In this document: positions 1 through 41,388 of the stretch, piece by piece | How the letters are laid out: each line of letters begins with the position of its first letter | Numbering within the stretch: position 1 is the first letter of the stretch | IMG/VR virus record: IMGVR_UViG_3300031953_000045 | Location: 1-41,388 of that record | Source: a virus | Lineage: Duplodnaviria > Caudoviricetes | Strand: one strand, 5' to 3' | DNA: 41,388 bases | Program-made: the position numbers and the translations under genes | The notes under the pieces: model-generated | Told to the model about the DNA's origin: nothing | Seen by the model: the letters and a program-made list of their open reading frames with translations, nothing else | The model's database searches: none

Positions 1-76
1 TTCGGCTACTACCCCCCTAGCCTATTCGGCTACACGCACAGAACAGTCCATTGAACAATCCAATGAACAATCCAAT
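1..76. repeat. Origin iterons (TTCGGCTAC 1-9; CTAGCCTATTCGGCTAC 17-33) and 12-bp tandem repeat CCAWTGAACAAT (48-71)
   Basis: Seen directly; iterons inside an O-like gene, as in lambdoid origins. Confidence 0.75.
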
Positions 77-556
77 TCGGCAGCGCCTACGGCACTCCCG
101 GCCGTGATTGAAGTTCTCCCTGTTGCCAAACAAAAGAAGTCCAGCAAAGCCAAGGCCGACGACACGCAGGACACCGAACTGCAAGCCGCCTGCCGTGCAA
201 CGTGGTCAGCCTATGCCGACGCCTACTGCACCCGCTACGGCATCGAGCCAACGCGCAATGCCAAGGTCAACAGCAACGTCAAGGAATTCGTCAAGCGCAT
301 CGGCCACGACGAATCGCCCGGCGTTGCCCGCTTCTACGTGGACCGCGTGAGCGAAGCCTTCGTGATTCGTGGCTATCACGCCCTGGGCACGCTGCTGCAA
401 AACGCAGAGGCTTACCGGACCCAATGGGCCACCGGCCAGGCCATGACCAACACCCGCGCCCAACAGGCCGACAAGACGCAATCGAACTTCGATGCTGCCA
501 GCGAAGCCATGGCCATCCGCCGCGCCAAACAACAAGGTACCCAAAATGCTCAATGA
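2..556 (+). CDS. Replication initiator (lambda O-like), C-terminal part; N-terminal part at 41026-41388
   Basis: Frame is open from base 2 (SATTPLAYSATRTEQS...); carries the same iteron repeats as the window end; followed by a P-like gene. Confidence 0.75.
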   Translation, partial: SATTPLAYSATRTEQSIEQSNEQSNSAAPTALPAVIEVLPVAKQKKSSKAKADDTQDTELQAACRATWSAYADAYCTRYGIEPTRNAKVNSNVKEFVKRIGHDESPGVARFYVDRVSEAFVIRGYHALGTLLQNAEAYRTQWATGQAMTNTRAQQADKTQSNFDAASEAMAIRRAKQQGTQNAQ

Positions 557-1367
557 ACAAGACGTGATGTGGCTCATGAAGCAAATCGCCGCGACCGCCG
601 AACTGCTGGGCCAGTCCATCAGCCCGGTAGCCGTCGAGATGATGGCTGGCGACCTTGAGCATTACCCGCGCGATGCGCTGGCCGCCGCCCTGAAGCGCGT
701 CCGCACCGAGCACGCCGGCCGCCTGACGCCCAAGGTGATCATCGAGGCCATCGACGCCGCTATGGGTCGTCCCGGTGCGAACGAAGCCTGGGCAACGGCT
801 CTGAGCGCCTTGGATGAGCGCAATACGGTCGTGTGGACCGATGAGATGGCGCAGGCATGGGAAGTGGCCCGGCCTGTCGTTCAAGGTGGTGACGAAATCG
901 GCGGGCGCATGGCGTTCAAAGACGCTTACGAGCGCCTGGTGCGCGTGGCCCGCGAAGAACGCCGCACGCCGGCCGTCACCGTGTCCGTGGGTTGGGATGC
1001 TGAATTGCGCGCCGCTGGCGTCGAAAAGGCGGTCAAGCTGGGGTATGTGCCAGCCGGCGCCGAAGTGGCCTACCTGCCCCTGTCCCGGCCCGCCATTGAC
1101 CCGCTGCTGCTGCTGGCCGGGCAATGCGTGATGCCTGCAGATATGCCGCCTGCGGTGCGCGCCCGATTGTTGATGCTGCGCGACGAGCTGGCTACGGCCA
1201 AAGCGCAGCACGCCGAAGCAATGGCCCGGCGCGCGGCTGATGCTGCCGCCGATCTTGTGGCTCGCAAAGCGCAGGCGCAAACGATGGCTGACGAATACAC
1301 CGCCCTGATTGACGAGGCCGCAGCGCTGCGCACGGCCGAGTGGGCAGCCATGGGAGTGGCGGCATGA
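546..1367 (+). CDS. Replication protein P-like / helicase loader
   Basis: Follows the initiator gene; RPGANEAW motif typical of phage loader proteins; start ATG 546 overlaps the upstream gene end. Confidence 0.55.
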   Translation: MLNEQDVMWLMKQIAATAELLGQSISPVAVEMMAGDLEHYPRDALAAALKRVRTEHAGRLTPKVIIEAIDAAMGRPGANEAWATALSALDERNTVVWTDEMAQAWEVARPVVQGGDEIGGRMAFKDAYERLVRVAREERRTPAVTVSVGWDAELRAAGVEKAVKLGYVPAGAEVAYLPLSRPAIDPLLLLAGQCVMPADMPPAVRARLLMLRDELATAKAQHAEAMARRAADAAADLVARKAQAQTMADEYTALIDEAAALRTAEWAAMGVAA

Positions 1368-1942
1368 CCGCAACAGTTGCCGTCCTTTTCGCCCGCGAGG
1401 ACTCGATTTACAAAACGCTGCCGGGCACGGATGTTTATGACGCACAACGGGATGCGCGCACATGGGCCGGTGGTTCGCCGTTGGTGGCGCACCCGCCTTG
1501 CCGGGCGTGGGGCGCATTCGCCATGTTCGCCAAGCCGCGCGACGACGAGAAGGCGCTGGCACCATGGGCTATCGAACAAATCCGCAAGCATGGCGGCGTT
1601 CTGGAGCATCCGAACGCATCAAAGCTCTGGCCGGCAATGGGTTTGCCAGAGTCGGGCAAGACCGATGCATTTGGCGGCTGGACGCTGCCGATTCATCAAC
1701 ACTGGTTCGGCCATCGCGCCGAGAAGAAAACCCGGCTCTACATCGTCGGCTGCCGGCCGCAGGATATTCCCGACATGCCGATGGTGCTGGGCGAGGCAAC
1801 GCACGTCATCGGCGACGTGGGGCGCGCAAGCAATGGCACGAAGCGCCCGGAAGTCAGCAAGACTGAGCGCGAACATACGCCGCCAGCGCTGGCGGTGTGG
1901 CTGGTCGAGTTGGCGCGGCGCTGCAAAGGGGGTCGGGCATGA
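1364..1942 (+). CDS. Divergent DNA cytosine-5 methyltransferase-like protein
   Basis: AHPPC (motif IV-like), VLEHP (motif VI-like) and GHRAEKKTRLY (motif VIII-like); ATGA-coupled to both neighbours. Confidence 0.6.
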   Translation: MTATVAVLFAREDSIYKTLPGTDVYDAQRDARTWAGGSPLVAHPPCRAWGAFAMFAKPRDDEKALAPWAIEQIRKHGGVLEHPNASKLWPAMGLPESGKTDAFGGWTLPIHQHWFGHRAEKKTRLYIVGCRPQDIPDMPMVLGEATHVIGDVGRASNGTKRPEVSKTEREHTPPALAVWLVELARRCKGGRA

Positions 1943-2067
1943 GCGAAGAAGCAAAAACCCCGTGCGCCGGCTGCGGCTACCCGTTTGACCGGGGCGCGCT
2001 TGGCAAATACGGCTGCCCGAACTGCCAGGGCGATGACGTTGAAGCCGACGAATCGGAGCCGGCATGA
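1939..2067 (+). CDS. 42-aa zinc-ribbon microprotein (CAGC...CPNC)
   Basis: Read manually: MSEEAKTPCAGCGYPFDRGALGKYGCPNCQGDDVEADESEPA; ATGA overlaps at both ends. Confidence 0.65.
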   Translation: MSEEAKTPCAGCGYPFDRGALGKYGCPNCQGDDVEADESEPA

Positions 2068-2291
2068 CTGCCCTCAACCGCGCAACCCGGCACTACGCCC
2101 AGCAAGCGATGACGCCGGGCTGGTGGCTTCACGCACAGAGCGCCGTCCAGGCGCTTGAAAGCGACAGAAGCCACTACGGCATGTTTTCGGGCCTGCGGGC
2201 TGCTGTAGGGGGCGCCATTCAAGCCGCAGGGCACAAGCCTGCGCGCCATGAGTTGTCGGAATTGTGGATTGAGAAAAACATCAGGGAGTGA
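2064..2291 (+). CDS. Hypothetical protein
   Basis: ATGA-coupled ORF in the nin-like region. Confidence 0.6.
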   Translation: MTALNRATRHYAQQAMTPGWWLHAQSAVQALESDRSHYGMFSGLRAAVGGAIQAAGHKPARHELSELWIEKNIRE

Positions 2292-2295
2292 CGAA

Positions 2296-2484
2296 GTGAC
2301 CACGAAACTGCTTTCCAACGCCGCGCTACTGCGCAAAATCGCCCGGCTTGAAGCGCAACTAAAGGCTGCTGAGGCTTTTATCCAGCGCACGGCCCTGATG
2401 GACCTTCAGCTCGTCATGCGCCATGCCGACATGGGTGAGCGCATCAGGCAGGCGGCTGACATTCTTGCGGGGAGGTCGGCATGA
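2296..2484 (+). CDS. Hypothetical coiled-coil protein
   Basis: GTG start after GGGAG; stop overlaps the ninG ATG. Confidence 0.55.
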   Translation: MTTKLLSNAALLRKIARLEAQLKAAEAFIQRTALMDLQLVMRHADMGERIRQAADILAGRSA

Positions 2485-3179
2485 CATTGATCCGCAAAGA
2501 CATCCGCCGCAAGCCCGCAAGCACGCTGGGCCAGTTCTTCGCCGTCAAGGCCAAGGTCTGCCAGAACTGCAAGTGCAAGTTCACGCCCGACCTTCCTGGC
2601 GCGATTGCCTGCTCCGAGGATTGCGCCATCGCGCATGCCGTGTCGGTCAACGGCAAGGCGCGCAAGGTGGCGGCGGTCAAGGAGCGCAAGGCAAAAGCTG
2701 CCGACCGGCGCGAAACCCGCGCCAAGTTGGCCAAGCTCAAGACCCGTGGCGAGTGGCTCAAGGAGGCCAAGGTGGCAATCCAGCGATTCCGGCGCCTGGA
2801 AGAACTCGCGCTGGGCAGCGGCTGCATGAGCTGCAAGCGGACGCAGGCAGAGGTGGAGAGCGCCGACGCATGGAAGCCGGGCGGCGCATGGGATGGCGGG
2901 CATTTTCTGAGCAAGGGCGCCAGGCCAGAGCTTGCGCTGGAGCCCTTGAATATCTGGCTGCAGTGCAAAAGCTGCAATGCCGGGTCGAGTAAGTACGCTC
3001 GCAAGGGTTACACCGTCAATGCGTCGTTTCGCCAGAACCTGATTGACCGCATCGGGCTGGATGCTGTCGAGGCGCTGGAAGGCCCGCACCCGACGCAGCA
3101 CTACACGACCGACGACCTCATTGCCCTGAAAGCCACTTACACCGTCAAGGCTCGCGCTTTGCCGAAAGGTCAGTTATGA
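2481..3179 (+). CDS. ninG: NinG/Rap-family recombination endonuclease
   Basis: N-terminal CxxC...CSxxCA; GCMSC; WDGGHFLSKGARPEL...NIWLQCKSCN, the NinG signature. Confidence 0.85.
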   Translation: MTLIRKDIRRKPASTLGQFFAVKAKVCQNCKCKFTPDLPGAIACSEDCAIAHAVSVNGKARKVAAVKERKAKAADRRETRAKLAKLKTRGEWLKEAKVAIQRFRRLEELALGSGCMSCKRTQAEVESADAWKPGGAWDGGHFLSKGARPELALEPLNIWLQCKSCNAGSSKYARKGYTVNASFRQNLIDRIGLDAVEALEGPHPTQHYTTDDLIALKATYTVKARALPKGQL

Positions 3180-3328
3180 AACCAAGGAAACCGCGTCTGT
3201 TTATTGAGGATGGTGTCTGGCTCTGCAAGCGTGATTGCGAGGATCTCGGAGCTGCAGGGTTTGGCGTAACCCCTGCCGAGGCTTATGCCGATTGGATTTG
3301 GTGGAACGACATTGGAGGCGAAGCATGA
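3176..3328 (+). CDS. 50-aa microprotein, paralogue of the next ORF
   Basis: MKPRKPRLFIEDGVWLC...GFGVTPAEAYADW; ATGA-coupled. Confidence 0.65.
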   Translation: MKPRKPRLFIEDGVWLCKRDCEDLGAAGFGVTPAEAYADWIWWNDIGGEA

Positions 3329-3447
3329 AACCCCGGATCATCAAACACATGGGCATCTACCACTGCCACACAGCCCACAACGGCGTTTGCCGCATGGGGT
3401 TGGGATATAGCCCTGCGCTGGCCTATGCGGATTGGCTGGCGCAATGA
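3325..3447 (+). CDS. 40-aa microprotein, paralogue of the previous ORF
   Basis: MKPRIIKHMGIYHC...GLGYSPALAYADWLAQ; GGAGG RBS; ATGA-coupled. Confidence 0.65.
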   Translation: MKPRIIKHMGIYHCHTAHNGVCRMGLGYSPALAYADWLAQ

Positions 3448-3623
3448 ACCCGCCGTTCAATCCGCGCCTGGTGATGGCTGCCATGTGGGTATCCGAGTGC
3501 TGGATGCTGAGCGCTTCACAGTGGGGGCACTCAAAAAGCCCGATGCGCATGCGCCAGGTGTTGCACGACCGCGCCCGTGCTGTCGTGGTGCATGACCGGG
3601 TGCTGAATGGGCGGACGGAGTGA
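3444..3623 (+). CDS. Hypothetical protein
   Basis: ATGA and GTGA overlaps with neighbours. Confidence 0.5.
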   Translation: MNPPFNPRLVMAAMWVSECWMLSASQWGHSKSPMRMRQVLHDRARAVVVHDRVLNGRTE

Positions 3624-4072
3624 AGTGCATGCTCATCAAGAGCGCTGCCGGCCTGCGTGGTGCCACGCCCGACGATCAGACAACCTGGACCAAGTTCAAG
3701 CGCAAGCTCGAAACCATGAAGCCGGGCGCGTGGCTCAGGATGGAGTGGTCGAGTCCCCGCAATGGGCCGCACCATCGAAAGTTCATGGCACTGCTGGCGC
3801 TGGTGACGGAAAACAGCGAGCAGTACAACACGATCGAAAAAGCCCTGACCGCCGTAAAGCTGGCCGCCGCCTACTTTGACCCGTTCATTGATCCGCGCAC
3901 GGGCGAGATCATTCCGCTGGTGAAGTCCATCAGCTATGACGCGATGCCTCAGGAGGAATTCGACGTGTTTTACAGCGCTGCGATCGACGGGGTGCTGCAG
4001 TGCATCTTGCCGACCATGAGCCGGGAAACTGCTGACAAGCTGCTTGATATGGTGGTTGAGGGATGGGTGTGA
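3620..4072 (+). CDS. DUF1367-family phage protein
   Basis: RNGPHHRKFMALL and KSISYDAMPQEEFDVFY motifs. Confidence 0.75.
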   Translation: MKCMLIKSAAGLRGATPDDQTTWTKFKRKLETMKPGAWLRMEWSSPRNGPHHRKFMALLALVTENSEQYNTIEKALTAVKLAAAYFDPFIDPRTGEIIPLVKSISYDAMPQEEFDVFYSAAIDGVLQCILPTMSRETADKLLDMVVEGWV

Positions 4073-4119
4073 AGCGCTTCAAAAAAGATAGCGGAAATGA
4101 ATCAAAAAAGATTACAAAA

Positions 4120-4160
4120 TCAATTACTCTTCTCCATGAATATGTATTACAATAACAGCA
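4120..4160 (+). promoter_or_regulatory. AT-rich cassette promoter; -10 TACAAT (4148-4153) overlapped by palindrome TGTATTACA
   Basis: AT-rich gap, good -10, weak -35. Confidence 0.45.
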
Positions 4161-4200
4161 TGGGCAGGCAATAACGCAGGCCCGCAACAGGAGCTACAAA

Positions 4201-4437
4201 ATGAAAACCTACCAAGAACACCAAACAGCGTTTGAACAAGGCCAGGAAAACATTTTTGGCGAAACCCTGACTGAGGCGACTGTGACAACGCCAAAAGGCC
4301 AGGTAATCGTGATGAAAAAAGACGGCGACTGCTACTACATGAACGGCGCAAACAATTTTTACGAAGCAACCGAAATCGGCCGCCTACTGGAAAAGGCAGA
4401 AAGCAACGGCGCAACTGTAGAGCGCGTGTGGAAATGA
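4201..4437 (+). CDS. Hypothetical cargo protein of moron-like cassette
   Basis: AGGAG RBS; lower GC than the flanks. Confidence 0.7.
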   Translation: MKTYQEHQTAFEQGQENIFGETLTEATVTTPKGQVIVMKKDGDCYYMNGANNFYEATEIGRLLEKAESNGATVERVWK

Positions 4438-4649
4438 CCATCCCAACCAAGCGCCCGCCCGCCGAACGTGGGCAGGGTCGCAAGAGCGTACAGGGTGCCG
4501 GCCGCTCGCCGGTCCTGCAAATCCGCGTGACGCCAGAGCTAAAGGCGAGGGTCGAGGCCAACGGCATGGATTGGGCGCGCGCGGTGCTGGAAAAGGCCAA
4601 AGACCCGAAGCCAAAGCAGGCAAAAACGATAGCGCAATTTACCCCATGA
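4434..4649 (+). CDS. Small ribbon-helix-helix-like DNA-binding protein
   Basis: RGQGRKS...LQIRVTPELKARV...WARAVLE pattern. Confidence 0.6.
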   Translation: MTIPTKRPPAERGQGRKSVQGAGRSPVLQIRVTPELKARVEANGMDWARAVLEKAKDPKPKQAKTIAQFTP

Positions 4650-4819
4650 AAAGCGCGTCAAAGTCAAGCCAGCAAAGGGTTTTATGCTACAAATAAATGA
4701 TCGAATGGGTAACCATTTGGACCGTGAAAAAGGTAAAATATGTGCTGCAAAACGACAAAACCCGCCAAGTGCTTTCAACACCGGGCGGGCTTCTAGCCAC
4801 CAACAGAAAGAACCTGAAA

Positions 4820-5146
4820 ATGGATGAGCCAATTTTAACCGCGACACAGCAGACGGATAGGTATTACGAGCGCGAAGCTCAGCATATTGCCGGGCTGTGT
4901 CCGACAGGCGGGAGGTTGCCAAGCCCAACAGCCAGCCAATCACTGACCGACACCGATCGGCTGGACTTTGTGTTGACGCAGGACGCTTTTGTCATGAAGG
5001 CAACCTTAGACCATCCGGGCGTTCGCTGGCAACTCTGGACGCAAGACGGGGACGAGAACTACATCGTCCTGTCCGGCGAGCACAAGAGCTTCGCCACCAC
5101 ACGCGAGGCCATCGACGCAGCCATGGCAAAAGAGGCCGCACTATGA
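4820..5146 (+). CDS. Hypothetical protein (TDTDRLDF ... TREAIDAAM motif family); start uncertain
   Basis: Common phage accessory motif; ATGA overlap with the next gene. Confidence 0.55.
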   Translation: MDEPILTATQQTDRYYEREAQHIAGLCPTGGRLPSPTASQSLTDTDRLDFVLTQDAFVMKATLDHPGVRWQLWTQDGDENYIVLSGEHKSFATTREAIDAAMAKEAAL

Positions 5147-5586
5147 CCAAGACCTTGCGCGAACTACACCAGCAGGCATTGAATGCGCTGGCCGAATGCC
5201 TGTACGCCAGCACGAACAAATCAGAGCGCATGGCAAATGCTGCCGTCGAAGCGCTGACCGCCGCCCTGGCCCTGCCTGATGAGCCGGTGGCATGGCGCAT
5301 CAACTACACCGGCGCCGATGGCATCGAATACAGGCGAATTTTCGGGCATAACGCCATTGGCGATTACCGTGCGATTGACCCAAAGGCGACAAGCACGCCA
5401 CTCTACGCCACCCCTCAATCTGCGCCACTGGAGCGCCAGCCGCTGACGGACGAGCAGATCACCGAAGCGCTGCACTCTGTAAAAGTCGCCTTATGCATGG
5501 TTTCAGCGCCAGACGACATCACGGAGTTCAGGCGGATTTTTGTCCGCGCCATTGAGAAATCCCACGGCATCAAAGGCGCAGCATGA
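5143..5586 (+). CDS. Hypothetical mosaic phage protein (EPVAW..., PLYA, PLTDEQI motifs)
   Basis: GAGG RBS; typical phage accessory motifs. Confidence 0.65.
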   Translation: MTKTLRELHQQALNALAECLYASTNKSERMANAAVEALTAALALPDEPVAWRINYTGADGIEYRRIFGHNAIGDYRAIDPKATSTPLYATPQSAPLERQPLTDEQITEALHSVKVALCMVSAPDDITEFRRIFVRAIEKSHGIKGAA

Positions 5587-5963
5587 CCGCCAAAGCCCTC
5601 ACCTCGCAGCAAAAGCGCACCAAGTCATTAATCATGGCCAAGTCCGGTCTATCGGCTCGCACGGTGCAAAAGCATCTCCATGCACTGCACGGCCAGCAAG
5701 AGGCATATATCAGCCATTGGCTCAGAGCTGCAGCACAGGGGCAGCCAAGCCCGGTGTACGCGATTGGCACTGGTGAGGATGCGCCCAAGCCTGCGCCAAT
5801 GCTTGCACCCAAGGAGGGTGGACGGTCAAACTGCAATGAGGCGCGGAACCTCAGGCGCAGGAATGCGCGGCTGATGGCGCTGAGGCCGGTAGCCGATTGC
5901 ATGCTTCCGCGTGCGCTGGCTGGGCAGAGGGCGGCGTTTCCGCTGGCTGGGGTTTGGGCGTGA
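5583..5963 (+). CDS. Putative winged-HTH DNA-binding protein
   Basis: SGLSARTVQKHLHAL...YISHW...PVYAIG. Confidence 0.55.
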   Translation: MTAKALTSQQKRTKSLIMAKSGLSARTVQKHLHALHGQQEAYISHWLRAAAQGQPSPVYAIGTGEDAPKPAPMLAPKEGGRSNCNEARNLRRRNARLMALRPVADCMLPRALAGQRAAFPLAGVWA

Positions 5964-5979
5964 TGAATAAAGGGATGCC

Positions 5980-6354
5980 ATGATTGACGACAGCCGCAAC
6001 CTCTTGAGTGACCTTTTGCGCCAATGGCACCGATGGGCCAGCGGCTATCAGCATGTGGGTGGCATCAACTCCAGTCCGATGTTTCGCGGCACAGTGCCCA
6101 ACAAGACGCGCGAGGATGATGACGCGGTGGATGGCGCCATCAACAACTCAACGTGTGAGGCCATCAATTTCCAAATATTTGAAATGTCCCCGGCTCATCG
6201 AACGGTGTTGCAGCTGCAGGCGAGAAACCTGTACACGGGCGCATCGGTATGGAGTAGCCCGCGCCTGCCTGCTGACCCAGAAGAGCGCACAGTGATACTG
6301 ATGGAAGCTCGGAATGCACTGATGAAGCGGCTTATTTTTTGTGGGGTGGTGTGA
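5980..6354 (+). CDS. Late antiterminator (Q-like)
   Basis: Last early gene before a pR'-like promoter and terminator; LLRQWHRW N-terminus. Confidence 0.55.
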   Translation: MIDDSRNLLSDLLRQWHRWASGYQHVGGINSSPMFRGTVPNKTREDDDAVDGAINNSTCEAINFQIFEMSPAHRTVLQLQARNLYTGASVWSSPRLPADPEERTVILMEARNALMKRLIFCGVV

Positions 6355-6360
6355 AAACGC

Positions 6361-6388
6361 TTGACAGGCTCGAAAATTAGGGCAGAAT
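6361..6388 (+). promoter_or_regulatory. Late promoter pR'-like: TTGACA-16-CAGAAT
   Basis: Consensus -35 directly after the Q-like gene. Confidence 0.6.
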
Positions 6389-6421
6389 TTGGGTAGGGGC
6401 ATAACTCGCCCTAAACATTTC

Positions 6422-6453
6422 AGCCGCCTGATGCAAGTCACGCGGCTATTTTT
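6422..6453 (+). terminator. tR'-like intrinsic terminator
   Basis: AGCCGC...GCGGCT stem followed by a T-run. Confidence 0.6.
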
Positions 6454-6482
6454 ACGCCTTGCGACATTGCAGGCACCAATTG

Positions 6483-6610
6483 AACCCCGATTCATCGGCG
6501 AGCACGGCGCCGACCAGCGCGGGTAAACGCTGGTTTCTCCGCAGTAAGCGCACCTACCGGGCAGCGCGAACGGCAACACCCAGCGCGCAAGCGTAGCCCG
6601 ATGGGGGGTT
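6483..6610 (+). ncRNA. Putative structured late-leader RNA
   Basis: Closing stem AACCCC/CATCGG with CCGATG/GGGGTT; hairpin ACCAGCG/CGCTGGT; CGC-GCAA-GCG tetraloop. Confidence 0.35.
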
Positions 6611-6634
6611 AGTCAACTCTTTGAAAGCCTTTGA

Positions 6635-6925
6635 ATGATTGAAAATAATCAAACCAATTCAAAGCGCGGCGGGGCACGCAAGAACGCGGGGCGCAAAGCT
6701 GGCGCTGCGACAACCAAGACGCGAGAGATTGCTGATAAAGCGATGGAAGAAGGCATTAGCCCGCTGGAGTACATCCTGAGCGTGATGCGCAGCGTTGAAG
6801 CTGAGCCGCGCGAGCGACTGGCTGCGGCCAATATGGCAGCGCCCTATGTGCATCCGCGCCTGTCCAGCATCGAAATGAACGCCTCTGTGACGAACCACGA
6901 GGCGGCGCTTGATGCGCTCAAATGA
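6635..6925 (+). CDS. terS: Terminase small subunit
   Basis: RGGARKNAGRK, PLEYILSVM and AAPYVHPRLSSIE motifs; directly upstream of terL. Confidence 0.8.
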   Translation: MIENNQTNSKRGGARKNAGRKAGAATTKTREIADKAMEEGISPLEYILSVMRSVEAEPRERLAAANMAAPYVHPRLSSIEMNASVTNHEAALDALK

Positions 6926-8436
6926 CCGAGCAGGAGCTTGACGTTCGGCAGCGCCTGAAAGACGACTTCCTGCACTATGCATCGAAGTGCCTGAAGATCC
7001 GCACCAAGGATGCCAAGGTCGAGCCATTCGTCTTGAACGCAGCGCAGCTGTATATCCATGAGCGGCTGGAGCAGCAGCGCCAGGAAACAGGGCGCATCAG
7101 GGCGCTGATCCTTAAGGGTCGGCAGCAAGGATGCTCCACCTATGTGGAAGGCCGTTATTACTGGCGCGTGACACATTCCAAAGGCTTGCGGGCCTTTATC
7201 CTGACGCATGAAGAAGAAGCGACTAACAACCTGTTCGAGATTGCCAACAGGTATCACGAGAATTGCCCGGTGCTGGTCAAGCCTGGAACGAGCGCATCGA
7301 ACGCCAAGGAGTTGTACTTCAATAAGCTGGATTCAGGCTACAAGGTCGGGACGGCGGGTAATAAGGCGGTGGGGCGAGGCTCCACGATTCAGCTCTTTCA
7401 CGGCTCCGAGGTGGGATTCTGGCCGAATGCCCAGATGCACGCCGCTGGCATCCTGCAGGCCATCCCTGACGCACCAGATACAGAGTCGATCATGGAATCG
7501 ACTGCCAACGGAATCGGTAATTATTTTCATCAGCAATGGCAGGCCGCAGAGGCTGGGCAGTCGGAGTACATCGCTATTTTTGTGCCGTGGTTCTGGCAGC
7601 CTGAGTATGTCAAGAGGCTGCCACCAGGGTTTGAGTTGACGCCCGAGGAAAAGGACTACCGCGACGCCTACAGCCTGACGCTAGAGCAAATGGCATGGCG
7701 GCGCTCCAAGACTGTCGAGTTGCGCGATGACACGCTATTCAAGCAGGAATATCCCGCCACGGCGGCTGAAGCCTTTCAGGTGTCTGGGTTGGACCCGTAC
7801 ATCAAGGGCGACATCGTAGTGAAGGCGCGCAAGGCAGACGCCGAGGCGGTCGGCCCCAAGCTGATTGGGGTTGATCCGGCGCGCTTTGGCGATGACCGGA
7901 CTTCTATTTGCTACCGCCAGGGCCGAAAGGTGCATTGGCTGCGCAGCTACAGCAAGAAAAGCACCATGGAAGTGGCCGGGCTGGTGCTGCAGATCATCAA
8001 GGAAGTCAAGCCCGACCAGGTGGCCGTCGATGTGGGCGGGCTGGGCGCAGGGGTTTATGACCGGCTGCAAGAGTTGATCCCCTACGGCAGTACGGACCTA
8101 GTGCAAGTGAATAGCTCCGAGTCACCCTACGACGCCAAGAAGTACACCAACAAGCGAGCCGAAATGTGGGGCGAGATGAAAGCCTGGATGGAAGCGCAAC
8201 CGGCACAGATACCGGACAGCGACGAAATGCAGGCTGACTTGACCCAGATCAGGTACAGCTACGACAGCAACAGCGCGCTCAAGATGGAGCGCAAAGAGGA
8301 TATGAAGAAGCGCGGCTTCAGGTCGCCAGATACCGCCGACGCGCTGGGACTTACCTTTGCGCGCCCCGTGGTTGCTTCATCCAACATGATGCCCATTGAG
8401 CAAGCCAGCGCCGACGCTGACGGCTTTTTCTTCTGA
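6922..8436 (+). CDS. terL: Terminase large subunit
   Basis: ILKGRQQGCST Walker A, MESTANG, GVDPARFGDD nuclease motif, SPDTADAL. Confidence 0.95.
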   Translation: MTEQELDVRQRLKDDFLHYASKCLKIRTKDAKVEPFVLNAAQLYIHERLEQQRQETGRIRALILKGRQQGCSTYVEGRYYWRVTHSKGLRAFILTHEEEATNNLFEIANRYHENCPVLVKPGTSASNAKELYFNKLDSGYKVGTAGNKAVGRGSTIQLFHGSEVGFWPNAQMHAAGILQAIPDAPDTESIMESTANGIGNYFHQQWQAAEAGQSEYIAIFVPWFWQPEYVKRLPPGFELTPEEKDYRDAYSLTLEQMAWRRSKTVELRDDTLFKQEYPATAAEAFQVSGLDPYIKGDIVVKARKADAEAVGPKLIGVDPARFGDDRTSICYRQGRKVHWLRSYSKKSTMEVAGLVLQIIKEVKPDQVAVDVGGLGAGVYDRLQELIPYGSTDLVQVNSSESPYDAKKYTNKRAEMWGEMKAWMEAQPAQIPDSDEMQADLTQIRYSYDSNSALKMERKEDMKKRGFRSPDTADALGLTFARPVVASSNMMPIEQASADADGFFF

Positions 8437-8442
8437 GAACCA

Positions 8443-10656
8443 ATGAACGACACACTACAACAAACCTCCGCGCTGGCGCTGCTTCTCGAAGAACGGCTGA
8501 TCGCTTGGGAGGCCGCGCGCAAGCCGCAAGAGCTGAAAATGCTGGAGTGCTACCGCGATGTGATGCGCATCCCGGCCGACGACGACACTAGCGGCACGGG
8601 ACTGGCTAAAGCCAAGAAGGCTAAAAGCCTGTTTGTCGGCTCGACCCGCAACAAGGTCAGGGCCGCACGCGCCAAGATCAATGATGCGCTGTTTGGCGCT
8701 GGCAAGCTGCCGTTTGACACCGCGCCGACGAACGAGAAGCTGGCACCCTACGCGGACGCCATCGAGGACATCCTGACGGAGCAGTTCGGGCGCATGAAGT
8801 TCAAGGCCATGATGAAGGCGGGCGTGAGCACGCTGGCAACCTACGGCACGGGCTTCGTGTTTGGGCCGTTCGTGCGCGAGGCCACAATCAAGGAAACCAG
8901 CGCCGACAATTCGGCCGGCTTTACCGCGCTCAAAGAAGAAGAATACAAGTTCGATGCGCCTTATTTTGAGCTGGGCAACACCATGGATGTGATTCCCGAT
9001 CCTGAGGCGCGCGAGATATGTGACGGCCTGGGCGTGTTTTGGGCCACACTGGAAAGTCCGCATACCGTTGCCGCATGGGCGTCGGACAAGCGTTACAACA
9101 ACATCGCAACCGCCCTACTGAATCAGGGGAGTGTCGAGGACAACGGCAGCGCCCGCACGCAGCAACTGCGCGGCAATGTTGAATACTGGCACAAGAATGA
9201 CCGCATCAAGGTCGCACGCTTCTTTGGCAAGGTACCAGCATCTGCCATGAAGGGTGTTTCCGCTGAGGATGACGCAACTGAACCCGTGGATAGCGACGCA
9301 CAAGCCGACCCGTCCGACCCGATGGTTGAGGTGGTGGTCATCATGGCAGGCGGCGTCGTTGTCAAGGTTGACAAGTCGCCTTATGGCCGTGCGCCCGCCC
9401 TGCGCTGCGTCTATGAGGACGTGCCGCATGAAGTCTGGGGTATTGGCGTCGCCGAGAACAACGCGACCCCGCAAAAGATCACGAATGCCGCTTTCCGCCT
9501 GTTCATGGAGGGTAAGGGTATGAGCTTGCTGGGTACGGCCAGCGTGGACCGCTCCAAGTTCCTGGCGACTGAGGATTTCAAGAAGTTTCCCGGCAAGGTC
9601 TACCAGATGAAGCCGGGCCTGTCGCCGGAAGAACGACAAACCGCCATCCTGCACCAGGTCGAGCCCGACATTACAGGCGGATGGATGGATGTGATCCGCA
9701 TGTCTGAGCAGTTCAGCGACGACGATACCGGAATCACCAAGTACACGCAGGGCGACGACAGCAGCAACCTAAACAAGACCGCATCCGGCATCAGTATGAT
9801 TATGTCGGCGTCCAGCCTGCCCATGAAGGAGGTCATCCAGAACATTGACGAACTCTGGATTGAGCCGATGGTCGAGAGCCTGATCGAGTGGAACCTGAAA
9901 TTTCTTGACGTGGAAACCGTGCGCAAGATTCACGGCGACGAGATTGCCGGCGTGTGGGAGCAGATCAAGCAGTTCGGCAAGCACTCGTTTATGGATTGGC
10001 AGGCCACCGGCACCAGCTCATTTATGCAAAAGGAAGTACTGACCAACAAACTCAGAGCTTTTTCTGATTTCGCCATGGGCAACCCAATGACCGCGCCACT
10101 GATCGACGCGCGCGAGTTGCTGAACCAGACCTGGGATGTGATGGAAATTGGCCGTGAGTCGCCCATCCTCAAGGAAGAAGGCGAGCAGGAGATTCCGCCG
10201 CAAGTCAAGCAGCAGCTCGACCAGATGAAGCAGCAGATGGAGCAGATGGGCGAGGCGCTGGGCAAGGCCGGCGACCATGTGGACAAGCTCGAAGCCGACC
10301 ACGAAGCCAAAGAGCATAGTAACCGCATCGCCGAGCAGGGCCGCGAGGTTGACCGCTTCAAAGCTGAAACCGAACGACTCAAGCTGGTGCTGCCGTTTCT
10401 CGATCAGCAATCACTGCAAGAACTGGCGTCCAGCGTTGGCCTGCAGGCGCGCACGACGCCCGACATTGCCACTGGTCCGCAAGCGCCAGAGTCGGAAGCC
10501 GCCAACGAGGCGCAAGAATACGCGCCAGAGCAGCCCATGGAGCAGCAGGAGCCGCAAGGCGAGGCGCTAGAGCCGCCTGGAATGCCAGAGCCGCAACAAC
10601 CCGAACAAGCGCCCACAGATGGCGCTTTTTCTTTGTCTGAACAGAGTCAGCCATGA
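8443..10656 (+). CDS. Portal protein (podovirus-type, long acidic C-terminus)
   Basis: Position after terL; 737 aa; TGITKYTQG...NKTASGISMIM motif; C-terminal coiled coil. Confidence 0.85.
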   Translation: MNDTLQQTSALALLLEERLIAWEAARKPQELKMLECYRDVMRIPADDDTSGTGLAKAKKAKSLFVGSTRNKVRAARAKINDALFGAGKLPFDTAPTNEKLAPYADAIEDILTEQFGRMKFKAMMKAGVSTLATYGTGFVFGPFVREATIKETSADNSAGFTALKEEEYKFDAPYFELGNTMDVIPDPEAREICDGLGVFWATLESPHTVAAWASDKRYNNIATALLNQGSVEDNGSARTQQLRGNVEYWHKNDRIKVARFFGKVPASAMKGVSAEDDATEPVDSDAQADPSDPMVEVVVIMAGGVVVKVDKSPYGRAPALRCVYEDVPHEVWGIGVAENNATPQKITNAAFRLFMEGKGMSLLGTASVDRSKFLATEDFKKFPGKVYQMKPGLSPEERQTAILHQVEPDITGGWMDVIRMSEQFSDDDTGITKYTQGDDSSNLNKTASGISMIMSASSLPMKEVIQNIDELWIEPMVESLIEWNLKFLDVETVRKIHGDEIAGVWEQIKQFGKHSFMDWQATGTSSFMQKEVLTNKLRAFSDFAMGNPMTAPLIDARELLNQTWDVMEIGRESPILKEEGEQEIPPQVKQQLDQMKQQMEQMGEALGKAGDHVDKLEADHEAKEHSNRIAEQGREVDRFKAETERLKLVLPFLDQQSLQELASSVGLQARTTPDIATGPQAPESEAANEAQEYAPEQPMEQQEPQGEALEPPGMPEPQQPEQAPTDGAFSLSEQSQP

Positions 10657-10901
10657 ACGCCAAGGCGCGATTGACCGAGATTGGCAACACGCTGCAGGGC
10701 ATCCAATCCGGCTGGCCCTACCTGTTGGCCGAGATCAACAGCCGCATCGAGTCGCTGACCGTGCAGCTGGTTAGCCAGGAATCCGAACAAGTGCGTGGGC
10801 GCATCAAAGCGCTCTGCGACTTGCGAGACATGCCCGAAACGCTCCAACAGGAACGCGACGGGCTGAGCGCTGCACTAGCCGATGAGGCCGCAGCAGATTG
10901 A
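10653..10901 (+). CDS. Small head-module protein
   Basis: Between portal and scaffold; VRGRIKAL motif. Confidence 0.7.
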   Translation: MNAKARLTEIGNTLQGIQSGWPYLLAEINSRIESLTVQLVSQESEQVRGRIKALCDLRDMPETLQQERDGLSAALADEAAAD

Positions 10902-10942
10902 AGTCAGGGACTATCGGGCCAACCGACCCCAAGGAGTAATCA

Positions 10943-11701
10943 GTGGACGAAACGGAATACCAAAAGCAATATGACGCCGCTGCAGCGGCATTGGACGCGG
11001 CGGCGCAAGCCACTCCCGCAGCTGGTGCTATTGAGGCGCCTGTGGTGGCTGAAAAGCTGCCCGAGCCGGTCGTGATCGCCAAGGACGAGGCCGCAAAGCC
11101 AGACCCCATGGCTGAACTGACAGCGCGTGTCGAGAAGGCCGAGAAGATCGCCAGGGATAACCAAGCCTGGGCGACCAAGGCGGCACAAGAAGCCGCGCAA
11201 CTGCGCAGGGAGCGGGAAAGCGAACGCCGCGAAGCCAGCAAGCCAACTATTTTGGATGCCAATCCAGAACTGGCCGAAGCCATCCGCTACGTGACGCAAG
11301 ACCCGGCGCCCGCACAGCAACGTGACCAGCAGGCGCAGGAGTGGCAGAACGTCATTGACAAGGCCCACCCGGGAATTTTCAGCAACGATCTGGACCCTGA
11401 ACTGCTGAAATCGCTGGAAACGCGGCTTTCTGCGCTGGACCACGACACCCGGCAAGACCCAATTGCGGTCATCCGCGAAATCACTGAAGAAAAGCTGGCG
11501 CATGCCGAGCGGAATATCGGCAAGCGTTTTGCTGCCGAGTCCGCCAAGCTGGCGCAAAAGTCGGCGATGAGTGTTCCCGGCGCAGGCTCGGGCGGGGGCG
11601 TCAAGTCCTCGCCCGATGCCGCGCTGCAGGATGTTCGTCGTTTCCAAAACATGACCGACGCGGAATTTCAAAAGGAAGTCCGCAGAGTCAAGGGCTACTA
11701 G
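10943..11701 (+). CDS. Capsid scaffolding protein
   Basis: Helical, charged protein just upstream of the major capsid gene; AAGGAG RBS with GTG start. Confidence 0.7.
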   Translation: MDETEYQKQYDAAAAALDAAAQATPAAGAIEAPVVAEKLPEPVVIAKDEAAKPDPMAELTARVEKAEKIARDNQAWATKAAQEAAQLRRERESERREASKPTILDANPELAEAIRYVTQDPAPAQQRDQQAQEWQNVIDKAHPGIFSNDLDPELLKSLETRLSALDHDTRQDPIAVIREITEEKLAHAERNIGKRFAAESAKLAQKSAMSVPGAGSGGGVKSSPDAALQDVRRFQNMTDAEFQKEVRRVKGY

Positions 11702-11719
11702 CCCGATAGAAAGTAAATC

Positions 11720-12709
11720 ATGCCAACCACCACCATCACCCAAGTCCCACCCGGCACGCAAGCCTTTTACGACCGCAACCTGCTGGAGCGCGCCAAGCCT
11801 TCTGAGGTGCACGGCCGTTTCGGCCAGAAGCGCCCCATCAGCAAGAAATCTGGGAATCAGATCAAGTTCCGTCGCTATTCGGCCCTGGCTGCTGCGACCA
11901 CGCCACTCGTCGAGGGCGTGACACCTGCCGGCTCCAGCCTAGCTGTGACCGACATCACCGCCACGCTGGCGCAATACGGCGACTTCATCACGCTCTCGGA
12001 TGTGGTGGATATGGTCAACCAAGACCCAGTAATCACCGAGGCCACCGATGTTCTGGGCGACCAGGCAGGCCTCACGATTGACCTGATCCGCCGCGATGTA
12101 CTGGTGGCTGGGACCAACGTGGCGTATGCCAGTGGCGTGGCGGCTCGCGTCAACGTCAACAACAAGCTGACCGCGTCTGACCTGGACAAGGCTATCCGCT
12201 TCCTGAAGAACCAGAACGCCAAGTTCATGAAGGAGGGCATCCCGCCATCGACCGGCGTCGGCACGGGTGCAGTGCGCAAGGCATTCATCGGCGTGGCTCA
12301 CCCGGATACCGAGTTTGACCTGGAAAACCTGATCGGCTTCAAACCTGTATCGGATTACCCGGCGCAAATGGGCGTGATGGAAGATGAGATCGGCGCGTAC
12401 AAGAACATCCGCTTCATCTCATCCACCAGCGCCAAGGTGTTCGCAGGCGGTGGCGCAGCAGGGACCGCGCTCTACAAGAACAACGGTGTGAATTTCGACG
12501 TGTACGCCACGCTGATCTTTGCCGCTGACTCTTACGGCGTGTGCCCGCTGTCCGGCGAAGCGATGCAGACCATCGTCAAGCCGCTGGGCTCTGCCGGTTC
12601 GGCTGATCCGCTGAACCAGCGCAGCTCCGTGGGCTGGAAGGCCGTGACAACCACCAAAATTTTGAACGAAGCTTGGCTCGTTCGTTTGGAAAGTGGCGCA
12701 TCCCTGTAA
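11720..12709 (+). CDS. Major capsid protein, N4-gp56 family
   Basis: FYDRNLLERA...FGQKRPI...IKFRRY, LVEGVTP, QYGDFITLSD and DPLNQRSSVGWK. Confidence 0.9.
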   Translation: MPTTTITQVPPGTQAFYDRNLLERAKPSEVHGRFGQKRPISKKSGNQIKFRRYSALAAATTPLVEGVTPAGSSLAVTDITATLAQYGDFITLSDVVDMVNQDPVITEATDVLGDQAGLTIDLIRRDVLVAGTNVAYASGVAARVNVNNKLTASDLDKAIRFLKNQNAKFMKEGIPPSTGVGTGAVRKAFIGVAHPDTEFDLENLIGFKPVSDYPAQMGVMEDEIGAYKNIRFISSTSAKVFAGGGAAGTALYKNNGVNFDVYATLIFAADSYGVCPLSGEAMQTIVKPLGSAGSADPLNQRSSVGWKAVTTTKILNEAWLVRLESGASL

Positions 12710-12725
12710 TCACCTCTGAAACCCC

Positions 12726-12756
12726 AAAAAGCCAGCCTAACCCGCTGGCTTTTTTT
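12726..12756 (+). terminator. Intrinsic terminator after the capsid gene
   Basis: GCCAGC-7-GCTGGC followed by T7. Confidence 0.85.
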
Positions 12757-12768
12757 ATGGACACACCC

Positions 12769-13062
12769 ATGAGTGAACAAGCTGAAATCAAAGAAGACAA
12801 CGCCAAGACCCCCAAGGTCAAGGCGCTGCGCAAATACAAAATCACCGTCCATAGCGAGGGCGAGGGCGGCGACAAGGGGGATGTACTGATCGGGCACAAC
12901 TTCCAGTTACTGCAAATCCGCCGTGATGTGGAGGTCGTCATTGATGAGAATTTCCTGAACGTCCTGAAATCGTCCGTGATTGACACGCACGTCAAGGGCG
13001 ACGACGACAAGATGCGCGCCGTGAAGATCCCGCGCTACTCCTTCACTGCTGAGCCGCTGTAA
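12769..13062 (+). CDS. Hypothetical virion-associated protein
   Basis: In the late operon after the capsid gene. Confidence 0.7.
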   Translation: MSEQAEIKEDNAKTPKVKALRKYKITVHSEGEGGDKGDVLIGHNFQLLQIRRDVEVVIDENFLNVLKSSVIDTHVKGDDDKMRAVKIPRYSFTAEPL

Positions 13063-13722
13063 ATGGCCATCGTCCTGCTCGGCGGCCCGTGGACGCTCGC
13101 CGCCTCTGATATCTGCACCGACGCCCTGGAGCACCTGGGCGTGATTGCGGACGGCGAAACCGCCAGCAGCAGCGACATGCAGACGGCATTGCGCGCACTC
13201 AATGGCGTGCTGAAAGAGTTGCCGCTGATGGGCTACCACTGGCCGGCATTGTCTGGCGAAGTGGCGCTGGCCTGGGATGGCGTGCAAGCGGTGGCGCTGC
13301 CTGACGACTACTACGGCCACCCGGTCGCCTGGAGTGCCGCCAGCGGCGCCAGGGTGCGGCTGATGCAATTGACGCATGCCGAGTGGCTGGCCGTGCCTGA
13401 CCGCACGCAGGCCGGCAGCGCCACACACTTTTGCATGAACCCGCTGGGTGAGCTGCTGCTGTGGCCCGTGCCATCGGTCAACCCGGTGCTGACGCTGCAA
13501 TATCAGCGCGAAGTCCCGGATGTCGAGATCATCGCCGCGCCCATGCTGCCGCTTTACTGGCTCAACCCGCTGGGCTACGGCGTGGCGAGTGAGTTGGCGT
13601 TGAAATTCGGCGTGCCGCAGGACAAGCGCACCGAGATCGCCCAACGCTGGGATGCCAAGAAGGCCCGCGCACTGGAAAGCTCGATTGCCTCTGAGGTCAT
13701 TTCCTTTTCTGTGGCTGACTGA
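13063..13722 (+). CDS. Head-tail adaptor (P22 gp4-like)
   Basis: DICTDALEHLGVIADGE...ALRALN N-terminus; position. Confidence 0.7.
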   Translation: MAIVLLGGPWTLAASDICTDALEHLGVIADGETASSSDMQTALRALNGVLKELPLMGYHWPALSGEVALAWDGVQAVALPDDYYGHPVAWSAASGARVRLMQLTHAEWLAVPDRTQAGSATHFCMNPLGELLLWPVPSVNPVLTLQYQREVPDVEIIAAPMLPLYWLNPLGYGVASELALKFGVPQDKRTEIAQRWDAKKARALESSIASEVISFSVAD

Positions 13723-15155
13723 TGAAAACAAAGTTGCCGTTTATCGGCCCAGCCTACGCCGCACGTTCCAGCAACATCGACGCCCAGCGCAGCGTGAACT
13801 GTTTCATGGAGCTGGACAACGCCAGCCCGCGCGCGCCCGCGGCACTGTACGGAACGCCCGGCACGGTGCGCAAATTCACGCTTCCCACTGGCCCGGTCCG
13901 CGCCGCCTGGAAAGAGCGCGCCTTTAGCTGGTGGGTGGCGGGCAACACCGTCTATCGGGTCGATGCGTCCTTTGCCATCGTCGCGCTCGGCACTATCAGC
14001 ACCTTCTCGGGCGAGGTTGGCATGTGTTCCAACGGCTCGCAGGTCTTGATTGTTGACGGCATGGCGGGCTGGATCATCGACACGGCGACCTCAACCATGA
14101 AGGCGATTGACTCCGAAGGCTTCCCGGCTGGCGTCAAGCGCGCGACTTACCAGGATGGTTACTTCATCGTCACGGGTCATCCCGGCTCGCAGTCGTTTTG
14201 GCTCAACCAGACGCCCTACGATGGCGCCACATGGGACGCGCTGGACTTCGCCAGTGCAGAGGGCTCGCCCGATAACACGGTGGGCCTGATCTCGGATCAC
14301 CGCGAGCTGTGGCTATTTGGCGAGTTGTCGGCAGAAGTCTGGATGAACACCGGATCAAGCGATTTCCCGTTTCAGCGCAGCGGCAACACCTTCATCGAGC
14401 ACGGCTGTGCGGCGGCCGGCACGATCTGCAAGGCTGACAACACGGTGTTTTGGCTCGGTGCTGACGACAAGGGGGCCGGGATTGTCTGGCGCGCAGCAGG
14501 CTACACGCCGACCCGCATCAGCACGCACGCGCTCGAACACGCGCTGGCCGGCTACACGCTGAGTGACGCCTTTGCCTTCACCTATCAGCAGGAAGGCCAT
14601 ATTTTTTATGTGCTGACCTTCCCGACTGCGCAGGCTACATGGGTTTATGACGCATCTACGCAGGCATGGCATGAACGCGCATGGATGAACCCGGCCACGG
14701 GCGTTCTGAGCCGCTGGCGGGCAAATTGCTGCGTGTTTTTCAATGGCGCGCATCTGGTGGGCGACCATGAAACCGGTGCGGTCTATGCGCTCGATCTTGA
14801 CTGCTTCACAGATGACGGCGGGCCGATCAAAAGGATTCGCACCACGGCGACCACCGAAGGGCTGCAAAACCGGCTGTTTTATTCATCCCTGCAGGTGGAC
14901 ATGGAAACCGGCGTAGGCCTGGCTGTCGGGCAAGGATCGGACCCCAAGCTGATGCTGCGCTATTCAAGTGATGGCGGTCACACCTGGAGCAACGAGAAAA
15001 GCGCCACGGTGGGCAAAGTCGGTGAATACGGCGCCCGCGCCAAGTTCAACCGGCTCGGCAGTGGCAGAAACCGCGTCTGGGAGCTGTCTTTCACCGATCC
15101 CTGTCGGTTCGCCATCTTGGGCGCGGTGGTCGAAGGCGAGCCAGGCACAGTATGA
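13722..15155 (+). CDS. Tail hub / DNA stabilization protein (P22 gp10-like)
   Basis: QDGYFI, DFASAEGSPD, YQQEGHIFYVLTFP and SSDGGHTWS motifs. Confidence 0.85.
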   Translation: MKTKLPFIGPAYAARSSNIDAQRSVNCFMELDNASPRAPAALYGTPGTVRKFTLPTGPVRAAWKERAFSWWVAGNTVYRVDASFAIVALGTISTFSGEVGMCSNGSQVLIVDGMAGWIIDTATSTMKAIDSEGFPAGVKRATYQDGYFIVTGHPGSQSFWLNQTPYDGATWDALDFASAEGSPDNTVGLISDHRELWLFGELSAEVWMNTGSSDFPFQRSGNTFIEHGCAAAGTICKADNTVFWLGADDKGAGIVWRAAGYTPTRISTHALEHALAGYTLSDAFAFTYQQEGHIFYVLTFPTAQATWVYDASTQAWHERAWMNPATGVLSRWRANCCVFFNGAHLVGDHETGAVYALDLDCFTDDGGPIKRIRTTATTEGLQNRLFYSSLQVDMETGVGLAVGQGSDPKLMLRYSSDGGHTWSNEKSATVGKVGEYGARAKFNRLGSGRNRVWELSFTDPCRFAILGAVVEGEPGTV

Positions 15156-15592
15156 CCGCCATCAACCTATCCACACGCATCCGCTTCGTCAATGCGGACG
15201 GCACGCTGACGCCAGAGGCCTACCGCTCGCTGATCGAGATCATCAGCCGCACGGGTGGCGTGCTGGGTGGCAGCAGTGGCGATACCCTGGTGTCAACCGA
15301 TCCCAGCACCGTCGATGCGCCATCGGTCAGCGAGATGGTCATGCAACCCATACCCGACCGCGCCATGACGGCGCCTGAGTCCGTGGCTGTGAGCGCTTCT
15401 CCGTTCACTTATCGGGCCGGCAGGGACGGCTATTTTGTCGTGACGGGCGGCACGGTCAGCAAGCAGGAGTACGGACGCGGCGCGACCTTTACTGATGTGG
15501 GTCTGCTCACTTCCATGCTGTCCATTTTGACCGGCGACGCCATCCGCGTGACCTATGCAGCGGTTCCGAAAATCACATTTATCCCAAGGTAG
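15152..15592 (+). CDS. Tail-associated structural protein (gp26 position)
   Basis: Position; beta-rich C-terminal domain. Confidence 0.55.
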   Translation: MTAINLSTRIRFVNADGTLTPEAYRSLIEIISRTGGVLGGSSGDTLVSTDPSTVDAPSVSEMVMQPIPDRAMTAPESVAVSASPFTYRAGRDGYFVVTGGTVSKQEYGRGATFTDVGLLTSMLSILTGDAIRVTYAAVPKITFIPR

Positions 15593-15595
15593 CCC

Positions 15596-15937
15596 ATGCA
15601 ACGACTCCCCAAACGCCTGATTGACGGCGTGCAACTGACGGCTGACGCGGTGATTTACTACGCAGCCTCAGCCAACAGCCTGACCACCATCAGCGCAGCC
15701 AGCGTGACCAACACCACAGCCACAGCGCAAGCCGTCACCATCCACCTGGTGCCATCGGGGGGCGCCGCAGGCGTGGGTAATGTCGTCTGCTCGGGCCGCG
15801 TGGTGGCGCCGGGCGAGACTTTCAACGTGTCGGGCTGCATCGGGCAGACGCTGGCAGCGGGCGGCACGATTCAAGCGCTGAGCGATGCGGCTGCAGCCCT
15901 TACGCTGGTGGCATCTGGTTATGTGACAACGCCGTAA
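15596..15937 (+). CDS. Small beta-rich virion protein
   Basis: VTNTT...VAPGETF...LAAGGTIQA motif; late operon. Confidence 0.6.
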   Translation: MQRLPKRLIDGVQLTADAVIYYAASANSLTTISAASVTNTTATAQAVTIHLVPSGGAAGVGNVVCSGRVVAPGETFNVSGCIGQTLAAGGTIQALSDAAAALTLVASGYVTTP

Positions 15938-15939
15938 CC

Positions 15940-16422
15940 ATGAAAGCGACCTACGGCCCCGGTTTCAGCGTCAAGCCAGCAGTCACGCAGCGCGAGAAGG
16001 CCGAACGCCTGGAGCGCGCCATGCTGGCCCTGCCGCAGGCAGATTGCCCGGTGCGGCATTACTTTGCGCCCGGCCTGTATGCCCGCGAGATGACCATCCC
16101 CAAGGGCGTGACCGTGACCGGGGCCGTTCACAAGACGGAACACCTGATTGTCGTCAGCATGGGCCGGCTGCGCGTCAGCACGGATGGCGGCTGGCGCGAT
16201 GTGGCGGCGGGAGAAACCATTACCTGCAAGCCGGGCATGAAAAACGCCGTCTTTGCGCTGGAGGATTCGCGCTGGACCAACTTCCTGCCAAACCCTGAAA
16301 ACATTACCGACACCGACAAGCTGACAGAGCTTTTCACCGAATCCAAGGCGTCCGAACTGCTGGGCGGTGCGGACAACAAGCAACTTGCGGCCAATGCGGC
16401 AGCGGAAAGAATCGAGGCTTAA
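15940..16422 (+). CDS. Cupin-like protein in the tail module
   Basis: HYFAPGLYAREMTIPKG...GAVHKTEHL...GRLRV cupin pattern. Confidence 0.65.
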   Translation: MKATYGPGFSVKPAVTQREKAERLERAMLALPQADCPVRHYFAPGLYAREMTIPKGVTVTGAVHKTEHLIVVSMGRLRVSTDGGWRDVAAGETITCKPGMKNAVFALEDSRWTNFLPNPENITDTDKLTELFTESKASELLGGADNKQLAANAAAERIEA

Positions 16423-16423
16423 T

Positions 16424-17185
16424 ATGGCTTTTGGCATCAGTGCAGGAACCTATTTAATGGCAGGCACCGCGCTGGCGGGCGGCATGATGGCCTCCGGCGC
16501 CGCCGGCGACGCAGCCGACGCGCAATCGGCCGCCGCCGCGCAGTCCGATGCGACCCAGCGCTACCAGTACGACACGACCCGCGCCGACAACGCGCCATTC
16601 CGCGAGACTGGCGTGCAGGCGAATAACAAGCTGGCCGACCTGATGAACAGCGGCCAGTTTGGGCGCAGCTTCAGCCAAGCCGACCTGAACGCCGATCCGG
16701 TGTATCAAAACGGCCTGCAGTTTGGCCTCAATGAAGGCACCAAGGGGATTAACCGGCAAGCGGCGGCGGGCGGCTCGATGCTGTCTGGCGCCACGCTCAA
16801 GGCGCTTACCCGCTTCGGCAACGACTACGGCTCGACCAAGGCGAACGAGTCCTACAACCGCTTCAACACCGACCAGAACAGCCAGTACAACAAGCTCGCC
16901 GGTCTGTCGGGCGCGGGCCAGCAGGCGACCAACCAGGTCAGCGCAGCCGGGCAGAACATGGCGAACAATATCAGCCAGTCACAGCAGGGCGTGGGCAATG
17001 CACGCGGCTCGGCCTATCTGGCGCAGGGCAATGCCTGGCAGAACTCGCTCAATGGCGGCGTGTCGGCCTTCAATCAGTACAACGGCGGCGCCAATAGCCT
17101 TTATGGTGGCTCTGGCATCAGTGGCGGCGGCGGCTTCGGCTCAGGCTCGATCTTTGGCAATCAAGACCTTGGTCAGAACTTCTAA
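16424..17185 (+). CDS. DNA ejection protein (P22 gp7-like)
   Basis: Hydrophobic Gly/Ala N-terminus; AAAGGSMLSGATLKAL motif; Gln/Asn/Gly-rich. Confidence 0.8.
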   Translation: MAFGISAGTYLMAGTALAGGMMASGAAGDAADAQSAAAAQSDATQRYQYDTTRADNAPFRETGVQANNKLADLMNSGQFGRSFSQADLNADPVYQNGLQFGLNEGTKGINRQAAAGGSMLSGATLKALTRFGNDYGSTKANESYNRFNTDQNSQYNKLAGLSGAGQQATNQVSAAGQNMANNISQSQQGVGNARGSAYLAQGNAWQNSLNGGVSAFNQYNGGANSLYGGSGISGGGGFGSGSIFGNQDLGQNF

Positions 17186-17193
17186 GGGTACAC

Positions 17194-18405
17194 ATGGCTA
17201 TTGACAGCAGCATTTACAACCTCGCCGGCCGGGGCGTCAAGTCCGTGGCCGAATACGACGCCGAAGCCTCGCAGGGCCGGCAAAACAAGCTCGCCGAACT
17301 GGTGAACGGCGCGAAGATGGACGAATACACGCGCGGCGTGGCCGACCAGAACACCTTGCGCGGCGTCTATTCCAAGTTTGGCGCCGACAGCACGGCCAAC
17401 ACCAACGCGCTGTATCAGGCTGGACTCGGCAAGGAGGCGGGCGCCTATGCCAAGTCGGCCGCAGACTTGGCAAAAGACAAGGCCGCGACCGAAAAGTCGC
17501 AACTGGAGACCACCATGCAGCAAATGGCGATTGCCAGTCAATTGCTTGCCAGCGTCACCGACCAGCCAAGCTACGACCGGGCGCGCGCTGAGGCAAAGGC
17601 GCGCGGCCTTGATGTGTCGCGCATGCAGCCGAACTACGATCCAGCATTTATCGCGCAAAAAGTGCAGGAGGGGTTAACGAACAAAGAGCGGCTGGAGCAG
17701 TATTGGAAAAAGCAGGGTTATGACCTGGACGTGAAAAAGGTTGACGAAACCGGCCGGCACAACCGCACCACCGAAGGATTGACCGCTAACGGCCAGCAAA
17801 TCCAGATTCGTGGGCAAAACATGGTTGAAGGCCGGGCCGCGCAATCGCACGGCCTGTCACGCGAACGGCTGGAGTTTGAGAAAACCAAGCCCGGCGCAGC
17901 GGGTGCGCCAGCCAAGCCGCTGCCGGTGGCGGCACTCAAGCTGCGCATTGAGGCGCAGGATGCGGCCGACACAGCAGAGGGCATCAATGAGCGCCTGGGC
18001 GTAGTGGAAAAGCGCATTACTGACAAGAAGCTCAGTTTTGGCCCGGCGTCGAATCTGGCCAATTCTGCGTTAAACGCTGCCGGCATATCCACCGAGGGCA
18101 GTCGCAACCTGTCCAGTTTCAAGTCGGAAATGGAGAAGCTGCGCAATGATTCCTTGCGCCTAAACAAAGGTGTGCAGACTGATGGCGACGCCCAGCGCGC
18201 TTGGAACGAGTTGTTCCAGAACATCAACGATACCAAGCTGGTGCAGCAGCGCATGACCGAAATTAAGCAGATCAACGCACGCGCAAAGAATCTGCGACTG
18301 ATGGAGGTAGACACGATCAACCGCAACTACGGCGGAACGTCCGAGGCAACCACTACAAAATCGGCGCCCGCCAGTGTGGATAGCTTGCTGGAGAAGTACA
18401 AATAA
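17194..18405 (+). CDS. DNA ejection protein (gp20-like)
   Basis: Position; helical; ETGRHNR and LNKGVQTDGDAQRA motifs. Confidence 0.7.
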   Translation: MAIDSSIYNLAGRGVKSVAEYDAEASQGRQNKLAELVNGAKMDEYTRGVADQNTLRGVYSKFGADSTANTNALYQAGLGKEAGAYAKSAADLAKDKAATEKSQLETTMQQMAIASQLLASVTDQPSYDRARAEAKARGLDVSRMQPNYDPAFIAQKVQEGLTNKERLEQYWKKQGYDLDVKKVDETGRHNRTTEGLTANGQQIQIRGQNMVEGRAAQSHGLSRERLEFEKTKPGAAGAPAKPLPVAALKLRIEAQDAADTAEGINERLGVVEKRITDKKLSFGPASNLANSALNAAGISTEGSRNLSSFKSEMEKLRNDSLRLNKGVQTDGDAQRAWNELFQNINDTKLVQQRMTEIKQINARAKNLRLMEVDTINRNYGGTSEATTTKSAPASVDSLLEKYK

Positions 18406-20900
18406 TGGCCACACTCGAACAACTCCATGCCGCGCTCATCAAGGCGGATGCCGCTGGGAATGCCGACGATGCCAAGGTGTTTGCCGATGAGATCCGCAAG
18501 ATGCGCGGCGCACCGGTGGCCAAGGCCGCGCCCGAGAAGTCGTTTGCCGGCACCGTGCTGGACACCGCCCTGGGTGGCCTGCGCGATGTCAAGCAGTTCG
18601 GCGTGGACCTGGGCGCGGGCGCGCTGCGCGGCGCGGGCTCCATCGGCGCGACGCTGATCCGCCCGTTCGAGTCCGGTGCGGACAATGCCGCGCGGCGCCA
18701 GGGCATGGACGCGGCGCTAGAAAGCCGGGGCGCCCGGCCCGATTCGCTGGGTTATGGCGCGGGCAAGCTGGGCGGCGAGATTGCCGGCACGGCCGGCGCA
18801 GGCAGCGCGCTGGGCAACGGCCTGGCGCGGCTGGCGCCGGGCATGGTGGCCAATGTGCCGCGCGCCGCGCAGCTGGTCGAAGTGCTCCGGTCGGGCGGCT
18901 TCACGCTGGGCGGCCAGGCCGCGACCACGCTCGGCGGGCGGGCGGCCGATGTGGGCATCCGTGCGGCGGGTGGCGCCATCGGTGGCGCGGTGTCGGCCGG
19001 CATGGTCAACCCAGATGACGCGGCCACGGGTGCGCTCATTGGCGGCGTGCTGCCGGTGGCGGTACAGGGCATCGGCGCGGCGGTCGGCGCTGCGGGCCGT
19101 GGCATCCGTGCAATGCGCCAGCCGCAAGAGGTCAAGCTGGCAAACCGGCTGGCCGAACTCACAGGCATGAAACCCGAAGAACTGCGCGCCGCACTGAGCC
19201 AGCAAGGCCCGAACATGCTGCCGGGCTACCAAAAGACCGTTCCGCAAATCCTGCAAGACCCCACGGTCAGCCAGCTCCAGCGCACGCTCAAGACCTCCGG
19301 GGCCAATGCCATCGGCGACGCCGAGCGGGTGCAGCAGGGCCAGATGCGCGCGGCGCTCGAACGGGTTGCGCCGATCGACCTGAGCGTGCAGGATGCGGCG
19401 GCGCGGGCGGGCGGGGCAATCCAGTCCTACGCCGTGCCCGCACGGGAACAGGCCAGCAAGGGCGTGAGGGCGCTGTTTGATTCGGTCGATCCATTCGACC
19501 AAAGCGCGCTGAACCTGCCGATTGACCGGATGAAATCGGCCTCTGCCGAATACCTTGGGCCGGGCACGTTCGGCACGGGCAGCAAGGCGGCGGACGCCAT
19601 TCGCACGGCTGAACAGGTCGGCATGCAGACACTGCCCGCCATCAAGGCCATTCCGCAATCGGCCGGGCAGACGCAATCACTCGAACAGGCGGTGCGCAGC
19701 CAGGGCGGCATCCGGCCCGGCGAGTACCTGGGCAGGGAAATCTCCGAGCTGGGCCGCAAGCAGTCGAAAACGACCGGGCTGGTGGCCAGGAACGGGCGCG
19801 ACATCGAAGCCATGGCGACCACCATGCACGAGCGCGGATTCATCCCCGACGATGACCCGGCAACGCTGCTGGATATGCTGCGCAACGGCGGCGGGCGCAA
19901 TGCCTACGCGGCCGACCATGTGGAGGCGGGTTTTCAGCGCATGGCGGATAACGCGGCTGGCGACTTGCCGGGTGCCGAGACGATCAGCAAGGCGGTGCCG
20001 TTTCGCACGGTGCAAAATCTGCGTTCGTCTATCAATGAGCAGTGGAAGGAAATTGTTGCCAAAAAGGGGGCGACCAAAGAAAGCGCGGCCTTGAAGGAAA
20101 TGATTCAAGCCATTGACGACAAAATTAACAGCGCGGCGGCAGGCAACGCTGGGCCTGACGAGCTGTTTATGCAGGACATGGCGGACACCTACCGCGAAGC
20201 CTTGGCCGCCCATGGGGCAAAGAAACTGAAATTTGAAACCGGGCCGCAAATTGGTATGTTCCGGCAGGGGGCCGATGGTCAGACGGCTATTCAGGGCGCC
20301 GAGATTCCCGGCAAGTTCTACAGCGGCCGGCGCTCTCAGGTCGATGACGTGAAGGCGCTCAATCGCCTGGTGGGCGACCAGCCGGCATTGATCGGCGACA
20401 TGAAGCGCTACGCCGTGACCGAAGGCGCCAGCACAGCGAACGCATCGGACGAGCTGACCAGCAAGTATGCCAAGTGGCTCAAAACCCGCTCAGGCGCGAA
20501 CCGCGAACTGTTCACGCCGCAGGAAAACGCCACGCTGGGCGAAGTCGGCAAGGCCGTCGAGCGCGGGCTGCGTGCCGAGAACCTGGGCCGCGTCAGTGGC
20601 TCGGACACGGCGCAAAAGCTCGCCGCGCTCAATGACCTGGGCGTGCTGGATAACAAGGTGCTGGGCGTGCTGGCCACGCGCATTCCGTTCGTTGGCGCAT
20701 TCACTGCGCCCGTGTTGACGGGCTTGCGCGAAACGGCCGGCAAGACACGAAACAACGCGCTGGCAAAGCTGCTGTCCAACCCCGACGATCTGGCCAAGGC
20801 ATTAAAACCCGGCACGGTGCAGGGCAATGCACTGCTGCAGTACATGAACCGCGCGGGCGCGGCTGGTGCCAATGTGTTCCCGGTGCTTACCGCCCAGTAA
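18405..20900 (+). CDS. Large DNA ejection protein (gp16-like)
   Basis: 831 aa; Gly/Ala-rich hydrophobic N-terminal half; third ejection-gene position. Confidence 0.7.
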   Translation: MATLEQLHAALIKADAAGNADDAKVFADEIRKMRGAPVAKAAPEKSFAGTVLDTALGGLRDVKQFGVDLGAGALRGAGSIGATLIRPFESGADNAARRQGMDAALESRGARPDSLGYGAGKLGGEIAGTAGAGSALGNGLARLAPGMVANVPRAAQLVEVLRSGGFTLGGQAATTLGGRAADVGIRAAGGAIGGAVSAGMVNPDDAATGALIGGVLPVAVQGIGAAVGAAGRGIRAMRQPQEVKLANRLAELTGMKPEELRAALSQQGPNMLPGYQKTVPQILQDPTVSQLQRTLKTSGANAIGDAERVQQGQMRAALERVAPIDLSVQDAAARAGGAIQSYAVPAREQASKGVRALFDSVDPFDQSALNLPIDRMKSASAEYLGPGTFGTGSKAADAIRTAEQVGMQTLPAIKAIPQSAGQTQSLEQAVRSQGGIRPGEYLGREISELGRKQSKTTGLVARNGRDIEAMATTMHERGFIPDDDPATLLDMLRNGGGRNAYAADHVEAGFQRMADNAAGDLPGAETISKAVPFRTVQNLRSSINEQWKEIVAKKGATKESAALKEMIQAIDDKINSAAAGNAGPDELFMQDMADTYREALAAHGAKKLKFETGPQIGMFRQGADGQTAIQGAEIPGKFYSGRRSQVDDVKALNRLVGDQPALIGDMKRYAVTEGASTANASDELTSKYAKWLKTRSGANRELFTPQENATLGEVGKAVERGLRAENLGRVSGSDTAQKLAALNDLGVLDNKVLGVLATRIPFVGAFTAPVLTGLRETAGKTRNNALAKLLSNPDDLAKALKPGTVQGNALLQYMNRAGAAGANVFPVLTAQ

Positions 20901-20979
20901 GACCCTTCCAGAAGGCGTAACCCGCCGCCAGCACCACGACGACAAGCGCCTTCAAGAGTAGATAGTCAGTAAATTCCAT
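20887..20979 (-). CDS. 30-aa single-TM antisense peptide (candidate superinfection exclusion)
   Basis: MEFTDYLLLKALVVVVLAAGYAFWKGLTGR fills the gap; CTGGCG-17-TACAGT promoter ends 6 nt before the ATG. Confidence 0.55.
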   Translation of the reverse strand: MEFTDYLLLKALVVVVLAAGYAFWKGLTGR

Positions 20980-20990
20980 CCCGCAACTGT

Positions 20991-21022
20991 AAGCCCTGTG
21001 CGCTCACCCGCCAGGGCTTTTT
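20991..21022 (+). terminator. Intrinsic terminator before the tailspike gene
   Basis: AAGCCCTG...CAGGGCTT followed by T-run. Confidence 0.65.
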
Positions 21023-21042
21023 CCATTTCAGAAAGAAAACCC

Positions 21043-22800
21043 ATGGCAAGTGTTATCGCTGCAATCCCGAAATTTCAATTTTCCGCCAACGGCGTGCCTA
21101 TGGTAGGCGGCACACTGGAGACTTACATCGCCGGCACCACCACACCAGCAACCACCTGGCAGGACGCGGCCCTGAGCATCGCCAACACTAACCCAATCTC
21201 GCTCGATGCGCGTGGCGAGTGCGTGCTGTGGCTCGATTCGACTCTGGCCTACAAGTTCATCCTGAAAAACTCGGCCAGCAACGGCGGCGTCATCCAGTGG
21301 ACGCAGGACCACATCAGCAATCCCGCCATGATGCGCACCGACCTTGCCGGGCCGGCTGGCGCCTCCCTGGTGGGTGGCACCTGGTTTGGCGGTGTGGTGG
21401 CCACAGTGGCAGCGCTGGCAAGCTCTGCCGGCGCATCACTGCTGGGCTTCCTGCAGGCTGGCATTGGCGCGGTCGGCCGCTCGATCCAGTCCAAGCTTCG
21501 CGACTCGGTCAGCGCGCGTGATTTCGGTTGCATCGGCAACGGCATCGCCGACGACACGGCCGCGCTGACTCTGGTCAAGGCGGCCGCCATGGCAGGCGCG
21601 CACATCCACTTTCCCAAGGGCGTTTACCACACCTCGCAGCCGCTGAATTTCACATCGGCCGTGACCATCACCGCCGACCCCGGCACGCGCATCAAGCTGA
21701 CAGCAGCCGCCAGCTACGTGATGCAGGTTGACCTGACCAATGGCGGCGCAGCCTGGGGTTATGGCGTCAGCCTGCAGAACCTGATTCTGGATGGTGGCGG
21801 GTTCTGCGCCGATGGCCTGATCCTCAAGGGTGTGATTTCCTCCACTTTTACGAACATCCGCGCTACCAATGTGACCGGCGCCGGCCTACACCTGGCCTGG
21901 GCGCAGTTGTGCAGCTTCACCGATTACACCTGTAGCAAAAACGTCGAAGCCTTCACGACGACGCCAGTCAACGGGGTGCTGATCGACGGCCCGAGTTCTT
22001 CAGCCAACACCTTCACGAATCCCAGCATCGAGCACGTCACGGGCGCCGGCATCAAGGCGCTGTCGGCCATCAACACCGTTTTCATCAATGGCACGAGCGA
22101 AGGTTGCGCCATTGGCATTGAATTCGGTGCAGCGGTCAGCATCGGGCAAACCTCGCTGGGCAACACTGTCATCGGCATGGACCTGGAGGTTAATTCGACG
22201 GCTGACATTGTGCTGAGAGCCACGGCCACCTCGAATACCTTCATCGGTCTGAGTTCGGGCTACGCGTCGCCGGCCGTGCAGGTGCTCGGCTCGGCCAATA
22301 ACAGCTTTTACGGCGGCATCACGAGCGGCTTTAACTTTGACGCGGCGAGCCGGGATAACACGGTGGATAGCGTCAAGATGCTAGGCCCTGGCGCCACGAT
22401 CACCAACGCCGGCACGCGCAACGTGTGGCGCAGCGCCTACAACATTTCGACGGCCACTGTGATTCCAGATTCCGGAGGGCGTGTGCGCACCAACAACGTG
22501 CTTGGTGCTGGCTCCACGGTAGCCATTAATGCGGCTGTGACGGATTACTGCGTTGCATCGGCGACCGGTGCGACGCTGACCATCGGCACGCCGACCAATC
22601 CGAGTGACAACCAAATACTCGATGTCACGGTCCACAACATCAGCGGCGCGGCGTCGGCTGTGACCTGGAGTTCGGCATTCAAGCTGGCCGGCTGGTCCAA
22701 CCCTGCGACTGGGTTTAACCGCACGGCGCGCTTTCGATATGACAGCAATTATGCGTTTTGGTACGCGCTGTCCGTCAGCGCCACTGACATTCCTAATTGA
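21043..22800 (+). CDS. Tailspike / depolymerase (parallel beta-helix)
   Basis: N-terminal head-binding motif NTNPISLDARGE; KLRDSVSARDFGCIGNGIADDT pectin-lyase-like start; Asn/Thr/Gly beta-helix repeats. Confidence 0.85.
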   Translation: MASVIAAIPKFQFSANGVPMVGGTLETYIAGTTTPATTWQDAALSIANTNPISLDARGECVLWLDSTLAYKFILKNSASNGGVIQWTQDHISNPAMMRTDLAGPAGASLVGGTWFGGVVATVAALASSAGASLLGFLQAGIGAVGRSIQSKLRDSVSARDFGCIGNGIADDTAALTLVKAAAMAGAHIHFPKGVYHTSQPLNFTSAVTITADPGTRIKLTAAASYVMQVDLTNGGAAWGYGVSLQNLILDGGGFCADGLILKGVISSTFTNIRATNVTGAGLHLAWAQLCSFTDYTCSKNVEAFTTTPVNGVLIDGPSSSANTFTNPSIEHVTGAGIKALSAINTVFINGTSEGCAIGIEFGAAVSIGQTSLGNTVIGMDLEVNSTADIVLRATATSNTFIGLSSGYASPAVQVLGSANNSFYGGITSGFNFDAASRDNTVDSVKMLGPGATITNAGTRNVWRSAYNISTATVIPDSGGRVRTNNVLGAGSTVAINAAVTDYCVASATGATLTIGTPTNPSDNQILDVTVHNISGAASAVTWSSAFKLAGWSNPATGFNRTARFRYDSNYAFWYALSVSATDIPN

Positions 22801-22819
22801 CCGTCATAACTACCGCCTC

Positions 22820-22846
22820 AAGCCGCCACTGAGCGGCTTTTCTTTT
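22820..22846 (+). terminator. Intrinsic terminator after the tailspike gene
   Basis: AAGCCGC-6-GCGGCTT followed by T-rich tail. Confidence 0.7.
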
Positions 22847-22865
22847 GTCTCACTGAAAGCCATCC

Positions 22866-23171
22866 ATGCCAACACTCACGATTTCCGAATTCTCTGGCCT
22901 TGCCACGAACGAGCGCGGTGGCCTGTCGCCCATTGCCGCACTGCCCGCCACCGTCAACCAGGTCATCACCATCGGCGCCAGCTCCGCCCAATCTATCGCG
23001 CTGAACGCCAGCACTACGCTGATCCGCGTCGCCACGGACACCGCCTGCCGCATCCTCGCGGGCACGAATCCGACCGCGCTGGCAACCTCCTTGCCGCTCG
23101 CTGCCGGCCAGTCCGAGTACTTCGGCGTGCCCGCTGGCGGCTCGCTGAAAATCGCCGTGATTGCCGCCTGA
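22866..23171 (+). CDS. Small structural adaptor protein
   Basis: 101 aa, beta-rich (LIRVATD...GTNPTA...EYFGV). Confidence 0.65.
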   Translation: MPTLTISEFSGLATNERGGLSPIAALPATVNQVITIGASSAQSIALNASTTLIRVATDTACRILAGTNPTALATSLPLAAGQSEYFGVPAGGSLKIAVIAA

Positions 23172-24283
23172 TGTTTGGCCTGCATATGGGCCGCATGGGC
23201 GGCTCTGGACAAATCGGCGCCAGCGCACCCCTCTGGACCCCCGCACAGATCAATTTCACGACCGGCCTGTGGATCAAGGCAGCGCCGTTTTCCAACGCCT
23301 ACCAAGACAGCGCAGGCACCACGCTGGTGACTGCTGTGGAGCAGTCTGTGGGCTTGGTACTGGATAAGAGCAAGGTCGCAGGCCCTGAGCTAGTCGCTGG
23401 CTCGGCGGTTGCATCCAACGGCAACGGCACCGTATCCACAGCAGGCAATATCATCAGCATCACTTGCACGGTGCCGGGGGTATTTGGGGCGAAGGTGCCG
23501 CTGTCGGCAGCGTCCAACATCAGCCGCTACCAAGCCAAAGCGACCATCCTGTCAACGCCCGGACGTTCGACTTACTTCAGCGTCAGCGGGTCATCTGATT
23601 ATCTGTTTGGTATCGCTACGGGTACGGCGTCGTGGTTTGCGGCAGTCCCTGCGGCTGGTACGGCAGGCTTCTTGTACCTTGTGTTCGCTGGTGGGCAGGT
23701 GGGCGATGTCATCACTGTCAGCGCCAGCTCGTTGTCCGTGAAGGAATTTCCCGGCAACCACATGACGCAGGCCACCTCGACGGCAAGGCCCCTGACTAAA
23801 TCCGACAGCGGCATCATCAATTACAAGTTCGATGGCATTGACGATGGTCTGAGCACGGGCGCGGCCACGTTCGGTAGCGATATGGACTGCTTTATGTTGG
23901 TGCGCAGGGATAGCGCGGCGCAAGTGGTGCTGGCTTATCAAACAGCAGGCGGTGCGAACTATCTGGGGGCCATGGATGCGACAGCGGGCACAGCGTCTTC
24001 GGGTGCTGGAACTCCGACTTATGCGGTCAACGGCGTCGATGTAGCGGGCGGCACCGCAACCACACGCACGCAACTGGCTGCTGCTATTCCCACAGGGCAG
24101 TGGGTAGTCGTTGAAATCCGCAATGCCAATTTGTCGGCGTGGGCGGCTTTGGGTATTGGCGCTTTCGCCAGCTATCCGCTCAACGGAGCTACGCCGGAAT
24201 ACATTGCCTGCCCAGCCCAGACCCCGGAAATCAGAACCAAAATCCGCCAGTATCTTGGCGCTCAGGCAGGACTCACGCTATGA
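23171..24283 (+). CDS. Second fibre/spike protein (lectin/LamG-like)
   Basis: YQDSAGTT...LVLDKS, GNHMTQATSTARP and FDGIDDGL motifs; ATG overlaps the upstream TGA. Confidence 0.6.
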   Translation: MFGLHMGRMGGSGQIGASAPLWTPAQINFTTGLWIKAAPFSNAYQDSAGTTLVTAVEQSVGLVLDKSKVAGPELVAGSAVASNGNGTVSTAGNIISITCTVPGVFGAKVPLSAASNISRYQAKATILSTPGRSTYFSVSGSSDYLFGIATGTASWFAAVPAAGTAGFLYLVFAGGQVGDVITVSASSLSVKEFPGNHMTQATSTARPLTKSDSGIINYKFDGIDDGLSTGAATFGSDMDCFMLVRRDSAAQVVLAYQTAGGANYLGAMDATAGTASSGAGTPTYAVNGVDVAGGTATTRTQLAAAIPTGQWVVVEIRNANLSAWAALGIGAFASYPLNGATPEYIACPAQTPEIRTKIRQYLGAQAGLTL

Positions 24284-24672
24284 CCAACTACGTCAATCGC
24301 TGCATGATTGTTCCTGCCGCCTATGCCCCGTTGGCCCGTGCCTTGTGCGCAGGCATGACGCCGGGAGATTCGGGCTCAGGCATGTTCGCTGCGGGCTTGT
24401 CGGCCACAGGCAATGCCCCGGCCACGCACTACATCAGCTCGGGGATGATCTACGACACCTTTGCCGACCTGCTGCCCCTGAAATCGTTTGATGCCGAGGG
24501 CAAGGCCACGACAATCCCCGGCCAGCCTGCGACCATCGTCACGCTCGCAGAGGGCGTGGTTACGCTGGCGCAAGTCAACGGGTTGCTCGCTGCGGTCGAT
24601 GTGACGGAGCAAGGGCCGCATACGGCTATTGCCCGGATGGGTCTGCAGCAAGTAAGGATGGCGCTGCCATGA
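24280..24672 (+). CDS. Hypothetical protein (fibre-associated/chaperone)
   Basis: ATGA-coupled; LSATGNAPATHYISSG motif. Confidence 0.6.
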   Translation: MTNYVNRCMIVPAAYAPLARALCAGMTPGDSGSGMFAAGLSATGNAPATHYISSGMIYDTFADLLPLKSFDAEGKATTIPGQPATIVTLAEGVVTLAQVNGLLAAVDVTEQGPHTAIARMGLQQVRMALP

Positions 24673-24953
24673 GCGAATACTGGAAAACCTGGGCGCAATA
24701 CCCTGGACAGGCGTTTATCGCCTTCGACCAACTGCTGAACGCCCTGATTCCGCCCTGGGGCGGCACGCTCAGCTATGCGGACGAGACTTTGAGCGCGCGT
24801 TGCTACCGGGCGCACCGCGACGGCAAGCTGTTCGGCAAGCTCTTGATGCCGCCCATCAACCTGCTGTTTTGCTGGCAGGGGCCGGACCACTGCAAAAACG
24901 CCTGGCGCAAGGAAATCGACCGCCGCAATTTGCCACCGGAGTACCGGCCATGA
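24669..24953 (+). CDS. Conserved phage protein (DQLLN...DETLSAR...DHC family)
   Basis: Recognisable motif; ATGA-coupled. Confidence 0.7.
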   Translation: MSEYWKTWAQYPGQAFIAFDQLLNALIPPWGGTLSYADETLSARCYRAHRDGKLFGKLLMPPINLLFCWQGPDHCKNAWRKEIDRRNLPPEYRP

Positions 24954-25276
24954 GCCAGATTTTGAGCGACATTTACCTGTTCACCGGCTGGCCGCCCTAC
25001 GGCTGGTTTGCCGCGCTGGTGCTGGCATCCCTTGCCGATGCACTAACGACCATCTACGCACTGCGTCAGCCCGGCATGCGCGAATCGAACCCGGTCATGC
25101 GCTGGGTGATGGACAAGCTCGGCATCGTCCCGGCGCTGGCGCTGGTCAAGGGCCTGCCGCTGCTGTCGCTGTTCTACGGCTTGCAGGAGCACATCCTGTA
25201 TGTCCCGCTTGGCGTAGCGGTGTATGTCGCTGCGGCTGGCTGGAATCTGGCTGTGATTCACCGGGGGCGCAAATGA
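24950..25276 (+). CDS. Membrane protein, DUF5658-like
   Basis: DALTT...RESNP motif; about three hydrophobic segments. Confidence 0.6.
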   Translation: MSQILSDIYLFTGWPPYGWFAALVLASLADALTTIYALRQPGMRESNPVMRWVMDKLGIVPALALVKGLPLLSLFYGLQEHILYVPLGVAVYVAAAGWNLAVIHRGRK

Positions 25277-25596
25277 TCCAAGACAACTACGGCAACCTGG
25301 TGCATGCGCCCGGCTTCGAATCCTTGACGGCTCGGCTTGACGACGGGGATGCGCGCATGGGGCGCATCGAAAGCGACCTGGCGGAAAACACCGCAGCGAC
25401 ACAAGAAGCGGCATCGACTACGGCCTCAATGGCTGAAAGCGTCAGCGAACTCGTTAGCATCATGAACGCACTCAAAGGGGCATTCCGGGTGCTGGAGTAT
25501 GTCGGCAAGCTGGCAAAGCCACTCGGCTACATCGTCAGCCTGGGCGCGGCGATTGCCGGTGTGTGGGCAGCGATGCGCCACGGGAGCCCGAGATGA
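25273..25596 (+). CDS. Putative holin
   Basis: Coiled coil plus C-terminal TM segment, directly upstream of the endolysin. Confidence 0.55.
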   Translation: MIQDNYGNLVHAPGFESLTARLDDGDARMGRIESDLAENTAATQEAASTTASMAESVSELVSIMNALKGAFRVLEYVGKLAKPLGYIVSLGAAIAGVWAAMRHGSPR

Positions 25597-26087
25597 ACGA
25601 CGCCTTGCGAGCGCGACTACTCAAGGTCAGCAGCGCGGGCGCCATTGCAATTGCCGGCGTGCTGGTGACGTGGCATGAGGGGCGCATCTACACGCCTTAT
25701 TTAGACCCTGTGGGCAAGTGGACGGTCTGCGAGGGAATCACCGGCCCCGATGTCGTCATGGGCAAGCGCTACAGCAATGCCGACTGTGACACGCTGCGCG
25801 ACAAGCACCTGACCATCGCGGCGCTGGCGGTGAATCGCGTCATCACCGTGCCGATGAACGACTGGCAGCGCGGCGCCTTGATTGACTTCACCTTCAATGC
25901 CGGCGAGGGCAACCTGAAAAGCTCCACGATGGCGCGGCTGTTCAATGCTGGCGATTACCGGGGCGGCTGCCTGCAGTTGTACCGCTGGACAAAGGGCCGC
26001 GTCAAAGGCGTGCTGACCGACTTGGGCGGGCTGGTACGCAGGCGTGGGGACGAGGCTGAAATCTGTTTAAAGGGGAAACCGGCATGA
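25593..26087 (+). CDS. SAR endolysin, GH24 lysozyme
   Basis: N-terminal weakly hydrophobic SAR segment, then HEG..PYLD..WTVCEG.T catalytic triad; GLVRRR. Confidence 0.9.
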   Translation: MNDALRARLLKVSSAGAIAIAGVLVTWHEGRIYTPYLDPVGKWTVCEGITGPDVVMGKRYSNADCDTLRDKHLTIAALAVNRVITVPMNDWQRGALIDFTFNAGEGNLKSSTMARLFNAGDYRGGCLQLYRWTKGRVKGVLTDLGGLVRRRGDEAEICLKGKPA

Positions 26088-26137
26088 ACGCGATTTATTG
26101 GGCGATGGTGTGGGCGTACTGGAAGGGTAAGCGGTGA
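26084..26137 (+). CDS. 17-aa Trp-rich peptide MNAIYWAMVWAYWKGKR
   Basis: ATGA overlap with the endolysin stop and GTGA overlap with the Rz start. Confidence 0.35.
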   Translation: MNAIYWAMVWAYWKGKR

Positions 26138-26490
26138 TTCCGCTGCAGACGTTCGCGGCCGGCGTGGTGCTGGCGGCTTTGCTGTCGGCCGCTGGCGCCT
26201 GGCAAGTGCAGGCCTGGCGCTACACCGCCAAGGACGCCGCACGCATCGAAGCGCAAGCCGAACAAGCCCGCAATGACCGACAGGCCGCGCAAGTGGCCAG
26301 CGAAGGATTTGAGAATGACAGAGCCAAGACTGAAATCAAGTTCCGCACCATCACGCGGGAGGTGGAGAAGATCATTGATCGGCCTGTGTACCGCGATGGC
26401 TTGTGCATGGACAATGACGGGTTGCGCATACTCAACGCAGCCATCAGAGCGCCTTCCAATCCCGGCGAACCTGGCGGCGCCGTGCCCTGA
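26134..26490 (+). CDS. i-spanin (Rz-like)
   Basis: N-terminal TM, AWQVQAWR, REVEKIIDRPVY..C..DGLR motif. Confidence 0.8.
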   Translation: MIPLQTFAAGVVLAALLSAAGAWQVQAWRYTAKDAARIEAQAEQARNDRQAAQVASEGFENDRAKTEIKFRTITREVEKIIDRPVYRDGLCMDNDGLRILNAAIRAPSNPGEPGGAVP

Positions 26491-26614
26491 GCTTGAGGAT
26501 TTGAGCGACGGCACCGGGGGCGCTGTGCTGACGTGGGCTATTGGGACCGTCAGGGCTTATCAGGAGTGCCGGGACAAGCATCGGCGGCTGGTGCTGGCTT
26601 GGCCGGCGCAGTAG
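26315..26614 (+). CDS. o-spanin lipoprotein (Rz1-like); start uncertain
   Basis: Overlapping +1 frame; MTGC lipobox; PANLAAPCP...YQECRDKH. Confidence 0.75.
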   Translation: MTEPRLKSSSAPSRGRWRRSLIGLCTAMACAWTMTGCAYSTQPSERLPIPANLAAPCPELEDLSDGTGGAVLTWAIGTVRAYQECRDKHRRLVLAWPAQ

Positions 26615-26927
26615 GAAGCGGCATCCAGTGCGTGGGGTCGCGCATCGGCACGGTCTGCGCTCCGTCGCGGTCGTACTCGCCATAGGCCCAGCCCGCCAGT
26701 CCAAGCTGCCCGGTCATGCAGTAATCGCCGGGATGTGGCCACACGATGACCTCATTCCACTTTTCGGGCCGGCGGTCGGCGACGCTGATCCATCCATCGG
26801 GACGCAATGCCCGATCGGCGGCAATGGCCGCGCGTACAGCATCTGTCATGCCCAAATCGCCTTTATCCCAATCTTTAGACTGGTCAAGAATCTCTGCAAT
26901 TTGCTCGTCTGTCAGTTCGCTGCTCAT
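26550..26927 (-). CDS. DUF551-like protein
   Basis: WISVADRRPE...THWMPLP signature. Confidence 0.75.
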   Translation of the reverse strand: MSSELTDEQIAEILDQSKDWDKGDLGMTDAVRAAIAADRALRPDGWISVADRRPEKWNEVIVWPHPGDYCMTGQLGLAGWAYGEYDRDGAQTVPMRDPTHWMPLPTAPAKPAPAADACPGTPDKP

Positions 26928-27127
26928 ATCGTTCCTTTGTTGTTTTCCTGCCGCCGAATCTCAAGGTTCAGCAGCCCTTGCAGCCAGGGGGAGCCGCCAA
27001 GGGCCACATAAGCCGCGTTTTGCCGGTCGGTCAGCCTGATGGCGCGTGGCTTGGTCGGCTCTGCGTCAGGCTTGCGCCCGGCGCCGGGTTGTGCGCCGCC
27101 GAAGCCCTCGCGTGGGCCGCCTCTCAT
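26924..27127 (-). CDS. Small RHH-like DNA-binding protein
   Basis: PGAGRKP...AIRLTD...LGGSPWLQ. Confidence 0.65.
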   Translation of the reverse strand: MRGGPREGFGGAQPGAGRKPDAEPTKPRAIRLTDRQNAAYVALGGSPWLQGLLNLEIRRQENNKGTI

Positions 27128-27279
27128 GGCTTGCCCCGGTACACAGCCCGAATCACCTTGGCGCTGGTCTTGATGTCGATCAAGCGGGACAGGCTGAATC
27201 CAACCGTCCGGCCTTGCTGGTAGGCCAGCCGCACCATGCGGCGGGCTTCCTTGTCTGCCGCCGCCTGCTGGTCAAGCAT
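27124..27279 (-). CDS. Hypothetical basic 51-aa protein
   Basis: MLDQQAAADKEARR...; coupled to neighbours. Confidence 0.55.
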   Translation of the reverse strand: MLDQQAAADKEARRMVRLAYQQGRTVGFSLSRLIDIKTSAKVIRAVYRGKP

Positions 27280-27406
27280 TCTTGATCCAGTCTTCGGCTT
27301 CCTGCTTGGTTTCCAGCACTTGCAGAACTTCGCCGGCGGCATCCAGCACGCGGAACAGGCTAGAAGACTTGCCGAGGAACTTCATGGTGATTTTGCTGAT
27401 GGTCAT
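27272..27406 (-). CDS. Hypothetical 44-aa protein
   Basis: MTISKITMKFLGKSSSLFRVLDAAGEVLQVLETKQEAEDWIKNA; GGAG RBS; own promoter. Confidence 0.65.
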   Translation of the reverse strand: MTISKITMKFLGKSSSLFRVLDAAGEVLQVLETKQEAEDWIKNA

Positions 27407-27438
27407 TTTGTTTACTCCGTTGTGTTGTTGATGTCTCT

Positions 27439-27466
27439 ATTGTATATCGTTAATCTCAAATCACAA
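27439..27466 (-). promoter_or_regulatory. Cassette promoter TTGTGA-16-TACAAT
   Basis: AT-rich intergenic sequence with sigma70-like elements. Confidence 0.55.
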
Positions 27467-27508
27467 CAACTATTTGCACGTTCGGCTAAAAAAGCGGCCT
27501 GAATCGGG

Positions 27509-27904
27509 TCAGGTGGCCTTCGTGTGAATGCAGTCCTCCCACGGCGGAACGTCGCAGTCGCAGTTTGGCTTTGGGATCGCTGGCCTTGTGGTGTCTGACG
27601 GGCCGAATCCGTGGCTGGGCAATTCCTCGCAGGCGAACGACTCAAACAGGCGGCGGTTAACTTGCGTGATCTGCGTGCCCTCTACCCGCTCTGGCCAACC
27701 TGCGCGCGGCGGCCATGGAACACCGATGGCGCGCAGCTGCTTGGCTTTCCATGCGCCGGCCGGCGTCTTGAACTGGTTGATCCATGCGTGTGTGACGGTG
27801 AACAGCCCGGTCGCCAGCTCGGGTTGCGCTGGCGCCGTCTGTGATCGCAGGATGATTTCAGCGGCTTGCCTCAAGATGGAAAGCTCGTCGGGCGTAAATT
27901 GCAT
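27509..27904 (-). CDS. Hypothetical protein with TPAGAW...GVPWPPRAGW domain and C-terminal CDC..PWEDC
   Basis: Motif-rich ORF directly downstream of the large non-coding region. Confidence 0.65.
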   Translation of the reverse strand: MQFTPDELSILRQAAEIILRSQTAPAQPELATGLFTVTHAWINQFKTPAGAWKAKQLRAIGVPWPPRAGWPERVEGTQITQVNRRLFESFACEELPSHGFGPSDTTRPAIPKPNCDCDVPPWEDCIHTKAT

Positions 27905-28484
27905 GGGTTGCCTTGGTTGTGGCGCCGTCAGAACACCGTGAGTCAGTTCTGAGCTTCGCCTAGATACCGAATGAAAGAATGCAAGGGGAAAGAGCCAGGC
28001 TATTCCTTTGGTGGGTCATTAGGCTTTTGTGGACAAATACATGCCTAACCACTCCTGACAAGAAGTAGTTAGGCTATTCCCCCGGAGCCGCACTGAGTGT
28101 CCCGTGGATCGAACCGACTTCAAGCATCGTTCGACTGAGTGGCTTGCCGCTGTTGAAAGCGTCTGACCTGGTCCACTCCACACGGCGAATCACCCGCAAC
28201 AATGAAGCCACGGAACGCCACGCAAAACCCCCAGTGCCCTTGTCATCTTCTTTGGGCGTCTTTCGGCTAGGGCCAAGAACGTAGTAGCGTCGGCATCCTC
28301 GCTGCTGGCCCTTAGGCTTCCTGCGTGAACTCATACCGACTCAAAACCCGTTAGAAACCGACCTAGTCCGAAAAGCAAAAACCCCTTTGGCATCTGCTCT
28401 TCATGTTCGTACCATGATTCCCTTGCGGGGTGGAGCAGACACCAAAGGGGTCTGATAGTTGTCTCTTGGTACGAACAATTGACA
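27905..28484 (-). ncRNA. Putative ~580-nt structured RNA (candidate plasmid-state replicon or regulatory RNA)
   Basis: Largest gap in the genome; own strong promoter; many inverted repeats; G-U wobbles compatible only with the minus strand. Confidence 0.5.
28371..28451 (-). terminator. Attenuator-like 19-bp hairpin followed by a U-tract
   Basis: Arms 28433-28451 and 28381-28399 pair fully with two G-U pairs; followed by UUUUGCUUUU. Confidence 0.6.
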
Positions 28485-28489
28485 GCGCC

Positions 28490-28518
28490 AGTTTATCAGA
28501 AGCCTACGACCGTGACAA
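28490..28518 (-). promoter_or_regulatory. sigma70 promoter TTGTCA-17-TAAACT with extended -10 TG
   Basis: Near-consensus elements with ideal spacing, pointing into the non-coding region. Confidence 0.7.
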
Positions 28519-28714
28519 CCTTCATCACCAGATAGCGCACTTCTGGGTGCATGTCGTTCAGCCGCTGGGCCTCATCGGTAGCGGATAGCACATCATCATG
28601 CAACTGTGAAAACTTCATGCTCTTGCGCGGCTCAGTCTCGCGCATGACGCAGAACTTGCCCTTCCATTCGGTGCGCGGCACCTCGTCTATTTGCTTGCTG
28701 GTTTTCATATTCAT
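28496..28714 (-). CDS. Hypothetical 72-aa protein (H...SATDEAQRL motif)
   Basis: ATGA-coupled to the par partner gene. Confidence 0.65.
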   Translation of the reverse strand: MNMKTSKQIDEVPRTEWKGKFCVMRETEPRKSMKFSQLHDDVLSATDEAQRLNDMHPEVRYLVMKVVTVVGF

Positions 28715-28977
28715 CCCTTGGATTGTATTTTCTGGGGCATGCCCAGCTTCTCCCGAATCGCCTTGATACAAAAAGCATGCATCGAGTCGGGCGTAGTCTC
28801 GGCAATGCGCTTGAGGCTTGCCAGTTCGCGCTCAGTCAGCCGCAAACTGAATGCCGGCGCCCTGCGCTTATCATCAAGCACTGGCGCGGCTGGTGCTGTT
28901 TCTGCACCACTGGCGAACGCTGCCAACTTGGCCGGGTCAACCAGAACGCGGGAAGGCGTGACCTTGAACGCGCTCAT
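28711..28977 (-). CDS. Type Ib partition centromere-binding protein (RHH, ParG-like)
   Basis: 88 aa, coupled to parA; flexible N-terminus with AAFASGA, then FSLRLTERELASLKRIA...SMHAFCIKAIREKL RHH. Confidence 0.7.
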   Translation of the reverse strand: MSAFKVTPSRVLVDPAKLAAFASGAETAPAAPVLDDKRRAPAFSLRLTERELASLKRIAETTPDSMHAFCIKAIREKLGMPQKIQSKG

Positions 28978-29609
28978 GCCAGCAACTCCTGGCACAGCAA
29001 CTGGATTTCGGCCCGTGCGTCGCTGTTTTTCATTTCCACCACGCCGCGCCCAAGCAGCAGCGCATCGCGGTAAATCTTGCGCTCCCGGATGATGCAGCCC
29101 GACAGCGGCAAGTCCGGGAAGTCCGCCAGCAGCTCTTGCGCATCCTGCACCTCCCGGATGCGCTCGTTCGTTGGCGCCATGCAAAGCAGCGCCCGTGCCC
29201 GCATGGCTGGGTTCATGCCGCGCGACAGGCTCAGCAGCTCGTCAACCACCGGCAGCGTCTCCAGATCGGCTTGGCTGGCCTTGATCGGCACATAGACCAG
29301 ATCAGCCGCCACCATGCCCGTGCGCAGCTCCCGCGAATCCCTGCCGCCCGCGTCAATGATGACCCACTGATAACGGCTGGACAAGTCAATGGCCGTGCGG
29401 TAAATGTCGCCCAGCTTCTGCGCGCTGTGGACCTCTGGATAGCCGGCTTCGTTGCGCCGCGCAATGAACTTCGTGGCCGTGGCCTGCTTGTCGGCATCCA
29501 GCAGCATCACATCGAATCCTTCCAGCTTCAGGCAGACGGCCAGATTCGTTGCCGTGGTGCTCTTGCCGCTACCGCCCTTCTCGCCGCCTATCAGGATGAT
29601 CCTGCCCAT
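28974..29609 (-). CDS. parA: ParA-family Walker-type partition ATPase (short, type Ib)
   Basis: KGGSGKST deviant Walker A, LLDADKQ, IIDAGG, RERKIYRDA. Confidence 0.92.
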   Translation of the reverse strand: MGRIILIGGEKGGSGKSTTATNLAVCLKLEGFDVMLLDADKQATATKFIARRNEAGYPEVHSAQKLGDIYRTAIDLSSRYQWVIIDAGGRDSRELRTGMVAADLVYVPIKASQADLETLPVVDELLSLSRGMNPAMRARALLCMAPTNERIREVQDAQELLADFPDLPLSGCIIRERKIYRDALLLGRGVVEMKNSDARAEIQLLCQELLA

Positions 29610-29620
29610 GCTCCCCCCCC

Positions 29621-29675
29621 TGGTGTGATGTGATGTGATACGACATTGTGTCAAATCGAATCACGCGACACCATC
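29621..29675. promoter_or_regulatory. parS/operator-like pentamer array overlapping the par promoter
   Basis: TGGTG-TGATG-TGATG-TGATA facing degenerate inverted TCAAA-TCGAA-TCACG-CGACA-CCA; TGnCACAAT extended -10 on the minus strand. Confidence 0.55.
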
Positions 29676-29684
29676 GGGAAAGCC

Positions 29685-30071
29685 CTACTTTCGCTCAGGA
29701 CAAACCCCCTCCACCAGCGCACCTTTGCGGATGGCTTCGGCCACATTGACCGGCGTGCAAAGTTCCGCGTGCTGCATGCTGTCAGCCAGCACGGCGCACC
29801 GCTCTTGCTCGGCGTCCCGCTCGTCGCGCATGGCGTCCCGCGCTGCCCATGCTTCGGCCACATCGAGCCGCAGCTGCGCGCTTGTGTCTTGCAGTAGGCG
29901 GATGGTGAGGTCGTTAAGGGTGGATTCGTCAGCCCGGATGCGCGCGGCGAAGGCGTCGAGCTGGGCTGGGCTGAAACGAATACTTGCGACCGTCCAGCAG
30001 TAGCCGTCTTGCGATAGTTGGTCTCGGATGGTTGCGCCGTACTCGCGGGCGTGCTCAAGGGTGGCTTTCAC
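29685..30071 (-). CDS. Hypothetical protein (QLDAFAARI, EQERCA motifs)
   Basis: GTGA-coupled; typical phage accessory motifs. Confidence 0.6.
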   Translation of the reverse strand: MKATLEHAREYGATIRDQLSQDGYCWTVASIRFSPAQLDAFAARIRADESTLNDLTIRLLQDTSAQLRLDVAEAWAARDAMRDERDAEQERCAVLADSMQHAELCTPVNVAEAIRKGALVEGVCPERK

Positions 30072-30451
30072 AGCTTCACTCGCACATCAGGAATGATGAC
30101 TGATGGCTTGAAGACAACCACGTAATTGGCCGTGCCGACGGCCACAGGCTCAAGCTGCTCAATAAAGTACGTCACGTTGTCCGATAGGCCAAGAAAATGT
30201 TTCTTGTAAGTGCCGGGTCCAGTTTTGCAAGTGATGCTGACTTGTTTGCTGGTTTCGTTGTTGCCCTTGCTGCACAGGCCCTGGATGCTCAGCATGTAAT
30301 CGCCCGTCACGCCGTTGTAAAAGATGACGCGGCGGTTGACCTCGAAGTTGTCGGCAGCTTTGGATAGATTGTGGGATGCCACATCGGCATCCGTGCTACA
30401 GCCGGACAGTGCTCCGATGGCGAGTAATGCAGTAATAAGTTTGAATTTCAT
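30068..30451 (-). CDS. Conserved phage lipoprotein
   Basis: LSGC lipobox; DADVASHNLSKAADNFEVNRRVIFYNG...KKHFLGLSDNVTYF. Confidence 0.8.
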   Translation of the reverse strand: MKFKLITALLAIGALSGCSTDADVASHNLSKAADNFEVNRRVIFYNGVTGDYMLSIQGLCSKGNNETSKQVSITCKTGPGTYKKHFLGLSDNVTYFIEQLEPVAVGTANYVVVFKPSVIIPDVRVKL

Positions 30452-30467
30452 GGGTGCTTTCAGGCGA

Positions 30468-30490
30468 GAAAAGCCCGCACGCGGCGGACC
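30468..30490 (-). terminator. Putative terminator in the left operon
   Basis: GTCCGC...GCGGGC stem followed by TTTT on the minus strand. Confidence 0.45.
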
Positions 30491-30536
30491 TGAAGTTTTG
30501 ACGGCGAAAAATGAACCTGAGATTATTGGAGTTATC

Positions 30537-30692
30537 TTAGGGCGGTGTCATACCGGCGCACTTGTCGGCTAGCGTTTTGAAGTGTGCATTGACCGAGCGA
30601 AGCTCTGCCACCACTTCGGCGAGCAGGGCCAAAACATCGGCGTCCGTCTTGGGATTGACCATCGCCTTCGTGTCAAACTTCAGGTCATCCAC
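30537..30692 (-). CDS. Hypothetical 51-aa protein
   Basis: GTG start overlapping the upstream gene end. Confidence 0.45.
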   Translation of the reverse strand: MDDLKFDTKAMVNPKTDADVLALLAEVVAELRSVNAHFKTLADKCAGMTPP

Positions 30693-31434
30693 GGGGCACC
30701 GCCTGCAGCGCGTAGGTGCCGTCCTCGATGGTCCCGCTCCACTCGACCAGGAAACCATCGTCAAAGCGCACCGTCACGCCCTCGGGCACCTGGGCAGGCG
30801 TCTTACCCTCATCAGTAAGGGTGACATCTAGCAGCGCCTCTTTCAGACCAAGGTAGATGTACGGGAAACACAACTGCGGGGCCGTGCTGGCGTTCTTGGC
30901 GACCTTGGTCGCCATGTCAGCAGCGAGCTTGTGAATGCGAGGCTCGCCCCACTCGGGCACCTGGGCAGGCTGGGGCGCTGAATACAGCCAATACGTGCCA
31001 GCCGGGTGCTTGTTCCACGAAACGATGCGCGGCTCTTTCGCCCCCTCGTCAAATGCCACCGTCATGCTCGGCGCCTGCCCCGCTTGTGTCCCATCCGCGA
31101 TAGACAAGCCCGCTTGTGTCCCATATTTGGGCGGCTTTGATTCACAAGCGCGGTCCACTTGACGCTGGGCCTTTGCATACAGCAAGCCCGCCAGCGGCAT
31201 GGACATGGACGGGCAGGCGTCGGGCAGGTAGCCCTCGGCAACCCGGGCGGCCAGCAGGTAATCGGCCTGCATGGAGGCGTGCGCTGCATTCGGCTCAGCT
31301 TGACGCTGGGCGCGGTAGGCTGCGATGATGGCGCGCATCTGCTGCGCCGTGTACGCAGGCTCGCTCGGGTCGTGGTACATGCAGTCTGACGCTGTAGGCA
31401 GCGGCGGAAAATCAATCTGTTTTTCTTGAGTCAT
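30685..31434 (-). CDS. Mosaic hypothetical protein with internal repeats
   Basis: AGGA RBS; PPLP...YTAQQMRA motif; PAQVPE occurs twice. Confidence 0.65.
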   Translation of the reverse strand: MTQEKQIDFPPLPTASDCMYHDPSEPAYTAQQMRAIIAAYRAQRQAEPNAAHASMQADYLLAARVAEGYLPDACPSMSMPLAGLLYAKAQRQVDRACESKPPKYGTQAGLSIADGTQAGQAPSMTVAFDEGAKEPRIVSWNKHPAGTYWLYSAPQPAQVPEWGEPRIHKLAADMATKVAKNASTAPQLCFPYIYLGLKEALLDVTLTDEGKTPAQVPEGVTVRFDDGFLVEWSGTIEDGTYALQAVPRG

Positions 31435-31445
31435 GGGTTTTTCCT

Positions 31446-31473
31446 ATTTAACATACTGGATCAAGTCGCTTGT
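31446..31473 (-). other. psi/dif-like Xer recombination site: ACAAGCGACTT-GATCCA-GTATGTTAAAT
   Basis: XerD arm matches TTATGTTAAAT at 10/11; 6-bp spacer; lies within a 43-bp intergenic gap; XerC arm degenerate. Confidence 0.5.
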
Positions 31474-31477
31474 TGGG

Positions 31478-31735
31478 TTACGCTTTGGTGCCGCAAAACG
31501 GGCAGTAGCTGAAGAACATGCTCAGCGAAGTCGTTTTGAGCTTGGGAACGCCGCTTTTGAGGGGAACCATGGCGGATTGCTTCACATCCATAAAGCCGCG
31601 TACCGTCATAGCGTTTCCTGACATTGCGAAGCCGTAGCCTTGCAGTTCGGTGCCGTGGTCGGTTCCGGCTGGGAATTGCTCCTTCAGGCGTTCGGTCAGC
31701 TTGGCCTCAATGTCTTTTTGGCAATTGCAGTTCAT
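31478..31735 (-). CDS. Zinc-binding hypothetical protein (MNCNC...YCPFCG)
   Basis: Conserved Cys pattern; GGAG RBS. Confidence 0.75.
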   Translation of the reverse strand: MNCNCQKDIEAKLTERLKEQFPAGTDHGTELQGYGFAMSGNAMTVRGFMDVKQSAMVPLKSGVPKLKTTSLSMFFSYCPFCGTKA

Positions 31736-32091
31736 TTTGTAACTCCTTGATTTCGTTGATTTCTGAACATAACGCCTGTTCTGCGAAGGTCAGGCTGTGC
31801 CGACACAGGCGGGGCACGGGTAATCCATATGGGTTGCGCCGGTTTCGGGGTCGCCAGGGTCGGTATATCCGCGCCCTTGGCAGGTGCTGCACGGCCGCGC
31901 TGCCTGGGCGATTTCAGCGGCAGTGCGCCCACGCCAATGGACTCGGCCAGCACATACTGCCCGGCCCGCCAAAACACAGCAGCCAGCGCAGCCTGCGCCG
32001 TACCCCAAATGCTCATTTCGCGGCACAGCGCTTCAAATGCTGGATCGTCGTAGGGCGCGCCCATGCGGATGTTCTCGGGTTGTTTTGTCAT
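31732..32091 (-). CDS. Hypothetical protein
   Basis: ATGA-coupled; RMGAPYDDPAFE motif. Confidence 0.55.
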   Translation of the reverse strand: MTKQPENIRMGAPYDDPAFEALCREMSIWGTAQAALAAVFWRAGQYVLAESIGVGALPLKSPRQRGRAAPAKGADIPTLATPKPAQPIWITRAPPVSAQPDLRRTGVMFRNQRNQGVTK

Positions 32092-32582
32092 GCCATTGCT
32101 CCTGCTGTGATTACCTCGATGTCGTGCACCTTGCGCTTACCCGCCAAAATTTCCCGAATGCGGCGCTCCGTCTTGCGGTGACAGTCGATGATCGTGCGTG
32201 CGGGTAGCACCTCCAGCAACGCCGCGTAATCCTCCAGTAGCGACCGCATTGCGGTGATGCCCGGCCCATCCAGCCTGATCTGACCGCCTGCCATGGCGCG
32301 GCGACCAGCGAGGGCCAGGGCGGTGATGCCATCCATAATCAGGCCGCTTTCGTCAGCCACGATGCCATACAGCACCAAAGTCTCCATTAAATTAGTGCAG
32401 TCAGACAGTACCGCCCAATCATCACGCGTGGGGTTGTCGCCTTTTTCGATGGATGCCAGCCCGCCCATCATGCGAAGCAGCTGATGCCTGCGCTTTGGCT
32501 CGGGTAGTGGCTGCGTGGCGCTCGCCATCATCACATCAAGGAGGCCGTATGTGTAGATGTAGACCGGCTGTTTTCGCTTCAT
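32088..32582 (-). CDS. Conserved helical phage protein
   Basis: ATGA-coupled; DDWAVLSDCTNLMETL. Confidence 0.7.
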   Translation of the reverse strand: MKRKQPVYIYTYGLLDVMMASATQPLPEPKRRHQLLRMMGGLASIEKGDNPTRDDWAVLSDCTNLMETLVLYGIVADESGLIMDGITALALAGRRAMAGGQIRLDGPGITAMRSLLEDYAALLEVLPARTIIDCHRKTERRIREILAGKRKVHDIEVITAGAMA

Positions 32583-33364
32583 GCCGCACTCCCCACGCTC
32601 ATAGACCAGTCAGCGTCACCGATGCGCTGCATGGGTTTACTTCCGACCTCGTAGCGACCCAACCCCATCGCCCGACTGCTGTACATTGTCCGCGCCGTGT
32701 GAACAATCACGGCATCAGCCTTTGGCGCTGGCGGCGTGTACGCCTTGCGCTGCACGACCTGCACTTGCCTGCCTGTGCGCTGCACGACCTTCGTCGGCTT
32801 GACAGACACCCGGCGCGCTGCGTTTTTACGCTCGCTCGCTGCTTTGCGCAATACAACCTTCTCGGCTTCATGCGCCGCATTGCGCTCGATCAGATCATCG
32901 GCGCTGGCGAAAAATCGCACATCGGCGCCACGGCCACGGGTGGCGTAAATCCGTCCGGCTTTGATGTGCTCTGAGCAGCGTTTCATCCAAGTCTTGAGGG
33001 TGGCGCCGTGTGCGGTGCGTGGATCGAACCCCTCGTGCGTTGCGGCCTGCTCCAGCACATGCGCCCGGTCGGCAGCGGCTTTGCGCTCGGGGTACACGCC
33101 CTTGGCGACATTGACCAGGCGCGGCACGGTAGCGGCCATCCATGCATCGGACGCAGCTTTGGTGGCGTGAAATGTCACCGGATGGCCGGGCACTTTCGCG
33201 GAAAACAGCAGACGCTCAAACACCAGGCGCAAACAGGTCTTGCTGGCGTTGGATTGCGGAAAACCGGCAGCAAAGGCCAGCGGGTAGCTAAATCCGTTGG
33301 GTTTGGCGGCCTCGTCCATGATGAGCTGGCGCATGGCTATGCCTTTTTCTGAGTAGCGGGTCAT
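32579..33364 (-). CDS. Basic hypothetical protein, possibly tandem wHTH
   Basis: 261-aa ORF coupled at both ends. Confidence 0.6.
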   Translation of the reverse strand: MTRYSEKGIAMRQLIMDEAAKPNGFSYPLAFAAGFPQSNASKTCLRLVFERLLFSAKVPGHPVTFHATKAASDAWMAATVPRLVNVAKGVYPERKAAADRAHVLEQAATHEGFDPRTAHGATLKTWMKRCSEHIKAGRIYATRGRGADVRFFASADDLIERNAAHEAEKVVLRKAASERKNAARRVSVKPTKVVQRTGRQVQVVQRKAYTPPAPKADAVIVHTARTMYSSRAMGLGRYEVGSKPMQRIGDADWSMSVGSAA

Positions 33365-33885
33365 TTGATGGCCAATTTAAGGGTTTGAACAAGGCGGGCG
33401 CCGGGGACGGCTTCGCCCGCCTGCAGCGCGGCCTTGCGCTCTCGGCGGCATTCTTTGTGGTAGCCCTGTCGCCTGACTGGGCTGGTCCACATAGTTAGCG
33501 GGTCGCTATACGTACCGCAAAATGTGCACTTGATCCAATCTGGATTTCCACAAGCAGCCATTGCTCTCATTCGCGCATGTAAAACCATGTGATAGGCGCG
33601 AGTGCAAACTACAAGATTTGTTGGGCAATTGTTCAGACGGTTCTCATCTACATGATGAACAACCGCGCCCTTAGGGAGCTTCTTTCCCATTGCTTTTTCT
33701 GCAACGGCAATGTGCTCCTTCCCACTACCAAAGACCTTGTAGCCACTGCCATTAACGGCCGTTCCTCGCTCGGCCGTTAATAACCCCAAAGGGTCGCCTG
33801 TTCTTTTCCATCTTGCGTAATGCATGTCGCACCAGCCATGCGCTTCATGTCTCTTTGTGCAGCCTGAAATTGTGCAAATATTCAT
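33361..33885 (-). CDS. HNH homing endonuclease with captured Gp157 C-terminus
   Basis: CTISGC...GWCDMHY zinc finger; EHIAVAE...VVHHVDENRLNNCPTNLVV...H HNH; low GC. Confidence 0.85.
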   Translation of the reverse strand: MNICTISGCTKRHEAHGWCDMHYARWKRTGDPLGLLTAERGTAVNGSGYKVFGSGKEHIAVAEKAMGKKLPKGAVVHHVDENRLNNCPTNLVVCTRAYHMVLHARMRAMAACGNPDWIKCTFCGTYSDPLTMWTSPVRRQGYHKECRRERKAALQAGEAVPGARLVQTLKLAIK

Positions 33886-34391
33886 TTGATCTCCAATCTT
33901 GTGGAAAAGCTAAGGCGTGCGCCAGGAACGTCACCCCCGGCTTTGAGCGCCTCTATGATTTTCTTCTTGTCGGGCGCGGCCACGGGTGGCTTCGGCTCGG
34001 GTAAGTGCCAGTAGATTGGCGGCAGTGCGGCGGCATCGCTGATTTCGACCGAATGCGGGTTCTTGCGCACGCTGAATGTGAACATGGCGCTTTCGATCTT
34101 GTCGAGTCCAGCGCCGCGCATGTGCGTCAGCAGGCTTTCCCGCAGGGCTTGTGCCGACTTGGCGCGGCTGGCAATGCGTGCCTGCAGGCGCTCGATTTCA
34201 GCCATCATCGCCGGGGTTTCTGCCTCCAGGCTGCGGGCGACATACTCATACCCCTGGGCCTTGTCCTGCATGTCGTCAACAATGCCCGATGCCTCGATGG
34301 TGTCTGAGATCGTGGCGGCGTCAAAATCACCATCGGCCAGCGTGTCGAGCAAGGCGCGGTAGCTGGCGGTGAGTTGGTAAAGGCTGCTCAT
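33882..34391 (-). CDS. Siphovirus Gp157-family protein
   Basis: SLYQLT...FTFSVRKNPHSVEI...PDKKKIIEALKAG..VPGARL. Confidence 0.85.
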   Translation of the reverse strand: MSSLYQLTASYRALLDTLADGDFDAATISDTIEASGIVDDMQDKAQGYEYVARSLEAETPAMMAEIERLQARIASRAKSAQALRESLLTHMRGAGLDKIESAMFTFSVRKNPHSVEISDAAALPPIYWHLPEPKPPVAAPDKKKIIEALKAGGDVPGARLSFSTRLEIK

Positions 34392-34405
34392 TTCGTTCTT
34401 CCAAG

Positions 34406-34429
34406 AAAAAACCCGCGCTAGGCGGGTTT
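34406..34429 (-). terminator. Intrinsic terminator
   Basis: AAACCCGC-4-GCGGGTTT hairpin with T-run on the minus strand. Confidence 0.7.
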
Positions 34430-34452
34430 GGGGTTGCTGGGTTGGCGTCAGA

Positions 34453-35118
34453 TCAGAACGGGATTTCACTATCCATCGGATCAAACGCCGGCATGTCGTC
34501 AAACCCGGCTGCCTGCGGCGATGCCTGTAAGTCGTGCCGGTTGTGCTTTGCCCACTCTGGGCTGCGCTTGATAGCGTCTTGCAGCTTTTCGTGGAACGTG
34601 GCAAACACCGCCATGTCAGGCGCATCCAGGTCAAACATCACCGGCTCATGCACGCCGGCCGGTTTGACGTTGCGCAGCGCGCCGGGCAGCGGCGTCAGGC
34701 CGGCAACATTGGTGTAGGTCTTGCCGTTGGTGTCGCTGTTGACGGCATTCACCATGCAGTACGCGCCGACCAGCTTGGACACGTCGAAGCCCTTGGCCTC
34801 CGCCTCCGTAAAGTCTTTGCCGCGCCATGCCGCCAAGTCTTTGCGCAGGCTGGCCTTTTCGTGCAGGCTCATGGTGTAGCTCTTGCTGATGGTCAGCGGC
34901 ATTTCGCGGCCGTCAATCATGACGGTCAATGGCTGTCCCGCTTCATCCTCCCCGAACAACTCCCAGCCGATGCGGATTTTGTGCTGCAGCTTTTCCCCGT
35001 ACTGGCCGCTGGTCAATTGCGTGCCCAGGTCGATCAGTGAGAAGCAACGGCCAATGTAGGCACCGGGCGGAACCTTTTTGAAGTCGCCGCCGCCAGAGTC
35101 TTTTGCTACGAATGCCAT
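34453..35118 (-). CDS. Phage ssDNA-binding-like protein (NGO0469-like)
   Basis: PPGAYIGRC..IDLGTQ, SLHEKASLRKDLAAWRG; SSB-type acidic tail DSEIPF. Confidence 0.7.
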   Translation of the reverse strand: MAFVAKDSGGGDFKKVPPGAYIGRCFSLIDLGTQLTSGQYGEKLQHKIRIGWELFGEDEAGQPLTVMIDGREMPLTISKSYTMSLHEKASLRKDLAAWRGKDFTEAEAKGFDVSKLVGAYCMVNAVNSDTNGKTYTNVAGLTPLPGALRNVKPAGVHEPVMFDLDAPDMAVFATFHEKLQDAIKRSPEWAKHNRHDLQASPQAAGFDDMPAFDPMDSEIPF

Positions 35119-35177
35119 GATGAAATACCTTTTTTTGAATTGCCAGCGTTAACAGGTGCTGGCTTACCTTTTGAAAT

Positions 35178-35291
35178 TTAAAAGGGCAGCGGCTCACGCA
35201 CATAAGACAGCGCAGACACGCGGGCCTCGCGCAGCGTCAGGCCAGCAGCAATGCCCCGGCGAAGCTCGAAGCGGAAAAGTTGGTAATTCAT
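35178..35291 (-). CDS. 37-aa hypothetical protein
   Basis: MNYQLFRFELRRGIAAGLTLREARVSALSYVREPLPF fills the gap. Confidence 0.45.
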   Translation of the reverse strand: MNYQLFRFELRRGIAAGLTLREARVSALSYVREPLPF

Positions 35292-35293
35292 GG

Positions 35294-35539
35294 TCAGGCT
35301 TTCAAAAATTGGGCAGCGAAGACGATCAGGTAAACACAAATCACGGTGCAGGTCGCCACGATCATCCAGATCAGCGCAGCCTCGGCAGTGTCGAGATACA
35401 TGAGCATGTCGTCGGGCTCGGTGGGCGACTCAGTGCTTTTGAGGCTCTGGCCGGTGGATAGCGGGTACTCGGCGGGCGTGGTGCGTGCCGGGCAATCGCG
35501 GCCTTGGTTGCATCCAAAATCGCAGCAGTCGGCACTCAC
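35294..35539 (-). CDS. Small membrane protein with CCDFGCNQGRDCPAR motif
   Basis: GTGA-coupled; Cys motif plus C-terminal TM. Confidence 0.65.
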   Translation of the reverse strand: MSADCCDFGCNQGRDCPARTTPAEYPLSTGQSLKSTESPTEPDDMLMYLDTAEAALIWMIVATCTVICVYLIVFAAQFLKA

Positions 35540-35778
35540 AGCGCACCGCCCTGCGCCACCACGGGCGCCACCCGGCAAGCCAAATCGCCAGCTTTTGTCC
35601 AGGTCGGCACGCGGCCGAACTCCTTGCACAGCGAAACGCCGCCATCAGCCAGCGCGGCGCTGTAATCGGCCACGTCCTGCGCGGCTTCCAGTTCGGTGGG
35701 GCCGTCCATCAGGGCGCCAGCAATCAGCGCGAGGATGGCGAGCAGGCCGACTGACATGGTTCGGGTGACGGGGTTCAT
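35536..35778 (-). CDS. Small membrane-anchored protein
   Basis: N-terminal TM, LMDGP motif; AAGGA RBS. Confidence 0.65.
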   Translation of the reverse strand: MNPVTRTMSVGLLAILALIAGALMDGPTELEAAQDVADYSAALADGGVSLCKEFGRVPTWTKAGDLACRVAPVVAQGGAL

Positions 35779-36023
35779 GCTGTTTCCTTCGGGTGGTTGG
35801 CAAGTGCTGCGCGAGCCAGTGCAATCGCCGGGTGATATTTCGGGTGCCATTCATGGAAGTCATTCGCGCCGGAGAAGGCCTGCAGCACATTGATCAGCTC
35901 GGCATTTGCAGCCTTGAGCCTTGCGCCTTCATTCGTCAGGCGGGCAATCTCGGTGCGCAACTCGCACGCCTTCCCCATCTGTTCGTGGGGGTGGCTGCGT
36001 GTGCAGTCGTGCGCGGCACTCAA
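35775..36023 (-). CDS. Hypothetical protein (CTRSHPHE motif)
   Basis: Coupled ORF; GAGG RBS. Confidence 0.6.
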   Translation of the reverse strand: MSAAHDCTRSHPHEQMGKACELRTEIARLTNEGARLKAANAELINVLQAFSGANDFHEWHPKYHPAIALARAALANHPKETA

Positions 36024-36379
36024 AACACCACCTCTTGCGCATGTTGCCGCTCCAGCTTCACCGCATCCAGCGTCTGCTTGAGGTGCGCAACGTGGGCCTT
36101 GTTGCGGTTGCCGTGTTCGTCCGACTCGATGGCCAGCTGCTCGCGCTTGGCTGCAAACTCGCCGTTTTCGTCAGCCGTGATTTTTTCCACATCGGCCAGC
36201 ATGTCAGCCAATCCGGTTTGCACGGGGTTGGATTGCATGAGCAGGCTGACGGCGCGGACTGCTGCAGCGTCGTAGGCCCGGTCAATGTAGGCATTTCGAC
36301 CTGATAACAGGATCGTCTTTCGGCATTCCAGCACCTTGGCGAATTCCGCCATGGTGTCGGGGGTGAGGGTGAGTTGCAT
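36020..36379 (-). CDS. Hypothetical protein
   Basis: GAGGAAGG RBS after a terminator. Confidence 0.65.
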   Translation of the reverse strand: MQLTLTPDTMAEFAKVLECRKTILLSGRNAYIDRAYDAAAVRAVSLLMQSNPVQTGLADMLADVEKITADENGEFAAKREQLAIESDEHGNRNKAHVAHLKQTLDAVKLERQHAQEVVF

Positions 36380-36404
36380 GGTGCCTTCCTCTGAGTAATG
36401 GCAT

Positions 36405-36428
36405 AAAAAAGCCCGAACTGATCGGGCT
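36405..36428 (-). terminator. Intrinsic terminator
   Basis: AGCCCGA...TCGGGCT followed by T6 on the minus strand. Confidence 0.75.
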
Positions 36429-36437
36429 GGGGGTTGG

Positions 36438-37097
36438 TTAAGCTGCGACTGGCTCTTTCGCCTTGTCGTATGTCTTGATGCCCCATGCGAGGGCGAAGCA
36501 GCACCAGCGAAAGCTATGCGTGTAATCTTCAAAGTTGTGGTCCCACAGGTCTGCAAAGGACCATTCCGGGCCGCGTCCTGAATAGTGGCAAGGCCTCCAA
36601 CAAAATCCATAGGCAGCCCTTTGCGCGGAGTCGCCACCCCCGTCATCGATCAGACATAAAACCTCGTCGTCCACCGATTCCCACAACTTGCGGCGTTGCT
36701 CTTTGGTTAGGCTGCGGTCGCGCATCCACTCCACGCGGTATTCATTGATGACCCGGCGAAACTTTTCCTCGCTGAATTCGGTGGCAGCGCCCTTTCTCTT
36801 GTTGCCATCGACCGCCACCAGCTTTTCCGACCAGTAGCCGTGATTTGTGTAGAGCCTGTCGTCATTGCACTGGTCGGCGCGGAAGAACTCGAACATGTCT
36901 TCGATTCGCTGGAACACATAGGTCCCCATGTCGCCCGTGTAGCAGAGATGGCCTGGCCACGTCAGCAGATCGAAGCGATAGACGCTTGACCCCGGCACAC
37001 TGAAGCGGATGTGGCGGTAAACCCCATCCTCGCGCTGAATTTGCATCGTGTGCTTGGCAATATCGCGCAGGAATTCTGATTCTTGCAACTTGAGCAT
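36438..37097 (-). CDS. Conserved phage hypothetical protein (219 aa)
   Basis: DGVYRHIRF...FDLLTWPGHLCYTGDMGTYVF...YWSEK; GGAG RBS. Confidence 0.8.
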   Translation of the reverse strand: MLKLQESEFLRDIAKHTMQIQREDGVYRHIRFSVPGSSVYRFDLLTWPGHLCYTGDMGTYVFQRIEDMFEFFRADQCNDDRLYTNHGYWSEKLVAVDGNKRKGAATEFSEEKFRRVINEYRVEWMRDRSLTKEQRRKLWESVDDEVLCLIDDGGGDSAQRAAYGFCWRPCHYSGRGPEWSFADLWDHNFEDYTHSFRWCCFALAWGIKTYDKAKEPVAA

Positions 37098-37110
37098 TTT
37101 TGGCTCCAAT

Positions 37111-37132
37111 AAAAAAGCACCTCTCGGGTGCT
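37111..37132 (-). terminator. tL1-like intrinsic terminator
   Basis: AGCACC-4-GGTGCT followed by T6 on the minus strand. Confidence 0.75.
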
Positions 37133-37255
37133 GGGTTGAAAAAGTTGAACGCCGCGCCACTCCCATCAAGGCCCAATCAAGGGCAAGCAGGGTTGGCGAA
37201 TGGCCCGTCACGATTTAATGTTGTGCTGCGGTGCTGGTGCGCAGCTGGTGCGACG

Positions 37256-37326
37256 TTCACAAAAGCGAACTTGCCTCTCAAGCCCTTTTCAGGAGCGGCT
37301 ATTTACTGGCGGTGCGCTTTTGTGAA
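37256..37326. repeat. 12-bp perfect inverted repeat TTCACAAAAGCG / CGCTTTTGTGAA
   Basis: Seen directly in the intergenic region after the ACP gene. Confidence 0.7.
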
Positions 37327-37353
37327 AGCGCCCGGACTGGCCGGGCTGGGCGG

Positions 37354-37590
37354 TTAGGCTGGCATCAAGTTCTTGACGAAATCAATGGCTTGCTGGATAG
37401 TTTTGACGCCTGTTTCGTTGATGTCGTCAACGCTCAATCCAAACTCATCTTCGAGCGCCATGAGCACTTCGATTTCATCCAGGCTGTCTGCACCCAGGTC
37501 AGCCATAAGGTTCTTTTCAGGCGTCACGTCTTTGGCTTCGACGCCAAGCTGTTCGGCAATCACCTTCATGACGCGCTTTTCAATTTCCAT
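37354..37590 (-). CDS. acpP: Acyl carrier protein
   Basis: 78-aa acidic protein with VIAEQLGV...DLGADSLD...MALEDEFG; phosphopantetheine Ser intact; GAGGAG RBS. Confidence 0.92.
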   Translation of the reverse strand: MEIEKRVMKVIAEQLGVEAKDVTPEKNLMADLGADSLDEIEVLMALEDEFGLSVDDINETGVKTIQQAIDFVKNLMPA

Positions 37591-37599
37591 CGCTATCTC

Positions 37600-37970
37600 C
37601 TCTGTTGATAAACCGCAGCCCTGCACGCAAGGCTCTGGTTTGCCCTCATTGAGGGCCGGTACTTGTCTCGCCCCGTTAGGCGACTGTCTTTTTACCTATC
37701 GCTGGGGACAACACCCAGCGCGTTTTTACGTGCTAGCCGCTGTTGAGGCGACTATTCCGGTACATCCATCGTTTGCAAGCCTGGTTACTGCAAATCCCCG
37801 AAATTCCGACACGCTGGGGTCACCAGCTTCTACGTTGATTCCTTTTCACTCTCACGAGTGGCAGTTTTGGCGAGTGCCTCTCGGCATATCTCCAGCGCCT
37901 GCTGTCACTGAGCGTTCCGGCTTGAGCCATGTCGGCGCTGCGATGAGGGCCTTGCATCTTTCGGTGCATG
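37600..37970 (-). ncRNA. Putative ~370-nt structured PL leader RNA
   Basis: No minus-strand ORF; string of hairpins with GNRA loops; 8-bp end-to-end pairing. Confidence 0.5.
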
Positions 37971-37975
37971 TAGCA

Positions 37976-38017
37976 ATCTTAACCGTAAAAGGTTAACAAC
38001 GCAACCAGAAAAGGTTA
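37976..38017 (-). promoter_or_regulatory. PL (TTGCGT-17-TAAGAT) with two operators TAACC-N6-GGTTA (37980-37995, 38002-38017)
   Basis: Near-consensus promoter overlapped by palindromes that also occur at PR. Confidence 0.8.
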
Positions 38018-38145
38018 AGCGAGGACAAAATATTTACACAGTAGAAACCCTTGGTAGCAAATGACAGGTAAAGGCGGTGGAATATGTCGGGAAAAGACTA
38101 CGATGCAGGTTATGTATATTTCTGTAACTAATAACGCTACTCACC

Positions 38146-38571
38146 TTGACTGCAATGACACTATTTAGTTACTACTCTGCACGGGTGACGTGCGCAAAAC
38201 TGGCGGGCGGTGCCGTCAATTTCTCTTTTTATGGATTTTTGACCTGCAAAGGGTTTGATGCGCTCTATGAGCCGTGCCGCCTGTACGCGCTGGGTGCAGC
38301 GGCGGTCATCGTGCGGTTCGATACCGCACTGCTGTCCGATGATGGGGATTACCTGACTGCCGCCAGTCCTGGTGCATCAGGGTTTGAGGCTGTGGCGCTG
38401 GTGGTGCCGGCCAATCGTTACGACCGCGCCCTGCGTCTGGCGCGCACCATGGCGGCTGAATTCGGCGTCAGACGGCCTGTCTTTTTGCCTGAGCAGGCTG
38501 GGCTGGCGCATCAGTGGGCGGCGCACGTCGCCCGGTCACAGTCCTGCTTATTGCCTCTACTGCAGCGGTAA
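38146..38571 (+). CDS. Hypothetical protein, possible SpoIIAA/STAS-like fold
   Basis: FSFYGFLT...VIVRFD...AVALVV...RRPVFL..AHQWA pattern; fills the PL-cI gap; overlaps the cI 3' end. Confidence 0.45.
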   Translation: MTAMTLFSYYSARVTCAKLAGGAVNFSFYGFLTCKGFDALYEPCRLYALGAAAVIVRFDTALLSDDGDYLTAASPGASGFEAVALVVPANRYDRALRLARTMAAEFGVRRPVFLPEQAGLAHQWAAHVARSQSCLLPLLQR

Positions 38572-38956
38572 AAACCTCGGCTTTGTCGATCTTGCCATCG
38601 CGGCCCGTAAGCAGATCGAACAACACGCCAAGCTCCAGTGCGGTGGGCGATGGCTGGATGCCGGCAGGCTCGGCAGGCACAGGCTGAAATTCGATCAGTG
38701 GCAGGGCGGCTTGCGGCGGCTGGGCAACCTCTTGCGGCGCAAGTAGCTGCCACGGCTCGATGCCAAAGCACTCAGCCAGTTTATCCAGCGTGTCAATGGT
38801 CGCGGCAACCTCGGCATTGCGTACACGGCCCATGGTGCCCAAGCCTAGGCCAGAGCGTTTGACCAGCTTTGTATTGCTGTTAAGTGACCACGTATCGGCC
38901 ATCAACCGATTAAGGTTTTTCGCCAAAATGATCCGCGAAGGGGTTGTTATTTGCAT
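38468..38956 (-). CDS. cI: Phage repressor (Xre HTH), no S24 peptidase domain
   Basis: ILAKNLNRLM...SGLGLGTMGRV...ATIDTLDKLAECFGIEPWQLL; divergent from cro; leaderless start. Confidence 0.8.
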   Translation of the reverse strand: MQITTPSRIILAKNLNRLMADTWSLNSNTKLVKRSGLGLGTMGRVRNAEVAATIDTLDKLAECFGIEPWQLLAPQEVAQPPQAALPLIEFQPVPAEPAGIQPSPTALELGVLFDLLTGRDGKIDKAEVFTAAVEAISRTVTGRRAPPTDAPAQPAQAKRQAV

Positions 38957-38963
38957 GCTAGAA

Positions 38964-39049
38964 ATACTACCGCCGCCGCCTAACCGTGTGCGGTTCAAAT
39001 CGCTATTGCATAGGTAACCATTTTCGGATAAGCTATCCGTTAAAGGAGA
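38964..39049. promoter_or_regulatory. OR region: PR TTGCAT-17-TAAGCT (39006-39034); PRM -10 TAGTAT; operators 38981-38996, 39015-39030, 39034-39049
   Basis: Divergent promoters with three TA(A/T)CC-N6-GG(T/A)NN sites. Confidence 0.75.
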
Positions 39050-39055
39050 TTTCGC

Positions 39056-39241
39056 ATGCAATTTGCCGTTGTTAAAGCCGCCCTGATCGGCATGAGCTGG
39101 AAGGAAAGCGCCCTGGTTGCCGACGCTGCCAGCTTGCCCCGCTCGACTGTTGCCAAGGTCCGCTATGGACAAACCACCTCCCCCCGCGTCGATACGGTCG
39201 AAAAGCTGGCCGCCGCCCTGAAAAAGACTGGCTGGCTGTGA
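39056..39241 (+). CDS. cro: Cro-like HTH protein
   Basis: VADAASLPRSTVAKVRYGQTTSPRVDTVEKL; AAGGAG RBS. Confidence 0.85.
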   Translation: MQFAVVKAALIGMSWKESALVADAASLPRSTVAKVRYGQTTSPRVDTVEKLAAALKKTGWL

Positions 39242-39313
39242 CGCCATCCATTTTGGCAGGACTTCCAAGGGTTTGACAAATGTGCTTTGCATACCCTGCA
39301 TCTTGCCCATTAG

Positions 39314-39329
39314 TAACCGTTTGCGGGTA
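39314..39329. promoter_or_regulatory. Additional repressor operator TAACCGTTTGCGGGTA
   Basis: Matches the OL/OR consensus; intergenic after cro. Confidence 0.5.
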
Positions 39330-39386
39330 CTAAATTAACAAATACCCACCGTAGTAACAAGTTCTTTACACAAAACTAGGCATTCC

Positions 39387-39500
39387 ATGACTGAACCCTT
39401 TGTCTCCATCGCTGAAATGTGCGCCGCTGCCTCTGATTTGTTTGCCGTCAGCGAGAAATTCCTGATCGTTGAGCAGTACCTGCCGGTGATGACGGCATGA
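39387..39500 (+). CDS. 37-aa hypothetical protein
   Basis: MTEPFVSIAEMCAAASDLFAVSEKFLIVEQYLPVMTA; ATGA-coupled to the next ORF. Confidence 0.45.
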   Translation: MTEPFVSIAEMCAAASDLFAVSEKFLIVEQYLPVMTA

Positions 39501-39667
39501 CCACGCCCCGCAAACCCCTGACAGCCGCACAGCGCACCGCCCGCGTGCTGCGTGACAACTCCGCATCGCGCTTCTGCGCGCCCTTTGCCCGCGACCCTGC
39601 TGGCATCAACACCGTGGCGCTGCTGGACAAGGACAAGACGCACGCGCTGCAGCGGGCTTCGATTTAA
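39497..39667 (+). CDS. 56-aa hypothetical protein
   Basis: MTTPRKPLTAAQRTARVL...; phage-like codon use. Confidence 0.45.
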   Translation: MTTPRKPLTAAQRTARVLRDNSASRFCAPFARDPAGINTVALLDKDKTHALQRASI

Positions 39668-39700
39668 CAAGCGACGTGGCCGCGCTTTTCTATCGGCCAC

Positions 39701-39726
39701 AAAAAAGCCCAGTCGCAAGCTGGGCT
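39701..39726 (-). terminator. Minus-strand terminator-like hairpin
   Basis: AGCCCAG...CTGGGCT preceded by an A-run on the plus strand. Confidence 0.45.
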
Positions 39727-39752
39727 GATTCGACCTTGAAAGGGTTTATTCC

Positions 39753-40268
39753 ATGAATGCTTTGATCTTAAACGACAACTCCAAAGTTGTCACCATGACC
39801 AGCCTTGCCGATTTCGACAAAAGACTTGGCACTCTGCTGGCGCAGCCGACGAAAGACTACGCGTGGTACTGCAAGGCCTTTGATTTCGTTGATACAGCCC
39901 CTGAACTGTTGAGCTTTTATAGCTTGAAAAAATCACTGATTCTGATGGTTTGCGGCTTCTATCGTGATTCATATACTGCAGCGCAAAAAACAAGCCAAGC
40001 AGCAAATACGCTGTACATCATGGAGTCCGAATCCATGGGTGCAGTGAAGATTGGAAGGACATGCTTTGACGCTGAAAAAAGGGCGTCTCAGATAAAGGTT
40101 GGGTGTCCTGATATTCGCGTTGTCGCCACATTCCCAGGGATGGGGGCAATGGAGCCGCAAGTTCACCGTGCGCTGAAAGATTTTTGTGTCGGCGGCGAGT
40201 GGTTCTCCGTAAGCCCTGAGTCGGCAACATCAATCATTCAGAAATTCGCGCAAGGCGGTGCAGCATGA
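39753..40268 (+). CDS. T5orf172/GIY-YIG-like domain protein
   Basis: LYIM...VKIGRT...KRASQI..GCP...E..VHRAL...GEWF; low GC. Confidence 0.8.
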   Translation: MNALILNDNSKVVTMTSLADFDKRLGTLLAQPTKDYAWYCKAFDFVDTAPELLSFYSLKKSLILMVCGFYRDSYTAAQKTSQAANTLYIMESESMGAVKIGRTCFDAEKRASQIKVGCPDIRVVATFPGMGAMEPQVHRALKDFCVGGEWFSVSPESATSIIQKFAQGGAA

Positions 40269-41026
40269 GCGCCGGCATCACCCCCTTCTTGTTTGAAGGA
40301 TTTGCGGTTCGCACGGTCCAGACCAGCGGCCAACTGTGGTTTGTCGCGGCTGACGTGTGCAGCATCCTTGATCTTGGCAATATCAGCATGGCCTGCGGGC
40401 GCCTGGACGACGATGAAAAGGGTATCAGCAGTGTTGATACCCTGTTTGGCGGAAGTCAGGAAATGCTTACGGTCAATGAATCCGGCCTTTACAGCCTGAT
40501 CTTGACCAGCCGCAAGCCAAAGGCCAAGTCGTTCAAGCGCTGGGTGACGGGCGAAGTCCTGCCGACGATCCGCAAGACGGGCGGTTATGGCGCGCAATCG
40601 GCGCCAGCCTTCACCCTACCCGACTTCACCAACCCCGCCGCAGCTGCCCGCGCATGGGCTGACGCCATCGAAGCCACGCAAGCGGCAACCATCGAGCGCG
40701 ACCATGCCATTGCCACCAAAGCCCATATCGGCAGCAAGCGCGAAGCTACAGCTATGGCTACGGCCAGCGCAGCCAAGAAAGAAAGCAGCGCACTCAAGGA
40801 GCAACTCGGCTTCGGCGCCAACTTCGCCACCGTGACGGCTGTGCAGAACGCCACCGGCAACAAATTCGACTGGCTGCCGCTGCGCCGCTGGTGCAAGACC
40901 CACGCCACGCCCGCCAATGACGTGCAGGACAAGCGTTACGGCACGGTCAAGGCATGGCCTGCCGGCGCATGGGCGAACGTGTTTGGCGTTGATCTGATGG
41001 ACTTGTTTGGCGAGGTGGCTGCGTAA
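40265..41026 (+). CDS. BRO-N domain antirepressor
   Basis: FEGFAVRTV...WFVAADVCSIL...VNESGLYSLILTSRKPKAKSFKRWVTGEVLPTIRKTGGY; LPDFTNPAAAARAWAD. Confidence 0.9.
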   Translation: MSAGITPFLFEGFAVRTVQTSGQLWFVAADVCSILDLGNISMACGRLDDDEKGISSVDTLFGGSQEMLTVNESGLYSLILTSRKPKAKSFKRWVTGEVLPTIRKTGGYGAQSAPAFTLPDFTNPAAAARAWADAIEATQAATIERDHAIATKAHIGSKREATAMATASAAKKESSALKEQLGFGANFATVTAVQNATGNKFDWLPLRRWCKTHATPANDVQDKRYGTVKAWPAGAWANVFGVDLMDLFGEVAA

Positions 41027-41388
41027 TGGCAAACGATCTGATTGCAGTGGTGCCCATTGAGGTCATCCAAGACAAGCGCTTGACCCTGGAGCAAACCCGC
41101 GTACTGGTGGCACTGTTCTCTTTCCGCAACAAGGTCACGAACACCGTATGGCCATCGCGCAATGCCATCGCAGAGCGTACCGGCATGCATCCATCCAATA
41201 TCAGCGCGGCAACCACCAGCCTTTCCGTGCTGGGCTGGCTGACAAAAGAAGGCCTTGGCGGCTTCTCCAAGTCCACCCGCTACACGCTGGCCGTTCCTGA
41301 TATTGCGCCCATCGTGGTAGCCGTTCGGGCAACGGTAGCCCATTCGGCTACGGTAGCCGATTCGGCTATCACAACGGTAGCCGAATCG
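41026..41388 (+). CDS. Replication initiator (O-like) N-terminal wHTH; runs off the window end
   Basis: MANDLIAVVP...DKRLT...WPSRNAIAERTG...LSVLGWL...STRY; no stop codon before the end. Confidence 0.8.
   Translation, partial: MANDLIAVVPIEVIQDKRLTLEQTRVLVALFSFRNKVTNTVWPSRNAIAERTGMHPSNISAATTSLSVLGWLTKEGLGGFSKSTRYTLAVPDIAPIVVAVRATVAHSATVADSAITTVAES
41317..41388. repeat. Palindromic 17-bp iterons, consensus GTAGCCGAWTCGGCTAC
   Basis: Copies at 41317-41333, 41335-41351, 41353-41369 and 41377-41388 (truncated). Confidence 0.85.

Follow-up and report, generated by a model that had tools for sequence, protein, structure and literature searches.

Almost no functions have been assigned to the large folded RNAs of phages. 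Several described systems nevertheless offer points of comparison for the locus analysed here. In plasmid ColE1, whose replication involves RNA II and RNA I, a G-run drives hybrid formation and RNase H takes part. GOLLD and ROOL are large pseudoknotted phage RNAs. In the cluster A mycobacteriophages RedRock, Alma and LadyBird, RNA-based prophage origins lie next to partition genes, according to the part of PMC7157519 drawn on here; this is a precedent for the first-pass annotation of our sequence, which had proposed an RNA-based replicon beside a par operon. ARRPOF, a motif of 200–350 nt, is found in a region for Rep-independent plasmid replication, and Betaproteobacteria-1 is described in the same source (PMC5737381, the part drawn on here). 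Finally, the CI RNA of phage P4 pairs with seqA, as given in the portion of PMC4825925 drawn on here.

The DNA studied, referred to as the window, is a whole stretch of 41,388 nt (41.4 kb) from a P22-like podophage. Its plus strand encodes terminase, portal, capsid, ejection and lysis functions; the early arm runs leftward, and a repressor-like HTH gene is present. An O-like initiator is split by the contig ends (41026-41385 and 104-556), and its gene contains palindromic iteron-like repeats at 41336-41388 and 1-32 (three sites, a count reached in 0 of 100 shuffles). Because the contig ends cut the O-like initiator at these repeats, the lambda layout suggests that the contig is a circle opened within a lambda-type origin. 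A 41,525-base contig carries the same protein, so the window record may have lost part of the iteron-like array. The early arm also encodes an acyl carrier protein homologue (37354-37626). The PHROG label of recombination directionality factor for 30068-30451, whose product begins with a signal peptide and lipobox as judged by eye, is probably wrong.

The features of the RNA locus and its surroundings are listed below in window coordinates.

28974-29609, minus strand: parA, context beside the RNA and outside the RNA itself
28711-28980, minus strand: small parA partner ORF, context only; presumably ribbon-helix-helix-like, as judged by eye, without a profile match
28490-28518, minus strand: sigma70-type promoter, TTGTCA-17-TG-n-TAAACT, which shares sequence with the final codons of ORF 28496-28714 and has its predicted start near 28483
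28372-28483, minus strand: 5' module, a small hairpin followed by a long three-way hairpin with a 20-bp closing stem and a U-tract (z -6.3)
28467-28477, minus strand: 5' loop segment, an 11-nt complement to 28404-28414 (loop-loop or alternative pairing)
28404-28414, minus strand: inner loop segment, complementing the 5' loop
28387-28415, plus strand: promoter-like site facing the RNA (possible antisense RNA), found in 1 of 39 homologues versus 12% of shuffles
28006-28357, minus strand: type A core RNA, a multi-junction fold with at least two pseudoknots
28071-28080, minus strand: direct repeat copy 1, behind GGCUCC
27997-28006, minus strand: direct repeat copy 2, behind CACC, 74 nt from copy 1
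27509-27904, minus strand: ORF for a 131-aa member of a genuine but nameless protein family whose C terminus bears a CxC..PWEDC motif

Like the cluster A mycobacteriophages, the window phage is temperate, has no integrase and carries a non-coding RNA by its partition cassette in place of an integration cassette; the absence of integrase, anticipated in the first-pass annotation, extends to resolvase genes, none of which was found in the window. The mycobacteriophages, however, belong to another phylum and are likened to the window by layout. Furthermore, the mycobacteriophage origin has no Rep-like gene, whereas the window phage has the O-like initiator at both contig ends, and most homologues of its RNA reside in phages without parA.

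Most of what had been read from the letters of the RNA region was borne out. The stretch from 27905 to 28495 is the largest non-coding gap in the gene list (591 nt; the next measures 519 nt). The near-consensus minus-strand promoter (28518-28490), all six inverted repeats, the 10-bp direct repeat AGGCTATTCC at 27997 and 28071 and the G5 runs of the minus strand (28228-28232 and 28079-28083) are present as described. Three promoter sites occur in 27000-30000, compared with 0.8 ± 1.0 in shuffles, and a site scoring at least 9/12 stands upstream of the RNA in 22 of 39 homologues. The proposed structured RNA of about 580 nt had to be shortened: the 585-nt strand does fold at z -3.5, but the conserved folded part spans about 480 nt (28483-28006), and 27905-28005 fold no better than shuffles (z -0.4). 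The inverted repeats 28381/28433, 28109/28129 and 28043/28068 fit helices of the family, whereas 28269/28306 and 28102/28208 compete with family-supported helices and 27928/27946 falls outside the conserved RNA. The element has two parts on the minus strand, a 110-nt terminator-like module and a 350-nt pseudoknotted core. An 11-bp complement, a U-tract and the plus-strand promoter-like site had been overlooked; the last of these occurs in the window alone and is no family feature. A 37-nt stretch before ORF 27509-27904 (27910-27946) recurs in other contigs of three sequencing runs, joined to the 26950-27004 region, and was absent from 325 fetched loci.

The first homologues of the core were recognised at loci found via ORF 27509-27904, by DNA similarity upstream of the ORF. 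Two motif scans and nhmmer yielded 74 hits, 54 without duplicates, of which the 47 above 80 bits were kept; exclusion of three near-duplicates left 44 sequences in the core alignment. (A first motif scan of viral contigs had given 46 stretches, all judged from their flanks to be chance and dropped.) Across 45 named pairs, 93.5% of cells are paired and 35 pairs show two-sided changes, in line with the expectation of a conserved, covarying structured RNA. None of 500 shuffles scored as high, and sliding the structure along the alignment, our only control for kinship, gave 37–52% paired; the consensus was taken from the same alignment on which it was scored, which favours the fit. The pairs include two crossing helices and a UUCU/AGAA pseudoknot, replaced by GUCU/AGAC in one lineage. 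Conserved motifs comprise UCUxUCGG, ACGUUCU, AGAAG, AGAC, GAAAG, GGCUCC, AGGC and CACCA; several conserved bases are unpaired, loops that we take to be GNRA are swapped with UUCG, and what is presumably a T-loop recurs in many copies. The divergent window copy retains 37 of the 45 consensus pairs. The G5 runs occur in 26 of 44 homologues, within paired regions, and the RNA strand holds more G than C in all 44 (a mild excess, mean 0.10). ORF 28074-28334, whose conservation as a protein would have spoken for a gene, is rejected: it has an in-frame stop in the closest homologue (L020), it gave one tblastn match in 120 loci, and the alignment contains many indels whose length is not a multiple of three. 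A tRNA-like CCA end was considered as well; CACCA is present in 36 of 44 sequences, yet no acceptor stem was established.

An Rfam search, proposed in the first-pass annotation, gave no match in the window and none over the RNA in 13 homologue loci; suspected resemblances to motifs of RNase P, of HEARO and of group I/II introns were dropped, as Rfam lent them no support. INPHARED contained no match to the window, and two homologues gave one short match there, MW202426, a true copy behind a primase gene. The type A pattern, which does not fit the window copy either, was absent from 401 genomes sampled in the family of G034; one type A query found nothing in 5 genomes, and no RNA holder was listed among the sequencing runs. 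We found no description of the core in the literature searched. Six of the nine supplementary files of PMC10690425 lack its motif strings; the part of the supplements of that paper and of PMC5737381 outside the search may hold the motif or a suggestion as to its function. The type A core is a real RNA family that is catalogued neither in Rfam 15 nor in the literature searched.

The 5' module has a C4/CI-like layout. As in C4, P4 CI and IsrK RNAs (RF01695, RF01394), a closing stem encloses inner hairpins, and a phage-specific segment is complementary to the 5' leader loop of the same RNA. The U-tract at about 28372-28380 makes the big hairpin terminator-like. A perfect complement of at least 7 nt between a module and its own leader is present in 30 of 38 homologues versus 9% of cross pairs, and the complementary loop sequence varies from phage to phage. 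Unlike the C4-type RNAs, the window offers no second downstream target: the loop 8-mer was found only twice in the window, both times within the module, and a large RNA follows instead of icd, kil or ant. In some homologues the leader can also pair with a second site downstream of the U-tract; this signal is weak overall (mean 5.3 own versus 4.9 cross) and absent in the window. The Rfam models of C4, P4 CI and IsrK did not match the 5' module; the C4 model did match elsewhere in L020, where a true C4 RNA and an IsrK-like hairpin (632-819) precede a Rha gene; the type A core there, 1 kb further downstream, has no 5' module of the usual kind. In L010 (405-800), a 5' module is followed by a non-coding stretch outside the type A, B and C profiles.

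At the 3' end, the exact sequence AGGCTATTCC is restricted to the window copy (1 of 44). Even so, 32 of 40 homologues have a repeat of their own, of at least 6 nt, in the corresponding two positions, as against 12% of cross pairs (4 of 44 lack the anchor). The 10-bp repeat is a covarying feature of the family.

To test whether the RNA is dispensable, we collected 80 loci by primase alone, 27 of which span the early region. Two of these 27 hold type A (both are the seed phages), 16 hold another putative RNA, type B, seven hold Betaproteobacteria-1 RNA or its profile (type C), and two have an ORF-free stretch as judged by eye. Each alternative RNA is preceded by a promoter and a 5' module of the kinds seen with type A.

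L270:5747-6089: type B, a conserved non-coding sequence of about 300 nt with a G-rich 3' end; also in L255, L259, L264, L267-L271, L273, L276, L278-L281, L284, L288, L295 and L309
L306:5916-6035, L314:6498-6618 and G442-G444: Betaproteobacteria-1 (RF02932) in the slot

Type B gave no Rfam match in the three loci tested and no PLSDB match. In the slot copies of Betaproteobacteria-1, about 80 nt more than the Rfam model covers are conserved, up to a hairpin flanked by the copies of a covarying direct repeat. Besides slot, promoter kind and terminator-like module, types A and C have a common 3' arrangement (GGCUCC, repeat, hairpin, CACC, repeat); the Betaproteobacteria-1 RNA is, however, shorter (about 200 nt versus 350 nt) and shows no profile similarity to type A. 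Neither the window nor 13 other type A records gave a match to the RF02932 covariance model. In L322 and L323, a promoter and a terminator-like hairpin upstream of a ParB-like gene precede what may be a fourth slot type.

Close relatives, with 78–85% primase identity, differ in RNA type. In 29 whole records (14 picked for type A and 15 long records picked for primase), 28 hold one type and none holds two; among near-complete records, 13 of 13 hold exactly one (seven A, four B, two C). These counts are biased by the different ways of picking and by near-duplicates among the loci, and the type A BLAST query misses three known type A records (G026 is a weak match), so that divergent second copies could escape. 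By two PHROG profiles, an O-like initiator is absent in 11 of the 13, and the two that have it are type A phages without Toprim primase. That each related phage fills the slot with one, and no more than one, of several unrelated RNAs makes it likely that the slot RNA is essential. The pattern could also arise at a recombination hot spot whose exchangeable cargo is useful and no more. The interchangeable, one-per-genome slot and its link to Betaproteobacteria-1 are new.

We then considered which genes accompany the RNA. The 34 viral records with type A, seven of them near-complete, contain no tyrosine integrase, one resolvase-type serine recombinase, six HTH_3 genes and 22 Toprim primases. Co-occurrence with parA, which the first-pass annotation had suggested as a check, was not found: ParA is present in two of the 34 (the window and G025) and in none of the seven, and ParA used as a query found no related viral locus. 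From these gene counts, the type A RNA is not par-linked and most of its carriers look lytic. The ParB-like/helicase/primase genes lie in the flank of 27 of 51 type A loci, all on the RNA strand and in 10 cases within 1.5 kb. ORF 27509-27904 has relatives downstream of the RNA in nine of 51 loci and is a frequent but optional neighbour, which excludes it as an obligatory partner; it matched no Pfam or PHROG family, and its good structural model (pLDDT 84.7) gave no clear fold match. Its C-terminal motif has relatives in Rhodoferax and Polaromonas genomes, a weak sequence-based pointer to Betaproteobacteria as hosts of the window phage.

The order of promoter, terminator-like module and core in all slot types would also suit a cis-regulatory leader, in which an attenuator like P4 CI or C4 precedes a large antiterminator or translation switch gating the genes behind. 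P4 gates its own replication genes in this manner (in the portion of PMC4825925 drawn on here). A same-strand ORF of at least 60 aa starts within 160 nt of the RNA in 38 of 43 homologues, a count without a chance control, and in several of them repeat copy 2 reaches into the ribosome-binding region. We consider such a leader unlikely. The genes behind type A vary widely (HNH, DUF5710, ParB-like, small ORFs) and face the RNA in at least four lineages (L225/L200, L209, L177 and G025), where the RNA therefore persists although it has no gene to control; copy 2 of the window stands 90 nt from the next start codon, and the window offers the loop no second target.

HNH genes behind the RNA in L169, L179, L171, L173 and L178, together with the variable genomic positions, raise the further idea of a selfish or relic element (an HNH-borne mobile RNA or a single-stranded DNA structure) that does nothing for the phage. 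We regard this as very improbable: each record has one copy, HNH is missing from most loci, the slot is never empty in near-complete records, and G-U pairs, GNRA/UUCG loops and T-loops indicate RNA.

An RNA-driven replication origin fits the data best, because the RNA occurs once per genome, is exchangeable, is tied to replication genes in a group that lacks the O-like initiator, and is kept where no gene follows. We therefore tentatively read the region as a self-contained promoter-plus-RNA cassette that would serve as such an origin, here of a non-integrating prophage, beside parA at the site that int occupies in lambdoid phages. With one RNA per genome in phages that lack an O-like initiator, the slot agrees with the replicon proposed at the outset. 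The RNA is also present in G025 (L237, L238), a 22-kb element listed as viral, with no virion gene among 18 proteins scanned and with genes for a Rep-like HTH_36 protein, ParA, RHH, a serine recombinase, RadC, a ParB-like protein, helicase and primase around it. In G025, parA lies 7.5 kb from the RNA and is adjoined by the HTH_36 gene instead; an IS-like insertion interrupts the helicase gene.

Several observations speak against an origin. The premise that the lysogenic plasmid needs another replicon is not supported, given the O-like initiator with its iteron-like repeats. Type A lies beside an O-like initiator in G000, G001, G002, G025, G031 and L021, five of them elements other than the window; a second origin looks redundant there, and yet the fold is conserved. 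The RNA also occurs in late-gene regions, behind terL or before terS. The likeness to ColE1 is one of arrangement, i.e. a promoter-driven structured RNA of about 0.5 kb with a 5' control region of about 110 nt whose loops could set specificity. It did not extend to sequence, as nhmmer --max with two profiles against NC_001371 gave no match at E 100. Unlike in ColE1, a U-tract on the sense strand closes the control module, and an antisense promoter is not a conserved feature; moreover, three type A queries against PLSDB (72,556 plasmids) returned nothing beyond short chance matches, in blastn searches of low sensitivity that miss distant copies. ARRPOF occurs in other hosts, and the window RNA has no Rfam match that would join the two.

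Persistence beside initiators in six elements and in late regions suits a trans-acting ornate RNA about as well as an origin. Such an RNA, akin to GOLLD or ROOL, could be a scaffold, a decoy for host defence or an RNA-binding protein, or a ribozyme, with expression timed by the 5' module and the par adjacency incidental. Its own promoter, its many different genome positions and its compact pseudoknotted fold with conserved unpaired bases, loop swaps and T-loops are in keeping with this possibility, which we nevertheless hold doubtful. An accessory role alone leaves unexplained why every near-complete genome has exactly one of three RNAs, and ROOL was non-essential in one tested strain (in the part of PMC12286853 drawn on here). 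Type A is also smaller than GOLLD and ROOL, belongs to other hosts, lacks their Rfam match and is rarely near tRNAs (adjacent genes in 2 of 47 loci, with one more 1.5 kb away).

If the RNA is an origin, host sigma70 polymerase would start near 28483, and many transcripts would stop at the U-tract to give an RNA of about 110 nt. The inner loop of this RNA could pair with the 5' loop of new transcripts, as P4 CI does with seqA, and so adjust copy number or timing through a feedback that differs from phage to phage. Transcripts that pass the U-tract would form the 350-nt core, whose 3' part between the repeat copies may hold an RNA-DNA hybrid or open complex for the start of replication, to be used by host priming proteins or, in relatives, by phage helicase and primase. 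Lytic growth of the window phage would rely on its O-like initiator and the iteron-like repeats. In the primase group, the ParB-like HTH protein might act as an initiator instead, which would speak against an RNA origin.

More speculatively, and in our view rather unlikely as a whole, a widespread group of phages may do without an initiator protein and start replication at a structured RNA, with at least three unrelated, freely swapped folds (A, B and Betaproteobacteria-1), each controlled by a small RNA whose loop code differs between phages; the window phage would have borrowed one of them as its plasmid-prophage origin. As the slot always holds exactly one of several dissimilar RNAs, these should be functional analogues, so that a role established for one of them by cloning or swapping would carry over to both uncatalogued families and the orphan Rfam family Betaproteobacteria-1. 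Should that role be initiation, RNA-driven origins would extend from ColE1 and the mycobacteriophages to proteobacterial phages, lytic-looking ones included, and would offer a possible answer to how phage-plasmids without a recognisable Rep replicate.
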